Shown here: piece after piece, positions 1 through 8,060 of the stretch
How the letters are laid out: every line of letters starts with the position of its first letter
Numbering within the stretch: position 1 is the stretch's first letter
Source: a virus
Lineage: Duplodnaviria > Heunggongvirae > Uroviricota > Caudoviricetes
Direction: 5' to 3' (one strand)
Virus record (IMG/VR): IMGVR_UViG_2711768034_000011
DNA: 8,060 nt
Notes under the pieces: generated by a model
Seen by the model: the letters and a program-made list of their open reading frames with translations, nothing else
Databases searched by the model: none
Told to the model about the DNA's origin: nothing
Position numbers and translations under genes: made by a program

Positions 1-1254
1 ATGCTGGAACAAATGGGCATTGCCGCGAAGCAAGCCTCGTATAAATTAGCGCAACTCTCCAGCCGCGAAAAAAATCGCGTGCTGGAAAAAATCGCCGATG
101 AACTGGAAGCACAAAGCGAAATCATCCTCAACGCTAACGCCCAGGATGTTGCTGACGCGCGAGCCAATGGCCTTAGCGAAGCGATGCTTGACCGTCTGGC
201 ACTGACGCCCGCACGGCTGAAAGGCATTGCCGACGATGTACGTCAGGTGTGCAACCTCGCCGATCCGGTGGGGCAGGTAATCGATGGCGGCGTACTGGAC
301 AGCGGCCTGCGTCTTGAGCGTCGTCGCGTACCGCTGGGGGTTATTGGCGTGATTTATGAAGCGCGCCCGAACGTGACGGTTGATGTCGCTTCGCTGTGCC
401 TGAAAACCGGTAATGCGGTGATCCTGCGCGGTGGCAAAGAAACGTGTCGCACTAACGCTGCAACGGTGGCGGTGATTCAGGACGCCCTGAAATCCTGCGG
501 CTTACCGGCGGGTGCCGTGCAGGCGATTGATAATCCTGACCGTGCGCTGGTCAGTGAAATGCTGCGTATGGATAAATACATCGACATGCTGATCCCGCGT
601 GGTGGCGCTGGTTTGCATAAACTGTGCCGTGAACAGTCGACAATCCCGGTGATCACAGGTGGTATAGGCGTATGCCATATTTACGTTGATGAAAGTGTAG
701 AGATCGCTGAAGCATTAAAAGTGATCGTCAACGCGAAAACTCAGCGTCCGAGCACATGTAATACGGTTGAAACGTTGCTGGTGAATAAAAACATCGCCGA
801 TAGCTTCCTGCCCGCATTAAGCAAACAAATGGCGGAAAGCGGCGTGACATTACACGCAGATGCAGCTGCACTGGCGCAGTTGCAGGCAGGCCCTGCGAAG
901 GTGGTTGCTGTTAAAGCCGAAGAGTATGACGATGAGTTTCTGTCATTAGATTTGAACGTCAAAATCGTCAGCGATCTTGACGATGCCATCGCCCATATTC
1001 GTGAACACGGCACACAACACTCCGATGCGATCCTGACCCGCGATATGCGCAACGCCCAGCGTTTTGTTAACGAAGTGGATTCGTCCGCTGTTTACGTTAA
1101 CGCCTCTACGCGTTTTACCGACGGCGGCCAGTTTGGTCTGGGTGCGGAAGTGGCGGTAAGCACACAAAAACTCCACGCGCGTGGCCCAATGGGGCTGGAA
1201 GCACTGACCACTTACAAGTGGATCGGCATTGGTGATTACACCATTCGTGCGTAA
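1..1254 (+). CDS. proA: Gamma-glutamyl phosphate reductase (glutamate-5-semialdehyde dehydrogenase), complete 417 aa
   Basis: 417-aa ORF starting at window position 1; I recognise the sequence as enterobacterial ProA; location immediately upstream of thrW matches the known proBA-thrW arrangement (established knowledge). Confidence 0.95.
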
Positions 1255-1368
1255 ATAAAACCGGGTGATGCAAAAGTAGCCATTTGATTCACAAGGCCAT
1301 TGACGCATCGCCCGGTTAGTTTTAACCTTGTCCACCGTGATTCACGTTCGTGAACATGTCCTTTCAGG

Positions 1369-1444
1369 GCCGATATAGCTCAGTTGGTAGAGCAGCGCAT
1401 TCGTAATGCGAAGGTCGTAGGTTCGACTCCTATTATCGGCACCA
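1369..1444 (+). tRNA. thrW: tRNA-Thr (anticodon CGU), 76 nt with encoded CCA end
   Basis: Sequence GCCGATATAGCTCAGTTGGTAGAGCAGCGCATTCGTAATGCGAAGGTCGTAGGTTCGACTCCTATTATCGGCACCA; 7-bp acceptor stem GCCGATA/TATCGGC, D-loop and GTTCGACTCC T-arm motifs, anticodon CGT in the anticodon loop. A known phage integration target. Confidence 0.93.
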
Positions 1445-1458
1445 TTTAAATCAATAAG

Positions 1459-2622
1459 TTACACATCATTAGTACCTTCCTTATTTTTTGACTGGGACAA
1501 ATTTGGGACCGATGGGTTCAGGATCGAGTCTATTTGCCGTGCGTGTTCGGTAAGGTGATTAGGTGCGAGGTGAGCATATCGACGAACCATTTCGATAGAC
1601 TCCCAGCCTCCCATTTCCTGTAACACTGACAACGGGACACCGGCTTGAACCAGCCAACTTGCCCAGGTGTGTCTCAAGTCATGAAATCTGAAATCATCAA
1701 TACCAGCTCGTCTCAGCGCCGCTTTCCAGGCTGTGTTTGCGTCATACCGCATCTTCCTGACTGTTGGCGCTTTCGTTCCGTCTGGTTTGGTACAGCTTTC
1801 CTTGTACACAAATACCCAACGGTGATGATTCCCGATTTGTTTTTTCAATACGCGACATGCAGTATCATTCAGCGCAACGCCAATTGCGCGGTTTGATTTA
1901 CTCTCTTCCGGGTTTATCCATGCCACCCGGCGCTGCATGTCTATTTGTTGCCATTCAAGGTTGATGATGTTCGAGCGTCTTAAGCCTGTTGCCAGTGCAA
2001 ATTCAACAACAGACTTTAATGGCTCCGGACATTCATCAATCAGCCTTTGTGCTTCATGGGGCTCCAGCCAGCGGATCCGTTTATTCTTTGGTTGAGGCAC
2101 TTTAATAATTGGTGCCTTATCCAGCATTTTCCATTCACGCTCTGCGGCTCTTAGTAGGGCCTTTATAAATGAAAGATGCGTAGCCTTCGTTGCAACGGAC
2201 GCTGGTTTTGGCGTGTATTCTGGAACAGGTTTCCCTTTTTTTCTACATGCTTCTGCCCTGAGTTTCCAGTTTTCCTCATGACGCCGGTTCGTCATTTTCT
2301 GCATTGCTGAATAAATTTTTGATTCAGTAATGTCTCTTAGTTGCATTCCTGCGAAATGTTGAAGCCAGAATCCGATCCGGCTTTTGTCATCGTCCAGTGA
2401 TTTTTTATGTGCTTTCTCTTCGAGCCACCTGATACACGCCTCCTCGAACGTCATATCAGGTATTTCACCAAGTTTGCTGACCCGCCATGCTTCAGCCTTT
2501 AGCTTGTCATGGAGCTCTGTCGCCTGCCTTTTGTCCTTTGTTCCAAGAGACTGTTTAAATCTTTTACCGTTCGGCAATGTGAAACTGGCGTACCATATTT
2601 CACCTCTGCGGAAGAGTGACAT
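1459..2622 (-). CDS. int: Phage integrase, tyrosine recombinase, P22-type (387 aa)
   Basis: 387-aa ORF ending 14 nt from the tRNA 3' end; N-terminus [22 protein letters not shown] and C-terminal [13 protein letters not shown]...VRRYAHL catalytic boxes; SD-like AGAGGAAAG upstream of the ATG at 2622. P22 integrates at thrW (established knowledge). Confidence 0.93.
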
Positions 2623-2849
2623 TTTCTTTCCTCTGTTATGCCATCACCCGCGCTCACCTGGACAGTATGCAGCGGAGACTGAAGCGCCGCAATGCAGGCT
2701 TGTCGTGTTGTGAGGTAAGGAGATTTTAGTTTAGTGGGGTCTTTGCGTGTTGCCTGTAGGCGGCCTGTTCGTATCCAGTTGGTAGCGGTAGGTCTGGATA
2801 TCTTGAGAAACTGACAGGCCTCATCGAGTGTGAGGCTGTATGATTCCAT
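2499..2849 (-). CDS. xis: Excisionase / AlpA-like helix-turn-helix DNA-binding protein (116 aa from ATG at 2849; the listed ORF extends to a GTG at 2879)
   Basis: HTH-like segment [26 protein letters not shown]; AGAGGT SD 4 nt before the ATG at 2849; sits immediately upstream of int on the same strand. The 3' end overlaps the int 5' end by 124 nt in another frame; the 116-aa size matches my recollection of P22 Xis. Confidence 0.7.
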
Positions 2850-3099
2850 GGTTACCTCTGCTTTTTGAACGCATGTCACGTAACTTCTTAATGTGTTCTG
2901 CCGTTTCGATCTCTTCTGCTATCCGATCTGCATCAGCTTTATTCACAGGTTCAAAGTCATGATTAAAGCGGAACATGCTGGCGATACATGTTCCGCCTTT
3001 TCGGATGTAGTGAACTTTGTTGTGGGTAGAACGCAGGATTTTGCAGGGAGTGCCGTGGTGGTCGACGTACCAGGTGTTAGGAAAAATGATTCTGAACAT
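2821..3099 (-). CDS. Hypothetical phage protein, 92 aa, function unknown
   Basis: ORF with SD GAGGTG 5 nt upstream of the ATG at 3099; co-directional and tightly packed with neighbours (29-nt overlap with the xis start). I do not recognise the family. Confidence 0.6.
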   Translation of the reverse strand: MFRIIFPNTWYVDHHGTPCKILRSTHNKVHYIRKGGTCIASMFRFNHDFEPVNKADADRIAEEIETAEHIKKLRDMRSKSRGNHGIIQPHTR

Positions 3100-3146
3100 T
3101 TTTACACCTCAGTTGGACGATGTTGAAATTTGCTGCTTTGAGGCCA

Positions 3147-3365
3147 TCACAATCCCCATTGTTTGTTCTTAAGTTCGATCTCCTCCTGGCAACTTGCACA
3201 AGTCCGACAACCCTGAACGGCCAGGCGTCTTCGTTCATCTATGGGATCGCCACACTCACAACAATGAGTGGCAGATATAACCTGGTGGTTCAGACGACGC
3301 ATTTTTATTGCTGTATTGCGCTGTAATTCTTCGATTTCTGATGCTGAATCAATGATGTCTGCCAT
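3147..3365 (-). CDS. TraR/DksA-family C4 zinc-finger protein (72 aa), putative RNA polymerase-binding regulator
   Basis: Spacing C-x2-C-x17-C-x2-C (CCECGDPIDERRRLAVQGCRTCASC) typical of the DksA/TraR zinc finger; TraR-like proteins are common in lambdoid early-left operons (established knowledge). Confidence 0.8.
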   Translation of the reverse strand: MADIIDSASEIEELQRNTAIKMRRLNHQVISATHCCECGDPIDERRRLAVQGCRTCASCQEEIELKNKQWGL

Positions 3366-3371
3366 CTTCCA

Positions 3372-3467
3372 TTAATCCCTGAATTGTTGGTTAATACGCT
3401 TGAGGGTGAATGCGAATAATAAAAAAGGAGCCTGTAGCTCCCTGATGATTTTGCTTTTCATGTTCAT
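3372..3467 (-). CDS. Putative small ORF, 31 aa (MNMKSKIIRELQAPFLLFAFTLKRINQQFRD), not in the supplied ORF track
   Basis: First ATG overlaps the stop of the upstream 72-aa gene as ATGA; AAGGAG lies 8 nt before the in-frame second ATG; its TAA stop is 6 nt before the TraR-like ATG. It encloses a hairpin plus U-tract, so it may instead be a terminator or attenuator. Confidence 0.3.
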   Translation of the reverse strand: MNMKSKIIRELQAPFLLFAFTLKRINQQFRD

Positions 3468-3679
3468 CGCTCCTTAAAGACGCCGTTTAACATGCCGATC
3501 GCCAGGCTTAAATGAGTCGGTGTGAATCCCATCAGCGTTACCGTTTCGCGGTGCTTCTTCAGTACGCTACGGCAAATGTCATCGACGTTTTTATCCGGAA
3601 ACTGCTGTCTGGCTTTTTTGATTTCAGAATTAGCCTGACGGGCTATGCTGCGAAGGGCGTTTTCCTGCTGAGGTGTCAT
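3464..3679 (-). CDS. Hypothetical phage protein, 72 aa from ATG at 3679 (listed ORF extends to a TTG at 3778)
   Basis: ATG at 3679 overlaps the stop of the upstream 27-aa ORF (ATGA); its stop overlaps the start of the downstream small ORF (ATGA). Product MTPQQENALRSIARQANSEIKKARQQF... is not recognised. Confidence 0.55.
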   Translation of the reverse strand: MTPQQENALRSIARQANSEIKKARQQFPDKNVDDICRSVLKKHRETVTLMGFTPTHLSLAIGMLNGVFKER

Positions 3680-3759
3680 TGAACAAGTCCCATGTCGGCA
3701 AGCATAAGCACACAGAATATGAAGCCCGCTGCCAGAAAAATGCATTCCGTGGTTGTCAT
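3676..3759 (-). CDS. Putative small hydrophobic peptide, 27 aa (MTTTECIFLAAGFIFCVLMLADMGLVQ), not in the supplied ORF track
   Basis: Strong SD GGGAGG (3764-3769) 4 nt upstream of the ATG at 3759; ATG overlaps the methyltransferase stop (ATGA) and its TGA overlaps the next gene ATG (ATGA); hydrophobic core long enough for one membrane helix. Confidence 0.4.
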   Translation of the reverse strand: MTTTECIFLAAGFIFCVLMLADMGLVQ

Positions 3760-4313
3760 GCAGCCTCCCGACGGGCAAGAATCCTTGAGCCGAACGCCAT
3801 CAACTCTCCACGATCAACGGTCGTAAAGTGGCAGTGTGTACGGGGGTATGGGTGCCAGATAATGAGCATCGAGCCTTTATTATTTCCACTGACGGGTTTC
3901 TCAGTGAGTGGGTTAATAAATGCCAGTCGTCCTGCCGTGATGAATCTGACCTCACTGGCGGTTTGTATCGCTTCATGAAACCATCCGACAGATGTGTCAG
4001 CAGGCAATAACATTACACATCCCACACTACTGAATTTGTTTTCAGTGGCTGCCTTTTTCACAAAAGGGGAAATATTGCTGTATGGTGGATTCAACCAGAC
4101 ATAACCAGAGGCATATCCCATTGCTTCAGGCCATGAAGTGGTTAATGTGTTCTGCTCCTGTGAGATAAAAAGCCGACATAGTCGGTTTTTTTCGCTGGCT
4201 GCAGCATCAAGTTGAAAAACGAACTCTGCATTAAGCGCAGCAAAAATCTCTGGTGGTGTGCGCCAGCTGTCGCGATGTTCGGCAGGAGTATTGCTTCCGG
4301 TGAAATCAGTCAT
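3756..4313 (-). CDS. Phage-type DNA N6-adenine methyltransferase (185 aa)
   Basis: NPPY catalytic motif (WLNPPYSN) and N-terminal W-x-TPPEIF...LDAAAS pattern typical of the phage N-6-adenine methyltransferase family; no adjacent restriction endonuclease gene. Confidence 0.85.
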   Translation of the reverse strand: MTDFTGSNTPAEHRDSWRTPPEIFAALNAEFVFQLDAAASEKNRLCRLFISQEQNTLTTSWPEAMGYASGYVWLNPPYSNISPFVKKAATENKFSSVGCVMLLPADTSVGWFHEAIQTASEVRFITAGRLAFINPLTEKPVSGNNKGSMLIIWHPYPRTHCHFTTVDRGELMAFGSRILARREAA

Positions 4314-4369
4314 ACAGCCCCCCGTTTATTATTTATCTCCTCAGCCAGCCGCTGTGCTTTCAGTGGATT

Positions 4370-4403
4370 TCTGATAACAGAAAGGCCGGGAAATACCCAG
4401 CCT
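4370..4403 (-). terminator. Candidate intrinsic terminator between exo and the methyltransferase gene
   Basis: On the minus-strand transcript: AGGCUGGG-UAUUU-CCCGGCCU (8-bp stem including one G-U pair) followed by UUUCUGUUAUC, located 62 nt downstream of the exo stop. Confidence 0.4.
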
Positions 4404-4464
4404 CGCTTTGTAACGGAGTAGATGAAAGTGATCGCGCCTACCCGGATATTATCGCGAGGATGCT

Positions 4465-5145
4465 TCATCGCCATTGCTCCCCAAATACAAAACCAATTTC
4501 AGCCAGTGCCTCGTCCATTTTTTCGATGAACTCCGGCACCATCTCGTCAAAATTCGCCATGTACTTTTCATCCCGCTCAACCACGACATAATGCAGGCCT
4601 TCACGCTTCATGCGCGGGTCATAGTTGGCAAAGTACCAGGCATCTTTTCGCGTCACCCACATGCTGTACTGCACCTGGGCCATGTAAGCCGACTTTATGG
4701 CCTCGAAACCACCGAGCCGGAACTTCATGAAATCCCGGGAGGTAAACGGGCATTTCAGCTCAAGGCCATTGCCGTCACTGCATAAACCATCGGGAGAGCA
4801 GGCGGTACGCATACTTTCGTCGCGATAGATGATCGGGGATTCAATAACATTCACGCCGGAAGTGAACTCAAACAGGGTTCTGGCGTCGTTCTCGTACTGT
4901 TTTCCCCATGCCAGCGCCTTAGCATTAACTTCCGTAGCCACACCGGTGCAAACCTCAGCCAGCAGGGTGTGGAAGTAGGACATTTTCATGTCAGGCCACT
5001 TCTTTCCGGAGCGGGGTTTTGCTATCACGTTGTGAACTTCTGAAGCGGTGATGACGCCGAGCCGTAATTTGTGCCACGCATCATCCCCTTGTTCGACAGC
5101 TCTCACATCGATCCCGGTACGCTGCAGGATAATGTCCGGTGTCAT
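4465..5145 (-). CDS. exo: Lambda-type exonuclease (Red alpha), 226 aa
   Basis: Near-identical to the phage lambda Exo sequence as I recall it ([40 protein letters not shown]...); 4-nt ATGA overlap with bet as in lambda. Confidence 0.95.
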
Positions 5146-5927
5146 GCAGCCACCTTCTGTTCAGAGGCTTTCTGTTTCAGGAATCCAAGAGCTTTCACTG
5201 CTTCGGCCTGTGTCAGTTCCGACGATGCGCGAATGTCGCGGCGAAATATCTGGGAACAGAGCGGCAATAAGTCGTCATCCCATGTTTTGTCCAGGGCAAT
5301 CAGCAGAGTGTTAATCTCCTGCATGGTTTCATCGTTAACCGGAGTGATGTCGCGTTCCGGCTGACGTTCTGCAGTGTATGCGGTATTTTCGACAATGCGC
5401 TCGGCTTCATCCTTGTCATAGATACCAGCAAATCCGAAGGCGAGACGGGCACACTGAATCATGGCTTTATGCCGTAACATCCGTTTAGGATGCGACTGCC
5501 ACGGCCCCGTGATTTCTCTGCCTTCACGGGTTTTGAATGGTTCGCGGCGGCATTCATCCATCCACTCGGTAACGCAGATCGGATGATTACGGTCCTTGCG
5601 GTAAATCCGGCATGTACAGGATTCATTGTCCTGCTCAAAGTCCATGCCATCAAACTGCTGGTTTTCATTGATGATGCGGGACCAGCCATCAACGCCCACC
5701 ACCGGAACGATGCCGTTCTGCTTATCAGGGAAGGCGTAAATTTCTTTCGTCCACGGATTAAGGCCGTACTGGTTGGCGACGATCAACAATGCGATGAACT
5801 GCGCATCGCTGGCATCACCTTTAAATGCCGTCTGGCGAAGAGTGGTGATCAGTTCCTGTGGGTCGACAGAATCCATGCCGACACGTTCAGCCAGCTTCCC
5901 TGCCAGCGTTGCGAGTGCTGTACTCAT
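5142..5927 (-). CDS. bet: Lambda-type single-strand annealing protein Bet (Red beta), 261 aa
   Basis: Near-identical to lambda Bet as recalled ([66 protein letters not shown]...). Confidence 0.95.
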
Positions 5928-5932
5928 CCGTT

Positions 5933-6229
5933 TTATACCTCTGAATCAATATCAACTTGGTGGTGAGCAATGGTTTCAACCATGTACCGGATGTGTTCTG
6001 CCATGCGCTCCTGAAACTCAACATCGTCATCAAACGCACGGGTAATGGCTTTTTTGCTGGCCCCGTGGCGTTGCAAATGATCGATGCATAGCGATTCAAA
6101 CAGGTGCTGGGGCAGGCCTTTTTCCATGTCGTCTGCCAGTTCTGCCTCTTTCTCTTCACGGGCGATCTGCTGGTAGTGACGCGCCCAGCTCTGAGCCTCA
6201 AGACGATCCTGAATGTAATAAGCGTTCAT
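5933..6229 (-). CDS. gam: Lambda-type Gam (RecBCD inhibitor), short 98-aa form only
   Basis: [21 protein letters not shown]... matches lambda GamS; AGGAG SD 7 nt upstream. The GamL-type N-terminal extension starts at an ATG at 6350 but is out of frame here (see findings). Confidence 0.93.
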
Positions 6230-6304
6230 GGCTGAACTCCTGAAAATGGCTGTGAAAATAGCGCCCGCGAAATGCCAGGCTGATTAGGAAAACAGGAAAG
6301 GGGG

Positions 6305-6448
6305 TTAGTGAATGCTTTTGCTTGATCTCAGTTTCAGCATTAATATACATTTTTTATAAGCGTCGACGGCTTCACGAAACATCTTTTCATCGCCAATAAA
6401 AGTGGCGATAGTGAATTTAGTCTGGATAGCCATAAGTGTTTGATCCAT
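6305..6448 (-). CDS. kil: Lambda-type Kil (host cell-division inhibitor), 47 aa
   Basis: [33 protein letters not shown]...[10 protein letters not shown] matches lambda Kil as recalled; AGGAG SD upstream. The listed 89-aa ORF 6305..6574 is this gene with a spurious upstream extension. Confidence 0.85.
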
Positions 6449-6581
6449 TTTTTGGGACTCCTGGCTGATTAAGTATGTCGATAAGGCGTTTCCATCCGTC
6501 ACGTAATTTACGGGTGATTCGTTCAAGTAAAGATTCGGAAGGGCAGCCAGCAACAGGCCACCCTGCAATGGCATATTGCAT
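6417..6581 (-). CDS. cIII: Lambda-type CIII (FtsH/HflB inhibitor), 54 aa
   Basis: Below the ORF-track length cutoff. Manual translation of the minus strand from the ATG at 6581 gives MQYAIAGWPVAGCP... and ends ...[15 protein letters not shown] with TAA at 6417-6419; AAGGAG SD 7 nt upstream; 32-nt overlap with kil as in lambda. Confidence 0.85.
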   Translation of the reverse strand: MQYAIAGWPVAGCPSESLLERITRKLRDGWKRLIDILNQPGVPKNGSNTYGYPD

Positions 6582-6653
6582 GGTGTGCTCCTTATTTATA
6601 CATAACGAAAAACGCCTCGAGTGAAGCGTTATTGGTATGCGGTAACGCCGCGC

Positions 6654-7022
6654 TCAGGCGGCTTTGATAGTCATATCATCTGAATCAAATATTCCTGATG
6701 TATCGATATCGGTAATTCTTATTCCTTCGCTACCATCCATTGTAGGCCATCCTTCCTGACCATTTCCATCATTCCAGTCGAACTCACACACAACACCATA
6801 TGCATTTAAGTCGCTTGAAATTGCTATAAGCAGAGCATGTTGCGCCAGCATGATTAATACAGCATTTAATACAGAGCCGTGTTTATTGAGTCGGTATTCA
6901 GAGTCTGACCAGAAATTATTAATCTTGTGAAGTTTTTCCTCTGTCATTAAGTCATGGTCGATTTCAATTTCTATTGATGCTTTCCAGTCGTAATCAATGA
7001 TGTATTTTTTGATGTTTGACAT
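6654..7022 (-). CDS. ea10: Lambda-type Ea10 (Ssb-like early protein), 122 aa
   Basis: MSNIKKYIIDYDWKASIEIEIDHD... matches lambda Ea10 as recalled. Confidence 0.9.
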   Translation of the reverse strand: MSNIKKYIIDYDWKASIEIEIDHDLMTEEKLHKINNFWSDSEYRLNKHGSVLNAVLIMLAQHALLIAISSDLNAYGVVCEFDWNDGNGQEGWPTMDGSEGIRITDIDTSGIFDSDDMTIKAA

Positions 7023-7129
7023 CTGTTCATATCCTCACAGAAAAAAATCGCCCTCACATTAGAGGTCAAAGAAGATTTCCAATAATCAGAACAAGTCGGC
7101 TCCTGTTTAGTTACGAGCGACATTGCTCC

Positions 7130-7157
7130 GTGTATTCACTCGTTGGAATGAATACAC
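7130..7157. repeat. Perfect 9-bp inverted repeat GTGTATTCA / TGAATACAC with a 10-nt spacer
   Basis: Read directly from the sequence, in the intergenic region between the AT-rich ORF and ea10. Confidence 0.6.
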
Positions 7158-7181
7158 AGTGCAGTGTTTATTCTTTTGTTT

Positions 7182-7211
7182 GCGTGAAAATGAAACCCGC
7201 CTGAGCGGGTT
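7182..7211 (-). terminator. Candidate intrinsic terminator overlapping the stop of the AT-rich ORF
   Basis: Stem AACCCGC / GCGGGTT (7 bp, loop CTGA) at 7194-7211; on the minus transcript followed by UCAUUUUCACGC; on the plus strand followed by a T5 run 8 nt away, so possibly bidirectional. Confidence 0.35.
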
Positions 7212-7763
7212 ATGACCACTTTTTGTTTGGATTTCGTTGGTGAGCGTGGTTTACAGGATTATTTGATATACCCCATAACTCTGACTCGCTTATCTCTACA
7301 CGAGAGAAAGACCTGCTTTCTTTCAGTTCTTTTATAAACCTAGAACCTACGATGACATCTATTGTCCCAGAAAGTTCTTGTAAAAGATCTTTGTTTTTTC
7401 TGAGGAAGAAAACATCTTCTTTATATTTAATTTTTACATAGAATTTATTCTGTATTTTTAATATATCAAAGCATGGCAGATATCTATATCCCTCATGCTT
7501 TCGCCACTGCTTAACAATTATAACATCTCTTTCATTTACTGCATTAATCAGCCCAAGACCAAGTATAGGTATGAATATTCTATTGTCTGCCGAAAGCGTA
7601 CAATTATCACCACCAGGCAAATATGTATAAATCATGTCGGAATTTTTATACGCATCAACGAATGCACGTAAGAATCGTACATATTTTTGCCATCCGTTTA
7701 TACCAAATTTACCATATAAGTATTCTTTATTTGTTAGAAGAAAACTATTTGTATCAGGAGCCT
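7210..7763 (-). pseudogene. AT-rich orphan ORF of unknown function, probably 5'-truncated by IS1 (at least 183 codons of open frame; first ATG at 7635 gives 141 aa)
   Basis: Markedly lower GC than the flanking lambda-like genes; the frame stays open for 42 sense codons upstream of the ATG at 7635 right up to the IS1 junction, with no in-frame ATG/GTG/TTG and no SD before 7635. Confidence 0.5.
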
Positions 7764-8060
7764 GGTAATGACTCCAACTTATTGATAGTGTTTTATGTTC
7801 AGATAATGCCCGATGACTTTGTCATGCAGCTCCACCGATTTTGAGAACGACAGCGACTTCCGTCCCAGCCGTGCCAGGTGCTGCCTCAGATTCAGGTTAT
7901 GCCGCTCAATTCGCTGCGTATATCGCTTGCTGATTACGTGCAGCTTTCCCTTCAGGCGGGATTCATACAGCGGCCAGCCATCCGTCATCCATATCACCAC
8001 GTCAAAGGGTGACAGCAGGCTCATAAGACGCCCCAGCGTCGCCATAGTGCGCTCACCGAA
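7764..8060 (-). mobile_element. IS1, partial (right inverted-repeat end, 297 of about 768 bp; continues beyond the window)
   Basis: Begins with the IS1 terminal inverted repeat GGTAATGACTCCAACTTATTGAT at 7764 and contains the insB 3' coding region on the minus strand. Confidence 0.95.
7779..8060 (-). CDS. insB: IS1 transposase InsB, 3' portion (5' end lies beyond the window)
   Basis: Translation ...[93 protein letters not shown] matches IS1 InsB as recalled. Confidence 0.9.

Follow-up and report, generated by a model that had tools for sequence, protein, structure and literature searches.

The stretch analysed here, 8,060 nucleotides and called the window, is very probably the attL-proximal arm of a lambdoid mosaic prophage in the tRNA gene thrW, which combines a P22/SfI-type integration module with a lambda-type recombination module and is cut by an IS1 element. 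By analogy with lambda, P22 and SfI, the prophage is probably defective. The original prediction, a P22-type Int/Xis/att module at thrW joined to a lambda-type Red/kil/cIII/ea10 module, was right in this central reading. The nucleotide alignment to lambda and P22 that it had proposed as a check mapped the breakpoints and found int and xis to be P22-like and the Red block not diverged from lambda (97.6% identity); the similarities to both phages are far above chance (blastn E = 0). We are highly confident that the host chromosome is of the E. coli/Shigella type with thrW near proA. A protein identical to the integrase occurs in 1015 blocks of a public assembly collection, and among the matches listed for it 9 of 10 places lie beside proA. 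The combination of P22/SfI-type and lambda-type modules at thrW is an ordinary, known design, already published and widespread.

The gene identities and breakpoints were established directly, as were the att core and the truncation by IS1. Alignment placed the joints at 2866/2867, 3169/3170, 3759/3760, 4310/4311 and about 7181. The prophage appears to be built of interchangeable modules, namely the integration module, the lambda exo–xis region, the Red/kil/cIII/ea10 block and a 434-type upstream end, and its joints fall on gene boundaries, as in classical lambdoid mosaicism, which is generated by recombination among related phages and prophages.

Attachment site and integration module

The attachment gene thrW, a tRNA-Thr(CGU), occupies 1369–1444 on the plus strand (ARAGORN; Rfam tRNA, 71.8 bits), as had been predicted. 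Similarity to Shigella flexneri serotype-converting phage SfI (JX509734) and to P22 (NC_002371), which uses the same thrW site, starts in both cases exactly at 1399, inside the tRNA gene. This position opens a 46-bp attL core, ATTCGTAATGCGAAGGTCGTAGGTTCGACTCCTATTATCGGCACCA (1399–1444), which is identical to the SfI attP core and to P22 21293–21338, the latter including the annotated 23-bp P22 attP core. The core had been expected to overlap the thrW 3′ end, which it does, but to extend over about 1400–1458, which it does not: bases 1445–1458 are phage-arm sequence outside the core. The 3′ 46 nt of thrW are supplied by the phage core and, because the core duplicates the 3′ end of the gene, the tRNA gene is intact after insertion. 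This 46-bp core has been published as common to SfI, SfII, SfV, SfX and P22 (PMC3636060). No second copy (attR) was found within the window; in a related complete prophage, that of E. coli F829, the core is repeated without mismatch 42,986 bp (about 43 kb) away.

The integrase gene int (1459–2622; minus strand, as are all phage and IS1 features below) encodes a 387-aa tyrosine integrase of the thrW-specific P22/SfI type, with a full-length Phage_integrase domain (Pfam, 9.5e-48; PF00589 positions 1–171 of 172). Its stop codon lies 14 nt from the end of thrW, the distance originally noted. At the protein level Int is 99% identical to that of SfI, 90% to that of P22 and 22% to lambda Int, and in the alignment all three share its catalytic residues R215, K242, H314, R317 and Y349. 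The excisionase gene xis (2499–2849; 116 aa, HTH_17 domain) encodes a protein with 90% identity to P22 Xis over 116 of 116 residues. Both proteins have the lengths of their P22 counterparts, and the 124-nt overlap between the two genes is exactly that of P22. The P22-like character claimed for int and xis was thereby borne out at 90% protein identity for each and 81% DNA identity (81.3% over 1399–2866). This DNA identity is uneven, at 72–81% in the int body and 90–93% in the int N-terminus and xis, and it ends at 2866; past xis, P22 differs from the window everywhere. SfI, by comparison, shares the int–xis–DUF4222–orf73 segment at 97.8% DNA identity (1399–3661). Judged by these comparisons of sequence, the closest integration module is of the SfI/SfV type, and P22 belongs to this family at a greater distance. 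From what is known of P22 and SfI, an Int–Xis pair of this family would be expected to recombine the 46-bp core.

A lambda exo–xis region with swapped genes

The block bounded by xis and exo is, by its sequence, the lambda exo–xis region, with a Dam methyltransferase gene in place of orf63 and a DUF4222 gene in place of ea22/ea8.5. It had been described as a non-lambda accessory block. That description fits 2867–3169 (DUF4222) and 3760–4310 (the Dam cassette), the only foreign stretches between xis and exo, but not the 3170–3759 between them, which aligns with lambda 30418–31008 (orf73/TraR and orf61) at 97.3% DNA identity with a 1-nt indel. The lambda exo–xis core genes orf60a, orf61 and orf73 are all present.

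At the position of lambda ea8.5/ea22 lies a gene for a 92-aa DUF4222 protein (2821–3099; Pfam, 2.6e-18), 99% identical to its counterparts in SfI and phage 2G7b and with no match in lambda or P22 by DNA alignment. Neither ea22 nor ea8.5 gave any similarity in the window, by DNA alignment to lambda or by domain search. The adjoining gene (3147–3365) encodes a TraR/DksA-type zinc-finger protein (Pfam zf-dskA_traR, 1.2e-8; TIGR02419) homologous to lambda Orf73; at the aligned position lambda has an unannotated homologue of 73 aa. The function of lambda Orf73 has been described (PMC9239242). It is followed by an orf61-like open frame (3464–3778; 94% to lambda Orf61 by blastp), of which gene callers take 3464–3679 (71 aa) and whose upstream part (3608–3760) aligns with lambda Orf61 residues 6–56.

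The Dam cassette (3756–4313) encodes a phage N6-adenine methyltransferase (Pfam Dam, 2.3e-56; TIGR01712, 6.5e-49, above the cut-off) and takes the place of lambda orf63 precisely, from the start codon to the stop codon, with junctions resolved at base level: its ATG (4311–4313) and stop codon (3756–3758) coincide with those of orf63, and lambda identity breaks at 3759 and picks up again at 4311, at the Dam start codon. The orf63 gene (DUF1382) is absent from its slot, which holds Dam. In related thrW prophages, among the matches listed, the slot after orf60a carries either Dam or orf63/DUF1382. In SfI, SfI_0033/0034 stand where the window has the orf61 end and the Dam cassette (3662–4302).

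Upstream of Dam, the original prediction had read 4314–4464 as intergenic and placed the module joint there. Neither claim stood. The open frame at 4310–4474 matches DUF1317 (Pfam, 7.4e-33) and is 94% identical to residues 1–52 of lambda Orf60a, so that the stretch belongs to the coding sequence of lambda orf60a, and identity to lambda extends as far down as 4311. Translation of this orf60a homologue probably starts at 4468; its stop codon shares bases with the Dam start codon (ATGA), and compared with lambda orf60a it is 8 codons shorter at the 3′ end. The terminator-like hairpin reported for this stretch is real (4382–4404; pattern scan and RNA fold) but lies inside orf60a rather than between genes. 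It folds at −20.5 kcal/mol (z = −4.4; none of 200 shuffles reaches this stability) and is base-for-base identical to lambda 31265–31287. Lambda possesses a terminator called tL3, just downstream of exo; on this placement the hairpin is probably tL3 and would act as a terminator.

The lambda-type Red/kil/cIII/ea10 block

From exo to ea10 the window is collinear with the lambda early-left operon (NC_001416; 30418–34064 over the whole shared region, at 97.3–97.6% DNA and 94–100% protein identity). The near-identity to lambda proteins claimed for this block was confirmed, at 96–100% for the proteins and 97.6% for the DNA over 4311–7181 (2,872 bp); SfI matches the orf60a–exo–bet–gam–kil–cIII–ea10 segment at 97.7% over 4303–7181. 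The block encodes the Red exonuclease Exo (4465–5145; 226 aa, 97.3% identical to lambda Exo over its full length), the Red annealase Bet (5142–5927; 261 aa, 99.6%), the RecBCD inhibitor Gam (5933–6229; 98% to lambda Gam residues 41–138), Kil (6305–6448; 47 aa, 95.7%), CIII (6417–6581; 54 aa, 100%) and Ea10 (6654–7022; 122 aa, 97.5%; Pfam DUF2528, 4e-46). For Gam, only the 98-aa form is open; the long form of lambda is not, as the 40-codon N-terminal extension annotated there is out of frame here. Like the hairpin, the lambda cIII thermoregulator RNA element is shared (6536–6594; Rfam RF01804, 88.5 bits against a gathering score of 50, E = 3.8e-21, model positions 1–59 covered in full).

Exo and Bet are the recombination proteins of lambda; Gam inhibits RecBCD, Kil inhibits division, and CIII, which carries the RNA thermosensor, protects CII from FtsH. 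Leftward transcription of the lambda block begins at pL and, with N antitermination, passes through internal terminators; by analogy pL-driven transcription would read through the hairpin at 4382–4404. The N/nutL/pL control region is absent from the window and may exist beyond IS1.

The 434-type end and IS1

Lambda identity stops at about 7181, where lambda would continue into ral, sieB and N. This end of the module, joined to a 434-type gene truncated by IS1, had escaped the original prediction. The segment at 7182–7763 was assigned to the 434 type from the phage 434 annotation and translation: phage 434 (OL657226) matches the window at 97.6% over 7150–7763, in its ea10–N segment, and 7210–7763 corresponds to the 3′ 184 codons of its gene for a 'Nun C-terminal peptide-containing protein'. 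A terminator-like hairpin lies at 7194–7211. In phage 434 the Nun-like gene is free of the IS1 truncation, int and xis are of the lambda type, and orf63 is present rather than Dam.

In the window IS1 has removed the first 105 codons of the Nun-like gene. The partial copy (7764–8060; Pfam DDE_Tnp_IS1, 5.7e-48; 99–100% identity to IS1 copies) begins at 7764 with the terminal inverted repeat GGTAATGACTCC..., which reads GGTAATGACTCCAACTTATTGATAGTG from the junction. It has 297 bp inside the window, the 3′ end of insB runs off, and a single nucleotide of the draft contig lies beyond the window, which stops short of attR, the immunity region and the structural genes. Within the available sequence, IS1 would part the whole leftward operon from its promoter.

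SfI offers the closest overall comparison. Its genome (Sun et al. 2013) has the same architecture, a P22/SfV-type integration module and a lambda-type early region, and its lambda segments, 30,418–30,910 and 31,206–34,381, have nearly the same breakpoints as the window (PMC3636060). Where the window carries the Nun-like gene and IS1, SfI proceeds to ral and N. Its gtr genes for serotype conversion are located at the attR end, outside the window; no gtr genes are annotated in the fetched stretch of the E. coli relative, attR end included.

Origin of the IS1-truncated right arm

Remnants at argU (the DLP12 site) in E. coli 300081 and NT1F25 share exo–ea10, the truncated Nun-like gene and IS1, and are identical to window 5566–8060 bar 0–1 mismatches, the IS1 insertion point included. 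They occupy a different tRNA site, a truncated integrase abuts exo directly, and they are without the exo–xis region, Dam, xis and the P22-type int. Because the right-hand 2.5 kb of the window is identical to such a remnant of other strains, the contiguity of the left and right parts could be an assembly artefact. The two parts would then stem from two prophages in the same genome, one at thrW (up to mid-bet) and one at argU (from mid-bet to IS1), between which the assembly switched within the near-identical Red genes. The source is indeed a short-read draft with a contig ending in IS1, 1–4806 is of the thrW type, and the 0–1 mismatches over 5566–8060, with the exact IS1 point, extend to argU remnants of several E. 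coli strains. Among the long-contig matches listed for the truncated Nun-like open reading frame, 10 of 10 are the same remnant; the remnant contexts listed show exo next to fimZ and fimbrial genes, with no proA, and the one annotated example sits at argU. The Dam cassette joined to the Nun-like gene and IS1 occurs in 0 of 5,426 complete E. coli genomes. However, 4807–5565 matches neither parent type but agrees at 100% identity with a third one, found in strain WI2 at the lambda att site; such a patch is more readily explained by natural patchwork recombination than by a simple crossover between two copies. Assemblers, moreover, usually break at repeats and seldom cross them. We consider this explanation rather doubtful.

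Another explanation, to which we give a little under an even chance, is a real structure produced by homologous recombination or gene conversion between two resident lambdoid prophages at thrW and argU, by which the IS1-truncated right arm was moved into the thrW prophage. It agrees with the split by which 1–4806 matches thrW prophages and 5566–8060 argU-site remnants, and with the three allele patches of the Red region, for each of which a different natural prophage has the identical sequence. On the other hand, a reciprocal exchange between copies in direct orientation would delete the roughly 300 kb between thrW and argU, an interval that is essential in a K-12-like gene order, so that this explanation would require gene conversion or a changed order of the chromosome.

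An intact, inducible prophage with a simple IS1 insertion in a non-essential gene, its N, pL and remaining phage genes following beyond IS1, appears unlikely. All genes from int to ea10 are open and encode proteins 96–100% identical to those of functional phages, and E. coli F829 has a related thrW prophage of full length, whose exact core repeats are 43 kb apart. Yet in every place listed with the same IS1 junction, the sequence after IS1 is unrelated to the Nun-like 5′ part and consists of the cus operon, IS3 or late phage genes; in the source strain the sequence ends in IS1.

Integration module and attachment site

The gene map begins with proA (1–1254), the upstream neighbour of thrW, followed by the thrW tRNA-Thr(CGU) gene itself (1369–1444; identified by ARAGORN and Rfam), and every other gene across 1459–7763 lies on the minus strand and is oriented leftward. 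The original prediction, a P22-type integration module joined to a lambda-type block at thrW, was right in its overall reading, and the mosaic is real. It is of an ordinary, already-known kind: the same combination is documented in the Shigella phage SfI, the genome paper of which describes the same mosaic, with an integration module common to SfV, SfX and P22 and a lambda-homologous early region (lambda segments 30,418–30,910 and 31,206–34,381; PMC3636060). The same gene set has already been annotated by PGAP in many E. coli genomes. The mosaic represents textbook lambdoid modularity, with little significance beyond its correct annotation.

int (1459–2622, 387 aa) and xis (2499–2849, 116 aa) are P22-like, as had been proposed: each product shares 90% protein identity with its P22 counterpart, and their lengths and 124-nt overlap match those of P22. 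At the DNA level, 1399–2866 is 81.3% identical to P22, and the nearest relative of the module is not P22 but SfI (Int, 99% protein identity; DNA, 97.8%). Alignment showed that the catalytic Arg, Lys, His, Arg and Tyr residues of Int are conserved. The int stop codon lies 14 nt from the tRNA end, in agreement with the earlier reading, and bases 1445–1458 belong to the phage arm.

Because similarity to both SfI and P22 starts at 1399, within thrW, and because the 46 bp at 1399–1444 match exactly the attP core annotated for SfI, its counterpart in P22 and the published core, which is printed for SfI and stated to be common to SfII, SfV, SfX and P22 (PMC3636060), we assigned the attL core to 1399–1444. 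A search of the window allowing up to 8 mismatches found no second copy. In E. coli F829, a related full-length prophage with 98.9% identity to window 1–7181 carries an exact second core copy 42,986 bp away; no gtr gene is annotated in this F829 stretch, attR end included. The public collection lists an identical integrase in 1015 blocks; nine of the ten locations shown adjoin proA.

Similarity to P22 is uneven across 1399–2866, amounting to 72–81% for most of int versus 90–93% at the int N-terminus and xis (2501–2800), and phage 2G7b matches at 91–100% from approximately 2600 rightward, with a different int body. From these alignments, both patterns suggest that a further, putative recombination joint lies within xis, close to where int starts.

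Module joints and the Dam cassette

The module joint had been placed in a supposed intergenic region at 4314–4464. This stretch turned out to be coding, as 4310–4474 is the orf60a/DUF1317 gene (DUF1317, E = 7e-33; 94% identity to lambda Orf60a). The hairpin reported there is real (4382–4404; −20.5 kcal/mol, z = −4.4) and corresponds base for base to lambda 31265–31287; it was recovered by pattern scan and RNA folding, unlike with a repeat finder, which at seed 6 reported no inverted repeat in 4280–4500. We take the hairpin to be probably lambda tL3, downstream of exo, the literature supporting only the existence of a lambda tL3.

Lambda identity stops at 4311, restarts at 3759 and runs to 3170 at 97.3% (lambda 31008–30418). 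The resumed stretch comprises orf61 (here an orf61-like frame, 3464–3778) and a TraR homologue, Orf73 (the TraR/DksA zinc-finger gene, 3147–3365), which is also present, unannotated, at the aligned position in lambda and the function of which has been described (PMC9239242). Base-level alignment showed that the gene for a Dam-family N6-adenine methyltransferase (3756–4313) stands exactly in place of lambda orf63, from a shared ATG (4311–4313) to a shared stop codon (3756–3758); in related thrW prophages, this slot holds either Dam or orf63/DUF1382. Given the 3170–3759 lambda identity and the swap of Dam for orf63 between shared codons, what had been described as a non-lambda accessory block is the already known lambda exo–xis region (PMC8614690) in which one cassette has been exchanged and a DUF4222 gene segment (2867–3169; the gene itself, 2821–3099) takes the place of lambda ea22/ea8.5. 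The joints accordingly lie at 2866/2867, 3169/3170, 3759/3760, 4310/4311 and approximately 7181, and these corrected breakpoints illustrate exchanges exactly at gene boundaries, such as the start-to-stop swap of Dam for orf63.

The orf60a stop codon overlaps the Dam start (ATGA), so that orf60a lacks the last 8 codons of the lambda version. On the minus strand at 3464–3778, the lambda orf61 frame and a 71-codon ORF downstream of it are fused through a 1-nt indel with respect to lambda. The resulting open frame has 104 codons, of which gene callers mark only the 71-aa part (3464–3679) in relatives.

Lambda-type block and the IS1-truncated gene

The block from the Red genes to ea10 proved to be nearly lambda-identical at the DNA level as well, 4311–7181 matching lambda 31194–34064 at 97.6%. 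It contains exo (4465–5145), bet (5142–5927), gam (5933–6229), kil (6305–6448), cIII (6417–6581) and ea10/DUF2528 (6654–7022), with protein identities to lambda of 97.3% for Exo, 99.6% for Bet, 98% for Gam, 95.7% for Kil, 100% for CIII and 97.5% for Ea10. Rfam additionally identified the lambda cIII thermoregulator RNA at 6536–6594 (88.5 bits). On the minus strand at 5933–6350, gam has an open frame for the 98-aa form only; lambda gam (138 aa) is annotated with 40 further N-terminal codons, which here fall in a different frame.

Identity to lambda and SfI is lost at approximately 7181, and phage 434 goes on to 7763 at 97.6%. The truncated gene at 7210–7763 (minus strand) represents the 3′ 184 codons of the gene for a 289-aa phage 434 'Nun C-terminal peptide-containing protein' (C-terminus ...HAHQRNPNKKWS); its Nun-like identity is based on the phage 434 annotation, and the fragment matched no family in NCBIfam or Pfam. 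In lambda, the corresponding interval, from ea10 to N, is occupied by ral and sieB. The IS1 terminal repeat starts at 7764. IS1 thereby deprives the Nun-like gene of its first 105 codons and, as far as the sequence extends, cuts the leftward operon off from both N and pL. The window ends inside IS1, 1 nt before the end of the source contig (GCA_001268745.1, CXWS01000044.1).

Patchwork of Red-gene alleles

In the public collection, the exact Exo protein has a single occurrence, in a 29.8-kb draft contig (GCA_001268745.1) that matches the window exactly at all 8,060 nt. Within the lambda-type block, the alleles fall into three patches: 4311–4806 matches thrW prophages with 0–1 mismatches; 4807–5565 is 100% identical to a prophage of E. 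coli WI2 that occupies the lambda att site, next to ybhC, and approximately 3% different from all other loci compared; and 5566–8060 matches, with 0–1 mismatches, argU (DLP12-site) remnants that share the same IS1 insertion point. The Red-gene alleles are a patchwork common to prophages at three different chromosomal sites. A mixed origin of 4807–5565 from two alleles was also considered and discarded, as three complete genomes carry a natural prophage allele with 100% identity to this stretch.

This pattern reflects either inter-prophage recombination or a crossover in the draft assembly. A search of 5,426 complete E. coli genomes with the whole window gave best matches spanning only 1–7181, and the Dam cassette joined to the Nun-like gene and IS1 has no full-length match in them. 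The Red genes are the phage's own recombination genes. We tentatively propose, as a possibility rather than the probable course, that the thrW prophage may have obtained its right arm, the part beyond mid-bet that IS1 truncates, from a second prophage remnant, normally located at argU, through a homologous exchange within these genes. If so, the window would represent a recent inter-prophage gene conversion or the endpoint of a chromosomal rearrangement, not just ancient modular mosaicism. The sole practical consequence concerns draft assemblies, in which near-identical co-resident Red modules and IS1 copies lead to contig breaks or possible mis-joins.

Proposed function

Gene content, breakpoints, the attachment core and the IS1 truncation come directly from this analysis; we keep them apart from the mechanism, for which lambda, P22 and SfI biology serves as the model. 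By this analogy, Int, together with Xis when excising, would recombine the 46-bp core, and the thrW 3′ end would be regenerated upon insertion. The leftward genes would normally be read from pL with N antitermination, past terminators such as the orf60a hairpin. Exo and Bet would act in recombination, Gam would inhibit RecBCD, Kil would inhibit division and CIII would protect CII from FtsH. The upstream position of IS1 probably leaves this copy unexpressed and may mean that the prophage is defective.

Separately, a simple scan of 1200–8060 counted 15 terminator-like hairpins versus 6.7 ± 2.5 in shuffled sequence, an approximately twofold excess; those on the minus (transcribed) strand include 6611–6630 (in the ea10/cIII gap), 7194–7211 (after the Nun-like gene) and 3425–3443 (after the orf61-like ORF).

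What the first reader, a model, noticed from the sequence alone, without database searches (positions are those of the whole stretch)
2821..3099. 92-aa unknown protein between the TraR-like gene and xis
Good SD and an in-operon position, but the product ([92 protein letters not shown]) is unrecognised. The His/Cys-rich N-terminal half could bind metal or nucleic acid; the C-terminal part is charged and helical. Genes here are often host-takeover or anti-defence factors.
Basis: partly seen in the sequence, partly recalled or inferred. Interest (0 to 1): 0.4.

Follow-up and report, generated by a model that had tools for sequence, protein, structure and literature searches.

The report
RgdR-family (DUF4222) small prophage protein
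The 92-codon gene is real, but it belongs to a recognised and very common family of small prophage proteins (DUF4222), whose one studied member, RgdR, changes host gene expression; it is an ordinary member, and what it does in lambda-like phages is still untested.

Summary
The ORF at 2821-3099 (minus strand, 92 aa, GAGGTG Shine-Dalgarno 5 nt upstream) is a real gene under purifying selection. [quoted passage not shown] It is not unrecognised. It matches Pfam DUF4222 (E 2.6e-18) and phrog_285 (E 4e-37), RefSeq names it "DUF4222 domain-containing protein", and its core occurs in 2348 of 5426 complete E. coli genomes. RgdR (ECs1581), the only studied family member, is a prophage/PICI regulator that activates LEE1 and type III secretion and represses motility. 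It falls in the same Pfam and PHROG families and shares 24% identity with the target. AlphaFold models of both show a small Tudor/SH3-like beta-barrel followed by a C-terminal helix. The metal-binding idea fails: there are only two Cys, both replaced in orthologues, and most His positions vary. Residues 78-92 are not conserved; they come from reading into the neighbouring P22-type xis module. This copy also carries a private R36G change and sits in an IS1-interrupted prophage. The most likely function is an RgdR-like, non-enzymatic modulator of host transcription that acts by binding a host partner. That is inferred, not shown. It is a new member of a known kind, of modest interest.

The parts
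2821..3099 (-). CDS of the 92-aa DUF4222 / phrog_285 protein (stop codon 2821-2823)
   Evidence: ORF list. Pfam PF13973 E 2.6e-18 and phrog_285 E 4.4e-37. dN/dS 0.08-0.37. RefSeq annotates the near-identical WP_000488407.1 as DUF4222.
3105..3110 (-). Shine-Dalgarno GAGGTG, 5 nt before the ATG
   Evidence: Read directly from the sequence.
2941..3093 (-). Residues 3-53: the DUF4222 domain, predicted to be a small Tudor/SH3-like beta-barrel
2863..2940 (-). Residues 54-79: conserved C-terminal helix, acidic in its first half and basic at the end (...EEIETAEHIKKLR.MR)
   Evidence: AlphaFold helix 54-82. I60, H69, L73 and R74 are invariant within the target clade. phrog_285 covers residues 1-82. RgdR has an equivalent helix at 78-96.
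2821..2870 (-). Module junction (about 2870, codon 77) and the non-conserved tail (residues 78-92). The tail is encoded by the ribosome-binding site and first codons of the neighbouring P22-type xis, read in another frame.
   Evidence: DNA identity with phage 21 stops at alignment column ~286, which is window position ~2870. Many E. coli genomes match only from query position 171-174 onward. Most orthologues end at residue 79. Mean pLDDT is 56-58 for the residue blocks 81-92.
2499..2849 (-). xis (116 aa, P22-type excisionase); its start overlaps the target's 3' end by 29 nt
   Evidence: phrog_2907 E 1.5e-51 and HTH_17. Same extent as the RefSeq CDS in AR_0061.
3147..3365 (-). TraR / lambda Orf73-like C4 zinc-finger gene, the upstream neighbour
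   Evidence: PF01258 and phrog_54. A homologue lies upstream on the same strand in 16 of 18 diverse loci.
3415..3443 (-). Terminator-like hairpin with a T-run between the orf61-like gene and TraR. TraR, the target, xis and int all lie downstream of it.
   Evidence: Consensus scan only. Function was not tested.
1459..2622 (-). Tyrosine integrase next to tRNA-Thr (1369-1444) and proA: the prophage end

Best explanation
This is a genuine gene of the exo-xis ('early-left accessory') region of a lambdoid prophage. It encodes a member of the DUF4222 / phrog_285 family, the family of RgdR. The protein has no enzymatic or metal-binding signature. It is a ~50-residue Tudor/SH3-like beta-barrel followed by a ~25-residue helix with a basic end, and it is basic overall (pI 9.75). 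It is most likely made from the antiterminated pL transcript together with the TraR/Orf73 homologue, xis and int. It would then act stoichiometrically by binding a host macromolecule of the transcription apparatus or nucleoid, and so shift host gene expression. RgdR does this in EHEC (LEE1 up, motility down, Congo-red binding up, only weak non-specific DNA binding). Shown: the gene is real and under selection, its family membership, the predicted fold, its position and the modular junctions. Inferred: the time of expression, the binding mode and the effect on host transcription. The tail (residues 78-92) is a by-product of the junction with the xis module and is probably dispensable. This copy carries R36G at an otherwise invariably basic position and may be impaired.
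Confidence: 0.45

Rival explanations
1. It is an accessory or architectural factor for site-specific recombination. The beta-barrel binds DNA or Int/Xis and tunes excision or integration.
For: It lies directly next to xis/int in every lambdoid locus examined. SH3-like barrels bind DNA in TnsB and the HIV integrase C-terminal domain, and both appear among the Foldseek hits. RgdR binds DNA weakly and non-specifically.
Against: The same gene is joined to several unrelated int/xis modules (P22-type here, phage 21-type, others with 24-32% Int identity), and the recombination junction lies inside its own 3' end. A factor co-adapted to one recombinase would be expected to travel with it. In PICI elements the homologue sits just upstream of the primase, not next to int. 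The lambda reference genome did not appear among the phage matches.
Confidence: 0.12
2. It is an anti-defence or other host-takeover inhibitor that blocks a specific host protein unrelated to transcription, such as a restriction or abortive-infection component.
For: It is a small protein in an accessory region that also carries Gam, Kil, CIII and a Dam methyltransferase.
Against: There was no match in PADLOC, which holds defence proteins rather than anti-defence proteins and so is only a weak test. Nothing was found in the literature under DUF4222, PF13973 or phrog_285. The gene is very widespread and little diversified in E. coli (2315 of 2350 matching records at >= 95% nucleotide identity), which would be unusual for a fast-turnover counter-defence gene (the turnover expectation is my own knowledge). 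The studied homologue has regulatory phenotypes instead.
Confidence: 0.12
3. It is a zinc- or other metal-binding nucleic-acid-binding protein that uses the N-terminal His and Cys residues.
For: The window allele has 8 His and 2 Cys, most of them in the N-terminal half.
Against: There is no conserved ligand set. C19 becomes V (7 of 34 in the target clade, 24 of 24 in the RgdR clade) and C38 becomes N (7 of 34). H14, H26, H30 and H47 are variable and H15 becomes Y in the RgdR clade. No zinc-finger family matched. The model folds as an all-beta barrel with a hydrophobic core.
Confidence: 0.03
4. It is a chance ORF or a decaying pseudogene with no function.
For: This copy has a private R36G change, and the prophage is interrupted by IS1.
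Against: Orthologues are intact in all 16 loci examined with low dN/dS. All 80 IMG/VR copies inspected are full-length. The Shine-Dalgarno sequence is strong.
Confidence: 0.02

Closest known systems
RgdR (ECs1581) of E. coli O157:H7 O-island 51 / CP-933C, a PICI-type element (Flockhart et al. 2012, PMC3378721)
   Same: Same Pfam family (DUF4222) and same PHROG (285). Similar size (92 vs 99 aa) and basic pI (9.75 vs 10.09). Same predicted layout of beta-barrel plus C-terminal helix with a basic end. Both are encoded in an early operon of a mobile element.
   Different: Only 24% identity. The target lacks the RGD motif (PNT instead), the K35 equivalent and the ~20-residue disordered N-terminal extension. 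[quoted passage not shown] No phenotype has been measured.
Lambda exo-xis region proteins (Orf60a, Orf63, Orf61, Orf73, Ea22, Ea8.5, Orf55; reviewed in PMC8614690)
   Same: Same genomic compartment and presumably the same pL-driven early expression. In this window Orf60a (DUF1317), an Orf61-like protein (phrog_303; named orf61-like in the phage 21 record) and Orf73/TraR homologues flank it. The target occupies the slot next to xis that Ea22, Ea8.5 and Orf55 fill in lambda.
   Different: No match to any solved structure by sequence, and the review reports a solved Ea8.5 structure (PDB 2M7A). Direct comparison with the lambda Ea8.5, Ea22 and Orf55 sequences was not made. Its fold differs from the folds described for them: homeodomain/zinc-finger hybrid for Ea8.5, T7 Gp2-like for Orf55. 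That review does not cover DUF4222.
C-terminal Tudor domains of the UvrD/PcrA helicases and the CarD/Mfd RNA-polymerase-interacting domains
   Different: Sequence identity is 4-13%, with no profile match. The fold is shared by hundreds of unrelated SH3, Tudor, KOW and Sm-like proteins. Binding to RNA polymerase is untested.

Membership tests
Pfam DUF4222 (PF13973) / PHROG 285 | Profile score above the curated gathering threshold | tested here: met
   65.7 bits against a cut-off of 27, covering residues 3-53 and profile positions 1-53 of 53. phrog_285 E 4.4e-37 over residues 1-82 and profile positions 1-82 of 83.
Pfam DUF4222 (PF13973) / PHROG 285 | Family-wide invariant core residues (D13, I21, Y31, G35, F45, F49 in target numbering) | tested here: met
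   All are present in the target and invariant across 58 sequences from both clades.
Pfam DUF4222 (PF13973) / PHROG 285 | Shared architecture: small beta-barrel followed by a C-terminal helix | tested here: met
   AlphaFold models of the target (pLDDT 79.7) and of an RgdR-clade protein (pLDDT 76.0) show the same order of elements. These are predictions, not solved structures.
RgdR orthologue group (as defined in PMC3378721) | RGD tripeptide at RgdR residues 20-22, needed for activation of type III secretion in natural variants | tested here: not met
   It aligns with P7-N8-T9 in the target. A sister sub-clade has QRGQ at this position.
RgdR orthologue group (as defined in PMC3378721) | More than 77% similarity over the full 99 aa, and a location in a P4-like/PICI element upstream of the primase | tested here: not met
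   24% identity over 75 residues. The target lies between TraR and xis in a lambdoid prophage, whereas ECs_1581 directly precedes the primase ECs_1582.
RgdR orthologue group (as defined in PMC3378721) | Activates the LEE1 promoter and represses motility when expressed | not testable with these tools
   Requires reporter and motility assays.
Bacterial RNA-polymerase-binding Tudor-like domains (UvrD/PcrA C-terminal domain, CarD and Mfd interacting domains) | Tudor-like five-stranded barrel fold | tested here: met
Bacterial RNA-polymerase-binding Tudor-like domains (UvrD/PcrA C-terminal domain, CarD and Mfd interacting domains) | Detectable sequence homology and binding to the RNA polymerase beta subunit | tested here: not met
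   Homology: 4-13% identity in the structural alignments, no PDB sequence hit better than E 0.4 and no Pfam hit. Binding cannot be tested with these tools.
Zinc-finger / metal-binding small proteins | A conserved set of three or four Cys/His ligands | tested here: not met
   Column counts show that C19, C38 and all N-terminal His positions are replaceable.
Lambdoid exo-xis region gene set | Located between exo and xis on the pL-transcribed strand | tested here: met
   Gene order on the minus strand is exo, DUF1317, dam, orf61-like, TraR, target, xis, int.

The most novel reading that the evidence does not exclude
Probability: 0.15. Interest if true: 0.6.

Novelty: new member of a known kind. 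Interest (0 to 1): 0.28.

Why it matters
The gene sits in the exo-xis 'dark matter' of lambdoid phages, a region known to influence the lysis-lysogeny decision and prophage induction (PMC8614690). Close copies are carried by about 43% of complete E. coli genomes. Its only studied relative affects EHEC virulence gene expression and colonisation (PMC3378721). Finding the binding partner of this family would explain a very common prophage gene. It could also show how resident prophages and PICIs tune host transcription. This copy adds nothing unusual beyond a module-junction tail and a probably damaging R36G change.

Tried and rejected
1. A sequence search of PDB chains found nothing better than E 0.4.
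2. NCBIfam and PADLOC gave no hit for the target.
3. Literature searches for PF13973, phrog_285, WP_000488407 and ybl17 found nothing relevant. Searches for ECs1581, c1493 and related tags found no mechanistic work after 2012.
4. A single-sequence phmmer search of 1.84 billion representatives gave only 40 hits with E-value up to 0.001, mostly close relatives and fragments. The one multi-repeat hit (P0100, 343 aa, E 9e-7) is a different repeat protein and was not pursued.
5. The search for related loci with the mixed-clade alignment failed because no stretch was conserved enough. It was rerun with the target clade only.
6. The afdb50 fold library was unavailable. BFVD returned only uncharacterised small phage barrels and DUF1653 proteins.
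7. P0106, a 167-aa TraR-DUF4222 fusion, was considered as Rosetta-stone evidence. It was rejected because the TraR part is frameshifted near its C-terminus and the protein reads through the 47-nt spacer, so it is most likely a mutation or an assembly error. Folding it as a pseudo-complex was dropped because the alignment was unsound.
8. Other fusions are recombination or deletion junctions, not domain architectures: P0017 (orf61-like + DUF4222), P0080 (Ea22 N-terminus + DUF4222 C-terminus) and P0105 (methyltransferase fragment + DUF4222).
9. The C-terminal helix is not significantly amphipathic by hydrophobic moment, so no coiled-coil claim is made.
10. Antisense ORFs across the gene (for example 2893-3126 on the plus strand, 77 aa) were dismissed, because conservation and dN/dS fit the minus-strand frame.

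Full report
**Observation.** The window starts with proA (1-1254, plus strand) and tRNA-Thr (1369-1444). A lambdoid prophage arm follows, read on the minus strand:
- int (1459-2622)
- xis (2499-2849)
- the target ORF (2821-3099)
- a TraR/DksA-type zinc-finger gene (3147-3365)
- an orf61-like gene (phrog_303)
- a Dam methyltransferase
- DUF1317 (the lambda orf60a type)
- exo, bet, gam, kil and cIII

The ORF has exactly the quoted translation. GAGGTG lies 5 nt before the ATG. The ORF starts 47 nt after the TraR stop and overlaps the xis start by 29 nt. No minus-strand promoter-like site was found in 1300-4400. A terminator-like hairpin lies upstream of TraR at 3443-3425. A region 99.9% identical in E. 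coli AR_0061 is annotated by RefSeq with the same gene order at thrW.

**Is it a gene?** Yes. Orthologues in 16 loci from phages 21 and HK639, a Klebsiella phage and 13 enterobacterial genomes or MAGs (Citrobacter, Lelliottia, Enterobacter, Pseudocitrobacter, Kluyvera) are all intact. They align without gaps over the first 77 codons. dN/dS against the window copy is 0.08-0.37 for 15 of them (dS was not computable for the Klebsiella copy), and the median over all pairs is 0.25. The 235-nt core is found in 2348 of 5426 complete E. coli genomes. In 2324 of these the match covers at least 80% of the core, and the listed hits are annotated 'DUF4222 domain-containing protein'. IMG/VR holds 538 contigs that encode a relative.

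**What family is it?** The product is not unrecognised. It matches Pfam DUF4222 (PF13973; 65.7 bits against a cut-off of 27; residues 3-53) and PHROG 285 (E 4e-37; residues 1-82). A review of EHEC island regulators states that RgdR (ECs1581 of O-island 51) contains a DUF4222 domain (PMC10877973).

I fetched Sakai ECs_1581 (L001:4305-4601). Its computed mass (11.70 kDa) and pI (10.09) match the values in the original paper. It scores DUF4222 E 2e-23 and phrog_285 E 2e-31. BLASTP against the target gives 24% identity over 75 residues, E 4e-6.

According to Flockhart et al. (PMC3378721), RgdR:
- activates the LEE1 promoter, and through Ler activates type III secretion;
- represses motility;
- increases Congo-red binding;
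- binds DNA only weakly and non-specifically;
- is found with relatives only on prophage-like elements.

Fillol-Salom et al. note that it is encoded by all the E. coli PICIs they analysed (PMC6092414). I found no later mechanistic work.

**Structure.** An AlphaFold model built on a 58-sequence alignment spanning both clades has mean pLDDT 79.7, and about 90 for residues 11-50. It shows strands 10-12, 18-24, 28-33 and 36-41, a short helix 42-48, a bridge, and then a long helix 54-82. An RgdR-clade protein modelled the same way shows the same order of elements after a disordered 20-residue N-terminus.

**Metal binding.** The window allele has 8 His and 2 Cys. Column counts show there is no conserved ligand set:
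- C19 is V in 7 of 34 target-clade sequences and in all 24 RgdR-clade sequences.
- C38 is N in 7 of 34 target-clade sequences.
- H14, H26, H30 and H47 vary, and H15 is Y in the RgdR clade.
- Only H69, in the helix, is invariant within the target clade.

The family-wide invariant residues are D13, I21, Y31, G35, F45 and F49, mostly hydrophobic or turn-type positions (reading them as core or turn is my inference). The metal-binding suggestion is not supported.

**Modularity.** Most orthologues are 79 aa and end ...KKLRAxRAA. DNA identity between the window and phage 21 runs from the start codon to about window position 2870 (codon 77) and then stops. Many E. coli genomes share only the DUF4222-TraR part, with a different xis. 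Residues 78-92 of the window protein are encoded by the ribosome-binding site and first nine codons of the P22-type xis, read in another frame. They have low pLDDT and are not conserved, so the tail is a by-product of a mosaic junction.

The upstream boundary is also at the gene edge: the sequence before the Shine-Dalgarno differs in phage 21. The gene is combined with several different integrase modules. That argues against a role tied to one particular recombinase.

**Neighbourhood.** In 16 of 18 diverse loci a TraR homologue lies upstream on the same strand, from directly adjacent to about 1.5 kb away. The DUF4222 gene lies on the int-proximal side, with 0.1-2.7 kb (sometimes other small genes) before xis or int.

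TraR homologues, including lambda Orf73, bind RNA polymerase and reprogram host transcription (PMC9239242). However, TraR occurs without DUF4222 in many genomes. The lambda reference genome gave no match in the phage search. RgdR's PICI context has no annotated TraR. The linkage may therefore be simple synteny within the exo-xis region. The published modelling survey of exo-xis proteins does not include this family (PMC8614690).

**Mechanism.** The best-supported reading is an RgdR-like, non-enzymatic small protein that is expressed early from pL and binds a host macromolecule to shift host gene expression (confidence about 0.45). Family membership, fold, selection and position are shown. Timing, partner and effect are inferred.

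The RGD motif and K35, which matter in RgdR, are absent from the target (P7-N8-T9 and L22). It should therefore not be called an RgdR orthologue.

A more specific and more novel version holds that the barrel docks on RNA polymerase as the UvrD and CarD Tudor domains do, or alternatively that it antagonises H-NS/Ler. From my own knowledge of dksA/ppGpp and hns phenotypes, either would produce RgdR's pattern of LEE up, motility down and curli up. I rate this version at about 0.15.

The rivals are less likely, for the reasons given in their entries: a recombination accessory factor (0.12), an anti-defence inhibitor (0.12), a metal-binding protein (0.03) and a non-functional ORF (0.02).

**This particular copy.** It differs from the common 92-aa allele (80 of 80 IMG/VR copies inspected, and AR_0061) by a single R36G change. 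That position is R or H in every other target-clade sequence sampled. The prophage is interrupted by IS1 within the gene at the N position. No complete E. coli genome in the collection holds the whole window contiguously. The same IS1 junction elsewhere marks a prophage remnant. Expression and activity of this copy are therefore uncertain.

**Verdict.** Novelty: new member of a known kind. Interest: about 0.28.

Noticed in passing
window 2992-2994 (codon 36 of the target): The window's copy has Gly36 (GGA) where the common allele has Arg (AGA). All 80 IMG/VR copies inspected and strain AR_0061 have R. All 33 other target-clade sequences sampled have R or H at this position. This may be a damaging private substitution.
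   Followed up: yes
window 7210-7635 (-) and 7779-8060: The 141-aa ORF matches only the C-terminal half (positions 149-289) of phrog_12139, with a Nun-like C-terminal end (phrog_5632, E 1.6e-5). It is followed by an IS1 transposase fragment that runs to the window edge. The gene at the N position of the prophage therefore appears truncated by IS1. In strain S1-INA-02-B the same junction lies in a prophage remnant at argU next to cusS. No complete E. coli genome in the collection holds the whole window contiguously (best 88%).
   Followed up: partly
window 3415-3443 (-): A strong terminator-like hairpin (8-bp stem, then TTTTTATTATT) lies between the orf61-like gene and the TraR gene. TraR, the DUF4222 gene, xis and int would need read-through or antitermination to be expressed from pL.
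   Followed up: no
window 6536-6594 (-) and 6417-6581 (-): Rfam finds the lambda cIII thermoregulator element (88.5 bits) at the start of a 54-aa cIII-like ORF. A Kil ORF (6305-6574) overlaps it.
   Followed up: no
window 6654-7022 (-): A 122-aa DUF2528 / phrog_646 protein of unknown function lies between cIII and the truncated N-position gene. It is another uncharacterised accessory gene.
   Followed up: no
window 3756-4313 (-): A phage Dam-type N6-adenine methyltransferase (PF05869, E 2e-56) is inserted in the exo-xis region between the DUF1317 (orf60a-like) and orf61-like genes. It is present in some related loci and absent in others.
   Followed up: partly
L004 (phage HK639) 3001-3234: The DUF4222 reading frame is intact in HK639 (79 aa) but is not annotated. 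The deposited record instead calls an overlapping 150-aa ORF (HK639_32) in another frame, which is probably a mis-annotation.
   Followed up: partly
proteins P0106, P0017, P0080, P0105: Database entries fuse DUF4222 or parts of it to TraR, an orf61-like protein, an Ea22 N-terminus or a methyltransferase fragment. They look like frameshift, deletion or recombination products at module junctions rather than true domain architectures.
   Followed up: partly

Follow-up and report, generated by a model that had tools for sequence, protein, structure and literature searches.

Genomic Context of the Locus

The stretch of DNA analysed here (the window, 8,060 nucleotides; IMGVR_UViG_2711768034_000011) runs from proA through tRNA-Thr(CGU) (1369-1444) into a lambdoid prophage at thrW. 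All of the phage genes in the window lie on the minus strand, and their order is that of the lambda pL operon:

Minus strand, first part of the operon: cIII, kil, gam, bet, exo
Minus strand, next part: DUF1317/orf60a-like gene, adenine methyltransferase, 71-residue gene (3681..3464), 31-codon ORF
Minus strand, last part: TraR/DksA-like gene (3365..3147), DUF4222 gene, HTH/xis-like gene, tyrosine integrase

The tyrosine integrase is presumably like that of phage P22. The 661 nt surrounding the 31-codon ORF are ~97% identical to phage lambda 30,418-31,008, and this lambda-type region is represented in 192 phage records; of 5,426 complete E. coli genomes, 3,325 carry it. Elsewhere in the operon, the cIII thermoregulator gives a full-length Rfam match (RF01804, 88.5 bits; 6536-6594, minus strand), and the adenine methyltransferase ORF (3756-4313, minus strand, 185 residues) is intact; an identical sequence in strain 14EC001 is flagged as "frameshifted" by PGAP. 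Upstream of cIII lies an 88-residue ORF (7779-8045, minus strand), which we take to resemble the InsB transposase of IS1. This InsB-like ORF is placed to interrupt the early-left operon, and pL and N may therefore be separated from the phage genes; given its position, the prophage may be defective.

The elements around the small ORF are as follows:

3464..3681, minus strand: upstream gene of 71 residues, corresponding to lambda orf61 in intact form
3470..3475, minus strand: Shine-Dalgarno (SD) sequence AAGGAG, within the last codons of the upstream gene
3465..3467, minus strand: first in-frame ATG, at which the 31-codon form begins; many relatives have GTG or GTT here, and it is not conserved
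3372..3461, minus strand: conserved small gene, 29 codons plus stop, MKSKIIRELQAPFLLFAFTLKRINQQFRD; homologous to lambda 30709..30620
3425..3443, minus strand: putative terminator hairpin, AGGGAGCU-ACA-GGCUCCUU, 8 pairs including a G.U, core GGAGC/GCUCC
3413..3426, minus strand: U-tract UUUUUUAUUAUUCG (U6 = 3426..3421, U6AUUAUU), encoding part of Pro-Phe-Leu
3349..3372, minus strand: 7-codon ORF MEDGRHH*, starting in a TAATG overlap with the stop of the small gene
3147..3365, minus strand: downstream TraR/DksA-like gene, a homolog of lambda orf73

The upstream gene, to which the initial annotation had assigned 72 residues, encodes 71. Its A6 run (3614-3619, minus strand) is also found in phage 21 and most relatives, and is A7 in reference lambda. 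Because of this extra A, orf61 is frameshifted and truncated in reference lambda, which breaks the coupling of orf61 to the small ORF there. On the downstream side, the 7-codon ORF overlaps the start of the TraR-like gene, and its lambda version, MKDGRHH*, lies at 30620..30597. The product of lambda orf73 binds RNA polymerase and inhibits rRNA promoters (PMC9239242).

The Small Gene

The 31-codon ORF (3467..3372, minus strand) has the translation MNMKSKIIRELQAPFLLFAFTLKRINQQFRD. As initially annotated, its ATG (3467..3465) and the TGA that ends the upstream gene (3466..3464) overlap as ATGA, and its own stop TAA (3374..3372) ends 6 nt before the ATG of the TraR-like gene at 3365. The ORF is thus present at the annotated length of 31 codons, but its conserved form is shorter. 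The second in-frame ATG (3461..3459) is invariant in relatives and aligns with the single start of distant homologs, and because this second ATG is the conserved start, the gene has 29 codons. The AAGGAG sequence is spaced 8 nt from the conserved ATG (3461) and 2 nt from the first ATG; lambda-type relatives carry AAGGAG or AAGGAA at this place in all but one case (AAGGAT).

The lambda copy of the 31-codon ORF lies at 30715..30620 and encodes a peptide identical to that of the window. The RefSeq annotation of lambda and of E. coli genomes does not include the small ORF, and in some GenBank phage records the 29-residue form is listed as a protein, either hypothetical or "putative secreted". According to a 2021 review (PMC8614690), ribosome profiling of lambda (Liu et al., 2013) detected two additional translated ORFs in the conserved exo-xis block, orf2311 and orf2313, of 7 and 31 residues. 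The lambda block contains exactly one 31-codon ATG ORF, with a 7-codon ORF adjoining. Judged by size and position, the small ORF is very probably lambda orf2313, and the 7-codon ORF is probably lambda orf2311. In the literature searched, neither a published function of orf2313 nor a published link between it and a terminator was found.

The peptide is basic (+4 to +8) and amphipathic. AlphaFold2 predicts a single helix over residues 3-30 (pLDDT 93), which is uninformative on function, and a transmembrane peptide was rejected, as the best 19-residue hydropathy window scores below 1.0. Four peptide variants were compared with Pfam and PHROGs and matched no family in either. A HMMER search of 1.84 billion representatives returned 7 matches: six are close relatives (61-100% identity), and the last, a 196-residue protein, matches weakly and in part, with 54% identity across residues 3-18. 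No functional clue was found among these 7.

The Hairpin Within the Small Gene

The GGAGC/GCUCC stem described in the initial annotation was located at 3441..3437 and 3431..3427, followed by the U6 that it had read from the plus-strand A6 (3421-3426). A terminator scan extends the stem to 8 pairs (4 G-C) around the 3-nt loop ACA, with the tail UUUUAUUAUU. With the A of the AUG as +1, the stem occupies +19..+36, the U6 +37..+42 and the stop codon +88..+90; the hairpin and U-tract span codons 7-14. The features of an intrinsic terminator, namely a short loop closed by five or more pairs in a G+C-rich stem and, directly 3' of the stem, a U-tract, are all found here, and transcript 3' ends would be expected at ~3425-3417.

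In the window alone the hairpin is modest, even weak: its 56-nt fold has a free energy of -10.7 kcal/mol (z = -2.1), 6 of 200 shuffles are as stable, and 19 terminator-like sites are observed in the window against 8.8 expected. Its non-chance status rests on the relatives described below. In a 161-nt fold the terminator hairpin is retained and no competing helix appears, and no Rfam family was found at the hairpin site. The segment of 18 nt that leads from the start codon to the stem is A-rich (AUGAAAAGCAAAAUCAUC) and holds no U-run of the kind that serves as a pause site in pyrBI.

The strongest terminator-like hairpin in the window lies elsewhere, at 4382-4404 (minus strand; GAGGCUGGG-UAUUU-CCCGGCCUU; 56-nt fold -20.9 kcal/mol, z = -4.2), inside a DUF1317/orf60a-like ORF (4474..4310) ~900 nt upstream of the small ORF. 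Given a tL3 coordinate of ~31,262 and the pKD46 fragment, this hairpin is probably the classical tL3. Whereas the window hairpin at 3425..3443 is known from sequence, tL3 was reportedly characterised experimentally, by Luk and Szybalski in 1982. Like tL3 and the other N-suppressible terminators of the pL operon (tL1, tL2a-d, tI), the hairpin in the small gene would be an intrinsic terminator within an N-antiterminated operon, and like the likely tL3 at 4404..4382 it lies within a coding sequence. Since the 4404..4382 hairpin is also inside a coding sequence, intragenic terminators seem to be normal in the pL operon. The same 4404..4382 hairpin maps to lambda 31287..31265 and is the predicted terminator t1 of Bloch et al. 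(2014; PMC4195576).

The hairpin in the small gene has likewise been predicted before. Bloch et al. (2014) list t2 (t2_lambda and t2_24B), a terminator predicted with ARNold between orf61 and orf73 at -8.3 kcal/mol (PMC4195576, Table 4), and the window hairpin with its U6 matches t2 base for base (38-nt string; AAAATCATCAGGGAGCT ACA GGCTCCTTTTTTATTATT), in the same position and between the same neighbours. That paper treats the region as intergenic and does not mention that the hairpin is inside a translated ORF, and its prediction was made without comparative or covariation data and without 3'-end mapping (PMC4195576). For lambda, therefore, the parts are already known separately: the hairpin as t2, the ORF very probably as orf2313 (PMC8614690) and the TraR-like gene as orf73. 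What is new is the coincidence of ORF and terminator, the selection on both, and the wide distribution of the unit.

Comparative Sample

A first viral scan returned 21 lambda-type variants, which are near-identical and thus too similar to be informative alone. Distant homologs were found in the Enterobacter phages BHUENT3 and ENT1, in one P22-like Salmonella phage and in at least 120 IMG/VR contigs, the latter retrieved with a back-translated C-terminal motif. A second scan was anchored on the N-terminus of the TraR-like protein, giving a sample unbiased for the small ORF. The two scans were pooled into 166 distinct contexts from lambda-like, Enterobacter and Salmonella phages. A tblastn match in MT835880 was set aside, having no recognisable homolog when inspected. 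A scan of genome contigs with the 71-residue upstream protein was also discarded, as it yielded mostly phage-lambda DNA in unrelated assemblies and no useful diversity; lambda sequence with the lambda-specific frameshift was seen in Shewanella, Bradyrhizobium, Paenibacillus, Kitasatospora and Enterococcus assemblies (L009-L022, L024-L026). Lambda DNA in such species-representative genomes is almost certainly laboratory or spike-in contamination.

Selection on the Peptide and on the Hairpin

Column entropy in the alignment, ~1.6 bits beforehand, falls under 0.9 precisely at the start codon, which is kept in 164 of the 166 contexts (tallied elsewhere as 162 ATG and 4 GTG), and the peptide is 29-32 residues long in 158 of the 166. 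Within the C-terminal core, PFLLLAFTFNRINRQF, variation falls at third positions. Counted from loci not ascertained through the peptide, synonymous and non-synonymous variant types in the C-terminal part stand at 7:2 in the lambda-type (p = 0.0014) and at 15:20 in the distant type (p = 0.048), where the last three codons, also the SD of the following gene, hold 12 of the 20 non-synonymous types. This pattern indicates that the C-terminal two thirds of the peptide (PFLL.AFT..RIN.QF) is under protein-level purifying selection. A conserved antisense ORF on the plus strand (3400..3477), which shares wobble positions with the small gene, was considered and rejected: stop codons close its frame in 65 of 166 contexts.

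The hairpin was compared over 56 distinct segments, which fall into four stem-sequence classes:

GGGAGCU-UAA-GGCUCCC
AGGGAGCU-ACA-GGCUCCUU
AGGUCGC-NNNN-GCGGCCU (GGUCGC/GCGGCC)
AAGGCCUCU-UAA-AGAGGCUU (GGCCUCU/AGAGGCU)

Folds of -7 kcal/mol or better are found in ~89% of the 56 distinct segments, against 9.7% of shuffles. The hairpin in relatives has 6-9 pairs and loops of 3-6 nt, and 89% of the distinct variants have energies between -7 and -12.7 kcal/mol; the distant homologs have the stronger stems (-10 to -12.7 kcal/mol). U5-6 follows the stem directly in all stem classes and is near-invariant in 115 variants. Where the classes could be aligned in one register, 89% of cells are paired and three pairs are changed on both sides, giving a covariation score of 0.273, compared with 0.142 for shuffles, that was reached by 0 of 500 shuffles and by no slid control; class B alone has too little variation for a covariation test.

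The codons over the same segment behave differently from those of the C-terminal part. The residues encoded over the hairpin differ completely between classes (RELKAP, RSLSRP, RPLKEA), and the ratio of synonymous to non-synonymous types over the hairpin codons, 8:14, is neutral (expected synonymous fraction 0.34). Within the U-tract, Phe is encoded by TTT in 115 of 115 variants, and the other Phe codons of the ORF are mostly TTC. These data argue that the hairpin is selected as an RNA structure, over which the peptide drifts neutrally, and from these sequence comparisons we take it to be a real intrinsic terminator for unmodified RNA polymerase. The initial annotation had offered a small gene and a terminator as alternatives and had proposed to weigh compensatory stem changes against codon conservation. 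Both of its candidates survive that comparison, with a stem that is kept through four sequences and C-terminal codons that are conserved, and it is the exclusive choice between them that falls, as both are under selection. The conservation of the stem in relatives, which it had made a condition of its reading, is seen as a structure kept across complete changes of stem sequence.

Coupling and Mosaic Flanks

The geometry of the unit is maintained at both ends. Of the 166 contexts, 102 have the upstream stop in the ATGA overlap and 43 have it ending 2 nt ahead of the start, and the distance from the end of the upstream stop to the stem is 14-15 nt in the distant type and 20-22 nt in the lambda-type. 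The next ATG follows the stop of the ORF by 2 nt in 107 of the 166 contexts and by 6 nt in the lambda-type, and the last codons of the ORF supply the SD of the downstream gene.

The neighbouring genes, on the other hand, are mosaic, with 24 unrelated families upstream of the unit and 12 families downstream. The upstream families (IMG/VR loci L112-L302) include Orf63/DUF1382-like genes and cytosine methyltransferases. Among 114 loci sampled without bias for the downstream gene, a TraR-like gene follows in 77 (~68%); about one third of loci have a different downstream gene, and the unit is not tied to any one gene. The small-ORF unit thus marks a recurrent mosaic junction in early-left operons.

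The Shigella phage POCJ13 (L107, ~1165-1190) has a different arrangement. Its canonical terminator, AAAGGAGC-UUCG-GCUCCUUUUUU followed by U6, stands directly before the TraR-like gene in an intergenic position right after an antirepressor gene, without the small ORF, and has the same stem core (GGAGC/GCUCC) as lambda. Because POCJ13 has the terminator without the ORF, the ORF is unnecessary for a terminator at the TraR-like position.

A Candidate Dual-Purpose Unit of the pL Operon

The reading that we favour, and to which we give a somewhat better than even chance, is that of a dual-purpose unit of the lambdoid pL operon, in which a translated small gene, an internal terminator and coupling at both ends are combined. 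The ORF, the hairpin, the conservation and covariation, and the coupling geometry are seen directly in the sequences compared. RNA polymerase without the phage antiterminator would stop at the hairpin, and what lies beyond it, first the TraR-like gene and after it xis and int, would not be expressed. Coming from the upstream gene, the leading ribosome could sit 14-22 nt from the stem or enter it, so that termination efficiency may fall when translation and transcription are tightly coupled and rise when they are not. Such attenuation would be pyrBI-like and of a surveillance type, without an antiterminator structure. During lytic growth, N-modified polymerase would read through, and ribosomes would cross the melted hairpin and be handed over to the TraR-like gene. 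We infer actual termination, its dependence on translation and its override by N.

The precedents for translation-sensitive termination come from two systems. In the E. coli pyrBI attenuator (Turnbough 1983; Roland 1988; also discussed in PMC4824070), the leading ribosome physically blocks folding of the terminator hairpin. At lambda tR2, termination is repressed when a ribosome occupies a stop codon close by. With 17-18 nt in between, the response is intermediate and varies with the sequence, beyond ~27-30 nt it is at its maximum, and the repression is abolished when translation is uncoupled from transcription (PMC4824070). In the same work, terminators inside coding regions were tested and a role in translational surveillance was proposed (PMC4824070). 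Given the tR2 experiments and the pyrBI precedent, translation-sensitive termination is reasonable here, and a pyrBI-type response is mechanistically plausible by analogy.

As in pyrBI, a short translated ORF runs through an intrinsic terminator, with the reading frame extending through the whole of the hairpin, and no antiterminator hairpin is needed. The two systems differ in several respects. The pyrBI leader has UTP-sensitive, U-rich pause sites, whereas the segment before the window hairpin is A-rich; the pyrBI leader starts its transcript, whereas the unit described here would be fed with ribosomes from the upstream gene; and the unit has a conserved peptide and belongs to a phage operon with protein-mediated antitermination. 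The trp and his attenuators share with it a short ORF that lies upstream of the regulated gene and overlaps a terminator. However, no peptide variant contains the runs of regulatory codons that characterise trp and his, and no conserved alternative antiterminator pairing was found among the upstream sequences, which belong to 24 unrelated genes. For these two reasons, the unit is better compared with the pyrBI or surveillance type than with trp or his.

N antitermination probably overrides the terminator during lytic growth. Since antitermination by N or gp24 should suppress the terminator on the main pL transcript, the physiological window for attenuation is perhaps narrow. The conserved C-terminal peptide sequence, moreover, is not explained by a simple attenuator.

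Alternative Readings

The hairpin may be the only functional element, with the ORF serving passively to carry translation across, or having arisen by accident in an AT-rich spacer, and with a peptide that has no function of its own. This is unlikely. It would account for an N-terminal third of the peptide that drifts over a retained hairpin, for the POCJ13-type phages that have a terminator before the TraR-like gene without the ORF, and for a peptide that belongs to no known family. However, it does not predict a start codon kept in 164 of 166 contexts and conservation that begins there, nor the C-terminal synonymous excess, which includes CGA to AGA changes. Frameshift variants are also rare (one locus was noticed, in the lambda-type set compiled first), the antisense frame has not stayed open, and translation of the ORF in lambda has been reported (PMC8614690).

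The converse, that the small protein gene is all that matters and that the hairpin is an mRNA-stabilising or processing structure, or slows ribosomes, without being an effective terminator, we also consider improbable. N antitermination is established as acting on the pL operon, and the lambda-type hairpin has a stability of only ~-8 to -10 kcal/mol. The published transcript data bear on both sides of the question. According to qRT-PCR, lambda mRNA of orf73, ea22 and ea8.5 is lower than that of orf60a, orf63 and orf61, the downstream drop expected of a terminator, whereas phi24B shows no such drop despite an identical hairpin, its orf73 and ea22 mRNA being as high as that of the upstream genes (PMC4195576). 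Against this reading, terminator hallmarks are conserved (the stem is GC-rich with 7-8 pairs, the loop has 3-4 nt and reaches 6 in some variants, and U5-6 follows directly), the U-tract is held even at synonymous sites, and the stems of distant homologs are stronger, at -10 to -12.7 kcal/mol.

The unit may also act throughout these phages as a leader peptide plus terminator, an attenuator that reads the translation capacity of the cell; we consider this decidedly unlikely. With ribosomes close behind the polymerase, the terminator would be masked and the TraR-like factor made, a ppGpp/DksA mimic by which rRNA promoters would be shut down; with lagging translation, transcription would end before the TraR-like gene. 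The override by N, the second intragenic terminator in the operon and the conserved peptide argue against a dedicated attenuator.

It is very unlikely that the segment is instead an element that makes or starts an RNA, either through a promoter, p1, that drives orf73 independently of pL, or through a terminator that forms the 3' end of an Hfq-binding RNA originating from the upstream mRNA. A stem-loop with a U-tract is the usual Hfq-binding module, and in this general sense the hairpin would suit such an RNA. BPROM predicts p1 as a sigma-70 promoter overlapping the hairpin (-35 TCATCA, -10 TTTTATTAT), and phi24B orf73 and ea22 are induced out of step with the upstream genes after H2O2 (PMC4195576). 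However, a consensus scan finds no promoter-like minus-strand site at the hairpin, the putative -10 is the U-tract itself, the -35 is not conserved in distant homologs, the site has no Rfam match, and the prophage sRNA literature checked (Pas sRNAs, HnrS) does not mention the locus.

Finally, it is barely credible that these ~100 nt are kept as a linker, a homologous-recombination site for swapping neighbouring modules: the 24 unrelated upstream and 12 downstream families that flank the unit speak for a linker, but start and stop codons would not be fixed in one, nor would its variation follow the codon period, show an excess of synonymous changes or include compensatory changes in the stem, and the mosaicism may be a consequence rather than a cause of the conservation.

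Implications

The favoured reading, that of a dual-purpose unit, would make the terminator ahead of orf73, so far taken as "intergenic", part of a conserved mini-gene that is translated and coupled to both of its neighbours, and would add to the known proteins an unannotated small family that is absent from Pfam, PHROGs and RefSeq annotation. The locus is also a clean natural case of RNA-structure and protein-coding constraints overlapping within 90 nt. Should the unit prove to sense translation capacity, it would link the supply of ribosomes and a phage regulator of their synthesis in a feedback loop. The gene just downstream of the unit encodes Orf73, which directly reprograms host RNA polymerase (PMC9239242), and the mini-gene with its terminator offers a testable model for the gating of entry into orf73, ea22, xis and int.

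Follow-up and report, generated by a model that had tools for sequence, protein, structure and literature searches.

The window analysed here, 8,060 nt of DNA from a caudoviricete record of IMG/VR (IMGVR_UViG_2711768034_000011), consists of proA, a tRNA-Thr gene and then the early-left (pL operon) arm of a lambdoid prophage that has tRNA-Thr, next to proA, as its integration site (Table 1). All prophage genes lie on the minus strand, and their order corresponds to transcription in the direction from gam to int. An identical stretch, annotated with the same gene order, is found in E. coli chromosomes. The subject of this analysis is a small ORF, hereafter the target, that is embedded in a string of closely spaced genes between a DNA methyltransferase gene and a gene for a TraR-like protein.

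Table 1. Genes and sequence features of the 8,060-nt window, in order of position.
Feature	Position	Strand	Remarks
proA	1-1254		One end of the window
tRNA-Thr(CGT)	1369-1444		Between proA and the integrase gene
Integrase	1459-2622	minus	
Excisionase-like HTH protein	2499-2849	minus	
DUF4222 protein	2821-3099	minus	PF13973, E=2.6e-18
TraR/DksA-type C4 zinc-finger protein, 72 aa	3147..3365	minus	PF01258, E=1.2e-8; PHROG 54
31-aa ORF	3372..3467	minus	Overlaps the target ORF
Terminator-like GC hairpin, then U-run (UUUUUUAUUAUU)	3415..3443	minus	Inside the 31-aa ORF
Target ORF, Orf61 family, 71 aa + stop	3464..3679	minus	PHROG 303, E=4.7e-36
A6 run, codons K21-K22 of the target	3614..3619	minus	A7 in reference lambda
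27-aa hydrophobic ORF (MTTTECIFLAAGFIFCVLMLADMGLVQ)	3676..3759	minus	ATGA overlap at each end
Dam-family N6-adenine DNA methyltransferase (PF05869), 185 aa	3756..4313	minus	Pfam E=2.3e-56
DUF1317 protein, lambda orf60a homologue	4310..4474	minus	PF07026, E=7.4e-33
exo, bet, gam, kil/cIII, DUF2528, orphan ORF	beyond DUF1317	minus	
IS1 transposase fragment			Last in the gene order of the window, after the orphan ORF

The target is contained in a longer open frame (3464..3778, minus strand) and is read from an internal ATG at 3679 to a stop codon at 3464-3466. A first-pass annotation of this DNA had described it as a 72-aa protein; the translation comprises 71 residues and a stop (72 codons), and the peptide quoted there was otherwise exact. 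The same annotation had proposed translational coupling to small ORFs on both sides, which is borne out by an ATGA shared with the 27-aa ORF at 3676-3679 and another shared with the 31-aa ORF at 3464-3467, and it had placed the target downstream of a methyltransferase and upstream of a TraR-like gene, in agreement with the coordinates and the Pfam matches. The methyltransferase gene and the 27-aa ORF also share an ATGA, and 6 nt separate the stop of the 31-aa ORF from the start of the TraR-like ORF. The methyltransferase scored above the cutoff of TIGR01712 and was matched by the orphan methyltransferase model of PADLOC, while PADLOC run on the target itself gave zero matches. That the target carries no recognisable motif, as also noted in the first pass, holds true for Pfam and NCBIfam, which returned zero matches above threshold.

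The match of the target to PHROG 303 extends over its full length (residues 1-71). Using the target as query, tblastn identified 202 phage records at E <= 1e-5, and a profile search collected 355 proteins, mainly from Enterobacter, Klebsiella, Citrobacter and Leclercia. When 1.84 billion representative proteins were searched exhaustively with HMMER, only ~60 matched, of which ~25 were genuine distant homologues with lengths of 69-78 aa; these ~25 proteins of ~70 aa align with the target over its whole length. Two long multi-repeat matches (P0079 and P0090) look like spurious repeat-protein matches and were discarded. Of the 5,426 complete E. coli genomes, 3,136 carry a 389-nt block comprising the 31-aa ORF, the target and the 27-aa ORF, some of them in as many as five copies. 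Among sampled variants of the E. coli clade, 14 of 16 distinct substitutions in the target were synonymous, in a sample that was picked by protein identity and is biased to synonymous changes. Judged by these sequence comparisons, the target is a genuine and widely distributed ORF that is clearly under selection, and a chance ORF is excluded.

The target protein is 100% identical over 71 aa to Orf61 of 933W, VT2-Sakai and other Stx phages. At the DNA level, the window is ~97-98% identical to phage lambda over a segment that opens where the 27-aa ORF starts, which is exactly the junction with lambda-like DNA, and closes where orf73 starts. The single-base difference that stands out within this segment is a run of six A residues in the window where lambda has seven, and the tblastn match of the target in reference lambda is split in two pieces by a 1-nt indel. 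The annotated lambda orf61 (NP_040613; 61 aa, 30839-31024) is composed of a 32-aa out-of-register N-terminal extension, the first 24 aa of the target protein and five out-of-frame residues. Lambda orf61 is frameshifted and truncated because A7 replaces A6; an apparent truncation of lambda Orf61 was also pointed out in a review (Donaldson, 2021; PMC8614690). Together, these data indicate that the target is almost certainly the unbroken allele of phage lambda orf61, identical to Stx-phage Orf61. The gene is the same as that known as NP_040613 in lambda, vb_24B_7c in Phi24B and L0070 in 933W (PHROG 303); it belongs to the same pL early operon and has the same place in the exo-xis segment, between the orf60a/orf63 side and orf73, the TraR-like gene. 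In lambda, 933W and Phi24B, orf63 (DUF1382) is directly upstream of orf61, whereas in the window a Dam-family methyltransferase gene is found instead. The missing orf63 is a feature of the neighbourhood in the window, not of the protein. Downstream of the TraR-like gene the window has a DUF4222 gene, while lambda has ea22 at that place.

As lambda/Stx-phage orf61, the target is already known as a gene, very common in E. coli and with published deletion phenotypes. Dydecka et al. made orf61 deletions in both lambda and Phi24B (vb_24B_7c); the Phi24B deletion resulted in more survivors and lysogens, delayed induction and poorer adsorption, and the lambda deletion had small effects (PMC6213356). 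In the same study the Orf61 protein was insoluble and its mechanism was not found (PMC6213356). The Phi24B deletion phenotypes indicate that Orf61 nudges the phage towards lytic growth. The first-pass annotation had described the target as a protein of unknown function, a label that by its own account clear homology to a characterised protein would overturn, and the label falls because such a homologue exists: a genetic study (PMC6213356) and a structural model (PMC8614690) of Orf61 have been published. Identification as orf61 takes the target off the list of unknowns. The exo-xis region, which has an influence on Shiga-toxin prophage induction, is one of the few stretches of phage lambda still to be explained. 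New leads at this locus are the companionship of the gene with methyltransferases, the revision of its start to the 71-aa form, the 27-aa ORF that overlaps its annotated extension and, ahead of the TraR-like gene, a putative leader ORF with a terminator-like hairpin.

The published Stx-phage Orf61 is annotated as 93 aa, with an N-terminal extension that the comparative data do not support. In an alignment of 25 homologues, all distant homologues begin at the Met that is residue 1 of the 71-aa form, so that the 93-aa annotation is probably too long; the extension is absent from every distant homologue in the alignment, and both NCBI PGAP and the phage 21 record annotate the 71-aa form. The 27-aa ORF overlaps, in another frame, the annotated N-extension of lambda and Stx-phage orf61, and has a Shine-Dalgarno sequence (GGGAGG) 4 nt upstream of its start. 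Starts and frames were compared in 25 distinct DNA variants of the E. coli clade. Read in the frame of the 27-aa ORF, the substitutions were 6 synonymous and 3 non-synonymous; the same changes read in the frame of the Orf61 extension were 1 synonymous and 8 non-synonymous, including a stop codon in phage 21. Third codon positions accounted for 5 of 8 variable sites in the 27-aa ORF, a proportion with a chance probability of ~0.09 at these small numbers. The 27-aa ORF was present in 84 of 84 E. coli-clade loci, whether orf63 or Dam was upstream, and was found in E. coli lambda/Stx-clade phages only. The comparative data argue that Orf61 very probably starts at the Met of the 71-aa form, and the substitution pattern makes it more likely that the 84 nt preceding the 71-aa ORF encode a hydrophobic 27-aa peptide than an Orf61 extension. 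The 5′ half of the annotated lambda orf61 may therefore be the coding sequence of a 27-aa membrane peptide read in a different frame, and ribosome density credited to that half may belong to the 27-aa ORF. We infer that the published orf61 deletions probably removed the overlapping 27-aa ORF too; if the peptide is real, they took out two genes. The earlier insolubility of Orf61 was possibly due to a mis-started construct, and the corrected 71-aa form is the protein to express.

AlphaFold2, run with a 51-sequence alignment, gave a model of the target with a pLDDT of 92.1 and a pTM of 0.77, with helices at residues 3-26, 32-49 and 54-64. The Orf61 product is accordingly predicted to be a 71-aa basic protein that forms a compact three-helix bundle. 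A Foldseek search of the PDB with a weaker single-sequence model gave zero significant matches, the best being a homeodomain (E=3, TM 0.34). A structure search of BFVD returned uncharacterised phage proteins only, including proteins of Xanthomonas and Aeromonas phages, and a profile search against PDB sequences was empty. These sequence and structure searches revealed no similarity of Orf61 to any protein of known mechanism. Profile and structure-prediction searches, which the first-pass annotation had recommended, have in this way yielded homology to PHROG 303 and a confident three-helix model without a significant structural match. In the review by Donaldson, residues 24-93 of Phi24B Orf61 were modelled as a three-helix, homeodomain-like fold (PMC8614690). 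The fold proposed there and the Orf61 model obtained here share a three-helix architecture of similar size; the homeodomain label itself may apply but draws no support from the searches reported here.

The main new result, and the lead to function, is the companionship of the Orf61 family with DNA methyltransferases. Loci were gathered by similarity to four query proteins, and the gene directly upstream of each Orf61-like gene was classed by Pfam matches of representatives of each upstream-gene cluster. Among the 310 loci obtained, which are not phylogenetically independent, the direct upstream gene encoded an MT-A70 enzyme in 105 (plus two fragments), a Dam enzyme in 54, a C5+Dam fusion in 20, a C5 enzyme in 14, an N6_N4 enzyme in 6, a PAPS_reduct+Dam protein in 5 and a D12 enzyme in 3 (one of them fused to C5); orf63/DUF1382 was in this position in 71 loci (plus two fused), exclusively in the E. 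coli clade. Another nine loci have one gene between the methyltransferase and the Orf61-like gene; in five of the nine it is an HNH-AP2 endonuclease-like gene. The upstream stop overlaps the Orf61-like start by 4 nt in 162 of the 310 loci. The first-pass annotation had looked to conserved linkage in related prophages, and outside the E. coli clade this is what was found, with a methyltransferase no more than two genes upstream in ~208 of 226 loci (~92%); the linkage is absent in lambda and Stx phages.

The arrangement takes many forms. In Klebsiella phage ST101-KPC2phi6.1, the Orf61 homologue is directly behind a C5 methyltransferase gene and overlaps it; in Enterobacter phage CobraSix, it follows and overlaps a gene for a 637-aa C5+Dam fusion; in a Yersinia phage, it follows a D12-class methyltransferase after a gap of 95 nt; and on other encoding contigs, homologues are found behind Dam, C5+Dam and PAPS_reduct+Dam enzymes. 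Pairs of MT-A70 and Orf61-like genes are found in the rightward replication/nin operon as well; there they lie between RusA/Q and the replication genes, among quite different neighbours and without a TraR-like gene. The companion methyltransferases thus represent at least five Pfam families in two different operons, and a single Orf61-like cluster (single-linked, >=95% identity) is paired with eight methyltransferase architectures. Seen from the side of the methyltransferase, an Orf61-like gene lies downstream of 70 of 80 close MT-A70 relatives, directly adjacent in ~59. Of the 10 without an Orf61-like companion, at least eight have MT-A70 right in front of the gene that would otherwise come after the Orf61-like gene. 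A scan of genome contigs with the Dam protein identified two loci, both in other genera and neither with an Orf61-like gene.

The companionship is not uniform across the family. In the E. coli clade, orf63/DUF1382 is upstream in 73 of 84 sampled loci, and the Dam arrangement is present in only 244 of the 5,426 complete E. coli genomes. Homologues in the P0131 clade and in Vibrio phage have no methyltransferase nearby, and those of the P0110 clade adjoin HTH_ParB and Nmad5 genes, Nmad5 being a DNA-modification-associated domain. Two loci have a Lar_restr_allev gene as the next gene after the Orf61-like one. The only candidate for a methyltransferase-Orf61 fusion of the Rosetta-stone type, P0138, looks like a frameshift artefact. 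No mention of the methyltransferase-Orf61 linkage was found in the searchable literature.

The explanation towards which we lean is that the target is an intact orf61, an early-left accessory gene that would serve as a translationally coupled companion of orphan phage DNA methyltransferases. A real functional link of the Orf61 family to DNA methylation in itself appears fairly probable from the comparative data, since the slot holds almost only methyltransferases, the overlap is the rule and the pair recurs elsewhere. The Orf61-like protein would then be a conserved, co-translated downstream companion of many unrelated methyltransferase families, a small non-catalytic binding protein in the DNA-modification/anti-restriction arm of the early programme, and might either modulate methylation in general or handle the consequences of methylation (modification-dependent nucleases, SOS signalling). 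Because the same Orf61-like protein pairs with different methyltransferases, it presumably does not recognise one particular enzyme, and because 10 of 80 MT-A70 genes and the two Dam homologues lack the companion, the Orf61-like gene is dispensable for the enzyme; a companion that is both unmatched to the enzyme family and dispensable is unlikely to be a specific catalytic subunit. A general, enzyme-independent companion that boosts or gates methylation, blocks modification-dependent (type IV) nucleases of the Mrr/McrBC kind or damps the SOS signal they cause is a tentative candidate and on present evidence an unlikely one, and any specific mechanism for Orf61 is at best doubtful. The lambda/Stx clade would have lost the adjacent methyltransferase and gained the hydrophobic 27-aa ORF before orf61. 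The comparative data point to a class of partners, namely phage DNA methyltransferases and modification-dependent restriction. If true, the companion role would give lambda orf61 a molecular function within a new class of anti-restriction/methylation-accessory factors, and a methylation-linked role would connect with toxin-phage biology.

Alternatively, Orf61 could be a conserved lysis-lysogeny regulator that merely flanks a recombination-prone methyltransferase slot, with a function unrelated to methylation. A small homeodomain-like DNA-binding protein, as proposed by Donaldson (2021), would be an example of such a regulator. The exo-xis slot has a conserved gene on either side, DUF1317 (orf60a) upstream and Orf61 downstream, and because of the conserved upstream flank, part of the linkage possibly reflects conserved gene order. 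Lambda and Stx phages have orf63 in the slot, and deletion of orf61 still produces phenotypes there without an adjacent methyltransferase, which runs counter to a methylation link. Near-identical Orf61-like proteins behind many methyltransferases are what module swapping would give, and the protein is basic, with a three-helix homeodomain-like model published (PMC8614690). However, the slot is filled almost only by methyltransferases of at least five families, not by assorted accessory genes; the pairing recurs in a different operon with other flanking genes; and overlap of stop and start is the rule (162 loci). We consider a function unrelated to methylation rather unlikely. In the window, the upstream flank of the methyltransferase slot is the DUF1317 gene.

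For an Orf61 that accompanies DNA methyltransferases, two known kinds of small protein offer comparisons. The restriction-alleviation and anti-restriction proteins of the lambda Ral and Rac Lar type (PF14354) are, like Orf61, small proteins of lambdoid early operons, and they act at the interface of restriction and modification; the likeness is hypothetical and functional only, with no similarity in sequence or fold, and membership is not claimed. The C proteins of restriction-modification systems are, like Orf61, small, helical and encoded beside methyltransferase or endonuclease genes. However, C proteins are of the HTH_3/Xre type and are usually encoded upstream of the gene they control, whereas Orf61 is always downstream of the methyltransferase, and no HTH family of Pfam matched the target or the 25 homologues even at E values up to 1.

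The first-pass annotation had read the whole string, from the methyltransferase through the 27-aa, 71-aa and 31-aa ORFs to the TraR-like gene, as one functional unit. The part of this reading that joins the methyltransferase to the Orf61-like gene is upheld in distant relatives, while the TraR-like gene and the 27-aa and 31-aa ORFs proved separable. One obligate multi-component unit would fit with junctions that all overlap or nearly abut, with a TraR-like gene that almost all exo-xis contexts have within 3 kb on the downstream side, and with the joint occurrence of a Dam, an Orf61-like and a TraR-like gene across five distinct phage backbones. However, the 27-aa ORF is missing outside the E. 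coli clade, the 31-aa ORF tracks the TraR-like gene even where this is one to four genes away from the Orf61-like gene, a TraR-like gene is missing from 74 MT-A70 loci whose downstream flank spans 2 kb or more, lambda and Stx phages have no methyltransferase, and lambda Orf73 acts alone on RNA polymerase in vitro (PMC9239242). The comparative data largely refute an obligate unit, which is very unlikely, and the link between the TraR-like gene and Orf61 is positional and confined to the exo-xis region.

The least probable identity is the one under which many RefSeq/GenBank records list the protein, 'cell division protein ZapA': beyond the name in NCBI records, a ZapA-like cell-division role draws on a weak match to Pfam ZapA (PF05164; E=0.014, 16.1 bits, residues 3-35) that falls under the gathering threshold of 23.8 bits, covers 33 of 88 profile positions (16-48) and is seen in only 3 of 25 members of the Orf61 family, and as NCBIfam gives zero matches and no ZapA-like fold was found, we reject it as extremely improbable.

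The TraR-like protein of the window is a homologue of lambda Orf73. It starts with MADIIDSA, corresponding to the motif D3-x-x-D6-x-A8, has four Cys residues arranged as CxxC...CxxC, and scores 54.6 bits against TIGR02419, just below the cutoff of 59.7. Lambda Orf73 binds RNA polymerase, reprograms transcription and inhibits rRNA promoters (PMC9239242). Upstream of the TraR-like gene, the 31-aa ORF has a second ATG at 3461 that gives 29 aa and is preceded by AAGGAG 8 nt upstream; phage 21 and lambda records annotate a 29-aa form, and the ORF probably starts at this second ATG. According to what a review relates of lambda ribosome profiling, extra peptides of 7 and 31 aa are made in the region, the 31-aa peptide being 'orf2313' (PMC8614690). 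The C-terminal half of the 31-aa ORF peptide is conserved, with synonymous changes. In 49 of 72 Enterobacter-type loci, a 30-aa homologue (MKALITRSLSRPFLLLAFTFNRINRQFREH) immediately precedes a TraR-like gene and is parted from the Orf61-like gene by one to four genes. Because the homologues stay beside TraR-like genes, the 31-aa ORF belongs with the TraR-like gene and not with Orf61.

The hairpin inside the 31-aa ORF has its stem at 3443-3425, with a folding z of -2.7. Its arms vary in sequence (GGAGC...GCUCC, GGUCG...CGGCC and GGGAGCU...AGCUCCC), and the pairing registers of the two arm types are offset by one column. Folded one by one, 10 of 10 sequence variants from two phage clades kept a hairpin right in front of the U-run, and by its sequence it looks like an intrinsic terminator. 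It is probably not the lambda terminator tL3, which lies nearer exo. The 31-aa ORF may be a leader of the TraR-like gene whose translation controls read-through.

Among loci whose Orf61-like genes (relatives of the window's 71-aa protein, the intact form of lambda orf61) are nearly identical, the slot immediately 5′ of these genes is hypervariable (comparison loci L010-L014 and L231-L310, in each of which the slot gene ends at about position 3004). Its occupants belong to single methyltransferase families (Dam, MT-A70, C5, N6_N4, or D12) or are fusions (C5+Dam, C5+D12, and PAPS_reduct+Dam). Such variability beside near-identical neighbors suggests that methylation specificity is swapped rapidly in Enterobacter and Klebsiella prophages. 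In five loci, a homing-endonuclease-like gene encoding HNH_3 and AP2 domains has inserted precisely at the junction of the methyltransferase and Orf61-like genes. In the P0110 clade of Orf61-like proteins, an HTH_ParB gene lies downstream and overlaps the Orf61-like gene, followed by an Nmad5 gene. Nmad5 is a nucleotide-modification-associated domain; this is another DNA-modification neighborhood, lacking a classical methyltransferase.

Coordinates of features in the window and in comparison loci (NC_001416, reference lambda)
Feature	Window	Strand	Other loci	Remark
tRNA-Thr(CGT)	1369-1444			just downstream of proA
Prophage integrase	1459-2622			abuts tRNA-Thr(CGT)
31-aa ORF (30-aa counterpart)	3372-3467	-	L394:1474-1596; L267:3718-3810; L272:3554-3646	hairpin at 3415-3443 (-)
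A-run in orf61	3614-3619	-	L001 around 2570; within orf61, NC_001416 30839-31024	
27-aa hydrophobic ORF	3676-3759	-	L001:2421-2504	
DUF2528 protein	6654-7022			beyond kil/cIII
141-aa ORF	7210-7635			beyond kil/cIII
IS1 transposase fragment	7779-8045			beyond kil/cIII
HTH_ParB/Nmad5 neighborhood			L025:3725-5245; L026:3725-5503	P0110 clade
HNH_3 + AP2 insertion			L260, L277, L283, L288, L296	about 490-600 nt upstream of Orf61-like start

By its sequence, orf61 of reference lambda is a frameshifted allele: an A-run of six in the window prophage, Stx phages, and several lambda-like isolates is A7 at the same site in reference lambda. A frameshift already present there would explain the little effect of orf61 deletions in lambda. 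The 5′ half of orf61 as annotated in lambda and Stx phages is overlapped, in another frame, by a hydrophobic 27-aa ORF that only the E. coli clade carries and that none of the records inspected annotates. Substitutions comprise six synonymous and three non-synonymous changes in the 27-aa frame, and one and eight, respectively, including a stop, in the overlapping orf61 frame, a pattern that favors the 27-aa ORF. Many E. coli and Stx-phage RefSeq/GenBank records name Orf61 “cell division protein ZapA”; we rejected this name, as the Pfam ZapA match fell below threshold.

The coding sequence of the 31-aa ORF contains a terminator-like hairpin with a U-run. Enterobacter-type phages have a conserved 30-aa counterpart immediately 5′ of their TraR/Orf73-like genes, and the hairpin is kept in every variant examined despite differing arm sequences. 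The 31-aa ORF could be a leader ORF whose translation controls read-through into the gene for the RNA-polymerase-binding factor.

Beyond kil/cIII, the 141-aa ORF had no match in Pfam or PADLOC. In L002, a comparison genome otherwise identical to the window, the genes annotated near the position corresponding to window 6654-8045 include one with a Panacea domain and one labeled hypothetical. At the other end, the prophage is probably attached at the tRNA-Thr(CGT) gene, since its integrase abuts that gene.

Follow-up and report, generated by a model that had tools for sequence, protein, structure and literature searches.

Two groups of small hydrophobic products offer the closest described parallels to the peptide that is the subject of this work: the type I toxins Ibs, ShoB, DinQ, TisB and Hok, which are hydrophobic peptides of 19-50 amino acids, and the small bacterial proteins KdpF, AcrZ, MgtS and CydX, of about 27-50 amino acids, which consist of a single hydrophobic helix and bind membrane complexes. 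[quoted passage not shown] One of these genes is named orf61 in lambda, L0070 in 933W and vb_24B_7c in Phi24B. It is annotated in lambda as complement 30839..31024, coding for 61 amino acids, while in 933W and Phi24B the long-frame Orf61 protein has 93 residues, the form that has been annotated and studied (PMC6213356, PMC8614690) and on which the family PHROG 303 is built. Published models of the protein are inconsistent between predictors over residues 1-23 (PMC8614690). An orf61 frameshift mutant of lambda displays delayed phage development after induction, and changed kinetics of prophage induction (PMC4195576). Finally, a review citing a lambda ribosome-profiling study places a peptide of 31 amino acids, orf2313, at the position after orf61, and names, as novel peptides of this region, only those of 7 and 31 amino acids (PMC8614690).

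The window analysed here, by which we mean the whole stretch of 8,060 nucleotides, belongs to an Escherichia coli lambdoid prophage integrated beside proA/tRNA-Thr, and it matches E. coli AR_452 at 100% identity over the query. Its early-left operon, on the minus strand, runs as gam, bet, exo, a DUF1317 gene (orf60a-like), a methyltransferase gene, a gene of 71 codons, a TraR/DksA gene (orf73-like), a DUF4222 gene, xis and int. Automatic annotation by PGAP leaves 76 nucleotides bare between the methyltransferase gene and the 71-aa gene. We propose that the small open reading frame (ORF) which exactly fills this gap is a genuine protein-coding gene, translationally coupled within the lambdoid pL operon, that its peptide is functional in itself, the ORF also acting as a translational relay, and that the long orf61 has been mis-drawn, a combined reading that we consider probable. 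What is new in this proposal is a translationally coupled small hydrophobic phage protein, placed between orf63 or the methyltransferase and the core of orf61, correcting the gene map of lambda and of the Stx phages. The features on which the discussion rests are the following:

3756..4313, minus strand: phage N-6-adenine DNA methyltransferase, Dam family (Pfam PF05869), the upstream gene, replaced by orf63/DUF1382 in most relatives
3676..3759, minus strand: small ORF, 27 codons and a stop, ATG start, taken from the ORF list, predicted product MTTTECIFLAAGFIFCVLMLADMGLVQ
3764..3769, minus strand: Shine-Dalgarno (SD) sequence GGGAGG, within the last methyltransferase codons, 4 nt 5' of the small-ORF ATG
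3756..3765, minus strand: junction motif GGCTGCATGA, comprising the 3' end of the SD sequence, the spacer and the overlapping start and stop; the same 10-mer is present at two other junctions
3756..3759, minus strand: first ATGA overlap in the window sequence, methyltransferase stop TGA with small-ORF start ATG
3676..3679, minus strand: second ATGA overlap, small-ORF stop TGA (3676..3678) with the ATG of the 71-aa gene (3677..3679)
3682..3744, minus strand: hydrophobic segment CIFLAAGFIFCVLMLADMGLV, codons 6-26, mean Kyte-Doolittle value 2.4-2.9
3697..3744, minus strand: uncharged core C6-A21 read from the sequence, codons 6-21, 16 residues
3743..3745, minus strand: ATG from which the annotated 93-aa Orf61 of 933W/Phi24B is read in the long frame, in our judgement not a genuine start (SD dG -2.6, neutral long-frame variants)
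3464..3679, minus strand: 71-aa gene, core of orf61, PHROG 303, with the start used by PGAP and in CE10, SD dG -3.9, and a synonymous excess
3372..3467, minus strand: 31-aa ORF, ATGA-coupled, downstream of the 71-aa gene, containing an intrinsic terminator (3425..3443)

The first argument for a gene is one of packing. The original prediction had pointed out a frame of 27 codons bounded at both ends by ATGA, and the sequence bears out its coordinates: the ATG (3757..3759, minus strand) overlaps the TGA of the methyltransferase gene (3756..3758), and the terminal TGA overlaps the next ATG in the same manner. The rest of the operon is packed by ATGA overlaps, and removing the small ORF from the map would leave a lone gap of 76 nucleotides. 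That such packing is unlikely by chance had also been claimed, and this stands, the prior probability of a double ATGA being about 0.6% by rough arithmetic (1/4 x 1/3 x 1/4 x 0.28, the last factor being the computed probability of an open frame, 0.276). Both junctions are widely kept: among 289 copies the first has ATGA in 287, and the second has ATGA in 266 and GTGA in 22, a variant which is synonymous for the small ORF and still provides a start codon to the 71-aa gene.

The second argument comes from the signals at the start. The predicted pairing energy of the SD sequence with the anti-SD sequence is -10.3 kcal/mol; none of the eleven operon starts compared pairs more strongly, and the value falls within the top 1-2% or so of random 20-mers drawn from the window. 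It compares with -3.9 kcal/mol for the 71-aa start and -2.6 kcal/mol for the ATG of the 93-aa form. The GGGAGG of the original prediction is thus present and strong, but the distance, which had been called optimal, is short: the spacer is CTGC (3760..3763, minus strand), and four nucleotides is near the lower limit of the distances usually met with. Exo and the methyltransferase gene have an identical spacing of 4 nucleotides at their starts. The 10-mer at the small-ORF junction recurs at bet/exo (5142..5151) and at orf60a/methyltransferase (4310..4319). With one degenerate position, GGCTGYATGA has four matches in the window for 0.03 expected, three of them on the minus strand, at gene junctions, so that the start of the small ORF carries the signature of two undisputed genes.

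It is worth considering next where else this small ORF is found. In phage lambda the same 84 nucleotides, encoding an identical peptide, lie at complement 30925..31008, within the 5' portion of orf61 as annotated. They are present as well in 933W, in VT2-Sakai and in about 175 records of lambdoid and Stx phages, and 3142 of the 5426 complete E. coli genomes contain them, at 4255 places. Lambda and the window become homologous within 2 nucleotides of the small-ORF ATG, at the ATGA itself; upstream of this edge stand the methyltransferase gene in the window and orf63/DUF1382 in lambda, both of which finish in the common TGA. The gene upstream is orf63 in 252 of the 289 copies, the methyltransferase gene in 34, and a gene with a DGQHR domain in one. 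When the complete E. coli genomes were searched with the 84 nucleotides, the sequence was found, among the matches listed, only between orf63 or the methyltransferase gene and the 71-aa gene, one partial match of 31 nucleotides excepted. What does not change is the 71-aa gene downstream. The earlier suggestion that the peptide is expressed with the methyltransferase has to be abandoned in this light, the link being incidental: most copies, lambda included, follow orf63/DUF1382.

All copies are at least about 90% identical and confined to Escherichia phages. A tblastn search of phages with the peptide returned no match outside the lambda/Stx group, and the 71-aa neighbour, compared with 5.8 billion proteins, retrieved Escherichia sequences exclusively and no distant homologue. 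Two apparent homologues of this neighbour at 51-52% identity (P0090, P0096) are uninformative, since they proved to come from assemblies of the same DNA riddled with indels. Matches in a collection holding one genome per species (Shewanella, Pseudomonas, Bradyrhizobium, Paenibacillus and others) were set aside as mostly contamination by lambda DNA, and the many chance matches of a metagenome scan with a 17-mer anchor were removed by filtering. The small ORF had been described as unlisted. This holds for RefSeq/PGAP and for the phage records checked, none of which annotates it, but not everywhere: the exact sequence of 27 amino acids is listed, as a hypothetical protein, in a small number of GenBank records and in a single UniRef entry. 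It is unmentioned in the exo-xis papers searched, and the peptide string was found neither in the literature searched nor in the supplements of the O157 Sakai Ribo-seq work.

The main argument is that of selection. Starting from 355 loci from IMG/VR, metagenomes and genomes, we retained about 288-289 usable copies representing 107 distinct haplotypes. Diversity among them is limited, the selection test on the small ORF resting on about 30 variants. The frame is intact in 286 of 289 copies, the exceptions being L007 (a 14-nt deletion), L244 (a 1-nt deletion, at a coverage of 1.3) and L254 (loss of the stop); indels occur in the small ORF no more often than in the flanking gene, and 251 of the 287 gapless copies encode an identical peptide. 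A comparison of synonymous with non-synonymous changes across relatives, which the original prediction had suggested, was made over codons 2-26, where 29 distinct variants are found, 15 synonymous and 14 non-synonymous, whereas a synonymous fraction of 0.28 would be expected (P=0.005, omega about 0.36). Among the variants present in at least two copies the ratio becomes 12 to 5 (P=0.0003, omega about 0.16), and, counted by carriers, synonymous variants occur in 340 copies and non-synonymous ones in 33. The most divergent haplotype (ev110) has seven differences, five synonymous and two non-synonymous. The control, the 71-aa gene read in its own frame, bears the same signature (25 synonymous, 31 non-synonymous, P=0.003), and the synonymous-enriched frame switches from that of the small ORF to that of the 71-aa gene exactly at the second ATGA. 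In the other sense frames, the long frame has 9 synonymous variants for 20 non-synonymous (omega about 0.84, near neutral), or 4 for 13 among recurrent variants (omega about 1.25), and the third frame has 5 for 24, without excess. Of all six frames, that of the small ORF scores best. The original prediction would have given way to frame-disrupting changes in relatives that preserved the longer frame; the outcome was the reverse, with the small frame kept almost throughout and a stop in the long frame of 125 of the 289 copies, although L007 does carry a change of the disruptive kind. We are fairly confident, therefore, that the small ORF is a genuine coding gene.

What kind of peptide would it make? 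The hydrophobic character claimed at the outset is well founded, the GRAVY index of 1.62 being unsurpassed among the 99 ORFs of 20-60 amino acids in the window (mean -0.03, standard deviation 0.65); when the bases of the ORF are shuffled, just 0.18% of the sequences that stay open reach this value. The layout is that of a polar N-terminus, MTTTE, followed by a hydrophobic stretch of 16-21 residues. Taking as a yardstick for a bilayer span about 19 or more residues with a dGapp below 0, the summed Hessa dGapp is -3.5 for the 15-residue window C6-L20, and about 0 for windows of 19-21 residues, which include Asp22. Glu5 and Asp22 are the only charged residues, Asp22 being replaced by Gly or Asn in rare natural variants; there is no lysine or arginine, and hence no flank of the sort expected from the positive-inside rule. 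Insertion into a membrane is plausible from this composition, but uncertain. No Pfam or PHROG family matches the peptide, and reading the sequence by eye revealed no lipobox that would make it a lipoprotein. The hallmarks of a type I toxin locus were looked for as well: there is no Rfam match at the locus, no promoter/terminator pair on the opposite strand covering the small ORF, and no promoter of its own. With neither an antisense RNA partner nor an own promoter nor a family match, the early description of the peptide as toxin-like is not one that we retain. A programmed frameshift from the small ORF into the 71-aa frame was also considered and rejected: no canonical slippery heptamer is visible by eye, and a U5 run at codons 7-8 is all that comes near.

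We may now consider how this arrangement would work. Ribosomes ending the upstream gene would restart at the overlapping ATG of the small ORF, a process that in this prophage would be aided by the strong GGGAGG. In lambda-type contexts the SD sequence of the small ORF is weak, and termination followed by reinitiation is therefore probably the main route. The product of 27 residues would then partition into the inner membrane or bind a hydrophobic partner. Termination at the second ATGA would in turn hand ribosomes to the 71-aa gene and, as the SD sequence of this gene is weak, the small ORF can be understood as a translational relay as well; the 71-aa gene is probably translated by coupling to it. 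Purifying selection acts on the amino acid sequence of the peptide, which implies that the peptide is functional in itself. Most plausibly, it modulates a membrane-associated target of the host or of the phage early in infection, but our confidence in any specific function is low.

One may ask whether the relay is not the whole story, the small ORF being translated for the sole purpose of passing ribosomes to a weakly initiated 71-aa gene, and its peptide being functionless. The ATGA at both ends and the modest SD sequence of the 71-aa start fit this idea, and two natural arrangements speak for it. In L007 (Escherichia sp. E1V33) the 14-nt deletion removes the N-terminal half of the peptide and puts the junction ATG, with its GGAGG SD sequence, in frame with the 71-aa gene, so that the core would be driven directly, as an in-frame fusion of 93 amino acids. 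In CE10 the 71-aa gene directly follows another gene, with the same Met-Thr start, a better SD sequence of its own and no small ORF. These two cases indicate that the peptide is dispensable in some lineages. For passing on ribosomes, however, an open frame would suffice, whereas what is observed is conservation of the amino acids, with synonymous variants common and non-synonymous ones rare; nor would a mere relay account for the extreme hydrophobicity. We hold this explanation to be unlikely, and prefer a coding gene the peptide of which matters, with the relay as its second role.

Less likely still is the view that the region is a non-coding spacer, open by chance, its apparent conservation reflecting recent common ancestry. 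The close similarity of all copies, their restriction to lambdoid phages of Escherichia and the lack of a family match would agree with this, and the chance prior of the double ATGA, while small, is not negligible. Yet recent ancestry would not generate variation that is three-periodic and biased towards synonymous changes, with a switch of frame precisely at the ATGA, nor would a spacer be expected to harbour a strong SD sequence and the junction motif shared with established genes. Indels, as noted, are no commoner here than in the neighbouring gene. A conserved RNA element does not come to the rescue, since Rfam has no match and the predicted fold is no better than that of shuffled sequences (z = +0.8).

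The established annotation supplies a further alternative, in which the long frame is a genuine N-terminal extension of Orf61 (104 amino acids from the TTG at 3778 here, 61 in all in lambda, 93 in 933W and Phi24B) and the small ORF a by-product. This frame is open in the window, it is the one annotated in the lambda RefSeq record and in 933W as well as the one used by PHROG 303, and the L007 fusion, endowed with a strong SD sequence, yields a 93-aa protein in frame. Against this, the variants in the long frame look neutral, and no conserved start with a ribosome-binding site was found for it. At codon 4 the commonest allele has ACT, which introduces a TGA into the long frame immediately ahead of the ATG of the 93-aa form; this accounts for the 125 interrupted copies. 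That ATG lacks an SD sequence worthy of the name. The start further upstream changes with each mosaic context, the long-frame ATG of lambda, at 31024, falling within context-specific sequence. The start chosen by PGAP is the 71-aa ATG, with which CE10 agrees, and the residues over which the published models diverge are the first 23 of the protein. We regard a real extension as very improbable. The evidence places the true start of orf61 at the internal ATG, for a predicted product of 71 amino acids, the long-frame extension being unsupported, and the N-terminal 22-32 residues of the annotated Orf61 are probably not made.

As for the opposite strand, the idea that the signal belongs to the plus-strand ORF 3692..3826 (44 amino acids), which has its wobble positions in common with the small ORF, or to an antisense RNA, scarcely deserves credit: the frame is open and has a synonymous excess (11:18, P=0.06; 9:8 among recurrent variants, P=0.009), but this is a weaker shadow of the sense signal, C66T removes the ATG of this ORF in 10 copies, the ORF crosses the mosaic junction with a C-terminus that differs between lambda (61 amino acids) and the window (44), no SD sequence or promoter could be placed for it, and the common variants at 72 and 81, although beyond its limits, are synonymous for the small ORF.

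If the small ORF is a coding gene, some of the published genetics of lambda must be read anew. The plasmid described as carrying an orf61 frameshift was made with a primer in which a C is deleted at the point marked by an asterisk, between CTTCATATTCTGTGTG and TTATGCTTGCCGACAT (PMC4195576 Table 1). In the small ORF, this C opens codon 18. The reference lambda sequence has, moreover, an extra A in an A-run which frameshifts and truncates its 71-aa gene; as a consequence, lambda may have no intact coding unit in its orf61 other than the small ORF. The frameshift phenotype may reflect the small peptide, polar or RNA effects being the alternative. One can go further and imagine that, because the 71-aa gene of lambda is frameshifted and the published mutation lies in codon 18, the 27-residue peptide rather than Orf61 is the effector behind the lambda orf61 phenotypes, a membrane-acting mini-protein of the lambda and Stx phages that would tune prophage induction and the lysis-lysogeny decision; we offer this tentatively, as a rather doubtful extrapolation. 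The ribosome density reported over lambda orf61 would be unable to tell the frames apart, because the small ORF and the truncated 71-aa frame together tile the annotated interval.

There would then be consequences for work on these phages. Lambda would still have an unannotated gene under selection, one shared with about 58% of complete E. coli genomes. Constructs expressing Orf61 as 61 or 93 amino acids would carry an N-terminus that does not exist, and deletions of orf61 would take out two genes together; this may be why insoluble protein and ambiguous phenotypes were reported. The corrected map separates two candidates, the peptide of 27 amino acids and the core of 71.

How, then, does this locus stand with respect to what is already described? 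With the annotated orf61 it shares its DNA, in a different reading frame and for a separate product, so that the small ORF, too, is affected by the orf61 deletions and by the 1-bp frameshift that have been published. The 31-aa ORF after orf61 (orf2313) is like it in being short, in belonging to the early-left transcript from pL and in having a start that overlaps the preceding stop as ATGA; the two have no sequence relation, and the 31-aa ORF differs in being reported as ribosome-occupied, whereas the 27-aa ORF is not among the peptides that the review names. Type I toxins such as Ibs, ShoB, DinQ, TisB and Hok resemble the small ORF in that they, too, are small hydrophobic peptides, but, unlike their loci, it is not free-standing: it sits in the gam-bet-exo...orf61 operon by way of start and stop overlaps. 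There is also a likeness in form to KdpF, AcrZ, MgtS and CydX, which the peptide matches in size and in having a single predicted hydrophobic helix, KdpF having no lysine or arginine either. From these it differs in being phage-encoded within a tightly coupled operon, in that the searches revealed no sequence similarity, and in possessing an uncharged core of only 16 residues.

In the reference sequence of phage lambda (L001, NC_001416), one extra A is present in an A-run of the 71-aa gene (AAAAAAA vs AAAAAA), and lambda 'orf61', the long frame annotated across the small ORF and the 71-aa gene, is therefore a hybrid, made of a junk N-terminus, 22 real residues and a frameshifted tail. This frameshift is common to 19 sampled copies, every one of them lambda itself. 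Lambda DNA carrying this lambda-specific mark is also filed in loci L008-L021 under non-Escherichia 'genomes' (Shewanella, Pseudomonas, Bradyrhizobium, Paenibacillus, Kitasatospora, Oceanobacillus and others), and the source is almost certainly contamination of public assemblies by spike-in or cloning DNA. In the published 1-bp deletion mutant of lambda 'orf61', the lost base is the C of small-ORF codon 18 (PMC4195576 Table 1), and the phenotype of that mutant cannot be attributed to orf61 as annotated.

Features discussed in this part (window coordinates unless stated)
30860-30870 of L001 (NC_001416), approximately; window counterpart 3600-3612: lambda A-run with the extra A
3706..3708: small-ORF codon 18 (CTT), whose C is lost in the published mutant (PMC4195576 Table 1)
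3391..3420 and 3595..3612, plus strand: promoter-like hexamer pair and terminator-like hairpin, consensus matches
7779..8045, minus strand: 88-aa ORF at the right end
3372..3467, minus strand: 31-codon ORF, MNMKSKIIRELQAPFLLFAFTLKRINQQFRD, starting at an ATGA overlap

The 71-aa protein (3464..3679, minus strand) is often labelled 'cell division protein ZapA' by PGAP, a name that looks unreliable because the Pfam ZapA match, at 16.1 bits (E=0.014), falls short of the gathering score, 23.8. The 90%-identity cluster of the 27-aa peptide (P0001) also includes two unrelated 428-aa glycosyltransferase-like proteins, whose membership is a database clustering artefact. Near the 71-aa gene, the plus-strand hexamer pair and hairpin, which are consensus matches only, could delimit a candidate RNA of ~190 nt, antisense to the 3' part of that gene; the small ORF would lie outside its span.

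At the right end of the window, the 88-aa ORF appears similar to IS1 InsB in its C-terminal part, which suggests that an IS element was inserted in the immunity-proximal region of the prophage. A match to Rfam Lambda_thermo, the cIII thermoregulator element (6536..6594, minus strand, 88.5 bits), confirms a lambda-type early-left operon.

In L007 (Escherichia sp. E1V33), the junction is preceded by a gene (L007 371..1438) whose 355-aa product carries a DGQHR motif; this gene is a third, unrelated upstream module ending in the identical junction GGAGGCnGCATGA. The junction motif GGCTGTATGA occurs a fourth time on the opposite strand (window 2834..2843, plus), before a 40-codon ORF (2840..2962, plus) antisense to the DUF4222 gene. 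A third ATGA overlap joins the stop of the 71-aa gene to the start of the 31-codon ORF, which contains an intrinsic terminator-like site within its coding sequence (3425..3443, minus strand) and is probably the 31-aa 'orf2313' of lambda ribosome profiling.

Follow-up and report, generated by a model that had tools for sequence, protein, structure and literature searches.

Gene content of the locus

The stretch of DNA that was analysed (the window, 8,060 nt, from IMG/VR record IMGVR_UViG_2711768034_000011) contains the early-left (Red) region of a lambdoid prophage at positions 4465-7022, on the minus strand. From the ORF list, exo (4465-5145), bet (5142-5927) and a complete gamS gene for a 98-aa Gam (5933-6229 including the stop codon, ATG at 6229-6227) were placed on this strand, and kil (47 aa, 6305-6448), cIII (6417-6581) and ea10/DUF2528 (6654-7022) lie on the same strand. 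kil was identified by Pfam (Lambda_Kil, E 2e-20) and through E. coli 13P484A, where PGAP annotates it in identical DNA; its 3' end overlaps an ATG at 6350. The exo-bet-gam order on the minus strand was the same in annotated identical DNA, with gam sitting directly upstream of bet and exo (the Red module), on the pL-side strand.

The closest phage matches of the window were SfI, phi458, 434 and lambda-like phages, at 96-98% identity. A prophage integrase gene (1459-2622, minus strand) directly adjoins a tRNA-Thr(CGT) gene (1369-1444, plus strand), and a host gene of the aldehyde dehydrogenase family lies upstream of the tRNA gene. In the SfI record the attP core is marked where the match to the window begins, and the border between tRNA-Thr and integrase is probably the prophage attachment site. 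The SfI match stops at 7181 and leaves outside it an ORF of 141 aa (7210-7635, minus strand), located between ea10 and the N-side genes in a segment of ~35% GC (neighbours ~50%). This ORF had no match in Pfam or PADLOC, and it could be a moron or accessory gene.

The gamS product aligned end to end with Gam models and structures. Pfam PF06064 was aligned over positions 1-98 of 98 (E 3e-65, 216.8 bits against a cut-off of 25), PHROG 259 over positions 1-98 of 98 (E 1e-60), and the PDB chains 5mbv_A and 2uuz_A over the full 98 residues by phmmer (E ~2.5e-61); in PGAP annotation the identical sequence is a 98-aa member of the Gam family. NCBIfam contains no Gam model. A Shine-Dalgarno motif, AGGAG (6237-6241, minus strand), was read from the sequence 7 nt 5' of the gamS ATG, and is the annotated ribosome-binding site in the curated phage 434 record. 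At ~97% identity to GamS, the window protein would be expected to inhibit RecBCD.

The kil-gam spacer compared with lambda

The 75 nt between kil and gamS (6230-6304, minus strand) probably form a non-coding leader in the window; the lambda GamL ORF reads through the counterpart of this spacer. Window positions 6190-6360 were aligned with lambda (NC_001416), 933W and 434. Five substitutions relative to lambda were found within this interval (6347 G>T, 6338 A>G, 6277 C>T, 6261 A>C, 6248 T>C), together with one length difference at 6243-6248 (minus strand), where the window reads CATTTT and lambda TATTT. In other words, CACAGCTATTTCAGGAG of lambda corresponds to CACAGCCATTTTCAGGAG of the window, by one T>C change (the C at 6248) and one extra T in the run at 6243-6246 (TTTT in the window, TTT in lambda). 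The window version of the junction was also carried by 933W. The T>C change and the length of the T-run were fully linked, only CCATTTTC or CTATTTC being seen in the sample.

An earlier note, made from the letters of this DNA, had compared the frame opened by ATG 6350 with the N-terminal extension of the 138-aa lambda Gam (GamL). The lambda sequence that it gave proved accurate when set against NC_001416, and the resemblance reflects nucleotide homology (~96%) and not chance. The alignment of 6190-6360 that the note had proposed confirmed the indel (TTT in lambda, TTTT in the window) and a different frame relationship in lambda, where the counterpart of ATG 6350 is in frame with gamS and opens the annotated 138-aa Gam. 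In the window the same ATG lies +1 to gamS and opens an ORF of 50 codons (6198-6350, minus strand) that ends with a stop at 6198-6200, a reading of the note with which both the sequence and the ORF list agree.

The claim that only the short Gam is encoded also held. The gamS frame is closed by a TAA at 6284-6286 (minus strand), 19 codons upstream of ATG 6229, which excludes any N-terminal extension, and again by the kil stop at 6305-6307; no ATG lies in frame about 40 codons upstream of gamS without an intervening stop. As the leader is one base longer than that of lambda, only the 98-residue GamS can be made from the window. An open stretch of 18 codons in frame before gamS was found in 65 of the 74 window-type loci.

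Two of the substitutions, at 6347 and 6261, were seen in no other sampled locus, yet they are present in E. coli genomes that are 100% identical to the window. The change at 6347 turns a Trp of kil into Cys (AYKKWIL to AYKKCIL), and that at 6261 removes one outer base pair flanking the leader hairpin.

Frequency of the two junctions

The junctions were counted with two 45-mer probes centred on the indel, no 28-mer being common to both alleles. Among 5426 complete E. coli genomes, 2590 had the window-type junction (2901 places) and 906 the lambda-type junction (978 places), counts that are inflated by clonal sampling (e.g., of O157:H7 Stx prophages on one side and of laboratory lambda derivatives on the other). 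A sample of 124 loci, made up of about 120 IMG/VR contigs, four reference phage loci and the window, was ~70% window-type; lambda-type junctions numbered 37, and an in-frame extension of 40 codons was present in 34 loci. Deposited phage records gave 90 window-type and 90 lambda-type junctions. The window-type phages include 933W, VT1-Sakai, Stx2 converting phage I, phi24B and Stx2 phage 86, and the lambda-type phages include lambda and its laboratory derivatives, 434, SfI, Stx2 II and 1717.

A gam identical to that of lambda was also met on contigs of ~48.5 kb or of low coverage in Pseudomonas, Shewanella, Neobacillus, Kitasatospora and other assemblies. These contigs are almost certainly contamination with lambda control DNA, and the lambda-type counts in public data are therefore inflated.

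The 933W record gives gam as 98 aa, and so does PGAP annotation whichever the allele; the curated 434 record, too, has a 98-aa gam, although its junction is lambda-type. The 138-aa annotation was kept only in lambda records.

The window allele is the ordinary and commonest natural version of the lambda-type gam gene, neither a mutation nor a sequencing error, and it is already annotated as a 98-aa protein. The 1-nt insertion that the earlier note had described stands as a difference in length from lambda, but not as a notable lesion, since the window type is the majority allele. The outgroup leaders were too diverged around the indel site to orient the event as an insertion or a deletion. The comparisons point to the long ORF of lambda as the unusual state.

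Conservation of GamS and of the GamL extension

GamS alone is conserved, and the GamL extension is not. The Pfam PF06064 and PHROG 259 models have 98 positions and cover residues 41-138 of lambda GamL. Among the 120 best homologues listed, those at 73-91% identity were nearly all 97-100 aa long, and those of 138 aa were all at least 98% identical to the window GamS.

GamS was intact (97-98 aa) in 123 of the 125 loci with enough flanking sequence, and a GamL-type ORF was present in 43 of the 125, every one of them lambda-type. Where a lambda-type locus carried the lambda kil, the 138-codon ORF was intact in 42 of 43 cases. An unrelated gene lay upstream of gam in 44 of the 125 loci, and the GamL start codon is therefore absent there; this arrangement accounted for 43 of the 74 window-type loci. 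Where the upstream genes differ, the loci become homologous exactly at the stop codon CACTAA, which marks a mosaic boundary.

In about a third of the sampled gam loci, kil and cIII were replaced by an unrelated ORF of ~96 aa (MTTGGHPPPEY...LVEVFLDGRGNGLNH, then the stop; L053:2371-2790, minus strand, L075:9043-9462, plus strand, and some 40 further IMG/VR loci), for which no Pfam family was found. Rare Kil-GamL fusion ORFs of 171 aa were also seen in public assemblies (P0002, P0009, P0010), on lambda-type leaders in which the kil stop is lost (TAA>TAC) or the kil/GamL overlap carries small indels. Such fusions could be genuine variants or the result of faulty assembly.

More distant relatives were sought by a scan of genome contigs, which returned mostly lambda contamination in unrelated genomes and gave 8 informative loci. 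No in-frame ATG was found near codon -40 in the distant loci of Salmonella, Citrobacter, Klebsiella, Raoultella, Pseudescherichia and Yokenella. The open stretch in frame before the GamS-type ATG ranged from 1 to 38 codons, and the upstream neighbour was RecE, Kil, KilR or an unknown protein of 110 aa. The block CAGGAGTTCAGCC-ATG was identical in the Salmonella and Citrobacter Gam loci, at a protein identity of 73-76%, and an AGGAG-like Shine-Dalgarno motif preceded the GamS-equivalent ATG in all distant loci but L157, which has ACTGAGGTGTTT before the ATG instead.

The spacer also varied in length within the closer sample, at three positions in all, with a C-run of 4, 5 or 6 and a T-run of 3 or 4, and the indels of gamS were confined to rare single haplotypes. 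Substitutions were compared in 90 haplotypes, a sample that contains singleton variants and mosaic N-termini. Segregating sites at the three codon positions numbered 8/8/10 in the spacer and 34/28/42 in gamS, which itself showed weak constraint in this sample, and the synonymous to non-synonymous ratio was 10:18 in the spacer and 35:79 in gamS (Fisher p = 0.65). Judged from substitutions alone, there was no evidence either way for purifying selection on the GamL frame.

Hairpins in the leader and upstream of cIII

A consensus terminator scan and an MFE fold placed a terminator-like element at 6253-6280 (minus strand), in which GCCUG and CGGGC pair as a 5-bp stem around an 8-nt loop (6280-6263) and GCUAUUUUCA follows. 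By sequence this element has the features of a terminator, with five pairs of which four are G-C, the 8-nt loop, and then GCTATTTTCA. Compared with shuffled sequences, the fold gave z = -2.8 for lambda and z = -1.0 for the window, and single sequences ranged from -2.8 to +1.0, most of them non-significant. RNAalifold on 14 diverse leaders returned no consensus structure and predicted no pairs. Hairpins of differing sequence recurred at the same place in distant leaders.

A second terminator-like hairpin, at 6611-6630 (minus strand), immediately precedes the start of cIII; its 8-bp stem, AACGCTTCACTCGAGGCGTT, leads into TTTCGTTATG. We take the spacer hairpin (6280-6263) to match in position the lambda terminator tL2b, at about lambda coordinate 33141, and the hairpin at 6630-6611, upstream of cIII, presumably occupies the place of tL2a. 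Luk and Szybalski are said to have described, in 1983, the lambda tL2 cluster (tL2a, tL2b) as weak terminators of the pL operon. A literature search found no source for the coordinates of the tL2 terminators. The spacer hairpin could act as a terminator or as another element of the leader, and the spacer appears to behave as an untranslated leader.

Interpretation

The window, with its lambdoid prophage next to a tRNA-Thr gene in E. coli, very probably carries a common natural allele of gam from which GamS is the only product, the spacer being an untranslated leader and the GamL ORF of lambda an accident of a shorter leader. On this account, GamS (98 residues) would be translated from its own strong Shine-Dalgarno motif (AGGAG, 7-nt spacer, ATG 6229) on the pL transcript, and its dimer, as a DNA mimic, would plug the DNA-binding channel of RecBCD, as homology to the solved structures suggests. 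The 75-base spacer from kil to gamS would serve as a leader that is left untranslated and contains a terminator-like hairpin and the ribosome-binding site. In lambda and its close relatives a leader one base shorter joins the ATG inside kil to gamS and so creates the 138-codon GamL ORF, which is missing from the window and from most of its natural relatives. GamS would then be sufficient for function.

The best surviving alternative is that GamL is real and selected, restricted to the lambda-type haplotype, to which about a quarter of natural gam loci belong, and that phages with both GamL and GamS differ functionally from phages with GamS only. Gam is stated in the literature to exist "in two isoforms", and pBAD constructs of GamL and of GamS were both active in vivo (PMC5218532). 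Recent papers continue to describe two isoforms of Gam and to work with "full-length GamL" constructs (PMC5218532, PMC11785009, PMC11610958). The "GamL" of PMC12315714 is an unrelated phi80 protein and not the long Gam of lambda. Nothing published on the GamL frame of other lambdoid phages was found in the literature search. In support of a selected GamL, the long ORF is intact in nearly all lambda-type loci with the lambda kil (the 42 of 43 above), about one E. coli locus in four still has the lambda type, and potentiation by the GamL construct differed somewhat from that by the GamS construct in disc assays with K. pneumoniae (PMC5218532). However, an intact ORF is expected by default at a divergence under 3%, and the GamL construct also contains the GamS start; it probably co-produces GamS, because the internal Shine-Dalgarno motif and ATG are retained. 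The extension itself has no homologue outside near-identical DNA, no family model and no Shine-Dalgarno motif at its start, and it consists of out-of-frame kil sequence and of a leader with a terminator-like hairpin. The case against a selected GamL is made by the indel polymorphisms, the mosaic boundary and the distant homologues. We regard GamL as a genuine isoform of the lambda-type haplotype as unlikely, and the converse, that the ORF arose by accident in the lambda lineage and its product was never selected, as more likely.

A different role might be sought in the 50-codon ORF of the window, either as an independent small protein or through translation across the gamS ribosome-binding site that would regulate gamS initiation. 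The ORF begins with an ATG, spans the Shine-Dalgarno motif and start codon of gamS, has an A-rich tract before its own ATG, and is annotated as a second 'gam' CDS in the Stx2 phage 86 record. Against this, it matched no family in Pfam, NCBIfam or PHROGs, and no Shine-Dalgarno motif was found before ATG 6350, which is preceded by GCTTATAAAAAATG / GCTTATAAAAA. Neither PGAP nor the records of 933W and AU5Stx1 annotate it, loci with another upstream gene lack its start and first 15 codons, and in one sampled haplotype a TAT>TAG change places a stop inside it. A function of either kind is very unlikely, and the ORF is probably not a gene but a by-product, the remnant of a frame.

It is more improbable still that a GamL-like protein is made from the window by a programmed +1 frameshift, or by transcriptional slippage, at CAU-UUU-C, joining the 50-codon ORF to GamS. 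The site has a short U-run on which tRNA-Phe could re-pair from UUU to UUC, the next codon in the +1 frame is the rare AGG, and the 50-codon ORF ends just 30 nt into gamS. But the 0 frame continues with CAG, neither a slow codon nor a stop, and the site lacks an upstream Shine-Dalgarno motif such as that of prfB. A run of four U residues is generally too short for transcriptional slippage. No Shine-Dalgarno motif precedes ATG 6350, this start codon is missing from the 43 of 74 window-type loci where another gene lies upstream, and the further polymorphism in the length of the C-run shifts the frames again. The combination of conserved ORFs, slippery site and stimulator that marks a programmed frameshift was not found. 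The last alternative, that the extra T is a homopolymer error of sequencing or assembly and that the phage truly encodes the 138-aa GamL, has next to no probability: the difference does sit in a T-run, a type of site that some platforms miscount, but the run is just 3 versus 4 bases with the linked T>C change two bases away, the junction occurs in the 2590 complete E. coli genomes and 90 phage records (933W and VT1-Sakai among them), and the 301 bases at 6150-6450, 100% identical in at least 8 independent complete E. coli genomes (pig, dog, human and river-water isolates), speak against the homopolymer error that the earlier note had wished to exclude.

If GamL were genuine after all, a one-base polymorphism in the leader would split phages with GamL and GamS from phages with GamS only, with different potency or targets. 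If it is accidental, as we prefer to read it, the textbook annotation would be revised. For the window itself little follows: 933W-type prophages and many others of E. coli have this gam allele as their standard one, and current pipelines annotate it correctly, with 98 aa. The long ORF is limited to the lambda-type minority of natural loci and has no counterpart in more distant Gam genes. The comparison supports GamS as the biologically relevant protein, and likewise a revision of the 138-aa annotation still found in the reference records of lambda.

Comparison with known systems

Like the tL2 cluster of lambda, the window has two terminator-like hairpins with U-rich tails, at the positions that we take tL2a and tL2b to have. 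It differs from lambda tL2b in the flank of the spacer hairpin, where an A>C change costs one outer pair, and its fold was not better than those of shuffled sequences.

The protein was compared with the GamS form solved by crystallography and cryo-EM (2UUZ, 2UV1 and 5MBV, the last being GamS bound to RecBCD), with which it shares 95 of 98 residues. It starts at the same methionine as the GamS of these PDB entries, and differs from the 5mbv chain by three conservative substitutions. GamS acts as a dimeric DNA mimic that blocks the DNA channel of RecBCD (PMC5218532), and by analogy with the solved protein the mechanism of the window GamS should be the same.

Relative to lambda Gam (138 aa, 'GamL'; NP_040618, UniProt P03702), the window GamS is ~97% identical to the C-terminal 98 residues. 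The gene lies between kil and bet in both, and the upstream 120 nt are ~96% homologous. The lambda leader is 1 nt shorter, which places the ATG inside kil in frame with gamS, whereas in the window that ATG is +1 and its frame stops after 50 codons.

The Stx phages 933W, VT1-Sakai, phi24B, Stx2 phage 86 and AU5Stx1 have the CCATTTTC junction and a 98-aa gam with its own Shine-Dalgarno motif, as in the window. In 933W and its relatives the upstream kil-cIII arrangement is also that of the window and the kil-gam region is 99% identical, with few point differences, the changes at 6347 and 6261 being private to the window or rare.

Follow-up and report, generated by a model that had tools for sequence, protein, structure and literature searches.

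We think it probable that an open reading frame abutting an IS1 element in the prophage DNA studied here (the window, a stretch of 8,060 nucleotides) is a pseudogene fragment, and that the intact protein from which it derives is a targeted transcription-arrest factor with a new kind of targeting domain. Nun is a textbook phage protein that halts RNA polymerase by means of a peptide wedged in the elongation complex, and to our knowledge it has so far been seen with only one address label, an arginine-rich RNA-binding motif. IS1 inserted into codon 106 of a 289-codon early gene and left its 3' two-thirds in the window; in intact lambdoid prophages of the 434 type the gene is co-transcribed with N from pL and ends at the first terminator. 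The intact protein has four parts: a basic N-terminal helical hairpin (residues ~13–65), a core (~70–220) predicted to fold like the WED/REC lobe of TnpB/Cas12 and lacking the RuvC/zinc-finger nuclease, a helix with the conserved motif ESxSFxRVEIS, and a probably flexible C-terminal tail identical to the arrest peptide of HK022 Nun. We propose that the N-terminal and WED/REC-like module recognizes, on a particular transcription unit, a nucleic-acid signal that could be a structure in the nascent RNA or a motif in the DNA. The tail would then thread into the elongation complex between the β' rudder/lid, the RNA–DNA hybrid and the DNA, as that of Nun does, and the threaded tail would block translocation. 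Such a protein could serve as an exclusion or regulatory arrest factor whose targeting domain is other than the arginine-rich motif of Nun.

The proposal can be tested directly, since phage 434, rpoC alleles that confer resistance to Nun, and assays of Nun activity are all available. If confirmed, the protein would represent a new class of factor for phage–phage exclusion or for the control of early transcription, and nature would have supplied a compact design for arresting transcription at a target. The copy in the window, a recent casualty of IS1, matters less.

An early gene interrupted by IS1

The features of the window are collected in Table 1. The tRNA-Thr(CGU) gene stands directly beside the 387-aa integrase gene, after proA, and the prophage is therefore located at the thrW site. 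Other thrW prophages match the window at ~98–99% over positions 1–7181 and then diverge. Beyond that boundary lies the open reading frame, which is free of stop codons on the minus strand from 7761 to 7213 (184 codons by translation) and closes with a TAA at 7210–7212; a reading of the sequence without database searches (the sequence-only reading) had correctly described it as open from the IS1 junction at 7763. That reading had also called the gene AT-rich and foreign in composition, as the G+C content bears out (0.332 for 7210–7763 versus 0.521 for exo-bet-gam; the values are 0.377 for ea10 and 0.525 for the IS1 part). It is a real gene fragment rather than a chance open reading frame, because its 184 residues match the C-terminal portion of a protein of 289 aa, itself conserved, at 100% identity. 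The stop codon overlaps an intrinsic terminator, which a terminator scan placed at 7211–7194 plus a T-run; a terminator after the gene is also annotated in phages 434 and HK75.

Table 1. Features of the window, with positions counted from its first letter
Feature	Position	Strand	Remarks
proA	1–1254		left part of the window, before the prophage
tRNA-Thr(CGU)	1369–1444	+	directly adjoins integrase, after proA
integrase, 387 aa	1459–2622	-	lambdoid prophage
adenine methyltransferase		-	listed between integrase and exo
exo	4465–5145	-
bet	5142–5927	-
gam	5933–6229	-
kil/cIII		-	listed between gam and ea10
ea10	6654–7022	-
HK75-shared segment	7050–7255	-	nun 3' end and terminator region, ~94% DNA identity; megablast against phages
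intrinsic terminator	7184–7211	-	AACCCGCTCAGGCGGGTT + TCATTTT; terminator scan; overlaps TAA; equivalent of tL1
IS1-truncated open reading frame	7210–7763	-	last two bases of codon 106, codons 107–289, TAA
putative Nun-type RNA-polymerase arrest tail	7213–7254	-	codons 276–289, VNHAHQRNPNKKWS; identity with PDB 6ALG_N
conserved motif ESRSFSRVEIS	7288–7320	-	codons 254–264; alignments A4 and A7
predicted TnpB-like WED/REC core, surviving part	7420–7761	-	codons 107–220
IS1 target-site duplication copy, 9 bp	7755–7763	-	AGGCTCCTG; gene nt 317–325; junction comparison
IS1 right end, partial	7764–8060	-	C-terminus of InsB and terminal repeat read directly

The right end of IS1 (GGTAATGACTCCAAC...) begins at 7764, and the window stops inside the element, of which 7764–8060 is 100% identical to an annotated IS1A copy. 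The insB gene has the same direction as the open reading frame, and the transposase thus reads towards it. Alignment with intact copies of the gene (see below) places the break exactly at 7763/7764, inside codon K106; the letters at the junction are CATTACC/AGGCTCCTGAT in the window versus GTAGATA/AGGCTCCTGAT in the intact gene. Truncation by IS1, which had been suspected from the window itself, is confirmed by this alignment, and the 9-bp target duplication that was expected of such an insertion, AGGCTCCTG, is present at both reciprocal junctions. The second of these, ...GATAAGGCTCCTG/GGTGATGCTGCC with the duplicated nonamer, occurs in four short public contigs (L010–L013). An exhaustive protein search had returned a 107-aa product that ends in ...SVDKAPG at a stop codon and whose contigs end in ...GATAAGGCTCCTG/GGTGATGCTGCCAACTTACTG, the left end of IS1 following the same nine bases. 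Public data thus contain both of the junctions that a simple insertion of IS1, with duplication of its target, would create.

Among public sequences, the expectation that the missing 5' part would be found beyond IS1 was borne out only in part. In L010–L013 gene sequence does lie on the far side, the surviving part being limited to codons 51–108 (nt 152–325). In nine complete genomes that have the identical right junction in an argU-site prophage remnant, by contrast, cusS or an IS3 element is found across IS1.

Two other rearrangements of the region came to light. In L010 (positions 1002–1148) the 5' stump upstream of codon 51 has been replaced by unrelated sequence, a second rearrangement of the same gene. 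A 96-aa protein (P0017), a chimera of the first 23 residues of Bet and the last 73 of the long Nun-tailed protein, shows that the region has been rearranged in yet another way in some genome.

The intact gene and its place beside N

The product had been taken for an unrecognizable orphan, a description that no longer holds: phage 434 carries an intact copy (gp48), and the C-terminus is that of the arrest peptide of HK022 Nun. The intact gene (870 bp) encodes a protein of 289 aa that is found as 434 gp48, as E. coli WP_001569075 and in phrog_12139, which the intact protein matches at E=5e-204 and whose PHROG function class is unknown. The window's open reading frame is 100% identical to residues 106–289 of an E. 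coli allele (L002:4685–5554) and 97% identical to the phage 434 protein, and the 714 bases from 7050 to 7763 are present in phage 434 at 97–100% identity. Of 5426 complete E. coli genomes, 89 contain 80% or more of this 3' segment, whether whole or truncated, and the family is represented in phage 434 and ~1–2% of complete E. coli genomes. By homology searching we collected 12 complete members, whose sources are E. coli, Hafnia and metagenomes and whose identities go down to 42%; a Pectobacterium sequence additional to this 12-member alignment is truncated at its C-terminus.

Neither Pfam nor NCBIfam gave anything meaningful for the protein, the fragment or 32 members of the wider superfamily, and PADLOC had no family below E=0.02 for the protein or any of the 32. 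GenBank labels gp48 a “Nun C-terminal peptide-containing protein,” and the announcement of the phage 434 genome does not discuss it. Our literature search found no experiment or publication on the family, its conservation or its TnpB-like core. The resemblance to the Nun tail is thus already on record in one GenBank annotation, and the combination of a TnpB-like lobe with a Nun tail is undescribed in the literature searched.

The gene occupies a constant place. In phage 434, E. coli, L014 (Hafnia) and two further loci (L007 and L015) the intact gene starts 1–8 nt after an N-type gene; in 434 and the intact E. coli prophage the start lies 8 nt past the N stop codon, and a terminator stands just before ea10. 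The family genes in L007, L008 and L014 likewise end at a terminator. In L008 the gene directly follows the repressor/pL region, in the position of nun, and there is no N gene. It is thus a partner that N has kept across these phages, carried on the immediate-early transcript from pL. The proposal that it sits in an early-left cargo slot holds as regards the slot, which is the N-to-ea10 interval and has intact homologues in phage 434 and an E. coli prophage; cargo, however, is too general a term for a conserved partner of N.

The region between repressor and long gene in L008 (2801–3111) contains no N open reading frame and forms a 310-nt leader with a G+C-rich, possibly structured stretch at ~2940–3060. 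This stretch could represent an antitermination RNA of the put kind; an Rfam search of the leader found no family.

Like the long gene, HK022/HK75 nun occupies the first- or second-gene slot of the leftward early operon and is followed by the same terminator region; unlike nun, the long gene in most phages follows N rather than replacing it. With lambda N the relationship is that of a neighboring, co-transcribed gene. N and Nun both combine a targeting element with a C-terminal segment that enters RNA polymerase, but N, a short, disordered arginine-rich-motif protein, suppresses termination, and we found no sequence similarity between it and the long protein.

That it serves in exclusion is a reasonable guess. 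The pL promoter is under repressor control in the annotated 434 map, and since the operon is repressed in a lysogen, exclusion from the prophage in the manner of HK022 Nun is not assured. Phage 434 and L007 have a lambda-like N and boxA/boxB, and the target therefore cannot simply be a lambda-type nut site. Because its gene shares a transcript with N and precedes the first terminator, the protein may instead act at an early stage of infection or induction, with competitors, the host or transcripts of the phage itself as targets, and not from the prophage. The same considerations bear on a different account of its role, in which the protein and the chemistry of its tail would be as we propose and the protein would be a regulator of its own phage's early transcription, a brake or timer on N-modified polymerase, or a means of shutting off host or co-infecting-phage transcription, and not an exclusion factor expressed from a prophage. 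Repression of pL, the lambda-like N and box sequences of 434 and L007, and the tight, apparently translationally coupled pairing with N before the first terminator in five lineages all speak for such a role; against it, the L008 gene fills the nun slot of a phage that lacks N, the tandem arrangement of the long gene and a classical short Nun in L007 suggests an arsenal for exclusion, and relatives with another tail travel as integron-type cassettes amid defense-like genes (see below). We hold this account to be rather unlikely, though it is the rival to be taken most seriously.

The predicted core and the Nun-type tail

The targeting function that we assign to the protein would reside in its N-terminal 220 residues. 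Its structure was modeled with AF2 from an alignment of 13 sequences (an earlier model from four sequences had a pLDDT of 47 and was discarded). The model has a pLDDT of ~90 for residues 10–220 and below 50 for 222–289, and comprises two N-terminal helices, a strand (72–77), three helices (80–145), a β-sheet (152–220), a long helix and the tail. Missing from the window copy are the N-terminal helical hairpin (13–65), the first β-strand (72–77) and the first REC-like helix (80–102). The predicted core has the fold of a WED/REC N-terminal lobe. Foldseek ranked Cas12f, dCas12f and Cas12p first in the PDB (E 0.055–0.15) and a mimivirus TnpB-like transposase first in BFVD (E=2.9e-3), with nothing at E<=0.001 in either; a fold comparison of the predicted core also named LaTranC, Fanzor2, Cas12g, dCas12f and others, with which Foldseek agrees in ranking and not in significance. 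We also compared the core by hhalign with profiles of TnpB N-lobes, built at first from three sequences and then from 11 (the ISDra2 N-lobe, its sequence confirmed against 8H1J, nine phage-borne TnpB N-lobes and ISFba1). The alignment is collinear (140 columns for A9) and pairs the first strand and P-x-x-x-Q helix, the “IyfP..LG” strand and the “g.yy..i” hairpin, at P=0.0078–0.013 and a probability of 2–5%. In all, the profile and structure searches of the intact protein that had been envisaged delivered phrog_12139, the Nun tail and a TnpB-like fold, but nothing significant for the core.

From the predicted model, a similarity in fold between the core and the TnpB/Cas12 lobe is probable, and common descent with TnpB is plausible. 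The contrary reading is that the resemblance is an artefact of modeling and searching, or convergence, and that the core is an unrelated new α/β domain, possibly one that binds protein, in which case the Nun tail alone would connect the protein with anything described. The statistics just given favor that reading in that neither the Foldseek E-values nor the hhalign probabilities are significant; TM-scores are ~0.2, HMMER searches of Pfam, NCBIfam and PDB sequences gave no TnpB match (against the PDB, single sequences and a superfamily profile found only the Nun tail), and the alignment behind the model is shallow, a first model from still fewer sequences having been poor. We regard an artefact or convergence as rather unlikely.

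The core, if TnpB-like, differs from TnpB/Cas12 and from the TldR and dCas12f-σE derivatives in that the whole RuvC and zinc-finger (TNB) half is gone, not just the catalytic residues. The Pfam families OrfB_IS605 and OrfB_Zn_ribbon did not match, the RuvC D-E-D residues and TNB zinc finger are absent, and only ~70 residues, made up of a helix, the motif and the tail, follow the core. Unlike TnpB/Cas12, moreover, the family has no evident guide RNA and no significant sequence similarity to those proteins: the downstream regions of five loci have only the tail-coding sequence and the terminator in common and present no candidate guide or partner RNA, and Rfam returned no RNA family at the loci examined. 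No described TnpB derivative carries an RNA polymerase-arrest peptide (PMC10691335 and our literature searches). If confirmed, this would be a new re-use of TnpB-type scaffolds, in which the nuclease half was lost and a polymerase-arrest tail gained.

The last 14 residues of the protein are identical to residues 96–109 of HK022 Nun (PDB 6ALG chain N), and phrog_5632 (Nun) matches residues 270–289 at E=4e-5. Similarity to HK022/HK75 Nun extends over ~28 residues, and none was found outside them. In other respects the proteins differ: the long protein has 289 aa versus 109–112 aa and belongs to a separate PHROG (12139 versus 5632); it has no detectable arginine-rich boxB-binding motif, its N-terminus being a Lys-rich helix; and it has a structured N-terminal part of 220 residues with the predicted TnpB-like core. 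One stretch, SERKKHKKEAEKLANY, was considered as a lambda-N-like arginine-rich motif and dropped, because the aromatic residue is not conserved in P0003–P0005 and the position is Cys in other members.

In a cryo-EM structure, residues 87–109 of Nun are found within the elongation complex, the C-terminal carboxylate is paired with R102, and K106, K107 and W108 touch the DNA and a pocket of β' (PMC5386594). Nun without its last 13 residues is inactive, and the residues implicated in contacts to RNA polymerase, RNA or DNA, or in activity, are N97, H98, H100, R102, K106, K107 and W108 (PMC5386594). All seven fall on invariant columns of the 12-member alignment, in which V-N-H-A-H-x-R-x-x-x-K-K-W is present in 12 of 12 complete members, down to 42% identity, with the V, N, H, A, H, R, K, K and W columns each invariant. 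The set of contact residues from N97 to W108 is thus kept in full; the upstream-DNA contacts H93 and R94, unlike in HK022 Nun, are not conserved in the long family. We infer that the tail would bind RNA polymerase as Nun's does. It is a low-confidence region of the AF2 model and is probably flexible.

Could the tail be a functionless scar, left when the nun 3' end and terminator were joined by recombination to an unrelated gene? E. coli does bear the mark of a recent exchange with a nun 3' end of the HK75 type: the ~94% DNA identity to HK75 (7043–7255 by blastn; megablast query positions 509–714) covers the last ~15 codons through the terminator, with mosaic boundaries at 7255 and at 7181, the latter being the end of homology to other proA/thrW prophages. 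This exchange, however, accounts only for the E. coli/HK75 pair: in members that are 42–49% identical (Hafnia, Pectobacterium, metagenomes) the tail is invariant at key positions while its codons have diverged. Among five divergent loci, pN/pS in the tail is 0.078, the lowest in the protein, with synonymous sites saturated (pS 0.94), versus 0.35–0.48 in the rest of the protein. With synonymous sites saturated and pN/pS nonetheless so low, the tail is under stronger constraint than any other part of the protein and is more than a scar of recombination; we consider the scar highly improbable. The ESxSFxRVEIS motif has a pN/pS of 0.10 and is shared by distant relatives as S-x-x-Y-S-R-V-D-F.

An exhaustive profile search identified these relatives as ~20 further proteins of 213–326 aa and one of 473 aa (P0019–P0039). 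They have in common with the long family only the core (profile positions ~73–225) and the S-x-x-Y-S-R-V-D-F motif; they differ in lacking the N-terminal hairpin and in ending in another conserved tail, ...GGLPSLGK(R/K)R, and at least P0034 moves as an integron-type cassette and not in a prophage early operon. A peptide-profile search showed the Nun tail itself on many short proteins of Enterobacterales whose N-termini are diverse and often rich in arginine, and the same arrest peptide therefore sits both on many different short N-termini and on a 220-residue domain. These sequences show the Nun tail to be a portable effector module, because it is carried by the many short proteins with arginine-rich N-termini and by a short Nun in tandem with the long gene in L007. 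The tails thus act like modules that deliver the effect, and the N-terminal parts like address modules that can be exchanged; our literature search found neither tail described as a module.

An extension of this idea, which we offer tentatively and think unlikely to hold in all its parts, is that the long family descends from TnpB with loss of RuvC and uses its recognition lobe, which would read a DNA motif or an RNA, perhaps with an RNA partner, to deliver to chosen sites a Nun-type peptide that jams RNA polymerase, and that GGLPSLGK(R/K)R is a second effector peptide directed at the same or another host machine. If this is true, the classical phage 434 would encode a natural, targeted “transcription-arrest warhead.”

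Several observations on individual loci belong here. The short Nun-type gene of L007 (7037–7345, plus strand; 102 aa) lies ~160 nt downstream of the long gene and combines an arginine-rich motif (KGRRRALRMQQRRD) with the tail HKVVNHAHQRRPNKKWS; a terminator of its own follows, and the source annotation does not call it as a gene. In L015, a 92-aa Cys/His-rich open reading frame (7874–8152, plus strand; phrog_20899) comes right after the long gene and before a terminator, and ends in ...LRGGLPSLGKKR, the alternative tail seen in the distant relatives. Relatives of its N-terminal part occur in Klebsiella phage phiKp_30, and the match there is ~160 nt upstream of the conserved region found ahead of ea10 in the window. 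Many open reading frames of 37–81 aa with a Nun tail (P0055–P0068) occur in Proteus, Providencia, Photorhabdus, Serratia and Raoultella under the NCBI name “transcriptional regulator,” and several of them appear to be short Nun genes that were called from a wrong start or in truncated form.

P0034, whose tail is GGLPSLGKRR, is encoded in three unrelated contexts (L017 1399–2269, L018 2494–3365 and L019 697–1563) by a cassette of ~870 bp that is 99.6–100% identical among them. GTTAGTC/GTTATGC cores lie at its edges, followed by imperfect palindromes of the form TAAC...GTTA, and the contigs consist of gene arrays in one direction with a methyltransferase, an HNH protein and other defense-island-like genes. 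Judged from sequence, the arrangement is that of an integron gene cassette, with palindromes such as attC sites have; Rfam gave no attC match at these loci.

Fate of the truncated copy

The truncated gene had been thought probably inactive, with no credible start at its first ATG (7635), and we agree on both counts. The ATG is preceded by GCGTATAAAAATTCCGAC, which contains no Shine-Dalgarno-like sequence, and intact homologues start 148 codons further upstream; the NCBI pipeline nevertheless annotates a 141-aa open reading frame from this ATG elsewhere (hypothetical protein WP_024167976.1). Promoter-like matches near the open reading frame are no commoner than in shuffled sequence. Having lost pL, N, the start codon and 105 codons, including those for the first strand and first helix of the core, the window copy is most likely an inactive remnant. 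Its 184 residues are undecayed, with no substitution relative to residues 106–289 of WP_001569075, and the IS1 insertion is therefore recent. Continued expression, for example from ATG 7635 by read-through from IS1, of a 141-aa untargeted tail carrier with some activity would suit the direction in which IS1 reads, the undecayed state of the fragment and the persistence of the identical junction, annotated as a CDS, in nine complete genomes, but the lack of start and promoter signals and of the core's first elements speaks against it, as does the absence of divergence, which suggests a recent event and not upkeep by selection, and we give it very little credence.

The block from exo to IS1 (4439–8060), with the identical IS1 junction, is 98–99% common to the window and to L004, L005 and L006, which are argU-site prophage remnants beside cusS, found in nine complete E. 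coli genomes. The thrW arrangement of the window, on the other hand, was found in none of 5426 complete E. coli genomes, and together these facts suggest that the block has moved among prophages by recombination. In one related remnant, that of strain S1-INA-02-B (L004 8134–8919), bet has an internal stop codon, which is consistent with ongoing decay of such prophage remnants.

Follow-up and report, generated by a model that had tools for sequence, protein, structure and literature searches.

A single IS1 insertion as the probable anchor of cryptic prophage erosion in an Escherichia coli lineage

The window analyzed here, 8,060 nucleotides in length, is the last 8,060 bp, less one base, of draft contig CXWS01000044.1 (29,806 bp; GCA_001268745.1). 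It begins in proA, passes the thrW attachment site and continues through prophage genes to an insertion sequence at its right edge (Table 1). These genes lie on one strand in the order of a lambdoid early-left operon, N-(accessory)-ea10-cIII-kil-gam-bet-exo-…-xis-int. The nearest phage for positions 1445-7181 is the thrW-integrating Shigella phage SfI (97.7%), and phage 434 matches positions 4439-7763 at approximately 97.9% DNA identity. The early-left operon of phage 434, which in the curated record reads pL, nutL, N, CPT_434_48, terminator, ea10, cIII, kil, gam, bet, exo, has the same gene order, and its gene 48 is the homologue of the gene that is interrupted in the window; the window differs in that this gene is split by IS1 and in that N and pL fall outside the stretch.

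The integrase protein is identical to that encoded by the thrW prophage of strain NH-21, which appears to be complete. The exact Bet protein is widespread (18,957 blocks), and the exact Exo variant occurs on a single contig of the whole assembly collection, CXWS01000044.1. The Dam methyltransferase gene is flanked by exo/DUF1317 and a TraR-like gene; in phage 434 and in the argU prophages this place is taken by orf63/DUF1382-type genes, and the difference looks like a typical mosaic module swap. A consensus terminator scan of the window returned 3 sites, compared with 1.2 ± 1.4 expected.

Table 1. Features of the window, with positions counted from its first nucleotide.
Feature	Position	Strand	Basis
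proA	1-1254		annotation of relatives
thrW, tRNA-Thr (CGT), prophage attachment site next to proA	1369-1444	+	ARAGORN; annotation of relatives
Integrase, full length, 387 aa, P22/SfI-type	1459-2622	-	Pfam Phage_integrase, E=9.5e-48
Phage Dam-type N6-adenine methyltransferase	3756-4313	-	
exo	4465-5145	-	Pfam YqaJ
bet (contains affinity switch 5565/5566)	5142-5927	-	Pfam RecT
gam	5933-6229	-	Pfam, E=3.4e-65
kil, 47 aa per PGAP; ORF open to 6574	6305-6448	-	Pfam Lambda_Kil, E=8.7e-20; L001 annotation
cIII	6417-6581	-	Pfam Lambda_CIII, E=1.5e-30
Terminator-like hairpin in the ea10-cIII gap	6611-6630	-	consensus scan only
ea10-like gene, DUF2528 (in phage 434, ssDNA-binding protein)	6654-7022	-	Pfam, E=4e-46; phage 434 annotation
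Terminator-like hairpin directly after the stop codon of the remnant ORF (putative)	7194-7211	-	consensus scan only
3′ remnant (codons 106-289) of the 289-aa gene (phrog_12139; 434 CPT_434_48)	7210-7763	-	comparison with IS1-free relatives and phage 434
9-bp IS1 target CAGGAGCCT, left copy of the target-site duplication	7755-7763		comparison with L003/L002 and L008
IS1 right terminal inverted repeat (IRR), 23 bp	7764-7786		direct read
IS1 (IS1A-type), right-end 297 bp, cut by the contig/window end	7764-8060	-	sequence; identity to 768-bp copies; PGAP label
3′ part of insB, C-terminal 88 aa of the IS1 transposase	7779-8045	-	PF03400 DDE_Tnp_IS1, E=5.7e-48, profile 44-131 of 131

The segment from 7764 to 8060 is a genuine IS1 end. 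It opens at exactly 7764 with the IS1 right inverted repeat GGTAATGACTCCAACTTATTGATAG, its 297 nucleotides match full 768-bp IS1 copies of related genomes without a difference (297/297), and PGAP labels the element at the same junction 'IS1-like element IS1A family transposase'. At this junction, which is common to 15 related genomes, the IS1 copies of the relatives are 768 bp long; the matching left inverted repeat (IRL; …GTTGGCAGCATCACC) stands 768 bp from the IRR, and full InsAB′ with its programmed frameshift is annotated. The terminal repeat, the InsB C-terminus and the AT-rich region of insertion are those of the 768-bp IS1 (IS1A/IS1B type) of E. coli and Shigella, and the length and the 9-bp duplication of that element are both seen in the relatives. 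Nothing is distinctive about the window's copy, which is limited to 297 bp. IS1 accounts for the last 298 nt of the contig: the window stops inside the element because a short-read draft contig breaks in the IS1 repeat, and in the window's own genome the element can be read over this right end only.

The transposase is oriented leftward, which is the direction of pL transcription, and pL transcripts would enter the element at its IRL, in the sense of insA-insB. The lowest GC content of the window (0.31-0.34) is found at 7201-7800, although the 9-bp target itself is GC-rich, unlike its AT-rich surroundings. A promoter scan yielded 6 sites against 5.2 expected, with none across the junction that could represent an outward hybrid promoter at the IS1 end. 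A 73-aa ORF (7623-7844, plus strand) bridges the boundary between the interrupted gene and IS1 and is called by gene callers in the L007 and L008 assemblies; it is almost certainly a junction artefact and not a gene.

By comparison with intact copies, IS1 sits after nt 316 (codon 106) of a 289-aa gene, and the annotated 141-aa ORF at 7210-7635 begins at internal Met149 of this gene. Intact versions are present in strain EM18-18-42 (L003), in a prophage at argU (12611-13480, minus strand), and in strain 82.0311 (L002), in a prophage at the lambda att site. In both, the gene is followed directly by N and then, further to the right, by the immunity region (pL, cI), and the empty site runs from …CAGGAGCCT straight into TATCTACAG… through an uninterrupted reading frame. 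An earlier note on this DNA, made from the letters alone, had recognized an IS1 right end starting at 7764, and the inverted repeat, the InsB profile match and the full identity to complete copies show this start to be exact. Its assignment of the site to the early-left (pL) operon, with N and pL expected to the right, agrees with phage 434 and with intact relatives, in which cI follows as well, and the comparison with IS1-free relatives that it proposed is provided by EM18-18-42 and 82.0311, which have the empty site and the expected neighbors. The same note had IS1 abutting an AT-rich ORF; the base composition is as it said, but the element interrupts the ORF rather than adjoining it.

In the phage 434 record CPT_434_48 bears the name 'Nun C-terminal peptide-containing protein'. 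The 289-aa protein ends VNHAHQRNPNKKWS, and its final 14 residues are identical at all 14 positions to the C-terminus of HK022 Nun (…HAHQRNPNKKWS; PDB 6alg chain N), whose C-terminal peptide arrests RNA polymerase, and this tail is retained in the truncated copy of the window (codons at 7210-7251). The protein also matches phrog_5632 (E=1.6e-05). Its likeness to Nun is limited to the last ~27 residues, the remainder being unrelated: the arrest-peptide tail is common to the two proteins, whereas the N-terminal arginine-rich motif and the overall ~109-aa homology that characterize Nun were not found in the 289-aa protein. Searches of the interrupted gene with Pfam and PADLOC gave no match. Because only the tail corresponds, Pfam is silent and the protein belongs to a separate family, phrog_12139, we do not class it with Nun.

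A prophage at ybhC/lambda att (L019; CP028752.1) carries IS1 in the same gene at window-equivalent ~7272-7281, and the distal part of the AT-rich gene is inverted there relative to ea10. The possibility that this inverted segment ends at the IS1 site of the window was considered and rejected; L019 represents an independent event, and IS1 has therefore struck this gene at least twice.

The 141-aa product and the exact junction recur in at least 15 other genomes, in every case at argU (the DLP12 site) and in none at thrW. We compared 16 loci from 15 such genomes, which belong to the E. coli lineage of the source strain, using L029 as the intact reference. The argU loci share the layout fimZ-argU-int′ (405 nt)-exo-bet-gam-kil-cIII-ea10-ORF′-IS1. 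On the IRR side the junction is identical in 16/16 loci, and on the IRL side nine distinct flanks occur. Those that fall within L029 map in the same orientation to positions 646, 6617, 7535, 9828 and 12041, the last four corresponding to deletions of 6.0, 6.9, 9.2 and 11.4 kb. The four flanks outside L029 comprise one at IS3/ybcH-nfrA and three near cusS. In 14 of the 15 genomes a target duplication is absent from the junction, and these genomes display eight different collinear deletion endpoints. A fixed junction, variable collinear endpoints and no duplication make up the pattern of IS1-mediated adjacent deletion, which is observed here in the relatives only.

The fifteenth genome, L008 (JBIHJR010000001.1), reads CAGGAGCCT-IS1-CGGGAGCCT-TATCTACAG…, followed by the rest of the gene, and is a simple insertion. 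The second copy of its target duplication, CGGGAGCCT, matches CAGGAGCCT at 8/9 positions, in an assembly that contains single-base indels elsewhere. L008 also has a separate deletion of 4.26 kb (L029 1203-5463), with one breakpoint inside N, the other inside ninB and 7 bp of overlap where they meet; lost with it are pL, cI, cro, cII, O, P, ren and the 5′ part of N. pL together with an intact N was found in 0/15 of the junction-bearing genomes.

Sequence divergence around the site is very low. Over positions 5566-7763 (2,198 bp), the empty site of EM18-18-42 differs by only 2 substitutions, and there are none between the window and the less-deleted loci L005, L011 and L012. The substitution 7201 C>T is present in all genomes deleted to 12041 or beyond, and the window has the ancestral allele. 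The lineage is rich in IS1, with at least 40 matching pieces per chromosome. In L012 (JAIPZR010000001.1) a second IS1 lies within kil, at window-equivalent 6334-6342, and 9 bp are common to the two alignments that flank it, as a target duplication would produce. In L001 (S1-INA-02-B; 10543-11328) bet of the argU remnant has an internal stop, Q32*, but the window and most relatives have the gene intact.

In their position (fimZ-argU…cusS), their lambdoid gene order and their decay through insertion sequences and deletions, the loci of the relatives correspond to the DLP12-type cryptic lambdoid prophage at argU. The window departs from this type: its junction is joined to thrW and proA, its integrase is full length and its left arm resembles that of SfI. 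Deletion adjacent to IS1 has been described, classically in the gal region and, as IS1-flanked deletions of flhDC, in MG1655 (PMC12844343); there as here, one end of the IS stays fixed and DNA on the other side is variably lost. The known cases are laboratory mutants, whereas the present series extends across natural isolates of one lineage.

The window itself is composite. A sharp switch in affinity occurs at 5565/5566, inside bet: all 36 of 36 mismatches to the argU-site copies fall within 4455-5565 (3.2%), and 5566-8060 has none relative to L011. Positions 1-5565 are a strain-specific thrW prophage arm, and 5566-8060 are of the argU-remnant type. The left part reaches at most 99.3% identity to any thrW prophage of complete genomes. 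The whole window was not found in complete E. coli genomes, the best of which covers 1-7181, and exact-pattern scans of species-representative genomes with a window-specific 90-mer and a junction 60-mer returned no match. The chromosomal flank of the source, from proA to pepD, is 100% identical to 8/9 complete genomes with the junction at argU, and the source strain therefore belongs to that E. coli lineage. A Shigella origin, suggested by the IS1-rich genome and by SfI as the best phage, was rejected on the same identity.

The switch at 5565/5566 indicates recombination between prophages or, less likely, a mis-joined contig. Genomes with the argU junction have thrW and argU in direct orientation, separated by 250-350 kb that include the essential genes cysS and folD. 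Because a single reciprocal crossover joining the two sites would give a lethal deletion, it was rejected as the origin of the composite. The closed genome of strain 300081 contains an argU remnant (L005) as well as a thrW prophage (L028) whose left arm is built like that of the window and continues into gam-kilR-immunity. The exo-bet sequences of these two loci, ~350 kb apart, are identical over window-equivalent ~4465-5504 and diverge on both sides, which looks like intragenomic gene conversion between prophages and would mean that conversion between the thrW and argU loci does happen. The nin/rusA/Q region offers right-hand homology for a double crossover. A real exchange, by conversion or by double crossover, is thus the more likely source of the composite.

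Taken together, these observations are best explained by a single IS1 insertion followed by erosion of the prophage anchored on IS1, with a segment exchanged into a thrW prophage, a reading to which we assign a probability of roughly 0.8. In a 434-like lambdoid prophage, IS1 would have transposed once into codon 106 of a dispensable AT-rich gene of the leftward (pL) operon, the gene that follows N, and would have duplicated its 9-mer target. The insertion appears to be old and inherited, as it is common, nucleotide for nucleotide, to at least 15 genomes of an IS1-rich lineage. The IRR junction would then have stayed fixed while DNA on the IRL side was lost to extents ranging from nothing to the whole remainder of the prophage as far as cusS, through IS1-mediated adjacent deletion or recombination with a second IS1 copy. 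The same scar is predicted whether the route was intramolecular transposition with deletion of adjacent DNA or recombination of two direct IS1 copies. The grouping of 7201 C>T by deletion depth fits such a stepwise erosion from one IS1 end. IS1 would, on this model, act mainly as an anchor for erosion and not as a polar block. Whether the window's own strain carries the simple insertion or a deletion can be judged from its relatives only. Positions 5566-8060 would most likely have been joined to the different, strain-specific thrW arm by homologous exchange.

The last step of this model depends on the linkage of IS1 to thrW, which is seen in one short-read draft contig only. If the contig were mis-joined, the junction would truly lie at argU, and the thrW prophage would continue otherwise, into gam-kilR-immunity as in 300081 and NH-21, the two having been connected through their bet-gam repeat. 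In keeping with this, the junction is at argU in 15/15 other genomes, the change from strain-specific to 100% argU-type sequence falls in a region common to both prophages, a single crossover giving this junction would be lethal, and the contig ends in a repeat, as expected of a repeat-limited short-read assembly. However, the contig runs for more than 2 kb beyond the switch without a break, and assemblers normally halt at an unresolved fork instead of choosing the wrong branch; moreover, gene conversion between exactly these loci is visible in 300081, and a double crossover using the right-hand homology is feasible. We therefore consider a mis-join unlikely. The corresponding claim in its full form remains tentative: it is possible that the thrW linkage is real and that an IS1-tagged block from the argU cryptic prophage (bet′-gam-kil-cIII-ea10-truncated Nun-tail gene-IS1) replaced, by homologous exchange, the kilR, immunity and replication region of a newer SfI-like thrW prophage.

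IS1 is classically polar in ordinary operons, and the earlier note had argued in these terms. Its model amounts to a simple insertion with a 9-bp duplication and with N, nutL, pL and cI to the right, in which polarity on Red, kil, cIII and int/xis would block the operon and the thrW prophage could not excise. N, pL and cI do stand immediately to the right in intact relatives, L008 keeps a simple insertion with its duplication, and by the allele at 7201 the window groups with the less-deleted forms. We nonetheless judge this reading to be distinctly improbable. A missing duplication and different DNA on the far side are the two observations that the note itself had named as speaking against a simple insertion, and both are made in 14 of 15 relatives; even L008 has lost the start of N, pL, cI and P. 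The mechanism is also weak, because transcription by N-modified polymerase ignores IS polarity. With N and nutL upstream, the polymerase reads through IS insertions as well as terminators, and in work by Adhya, Gottesman and de Crombrugghe in 1974 N reportedly released the polarity of such insertions; the site described here, past N and nutL in a pL operon, has the setting of this known effect of lambda N. Modification by N persists while RNA polymerase crosses the early genes, and terminators of the Rho-dependent and the intrinsic kind are both suppressed (PMC4496710). On induction, a simple insertion at this place beyond N would thus exert little polarity. Terminator-like hairpins are already present downstream of the site (7194-7211 and 6611-6630), which would make the operon N-dependent with or without IS1.

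Polarity of IS1 on Red, kil, cIII and int-xis is thus doubtful, and for the sequenced relatives the question is moot because N and pL are deleted there. In the relatives, to judge from their sequences, the decisive lesion is that pL, N and the genes for immunity and replication have been lost. The left arm (Red, kil, cIII, ea10) is likely silent, chiefly through deletion of pL and N rather than through polarity. That the prophage is defective, as the earlier note suggested, is plausible, though by this route and not by the one it proposed. That it is locked for excision, the note's other suggestion, does not follow, since int is full length and its protein identical to that of the apparently complete thrW prophage of NH-21.

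A convergent origin, in which the thrW prophage natively carried the 434-type gene and IS1 separately struck the same hot-spot nucleotide, may be set aside as very unlikely: IS1 is highly active in this lineage and has independently entered the same gene in L019 and kil in L012, but the site, orientation and IS1 variant are identical, the 2.2-kb flank shows zero substitutions relative to L005, L011 and L012 where different lambdoid prophages diverge by 1-3%, in other thrW prophages homology stops at 6311 or 7181 and the 289-aa gene is missing, and IS1-free thrW prophages with the gene and the same flanking SNP pattern are absent from close relatives.

That cryptic lambdoid prophages decay through IS1 insertions and through deletions anchored on them is textbook knowledge, and in public annotation the element described here is already called IS1. 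One lesson is that a feature at the edge of a window may end there through a draft contig break in a repeat; claims about DNA further to the right, or about which prophage owns the IS, need a closed assembly. If the thrW linkage is true, the newcomer would have been disarmed by a defective prophage already in residence, a natural case of domestication driven by a cryptic prophage, and the Nun-tail fragment may have been retained for a function. The natural isolates hold the whole series, from the empty site through the simple insertion with its duplication to eight nested deletions, and this series cleanly illustrates the erosion of a prophage by one IS copy.
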